Below, in pieces: positions 1 to 64,000 of a stretch of 64,000 nucleotides of DNA. The position numbers were made by a program, and so were the translations under genes. The DNA is taken from NCBI RefSeq assembly GCF_002571385.2, contig NW_019217909.1, positions 68,183 to 132,182 on the forward strand, written 5' to 3'. Every line of letters starts with the position of its first letter. The stretch's first letter is position 1. The notes beneath the pieces were generated by a model. The model made no database searches and was not told the DNA's origin. It worked only from the letters and a program-made list of their open reading frames with translations. This stretch comes from Stylophora pistillata. Its lineage: Eukaryota.

Positions 1-11954: not shown

Positions 11955-14619
11955 TAGGAAGGGAATGGTCAATAAAGTATAGAGGGTAATCAGATTTTTA
12001 CATAATTTACTTTGTTAAGCATTCGTCTTTCATGTACTTGAGGAATGAAGAAGCCTCAACTGTGCTATGTTCGGTTGTAAAGCACGCAGGAAGTGGCTGA
12101 AGATTTTGCTTTGTAGAAATTTACCGCGTTTTTTGCACTTTGCGCACTTTCACCTCCCTTCTACAAAGAGCGTAAAGACTNAATTTACCATTTCAACTTT
12201 GTTGATATATTCAAATTATGAGTCAAAACTCTACGTGGAATACACATAACGGCCTTATACCTATTTATCATAAAGTTCGGATATAAAACGCACTGTCACT
12301 GGTTGAAAGGGCGTGCTATATCAGAGTATAGAATATGGAGCTAAACTGAAGTTGTCACGCCATCTGCCAATTTGCACTTTTTATTGCTTTTTTTCGTTTA
12401 TTGATGATGAAATTTGGAAAGATGCTAGACGGCAAGCAGCAAATGAAGAACCAGGTTTGTTAACTTTCCAAGTGCCGTGAGTTGCTTTAAAATAACTTGT
12501 ACACATCCGAAATCCTTAAGGAGAAAACGAAATGGACAGTCCGGGTTTTGAAGGTTTTCACGCTCACTTTGATTGTAAATTTCCGTACCTAACACTCGCA
12601 TGGTATGTATAGCTTCGTGCTTAAAAACGAAACAGGTATGATGAAACTTAGAAATATATCTAAACTGGCATAGCTGTTAAAATTCATACACATCATGACG
12701 ATGTCAGAGGGACTGCGATCATGGTGAGGTTCTTTGCGGCTACCTCGTCATGGCGATTTCCGGTCATCGCAGTGAAGCAAGTTTCAGAAATTATATCGGC
12801 TGCCCCTCTAGTGAACCGAACTAAGCGTTTGTTCTAATATTCCGAGCAATCTCCTTCTCCCTGTGAGTTCGGCTGCCATTCATTCATGAAACAAACGCCT
12901 TAAGCAGTTTGTTTTCTAATTGTCATGTAAAAACTTGCGTGCATTTGTGAGCCCCAATTCCGCCGGATTTAACTGAACATTTCACTTTCAGATTCCGCAT
13001 TAACTGACTAATAGCTTGAGGAAAAAGTGTCAAATTACACTTGCCGAACTATTTCAGTTTGTGAGCTATTGATGGTTGTGAGCTATTTAACTTTGATGGT
13101 TTGACATTTTTCAAAGCTTTATTCTTGTTCAGCCAATCACATTAATTGAACCATTTTGCCGAGTATTCTAATTGGCTTACTGTAGCCTGCTTAATGAGAG
13201 TATAGAGCATGCTGACGACACTGTTGTTCGCTCTGAAAATAAAGTTTGTTTTTTTTTCAAGTAAATCTCGTGTCTTTCCCCACTCTTCTTTCATGCTTTA
13301 ACCGCTTTCTGTGTGCTTTGCTACAGAACAGAGCTATTTGTTAAAGCAATGTTTTCGCGTAATAAAACAAACAATCGCAGCCAACTCAACGAGCTTTCAG
13401 GGAGAGATTATTGCCTTTTACTACACTTCATACAAGTCAATTTTGGTTGTAGCAGATTCAACAAGCGTATATGTTTTTAGAGTCCACTGGCTCTTTGAAA
13501 CAATATCGTCGAATTTTTTGACAGTAAATCGGCCATCTTGCGAAGCCAAAATTTATCCCGACGCACAACTTATCTTGTTTCTATTTAATATACCATAGCG
13601 CTATTACAAGCAAAACTCGACTGTTAACCGTCTCAAGGTTAGGGCCAGGGTTAGGGTTATATGATACAAACGATGCTTGAAAGGAAAGTGTGGTAGGGGG
13701 GTCCAATCTGCGAAGGGGGGTCCATATCTGGATTTGGACCGGGGTCCAATCCACGGGGTCTAAATCCGCTGTGACACCGGGCCGGGTGTTCAGTCTATTT
13801 GAGACCATGCCCAGCGGTCTGCTGAATTACGTTTTTGTAGTTCATAAAGCTCGAAAAACTCGTCCACTAAAAACCAAAATAATTTTAGAATCACTTGGGA
13901 TATCTAAAACAACATCGAATTTTCTCAATAGGTTTATTTGAGGTTTTCTGTTTTGTTTCCTTCCATATTTATGGCGTCACAAGAGTCTCGAAGACAACAT
14001 TTTACGAAACCAACGTGACCTTTCAAGCTTAATGTTTATGTCTTTTAGTATGGTACGCTCAAGCTAGCTTGACCATTGAAAAACCAACGCAAATTCTTTG
14101 ATTCGCTTGGCGTTTCTAAAGAAACATCGAATTTACTGGATAGGTTTGTATGATGTTTTCAGTGACCTTTTGGTTGAAATTTGTTGAAAGCACAAGCTTG
14201 AAGATTATGTCCACTAAAAAGCATTAATTTTTCGAAATCGCTTCGCATTTCGACCCAAACATCTGATACTCCTAAGAAGTACGAAGGAATCTTTCAGCGG
14301 CATTTGAAAATTTCTTTTCAAAACCATGCCCGGAAGTCCGATCAGAAGTGTCGACAAGCGAGTGGTATTATAGAATGTACAAGCTCAAATATTTTTAGAA
14401 TCGCTTGACATTTCTAAAGAAACAGCTGATATTCTTAAGAATTTTGAAGGGACCTTCCGTTGGAGCTTCTGTAAAAATTTCTGACTGCCGGGCATTTAGT
14501 CTATTAGAGACCGTACCAGGCTGCCGGGCATTTAGTCACAGCGTAACTGCAATGTGTTTACAAATTCCTTTAAGCCTCGTTATACACTGTAATATGCATA
14601 AGACCGACTGACTCTTTAA

Positions 14620-16060
14620 TCAGCCAAGGAGAACTGCTAAAATGAACTATTGATTTAAGCTCTCTGGTCTTATGGTAGATAAGTTTAAATTTGAAAACCC
14701 CTTTGGAATACGAACAGATTTAAACAATGTTTTGTTTAGTGGTCTTTAGATGCTTACCGAAGCAAATCTGCACAAATAGACAGATTTCTCAGTCCGACTC
14801 GAATGTTTATACACCACATCTAACTGAATCATGAAGAAGAGATTGTGAAACCCATTTTCAAATTCACTTACTTGGCGGTTGTTTTCGATACCGATAAGTC
14901 GTCCATTTTCAAAGTTTCCGCTCGTAGTGGAAAGAGACTGATATCTCGTTCAGCAGGCTTGTACTCAAAGAGAGTTTGTCTTCAAGTTCAGAGTTGAAAT
15001 TAGTCGGCAATCCATGGCAAACAAAACGGCGATCAGAAGAATAGATCTTACGAAGTCTTTAAACTGACAGGCTGAATAAAATTTCTCTGTAAAAAATATT
15101 ACTCTACGTCGTTGCATTTTACTAAAGCAATCTTGTTATTCCGTGAAAAGCGGAAGCAGGCATGGGTCACTTCACGGGTCATCAATTTTTCTTAGTGTGC
15201 ACCAGGTTCCTTTCATAATCGAGAACATGCCATGTTCTGTGAGCTCAATCTCTTTGGTAGTTAGGGGTGTTTCAAAAGAGGGAAATGAATAAAAACTCGT
15301 GCACCCGGTGAAATTCCAAGTAAAGTTTTACAGTCCGAAGCTATTTAGGTTTTAGTTATCGCAATAATTGACTTGATTGTAACTGTCTAGCCTGATTATC
15401 AGATTCTTTTAATTCGAATATCACTGATTCCTTGAAGTAATCGGGCTGTGTGCTTCTTTAAGGGTCCTTTTCGATTTTTTTATCATCTTTCATAGACGAA
15501 AATTAAATGTTAGGTAAAGACAGAGTGAGATCATCTGCATATTGCACCAACTTAGTGAGTGTCCTGTCCGCTTGGAGTAGCGACTTCTAAAATTTCAGCT
15601 GCAATAATAAATAAACGTGGCGATGACGGATTTGCTTGTCTGACTCCTTTTTGTTTTCAAAATAAGACGCGAGATGCCATCAGTCAATTTATAAGTATTG
15701 CTTCTTCATTAAAGTTTTCTATCCATCTGACTAGTAGCGTTTGGCCCGAAGCGAAAGCATCTATGTATGTTAAGATTAAAATAGAATACCTGTCAGCGCT
15801 ATCAAATCATGAGTAAACATATACATGATACAGTTTGTTCTTCTTCTACTTAAACTGCCACGTCGCTTATGCCCTAATCATAACCTGTATGGTTAGAAGG
15901 TATTATCTTCGATAGAGCTTTGATCATTCTTGCCACGATTACCCTTTGGAAGCAAAATAGAAACTAGATTTTTCCTTGAATGTGGTTAAAAACCAAGTAA
16001 AACAAACGTTTTTGAACCAAAGCAATTAACCCGTAAGACCAATTTACTGAGAAATTTCAT
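14620..16060 (-). mobile_element. Heavily decayed L1/Tx1 ORF2 (RT and C-terminus)
   Basis: GVRQANPSSPRLFIIAAEI (QGxPLSP motif) at ~15590-15650, KLVQYADDLTL at ~15520-15555, ARMIKALSKIIPSNHTGY at ~15880-15935. Confidence 0.6.
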
Positions 16061-16146
16061 TTATTGAATGGAAGGGCGTGCCTCAGCAAAGTGTACACAA
16101 GTAATCATCAACTGAAGGTTTTCCAACTCCGCCTTATTTCCCTCTT

Positions 16147-17070
16147 TCACTGCATGGCTGGATGCACGACCTGGTTTCTTTTTCCAAATACAAACTTCCT
16201 TATTTCTTTTTGTCTCCAGCAGTAAATCAGTGGATTAACAAGTGAGTTTGACATGGAAAATGTTTGCATAAATACCTCGTTGATGGGGCAAATAGTAGAA
16301 AGGCCTGAGATTAAAACGACCAGACAGACACCAAGAGGGAGAAGGCAGACAACAACAACACCAACTACAAAAACAGTTGTCTTAAGCGCTTTGTTCTCTT
16401 TGTTAAATCTCTCCCATTATTCTTGGGATAGTTGTTGTGCTTTTATCTTCTTTAGATGACGACGGGTTTCACGATACAAAATCAAATATGCGAAGGCAAT
16501 GAACACGATACATGAAATAGTGACAAACCCACCTATTGAGAGAACTACTGAGTACATTTTCAACACGTATAAAAACTCGCACATGAAGGTAGTCAGCCAA
16601 ATCAACAAAACTGCTATCTTCATGTTTATATCAGTTGCAATGTTTGAGTAGTACATCGTAAATTTCATCTCTATGAGCCTTTAGAAAGTAATCAACATCA
16701 AATGAAGGGATGAAGCCATTAACAACGCTGCTATAGAAATGGAATGGACATTTTGAACCACTTCACTGCTTCTAAGATCAAATACTTAGAACACTCTCCA
16801 CACGATATGCGGTGGTTGGCCAATATTAACCAGTTAATGCGTACGTCACTGCTAAACAGGCAAGCAAGATGTTGCTCTTGGTTCGGAGTTTTGATCTTCT
16901 CTTCGCAGCCATTATTACCAACACGTTGAGTAGAACTGTAAAGGGACAAGAAATTATGTAATTGATGATACCAATGACATAACTAACCTGAAGAGGATTA
17001 TTCGTTGCGTCGCCTTCTCCACTGGTTACGTTTGAAGCGTTTGTTAAACTCACCTAAGATAACTTTGCCA
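16147..17070 (-). pseudogene. Intronless class A (rhodopsin-like) GPCR pseudogene
   Basis: TM1-2 LNVLVIMAAKRRSKLRTKSNILLACLAV, TM5-6 YLILYRETRRH...ENKALKTT, TM7 NSLVNPLIYCWR. Lost ATG, stops and frameshifts. Confidence 0.85.
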
Positions 17071-17869
17071 CGTCGAGCCAGAAGCCTTCTGCAAGTCAAC
17101 TACGTCTCTTAGATCGGCTCATTGGTTGTTCATTCATTAATTTGCCTTCGATGAACCGCTAAGGTAACGTGCAAATTTATAAATACGGAAATCTGATACT
17201 TTGAACGATAATGAACCTGTTTAACCAATTTCTAAGAATGACTTATCAGCCCACGTTTCCAAAACATCAATAATAGATAACAAAGCTGCCATGGAAACGT
17301 TTGATGTAGCTTAATCAAATAAATTTCCTTTAAGCCTTGCTCGTTAATCAAATCTAATCAACTTTTTATTGAAATTATATAGAATATTCAGATTGTATAG
17401 TTTGTTCTCGTTTTCGTTCGCCAACTAAGATTTGCAATAAAAGTAAAAAAAGGTCTATTGATTTATTGAAATATACTTTGCTTTGGGGCATGCGATCAAG
17501 CTAATTATTTGCACCGCGAGCTCTTCCTTGGCCAGTTAAATAATTTTTGAGGTTAAAGCTTAATATTTTAGTTTTGGCCACTAAGATTTTAAATAAAAAA
17601 ATTTCAATTTATCTGACGCCTGTCTCGTTGACATCTGTCGTTTTCGGGGCGGTTCTGTGCACACCTCTTACATGTAGCTCATCCACGAAATAATTTAACA
17701 ATTTGAATCAACTCTAGTAAGAAAATTTGGGACATTTTTGCCAACGAGGCAACGAATTTTGAAACAAAAAAAGGTATTTTACGCGTTTGCGGATCCTGTT
17801 ACGGTTGATAGTAATTACTCTTGTTCACGATCGATAATCACAAACTAATCAATCCCCAATAACAGAACT

Positions 17870-18520
17870 GATTACAAATTCAATGGCTTACCATCCGAAG
17901 CTGTGGATTTCTTAAAATCGAGGAAGTTGTTTCTAGAGCTTTTTAGTGTGTATTTGTCGAATACTGTAATACTGTAATTTGCAAGGAAACCCAGATTTCC
18001 GGTTAATTATTTTGTATAGCACATAGTTAAATCACGGGCTACTTTTGACCTATTTTTAATCGAGTTGGAAGTAGATCGGATAAATTCAAATAGATTGTGT
18101 AAATAAATGGTCAAGAATTGCTCAAATTGCAATCAACGTATGTTTTGATGTTGTTTTTCAAGATTTGGTACTTGTTATCAATCCTGGTTTTTTTTATTTT
18201 GTGACGCGACGCTCCCAGATGCGTCTGAAACTTGGAGCCTAAAATGCCACATTTTGGCGGAATTCCGTTGTTATCGATTTTCTCAAAAATAAATAAATCG
18301 ATATCAGCCAAACGAAGCATGCAGTGGTTTATTTCCCATTAAGACCTACTTCACTTTGAAATATGGGCGAAATTGATTTTTCAGCTGTTGCCACCAAATG
18401 TTTGACCATTGGTAACATTCGCTCTTAACATTTTTGCCAAGTTCGTAAAAATCCGTAACATATACTAATCCAGAACAACAATTTCAAGTAAAATGCTACC
18501 ATTCATAGCTGCGATAACAA
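17870..18520 (-). mobile_element. Second decayed L1/Tx1 ORF2 fragment (endonuclease/linker to RT start)
   Basis: Weak motifs only: FIRS...GQKS and KKSTASDG.PIEF (resembling KSPGxDGLPxEF). Confidence 0.35.
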
Positions 18521-18854
18521 GATGCAACCTGTTCCTATTTATGCGACAGTATGTCATTCACGAAAGATACTTCATAAATTCAGCCGCTATAATATGGTTG
18601 AACACATTAAGATTAAATGTAACCCCCTAATAGATCTGAGCCTTTATCCAAACCTTCATTAAAACTATTTGATGATTCAGCATTTATTATATTTTAGAAA
18701 ACCGGAAATAATTTCGACTTCGCGGCAATATCTAGACAGTAATCTTTGAAGCGATTGTAAACTTTGCTCGACGTTTTAGTCTCGTTTGCTGATATTCGTA
18801 TGATGACAACGATATCGATTGGAGTGTAAACCTTCTGATCTAAAAGTAGGGGTT

Positions 18855-19209
18855 TATGTGCACAAACATAAGATCTGCTTTCCCTGATGAGGCCAGAAAC
18901 TGGTGGAATTTATGAATGGCGAGCCGAAGGAACATTAGCCCGTCAACCCAATTATATCTTTTATGTTGGAAGCTCGTGGAGGCGTCAACCAGGAGCACTA
19001 AGGCAGAGAATTATCGAATACTGGACGGATGGATAGCATAAAGAAGATCTCTCATGAATGAAGCATTAGGAAATGTTTATGAGTTATGGGTTCGTGTTAA
19101 GACCTCCAATGGATGGGAGAGTGCTGAAGACATGGAGAAACTGTTAGAGGAGTACGACTATGCTTGGAACGTCAGAAACAACGGAGACATCCGACGTATT
19201 CTGCCATGA
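18855..19209 (+). pseudogene. ET-like GIY-YIG nuclease pseudogene
   Basis: GIYEWRA, YVG, ELWVRVKTS and YDYAWNVRNNGDIRRILP* are retained. Frameshifts are present, and the upstream region plus the first ~45 codons are deleted at a GGTTT microhomology (equivalent to ~22291-22770). Confidence 0.9.
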
Positions 19210-20476
19210 ACAAAGAATAGTTTGAGTTAAGCATGATTTATGATGATGATGCCTTTTCTGCTGACCATGATGCGTGATTTTATATGTTAGTGATGGATTG
19301 TTTTCTCTTGACTAAAAAATGTTCACTTTCCGTTAGGCATGGCTCAGGCTGGTTCCACATTAGATAAGTCAGCTTGTATATTTTCCATACTTTACTATAT
19401 TGGCGTGCTCTCTGTATTGGTTCCAAAACGTTGTCACATAATCGTACTATGTAAACGATGCTGTGCTGATAGAGGTTTATGCGGTGCTTTGTATTGCACC
19501 GGACATTTAATAGAAAATTGCAGAGCCTACGAAGGGTGTGTAAACATTGTAAATGTTGCATATAGAAAGCCTTCATAGAAAACTAGATCGCGTGTCAAAT
19601 TCACTGTGTTCTTACCGAGGCTACAACGGCCAGTTCACGAGTTTTATATGAATACCTCTGTTTAAAATATAGGAAATTACTTTTTTCTCAAATTTTTCTC
19701 TCAATCTTGCAAAAAAATTGGTTTGGAAATGAATTTGTGGCCGCAATTGTGACATTACGGCGCGTCGGCTAAAAACAGTTTGTTGATAATATTAATCTTT
19801 CACCAAAAGTAAATCAGAAAGTTAAGTCTTGAGTTATTTATTCACACTTGACTCAGTCGAAGGAACTTTCATTCATTTATTATCTGAATTCTCTCAATTT
19901 GTTTGTTGTAATTTTATAAATCGGCGAGCGAGGTTTTGAGTTCTACTGAGGTCCATTTACATAGTCTCGGGTATAACCGAGACAACCCTTTCCCCAAGAC
20001 AACTTTACGGAGCGTTTGTATGAGATTTGACATCTACTAACCCTCGTTCGGCCAGGCCAGGCTACCTATTCAACAAAGTGGCGGACAACAGGAAAAGAAT
20101 AGGTGTAAAACGCGAGGACTCTGGTTATAGCGGGCGCACTCATTTTCTGTTCGAGACGTCTCTCTCGGGTGAGAAAAAGTTTTCCCATATGCCACGGTTA
20201 CCCTACCTTCCGAGGTGAGACAAGGCGCCTCCCGGTTGTCTCGCCTACCTGAGACGAGTTCACAATCAGTGGAAAAGGTCGGCTTAAGTTTAGGCCCATA
20301 TAATTGGGCCTAAAAATACGCTTTCAGTAAGTCTTCCCCATTCCGTTCAATTTGGACATTTGTACGCTAATTGCTCAACAGAAACCGAAGAAATTCAACG
20401 AGAAAAGGCTGCTCTAAGTCCCATTGGGTCTAGTTAACGTGTTTCATTTGAGTCAAGTACTTTGGTGGAGGAAAGA

Positions 20477-20629
20477 CCAGGCCCCGGTTGTTCGAAGCGT
20501 GGATAACACTATCCACTAGATAGATCTCTATCTAGTGGATAGCGCAGTACGTTTTAGTAACACTCATCCGCTGGATAGCGATTTATCCGTTGGATAGCGT
20601 TATTCGCTCCTTGAACAACCGGACCCAGA
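20477..20629. mobile_element. Short palindromic MITE-like repeat
   Basis: CCGGTTGTTC...GAACAACCGG ends with internal TATCCAC/GTGGATA repeats. Confidence 0.6.
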
Positions 20630-21141
20630 TTTACACACGCCATAGCAGTAAACAAACAAGCAAACTATTACCATTTGAAAACATACATTTATATTAGTTT
20701 AAACTACTTTTCGTGCCATTTACTGACTGAGCAGAGGTAAATCTACGTTAATTGATCGTCGATGCAAGTCATTAACACTCTCCGTAAGATCATTGACTTT
20801 TTTTGAAGGAGAAATCGTTGTGAGAATCATTGCACTGTTGTAATAGGTTGAGTAAATTAGCATTAAATGTAACCCCCTAATGAGTCTGAGCCTTTATCCA
20901 AACCTTTATTAAAACTGTTTGATGATCCAGCATTTGTTACATTTGAGTAAAAGCATTCAGACTTCATCTACAAGTTGTATGGCATCTATTTAGTCAACAA
21001 ATGCTGCGGCTTTTTGGTATCATTGTGTTGTTGATTTATGTGTTGTTCCTGCCTCGACTAAGACGATTATACTAGAAAAAGAATATTTCTTAGAAAACCG
21101 GAAGTCATGTCGACTTCGCGGCAATATCTAGCCGGTAAATC

Positions 21142-22176
21142 CACAGGCGGCCCAGGCTCTGTCATAGGCTCTGTCACAGGCTCCTTCACAGTGGATTATT
21201 ATAGAGTTTGTATAGTGGTTTAGTTGGACTTGCTTTTGAGCTCCGTAAATATAAAGTTGTGTGAAATAGTCAAAGATATAAAGTCTTAAGATATAAAGAG
21301 TAGTCTGTGCTGTTCTTGTCACGATTTGAGGCCGTTTTGCTGTGTTTCAGCTCAACGTCACAACGCTACCAAATAAAAGGGAAGGTAGGAAAGCTCTGTC
21401 TCACTCACGCTCGCCAAAATCGCTCGAAAAACACACTTAAATACTTCCCCTTGAATCGAAACTTAGTAGCACGAAAGCCAAATAGGCTCCCTTCAAGTTC
21501 ACCAAAACAAACTGGGTCGTCGAGGAACCAGCCCAGCGAAAATCTCAAATTGACCGCCATTTCAACGCCATTAGAATGCACGTCCGTCAAATCCTGTGCA
21601 GTCAAAAGTTCGTTACGACGCGGTCGGCCTGAACACTAGCAAAATTAGGCCCAACGGGTAGCCCCACGATATAAATGATTAGTCAGTTTTGCCAGTGTCC
21701 AGGCCGACCGCTTCGTAACAAACTTTTGACTGCACAGGATTTGACGGACGCGCATTCTAATGGCGTTGAAACGGCGGTCAATTTGAGATTTTCGCTGGGC
21801 TGGTTGCTCGACAACCCAACTTTTATGGGATTTGTTTTGGTGAACTCGAAGGGAAACTATTTGGCTTTCGTGCTACCAAGCTTCGATTCAAGGGGAATTA
21901 TTTAAGTTTGTTTTTCGAGCGTGTGTGAGACAGAGCTTTCCTACCTTCCCTTTTATTTGGTAGTGCTAAGACTTTAAGCTGAAACACAGCAAAACGGCCT
22001 CAAATCGCGACAAGAATAGCACAGACTGCTCGTTATGAAGGTAAGACTTTATTTCTTTGATTATTTCACACAACTTTATATTTACGGAGCTCAAAAGCAA
22101 GTCCAACTAAACCACTATACAAACTCTACAATAATCTACTATGAAAGAGCCTGTGACAGAGCCTGAGCCGCCTGTG
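21142..22176. mobile_element. 1035-bp foldback non-autonomous element, P-element-like
   Basis: ~500-bp inverted arms CACAGGCGG...CCGCCTGTG around a ~40-bp spacer. Flanked by GTAAATC/GTAAACC (7-bp target duplication, 1 mismatch). Empty site in the paralogue at ~18738. Confidence 0.8.
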
Positions 22177-22420
22177 GTAAACCTTGAAGCGATCATAAAC
22201 TTTGCTCGATGTCTTAGTCTCGTTTGCTGATATTCGTATGATGAAAACGATATCGATTGGGATATAAACGTGATCTTAAAGTAGGGGTTTCTCGCCAGCT
22301 ATTTATGGGAATGCTAAACAAGAGATCGTCTCATATTAATTCCTTTCTTCAGAGATTAAGAGGAAAGCAAACTTTAAGGTAGACTCGATATTTTTCTGGT
22401 TATCTTTTTCCTGTTTCTTA

Positions 22421-22587
22421 GAAAAGCGGAAGTGTTCACGGGACTAATTTCGATTGGCTTGTTTTTATAGCCTCAACACAAATTGATGTCACATGATAGA
22501 AATAATGACTTGTAACTGGGTACCAAGATTATGTGTAACACAAGGTAAAAACCCGGACACAACGGTTGGAAACTTGAAACTGAAATT
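22421..22587 (+). promoter_or_regulatory. IRF/ISRE-like and IRF-Ets-like motifs upstream of the GIY-YIG gene
   Basis: GAAACTTGAAACTGAAATT at 22569-22587 (contains GAAANNGAAA), 50 bp before the ATG, and GAAAAGCGGAAGT at 22421-22433. Confidence 0.45.
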
Positions 22588-22635
22588 CAGAGCGCGCCAC
22601 AAATTGTTCATAATCTTCAAAATCCGTTAAGTTAA

Positions 22636-23142
22636 ATGGCTAAAGTTCGGCGTAAGAGAGAAACGAGCCGTCTTAAGGGATTGGAAGCAAAAGGTTGGAA
22701 ACATTGGGTAAAAGCCATAGTCCCTCGAAAAGCCAGGCGCACTGAACCACGTGGAGACAGCCAAGTTGGTTTTATGTGCACAAACATAAGATCTGCTATT
22801 CCTGCCAGACAATGTGGAATTTATGAGTGGCGAGCTAAAGGAAAGTCAGCCCGTCAACCCAATTATATTGTTTATGTTGGGAGCACATGCCGGGGTAAAC
22901 CAGGAGCACTAAGGCGAAGAATTATAGAATATTGCACGGATGGATCGCATAAAAAAGATCTCATGAATGAAGCTTTACGTAAAGGTTACGAGTTATGGGT
23001 TCGTGTTAAGACATCGCGAGGAACGGATAATGCTCAAGAGTTGGAGAACGAACTGTTAAAGAAGTACGACTACGCCTGGAACGTCAGAAACAACGGAAAA
23101 ATCCGACATATACTGCCATCAGCGAAGAAAAGTTCGAGTTAA
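22636..23142 (+). CDS. Stand-alone GIY-YIG nuclease, similar to the plant EFFECTOR OF TRANSCRIPTION/HRT nuclease domain (168 aa)
   Basis: Intact ATG-to-TAA ORF with GIYEW, YVGS, LRRRI, GSH, ELENELL and YDYAWN.RNNG. Very basic. Confidence 0.85.
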   Translation: MAKVRRKRETSRLKGLEAKGWKHWVKAIVPRKARRTEPRGDSQVGFMCTNIRSAIPARQCGIYEWRAKGKSARQPNYIVYVGSTCRGKPGALRRRIIEYCTDGSHKKDLMNEALRKGYELWVRVKTSRGTDNAQELENELLKKYDYAWNVRNNGKIRHILPSAKKSSS

Positions 23143-23523
23143 GTACAGTTTATGATGACGATACCTTTCTGCTCAGCGTGATGCGTGATGTTATATGTTA
23201 GCGATACATTTCTGTCGGGCAAAGCTCAGGCTGGTTCCACATCAGATAATTCAGCTTGTGTATTGGTATGTGAGTACAACGAGAAAGATGTTTACCATAT
23301 TTCACGATACTTTACTTTATTAGTATGCTCTCTGTATCGATTCCAAAACCATTGTCTCAGAATCGTGAAATGTAAACGATGCTATTTTAATAAAGGTTTA
23401 CGTAGTGCTTTATATTGTACCGGGAATTTAATAGATTATTGCAGAACCTACGATGGCTGTGCAAACATTGTAAAAGTCACATATAGAAAGCCTTCATAGA
23501 AAACTAGATCGCATTTCAAATTC

Positions 23524-60865: not shown

Positions 60866-63364
60866 TTTAATAAAACAATTTTTCCAGTCGCTCTTGTTGG
60901 ATATGAGATGATTTTTCTTGTGATTGAGAATTATTTGCGAGGAAGGACTTGTTGTGGGTGTTGATTTTTCTTTCCAAATTTGGCATACACGAATAGCTCA
61001 CTTTCAAAGTGTTCCTATTAAAAATTTTTCTTAGCGGGTGCCTTGGTGTAAAGGATTCTTTTACGATGCCTAAAAATTTCTTTCCCACATTAATAGCAGT
61101 GTTCTTACTGAAAGGTGGGTTATACCAAGTTATATTTCGGTGTCTTCTTCTCCCTTCTCTACTCGTCTGGTCTTTAGTTGTTGTGTCAAATTTTAATTGG
61201 TGATTGTAGCCGCTTGTTTCTAACGCTTGCTGATACATGGGTGCTGCTTTGTCGAAGGATACCCTGTCCGATGAGATTTCGCTAAGCCTTTTATTGATCG
61301 CCAGGGGAATGTTCTTTAGGATGGAAGGTGGATGATTGCTTTCACGGTGCACATAAAGCGGTGCGTTGTTAGGCTTTGTATACGGCTCATAAGATCCTTT
61401 GTTTAGGTTCAAAGTGACATCGAGAAAGTTGACCACTTTTTTGTTTGCTTCGATAATTATTTTTAAGCCGTTATTGCTGAAAACTTTGCAAATATCTTTC
61501 TTGATTCTTTCGATCTCTTTTGGTGTTTGCTGGAATGCACCCAGGCCGTCATCTCTGTATAAGCCTCATGCAATTGTAGAGACAAGCATTCTTGTCCGCT
61601 AGGTGGCGATTGCCTAATTCAAAACGTGGTCTACCAGGCCACAGTTGAAAGTCTCATGGGAAAGCAAAGATACATCGGGCTTACCGCGAACCAATTTAAA
61701 ACAAGATTTAGAAACCATACGGATTCATTTAGAAATGAGAACAAAAGGAATGCAACAGAGTTGAGCAAATAAATCTGGACCCTAAAGGACGCCGAAACGG
61801 AATTTGCCGTGACCTGGAAAATAATGGCCCGCGCCAGGCCGTACTCGAACGTAACAAAGGGATGCAATCTTTGCGTAACAGAAAAATTTTTCATCATATG
61901 CAGACCAGGGGTGGGCACCCTGAACAGAAGGAATGAACTGGCGAGTGCGTGCCGGCACTCAACCAAATACTTGATAAAGCATGCTTGAACCATCAACTTA
62001 TAAAAGGAACGTTATAAGTTGATGGTTCAGACCCTTTCGAAACAGTTCTGTAGTGCGAAGTTTTAATTTTATTTTCCTACACAATTGATTATATATATAC
62101 AATAGATATGTATGTTAAGTTAGAAAAGTACAATGACTGCGTTTTCATCCCTACAAGCCTGTTTCGGGATTGCTCACTCATCAGGGGATTTTATAAAAAT
62201 TTTAAAAATTTTTTATAACCTAACATATATTGCGCTCTACTTTTATGTATCGAGCATTGTAATACGGAAAAATCCAAACGCATACCCTAATATATATATA
62301 TATTTATATAGGAAAAATATTTTAGTACACGAGGACGGACAACTTCGAGCTAAGAAAGACATATACTCAAATAAAAAGTCTAAGAAAGTTTAATAAAAAC
62401 GTTTCGGTCCGAGACCTTTGTTTTTTTTTTGGAGGACGCAGATAATGGGTTGACTTACCTTAATCAATCAGCTACAGAACGTTAAAACTTTGTTGTTAGG
62501 AATATTTAATAAAGATTGTTTCTGTATCACACACACATAAACATTATTCGTCAAAGGGTCCTCTTAAGAATTGACAGAGAATGGGTTAACTTACTTTTAA
62601 CAATGACGAGCTGCTCTTGTTCTACTGGTTCACCAACCTTGTCGTCTTCAGTTTCCTGTTTAGATTCTTCTTGGTCTTTTTCGGATACTTTTTCTTCTTT
62701 GACCTCAACCTGCTGCTCTTCAGATTTCCCATGATCCTTTTTTGGTTGTCCCTTCTGTTCAGTTTTAAGTATCTGCTGTTTGAATTCTTTAGGGTCTACC
62801 TCTGGTTTTCGCTGGTCAGTTTCAACGTGCAGCTGTTCACTTTCATCAGCCTCTTCGTGGTATTCTCTTGGTTTTTGATATCCTTCAGTTTCGTCTTCCT
62901 CATGTTCAGAGGGTTCTTCGTGATCATCAGTTGGTTCTGTGTGTCGTTCAGGCTCACTCTGCTCCTCTACTGACTCTTCGTCACTGTAACCACTTTCTAC
63001 GTCATCCTGGTTTTGGACTGTGGGAAAAAAAAGCCGAAAGAACGAAAGATGGTGTTATAAGACAAGTGCACATACTGATTCGTTTGGTTTTACTTGCATA
63101 ATATCTGCTGTATCCAGGGGACTGATTTCATCACTGAATTATAATGAATTTGCTTATGGTTGTTTATCATAAGCCAGAAAGAGAGAGCAACAATGTATAT
63201 TGTCGACTTATGACACAGAATTTGTAAAGGAATTCAGTATGGCGTTTTGATCTTACTGCAATCTGACTCCATCTTATTCTAGCTCTGTATATTTCCGTGT
63301 CATTATTTGATGAAATGTTTGCTTACCTTCTTCAGTCACATTCATTTCCACGCCTGGTCTTGAC
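59129..63364 (-). CDS. 3' exons of an unidentified gene with a long acidic low-complexity C-terminus (5' part beyond the window)
   Basis: Phase-consistent GT-AG exons 63364-63327, 63017-62595 (141 codons, E/D/Q/K-rich) and 59259-59129, ending ...[19 protein letters not shown]. Confidence 0.75.
59510..60679. mobile_element. ~1.17-kb foldback built from Penelope-like terminal repeats
   Basis: Arms ~59510-59950 and ~60235-60679 are inverted. Hammerhead core CTGAAGA-AGGTCTCTGACC-GAAAC at 59577-59604 (-), degenerate in the right arm. Confidence 0.7.
60908..62000. mobile_element. Penelope-like element with a 5' inversion: RT on minus (61565-60908), GIY-YIG on plus (61566-61988)
   Basis: Minus strand: GLYRDDGL...VNFLDVTL...NNSQSQEKS. 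Plus strand: [27 protein letters not shown]...YIGLT. Confidence 0.88.
62148..62188 (-). ncRNA. Type I hammerhead ribozyme motif
   Basis: TCCC-CTGATGA-GTGA GCAA TCCC-GAAAC-AGGCTT-GTA-GGGA, with one mismatch in stem II. Confidence 0.6.
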
Positions 63365-63425
63365 CTAAGGAAAGGCAGAAATGACATTCGGTAACTCAAA
63401 CAGGTGAACAGAATGATTAACCTCA

Positions 63426-63829
63426 GGCCAAGTTCAGACGTCGTGCTCCTGCCGTGTCGTACTCAATTCTGAAATTAAGTTCGACAAAAGCATGGTAGAA
63501 ACACGGCGTCTGAATTAAACTTTTTAATTACGTTTGGCAAGCAATTAAGTCGACAGGCTCTGTCGTGCTACATGACTCTGGCACGACACTGGTGGATTCA
63601 AAAGTGGTGTCTCCGCCGAGCCGAACAAATTTCATAGAATGTATTTTTGTGGGATTGCGTTCTCGCGGGAAGTTATGAGAATGAATTGTTACTTTACTTC
63701 AGCAGAGCCTTAATTTCGTGCGACCCTAACCCGATGTCTGAGTCAGCGCCGTGTTTCTGCCGTGCTATAGTCGAACCTAATTGCCATTAAGTTCTGGGCA
63801 CGGCAGAAGCACAACGTGTGAACTAGGCC
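63426..63829. mobile_element. PIF/Harbinger-type MITE
   Basis: Imperfect terminal inverted repeats GGCCAAGTTCAGACG...CGTGTGAACTAGGCC with TCA/TTA flanks. Confidence 0.6.
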
Positions 63830-63882
63830 TTACGTTCGTTGAGACGATTGGGGAAAACTAGATAAAAATCGTACAAAGCAGT

Positions 63883-63913
<31 letters not shown>

Positions 63914-64000
63914 GTTTATCAATTTATAGTGCGCTTTTTACATACAATGATCAAAAGCGCATTACACTTTTGATTAAATTAACTGAAACAAAATAATATG

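What the first reader, a model, noticed from the sequence alone, without database searches (positions are those of the whole stretch)
22636..23142. Stand-alone animal homologue of the supposedly plant-specific EFFECTOR OF TRANSCRIPTION GIY-YIG nuclease
Seen: an intact, intronless, very basic 168-aa ORF with the full GIY-YIG catalytic set (GIY, YVG, Arg in LRRRI, Glu in ELENELL, Asn in YAWN). From recalled family knowledge, the N-terminal RxKRE, GSH and DYAWN.xxNG motifs match plant ET/HRT proteins rather than Penelope, SLX1 or ANKLE1 nucleases. The C-terminal Cys/His ET repeats are absent, and no terminal repeats or RT enclose the gene. Inference: an uncharacterised animal nuclease of patchy or horizontal origin, possibly an antiviral effector.
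Basis: partly seen in the sequence, partly recalled or inferred. Interest (0 to 1): 0.8.

Follow-up and report, generated by a model that had tools for sequence, protein, structure and literature searches.

The report
Expressed stand-alone GIY-YIG nuclease, coral
This is a real, transcribed coral gene for a small, very basic DNA-cutting enzyme from a catalogued but unstudied family that is multiplied in tandem in marine invertebrates and also occurs in algal giant viruses; its proposed kinship with the plant ET regulators could not be tested here.

Summary
The ORF at 22636-23142 (+) is real: 168 aa, pI 10.5, with all GIY-YIG catalytic residues (Y63, Y80, R95, Y99, E137, N149) invariant in 40 relatives. 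The window is Stylophora pistillata. Spliced RNA-derived contigs show the gene is expressed. The coding sequence is one exon, but a 430-nt intron lies in the 5' UTR, and exon 1 sits in an inserted 1-kb palindromic element.

The protein passes Pfam's cut-off for PF19239 only. A confident AlphaFold model finds only GIY-YIG nucleases as its best PDB matches (T4 EndoII, R.Eco29kI, UvrC), though weakly.

It is not a lone oddity. The profile search found 484 representative relatives, mostly about 160-210 aa. Named ones come from Pocillopora, the clam Mercenaria and the brachiopod Lingula. Corals carry tandem arrays with roughly 3.5-4 kb spacing, and this window holds a pseudogene copy and a fragment. 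Relatives also occur in chlorovirus-sized viral contigs and in one bacterial MAG.

No RT, enclosing repeats or ET-type Cys/His repeats are present. No tool returned a plant ET sequence, so ET homology rests on recalled Pfam content. The antiviral role is speculation.

Verdict: new member of a known kind; moderate interest.

The parts
22636..23142 (+). Coding sequence of the 168-aa GIY-YIG protein (stop included)
   Evidence: ORF list and sequence; PF19239 match; identical protein called on RNA-derived contigs in 81 blocks of the collection
22636..22809 (+). N-terminal extension, residues 1-58: RxxRE, the W21/W24 pair, P30 and G45. It is family-specific and modelled as a small beta unit packed on the core
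   Evidence: Invariant columns in A1; pLDDT 89-96 over residues 11-50; also present in viral and bacterial relatives
22810..23097 (+). GIY-YIG catalytic core, residues 59-154. Codons: Y63 22822-22824, Y80 22873-22875, R95 22918-22920, Y99 22930-22932, E137 23044-23046, N149 23080-23082
   Evidence: Residue positions; invariance; secondary structure beta-beta-alpha-alpha-beta-alpha; best fold matches are GIY-YIG enzymes
21701..22040 (+). Exon 1 (5' UTR), minimum extent as seen in the longest contig
   Evidence: L001, L003, L005 and L006 align to 21701/21817-22040 and then jump to exon 2
22041..22470 (+). 5' UTR intron with GT..AG ends
   Evidence: Gap in all contigs that reach exon 1; donor and acceptor read
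22471..23523 (+). Exon 2: rest of the 5' UTR, the CDS, and the 3' UTR up to the point where most transcripts leave the reference
   Evidence: Eight contigs are colinear over 22469-23523 at 99.4-99.8%
21140..22177 (.). Palindromic (foldback, MITE-like) insertion of about 1.04 kb, with TAA on both sides. It contains exon 1 and the splice donor
   Evidence: Self reverse-complement at 85-95%. The older tandem copy joins the two flanks directly at 18742/18739
18850..19212 (+). Decayed tandem paralogue (pseudogene). It lacks residues 1-44 and has frameshifts, a TAG at the Ser104 codon and a 3-nt deletion in the catalytic Glu region
   Evidence: tblastn 45% over residues 45-168; nucleotide alignment and three-frame translation
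18596..19602 (+). Older copy of the tandem unit, including flanks; start-to-start spacing about 3.91 kb to the intact gene
   Evidence: Direct-repeat families D1-D11; blastn 75% for 22768-23523 against 18850-19602
5091..5282 (+). Fragment of a third copy (N-terminal 63 residues only)
   Evidence: tblastn 37%, E=3e-7; ORF list

Best explanation
This is a host gene of the coral Stylophora pistillata for a small, stand-alone, catalytically competent GIY-YIG endonuclease of Pfam family PF19239. Shown: the gene is transcribed and spliced. The coding sequence is under purifying selection. The predicted fold is GIY-YIG with a conserved 58-residue N-terminal add-on. All six catalytic positions are kept. 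The family sits in tandem arrays in corals and has relatives in other marine invertebrates, chloroviruses and one bacterium. Inferred mechanism: the very basic protein enters the nucleus and binds DNA through its basic surface and the Trp-rich N-terminal unit. It then cuts a phosphodiester bond with one metal ion held by E137 (N149 supporting), with Y63/Y80 and R95/Y99 activating the water and stabilising the phosphate, as in UvrC, I-TevI, R.Eco29kI and T4 EndoII. With a single active site it would nick as a monomer and make double-strand cuts only if it oligomerises like EndoII or Eco29kI. Guessed biological role: a DNA-degrading or nicking effector in a fast-turning-over gene family, most plausibly acting on foreign or damaged DNA.
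For: ORF and motifs. PF19239 above cut-off. Invariance of Y63, Y80, R95, Y99, E137 and N149 in 40 relatives. AF2 pLDDT 88. The ranked PDB fold matches are T4 EndoII, R.Eco29kI and UvrC, and T4 EndoII is the best PDB sequence match. Three matches in the viral structure library (BFVD) reach E=5e-7 to 9e-4. Spliced transcripts. Organism and Pocillopora relative. 484 representative relatives, mostly full-length and 160-210 aa. Tandem arrays. dN/dS median 0.45, and 0.29-0.39 for the window gene. The Lingula gene lies between ordinary host genes.
Against: No biochemical data exist for any animal member. Foldseek and PDB sequence E-values are weak (0.05-0.3). Nuclear location, substrate and oligomeric state are inferred only. 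The defence role rests on family dynamics (arrays, pseudogenes, moderately relaxed selection), not on any induction or infection data. PADLOC and PHROGs gave nothing. The long 5' UTR with upstream ATGs could limit translation.
Confidence: 0.6

Rival explanations
1. It is an ET-like nicking factor: the animal counterpart of the nuclease module of plant EFFECTOR OF TRANSCRIPTION proteins, making single-strand nicks linked to DNA repair or to DNA methylation and gene regulation.
For: The only Pfam family above cut-off is PF19239; I recall, but did not verify, that it holds plant ET. The plant domain nicks DNA and affects methylation (PMC6585611). None of the proteins scanned individually against Pfam scores above 62 bits per domain against the 163-position model, so the Pfam seed is probably a third group.
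Against: No plant ET sequence could be obtained, so no alignment was made. The zinc- and DNA-binding ET repeats that target ET proteins are absent. Tandem expansion and pseudogene turnover are unusual for a core regulator.
Confidence: 0.15
2. It is a selfish or transposon-associated nuclease that spreads its own copies, or a recently domesticated one.
For: Multi-copy family. Transposon-rich surroundings: Harbinger-type THAP-DDE genes, a foldback insertion and a BED-like gene. The bacterial relative lies among IS elements. GIY-YIG domains serve Penelope-like elements and homing endonucleases (PMC8557442, PMC1564403).
Against: No TIR, LTR, RT or transposase is enclosed with the ORF. Copies are local tandem duplicates with about 3.5-4 kb spacing rather than dispersed insertions. 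Copies are 45-78% identical, not near-identical. dN/dS is below 1. Lingula has a single copy between host genes. There is no intron or intein context and no NUMOD or Zn-finger module.
Confidence: 0.1
3. It is viral or contaminant DNA, or a very recent transfer from a giant virus, rather than a coral gene.
For: Homologues at 27-31% identity with the same architecture occur in chlorovirus-sized contigs. These viral proteins gave the best structural matches.
Against: The transcript carries a spliceosomal GT..AG intron. The flanks are coral repeats and genes. The nearest named relative is in another pocilloporid coral, at 69% identity. The viral clade is separate with long branches. GC content is the same as the surrounding window.
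Confidence: 0.03

Closest known systems
Pfam PF19239 (GIY_YIG_domain), an uncharacterised GIY-YIG family
   Same: The protein scores 41.6 bits against a cut-off of 21.4. All 119 other listed homologues but one carry the same precomputed assignment, and so do the chlorovirus proteins.
   Different: Only the C-terminal third (residues 102-158) aligns to the Pfam model, so the coral clade is distant from whatever seeded it.
Plant EFFECTOR OF TRANSCRIPTION (ET1, ET2, HRT)
   Same: A GIY-YIG domain with nicking activity in a nuclear protein (PMC6585611).
   Different: There are no ET repeats. The host is an animal. The protein is 168 aa rather than about 480-500 aa (length from memory), and the family is in tandem multi-copy arrays. 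The literature calls ET plant-only.
Bacteriophage T4 endonuclease II (DenA), PDB 2WSH
   Same: It is the best PDB match by both fold and profile sequence (E=0.046). It is a small stand-alone GIY-YIG enzyme with an N-terminal extension and similar VYxGxT...RI..Y...S.K..LI..AL..G spacing.
   Different: The matches are marginal, and there is no evidence of tetramer formation. EndoII is a phage enzyme that attacks host DNA (my knowledge).
Chlorovirus 198-206-aa proteins (contigs of 288,047, 321,240 and 326,592 bp)
   Same: Same full-length architecture, catalytic residues and YNYAWNxRxNG motif. They pass the PF19239 cut-off. Foldseek probability is 1.0.
   Different: Identity is 23-31% (27-31% by tblastn; 23-27% in the A3 alignment). 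They have an extra conserved C-terminal tail and form a separate clade. Their function is also unknown.
Penelope-like element endonuclease, SLX1 and ANKLE1
   Same: GIY-YIG catalytic core.
   Different: No RT or CCHH finger (Penelope-like elements). No RING finger, and the C-terminal Asn is present (SLX1). No ankyrin or LEM domains (ANKLE1). Family features are as given in PMC1564403 and PMC8557442.

Membership tests
GIY-YIG nuclease superfamily | GIY and YIG motifs on a beta hairpin | tested here: met
   G61-I62-Y63 and Y80-V81-G82 lie on strands 60-68 and 77-83. Y63, Y80 and G82 are invariant in A1.
GIY-YIG nuclease superfamily | Central Arg, metal-binding Glu and C-terminal Asn | tested here: met
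   R95, E137 and N149 are invariant in 40 sequences, and so is Y99.
GIY-YIG nuclease superfamily | alpha/beta GIY-YIG fold | tested here: met
   The AF2 model has pLDDT 88. The ranked PDB matches are T4 EndoII, R.Eco29kI, UvrC and Hpy188I, but with E=0.14-0.5. Generic PF01541 scores 18.5 bits, below its 22.6 cut-off.
GIY-YIG nuclease superfamily | Metal-dependent DNA cleavage | not testable with these tools
   This needs a biochemical assay.
Pfam PF19239 | Score above the curated gathering threshold | tested here: met
   41.6 bits against 21.4.
Plant ET proteins | C-terminal Cys/His ET repeats (zinc and DNA binding) | tested here: not met
   The protein ends 19 residues after N149. No Cys-rich region was seen in it or in the 14 relatives read.
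Plant ET proteins | Nuclease domain specifically related to that of ET | not testable with these tools
   No plant ET sequence was returned by any search. The link between PF19239 and ET is from memory only.
Penelope-like elements | Endonuclease fused or adjacent to a PLE reverse transcriptase; CCHH or CxC fingers | tested here: not met
   It is a stand-alone ORF. The nearest RT fragment is at 8654-9055 on the minus strand. There is no Cys/His finger.
SLX1 | C-terminal RING finger and no C-terminal Asn (PMC1564403) | tested here: not met
   There is no RING finger, and N149 is present and invariant.
ANKLE1 / COG3680 (Metazoa) | N-terminal ankyrin repeats and LEM domain | tested here: not met
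   There are no such Pfam hits, and the N-terminus is a 58-residue family-specific unit.
GIY-YIG homing endonucleases (I-TevI type) | C-terminal NUMOD or DNA-binding modules; location in an intron, intein or free-standing in a phage | tested here: not met
   There is no C-terminal module. It is a nuclear gene with its own spliced transcript.
T4 EndoII-like nucleases | Significant sequence or fold similarity to EndoII | tested here: inconclusive
   It is the top match in both searches, but with E=0.046 (sequence profile) and E=0.14 (fold), TM 0.43-0.52.

The most novel reading that the evidence does not exclude
The marine-invertebrate proteins, the chlorovirus proteins, rare bacterial members and the nuclease module of plant ET form one ancient EndoII-like family of stand-alone GIY-YIG nucleases. 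In corals and bivalves the family has been expanded into tandem arrays as an innate-immune effector that cuts foreign (viral or symbiont-derived) DNA. ET would then not be a plant invention.
Probability: 0.15. Interest if true: 0.75.

Novelty: new member of a known kind. Interest (0 to 1): 0.45.

Why it matters
If the family is active, corals, clams and brachiopods carry dozens of copies of a small nuclease nobody has studied. These copies sit in fast-evolving tandem clusters, which is the pattern typical of invertebrate immune genes. Related genes are conserved in chloroviruses. A verified link to plant ET proteins would overturn the published view that the ET nuclease is plant-specific and was recruited directly from bacterial UvrC. 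On a practical level, the public gene models at this locus are wrong: one fuses the nuclease to a transposon-like gene and drops the catalytic Asn, and the other omits the nuclease altogether.

Tried and rejected
- A word search for longer relatives, using the chimeric 569-aa model restricted to residues 1-143, found nothing at E<=0.01.
- A profile word search with a 539-aa first sequence (A2) was swamped by low-complexity words and returned only the query. All three word searches are therefore spent without reaching plant ET.
- The profile search lists only its best 150 of 484 hits, down to E=1e-17, so weaker hits, where plant proteins would fall, were not visible.
- The metagenome scan returned almost only coral-holobiont contigs.
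- Alignment A3 was too diverse for pattern scanning.
- Literature searches found nothing relevant for PF19239, for the gene identifiers or for the family motifs.
- PADLOC and PHROGs gave no significant hit.
- tblastn against phage and plasmid collections gave no match.
- Twenty clusters were looked up for names and only five carried one, so no taxonomic census was possible.
- A 40-sequence tree left the animal part unresolved and joined the long bacterial, TARA and viral branches unreliably. No direction of transfer can be read from it.
- The Penelope, SLX1, ANKLE1 and homing-endonuclease readings were rejected on architecture.
The coding sequence lies in one exon, and the downstream spliced model was used only as the protein id returned by a tool.
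- The N positions in the window were left untouched.

Full report
**1. Observation**

It starts with ATG, has an in-frame TAA immediately upstream, and encodes 168 aa. It has 40 Lys+Arg against 15 Asp+Glu, giving pI 10.5.

The quoted motifs are all present:
- RRKRE at residues 5-9
- GIY at 61-63
- YVG at 80-82
- R95 in LRRRI
- GSH at 103-105
- E137 in ELENELL
- N149 in YDYAWN

It is far beyond a chance ORF:
- Pfam PF19239 (GIY_YIG_domain) scores E=1.4e-10, 41.6 bits against a curated cut-off of 21.4. The generic PF01541 stays below its cut-off. NCBIfam has nothing.
- The word search found 244 homologues, the best non-self hit at E=1e-68.
- In an alignment of 40 of them, Y63, Y80, G82, R95, Y99, E137 and N149 are invariant. 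So are W21, W24, P30 and G45 in the N-terminal part.

**2. Organism and public annotation**

The identical protein clusters with two Stylophora pistillata entries.
- PFX26438.1 (UniProt A0A2B4SCY2, 'GIY-YIG domain-containing protein', 569 aa) joins residues 1-143 of this ORF to the downstream gene. That join drops N149.
- RefSeq XP_022789292.1 (433 aa) is the downstream gene alone.

No public 168-aa model was found. All eight RNA-derived contigs are colinear through the whole ORF, which speaks against the fused model.

**3. Expression and gene structure**

The exact protein is called on short contigs (1.2-1.6 kb) in 81 blocks of run assemblies. Aligned to the window, those that reach upstream match 21701/21817-22040 and then resume at 22469.

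With the 2-nt overlap resolved, this is a canonical GT..AG intron at 22041-22470. These contigs are therefore spliced RNA. The coding sequence is intronless, but the gene is not.

Most contigs leave the reference at 23523/23524 and continue with sequence that resembles only the paralogue's downstream region (19583-19739). One contig (L005) follows the reference. The reference haplotype therefore carries a polymorphic insertion in the 3' UTR. It starts CAGGG and holds the downstream gene, which has a weak, sub-threshold BED-finger match.

**4. Local repeats**

No direct or inverted repeat pair encloses the ORF. What exists is a tandem duplication with about 3.91 kb spacing:
- 18596-19602 matches 20846-23523 in pieces.
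- The coding parts, 22768-23523 and 18850-19602, are 75% identical.

The older copy is a pseudogene:
- it lacks the first 44 codons;
- it has frameshifts;
- it has a TAG at the Ser104 codon;
- it has a 3-nt deletion beside the catalytic Glu.

A third copy survives only as an N-terminal fragment at 5091-5282.

Comparison of the two units shows that 21140-22177 is an insertion in the intact unit. It is a 1.04-kb palindrome whose arms are 85-95% complementary. TAA stands on both sides where the older copy has a single TAA. From my knowledge, a 3-bp TAA duplication is typical of PIF/Harbinger-type elements. Exon 1 and the splice donor lie inside this insertion, so the present transcript start is borrowed from a foldback element.

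**5. Structure**

AlphaFold2 with the 40-sequence alignment gives pLDDT 88 and pTM 0.85. The core runs strand 60-68, strand 77-83, helices 91-102 and 104-115, strand 119-127 and helix 130-143. A confidently modelled small beta unit from residues 25-48 packs on it.

Fold and sequence comparisons:
- Against the PDB, Foldseek ranks T4 EndoII (2WSH), R.Eco29kI (3NIC, 3MX4), UvrC N-terminal domain (1YCZ) and Hpy188I on top. E-values are weak, 0.14-0.5, with probability up to 0.84.
- A profile search of PDB sequences also puts T4 EndoII first, at E=0.046.
- Against predicted viral structures, three proteins match with probability 1.0 and E=5.5e-7 to 9e-4.

**6. The family**

The profile search of 1.84 billion representatives found 484 proteins at E<=1e-3, 226 at E<=1e-10 and 57 at E<=1e-30. 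Most of the 150 listed are 100-230 aa, and the longer of these match over nearly the whole profile.

Named members:
- Pocillopora damicornis RMX53144.1
- Mercenaria mercenaria XP_053393955.1, a 991-aa model holding five or six copies
- Lingula anatina XP_013390606.1

Some proteins carry two domains, the second degenerate. None of the 14 relatives read has Cys/His repeats.

In coral-type contigs the genes stand in arrays with roughly 3.5-4 kb spacing. There are five in 20 kb in L013 and four in L014, and several metagenome loci hold two copies. In Lingula the gene is single, uninterrupted, and lies between Frag1-like and ATG13-like host genes.

Among 60 intact ORFs, pairwise dN/dS has a median of 0.45. 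Pairs with the window gene give 0.29-0.39. This is purifying but fairly relaxed selection, and a few pairs come near 1.

**7. Relatives outside animals**

*Viruses.* IMG/VR holds relatives at 27-31% identity. They have the same layout from the N-terminal RREK through YNYAWNxRxNG, and they pass the PF19239 cut-off. A second scan found them on 12 viral contigs, including contigs of 288,047, 321,240 and 326,592 bp. From memory, the first two sizes are those of chloroviruses ATCV-1 and FR483.

*Bacteria and archaea.* One genome per 185,579 species was scanned, but only for two peptide patterns. A single relative appeared, in a Methylococcales MAG. It sits next to HicA/HicB-like genes and IS91/IS21 transposases, and it has Gln where the catalytic Glu stands.

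*Phages and plasmids.* The phage and plasmid collections gave no tblastn match, and PADLOC and PHROGs gave no significant hit.

*Tree.* The viral clade is well supported (99/97) and separate. The window protein pairs with Pocillopora. The rest is unresolved, and the long-branch joins are unreliable. No donor or direction can be inferred.

**8. The plant ET question**

The literature states that ET genes are found exclusively in plants. It also states that their GIY-YIG domain nicks DNA and was recruited from a bacterial UvrC-like domain (PMC6585611). The 2006 classification of the superfamily has neither ET nor this family (PMC1564403).

Both are leads, not tests.

There is one indirect hint. 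None of the animal or viral proteins scanned individually against Pfam scores above 62 bits per domain against the 163-position Pfam model. Its seed is therefore probably a third, distant group.

The defining ET repeats are absent, so this is not an ET protein. Whether it shares the ET nuclease module remains open.

**9. Mechanism and role**

*Shown:*
- an expressed, constrained gene with a complete GIY-YIG catalytic set;
- a conserved extra N-terminal unit;
- tandem family dynamics.

*Inferred:*
- one-metal phosphodiester cleavage of DNA, as in UvrC, I-TevI, Eco29kI and EndoII;
- nuclear location, from the basic composition;
- nicking unless the protein oligomerises.

*Guessed:*
- a role against foreign or damaged DNA. 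This is suggested by the arrays, the pseudogene turnover, the relaxed selection and the viral relatives.
- One preprint lists an unspecified 'GIY-YIG domain-containing protein' among transcripts raised in previously bleached Montipora. Its family was not checked.

*Rivals:*
- an ET-like nicking regulator;
- a selfish or transposon-linked nuclease, which lacks supporting termini, RT or dispersed copies;
- viral contamination, which the spliced transcript contradicts.

**10. Verdict**

The ET kinship is untested, and the antiviral role is speculative.

Novelty: new member of a known kind. Interest: 0.45.

Noticed in passing
window 21140-22177: A 1.04-kb palindromic (foldback or MITE-like) element with TAA on both sides is inserted upstream of the gene and is absent from the older tandem copy. 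It supplies exon 1 and the splice donor of the nuclease transcript.
   Followed up: yes
window 23523/23524 and 23966-25941: Most RNA contigs diverge from the reference at 23523 and one follows it, so there is a polymorphic insertion starting CAGGG. It carries a two-exon gene (XP_022789292.1) with only a weak, sub-threshold BED-finger match. PFX26438.1 fuses this gene to the nuclease ORF and loses N149.
   Followed up: partly
window 26412-27950 and 39516-41054 (both -): Two identical 512-aa ORFs with THAP + HTH_Tnp_4 + DDE_Tnp_4 domains (Harbinger-type transposase). Each lies next to a TPR-rich gene, so this is a segmental duplication of about 5 kb or more. A 136-nt repeat at 20701-20836 recurs at 28146-28285 and 41250-41389.
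   Followed up: partly
window 28949-31828 (-) and 42053-43519 (-): A 959-aa protein with strong TPR_12/TPR_10 repeats has weak, sub-threshold N-terminal matches to DZIP3-like HEPN and NPHP3_N. This is an NLR-like architecture 6 kb from the nuclease gene. A truncated duplicate lies at 42-43.5 kb.
   Followed up: no
window 8654-9055 and 9137-9568 (-): A reverse-transcriptase fragment (RVT_1) and a THAP-domain ORF. They are unrelated to the nuclease gene and 13 kb away.
   Followed up: no
L015 2797-3219 (Methylococcales MAG CAXXSE010000006.1): The only bacterial relative found is 140 aa, with the W..W unit, GSH and YDYAWN but Gln at the catalytic Glu column. It is flanked by HicA/HicB-like genes and IS21/IS91 transposases.
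   Followed up: partly
P0179, P0188, P0219, P0220, P0254, P0297; P0159 (Mercenaria): Some members have two nuclease domains in one protein, with the second lacking parts of the catalytic set. The clam model strings five or six copies together, which probably reflects a tandem array merged by the annotator.
   Followed up: partly
L085 (GOS AACY020177010.1) and L083 (TARA scaffold): These are marine plankton contigs with distant relatives. L085 groups with the chlorovirus proteins (99/97), which suggests marine algal viruses or algae also carry the gene.
   Followed up: partly
window 54120-54367 and single N at 12181, 25926, 35404, 38396, 49951: Assembly gaps or masked bases. They were left as they are and not filled.
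   Followed up: no
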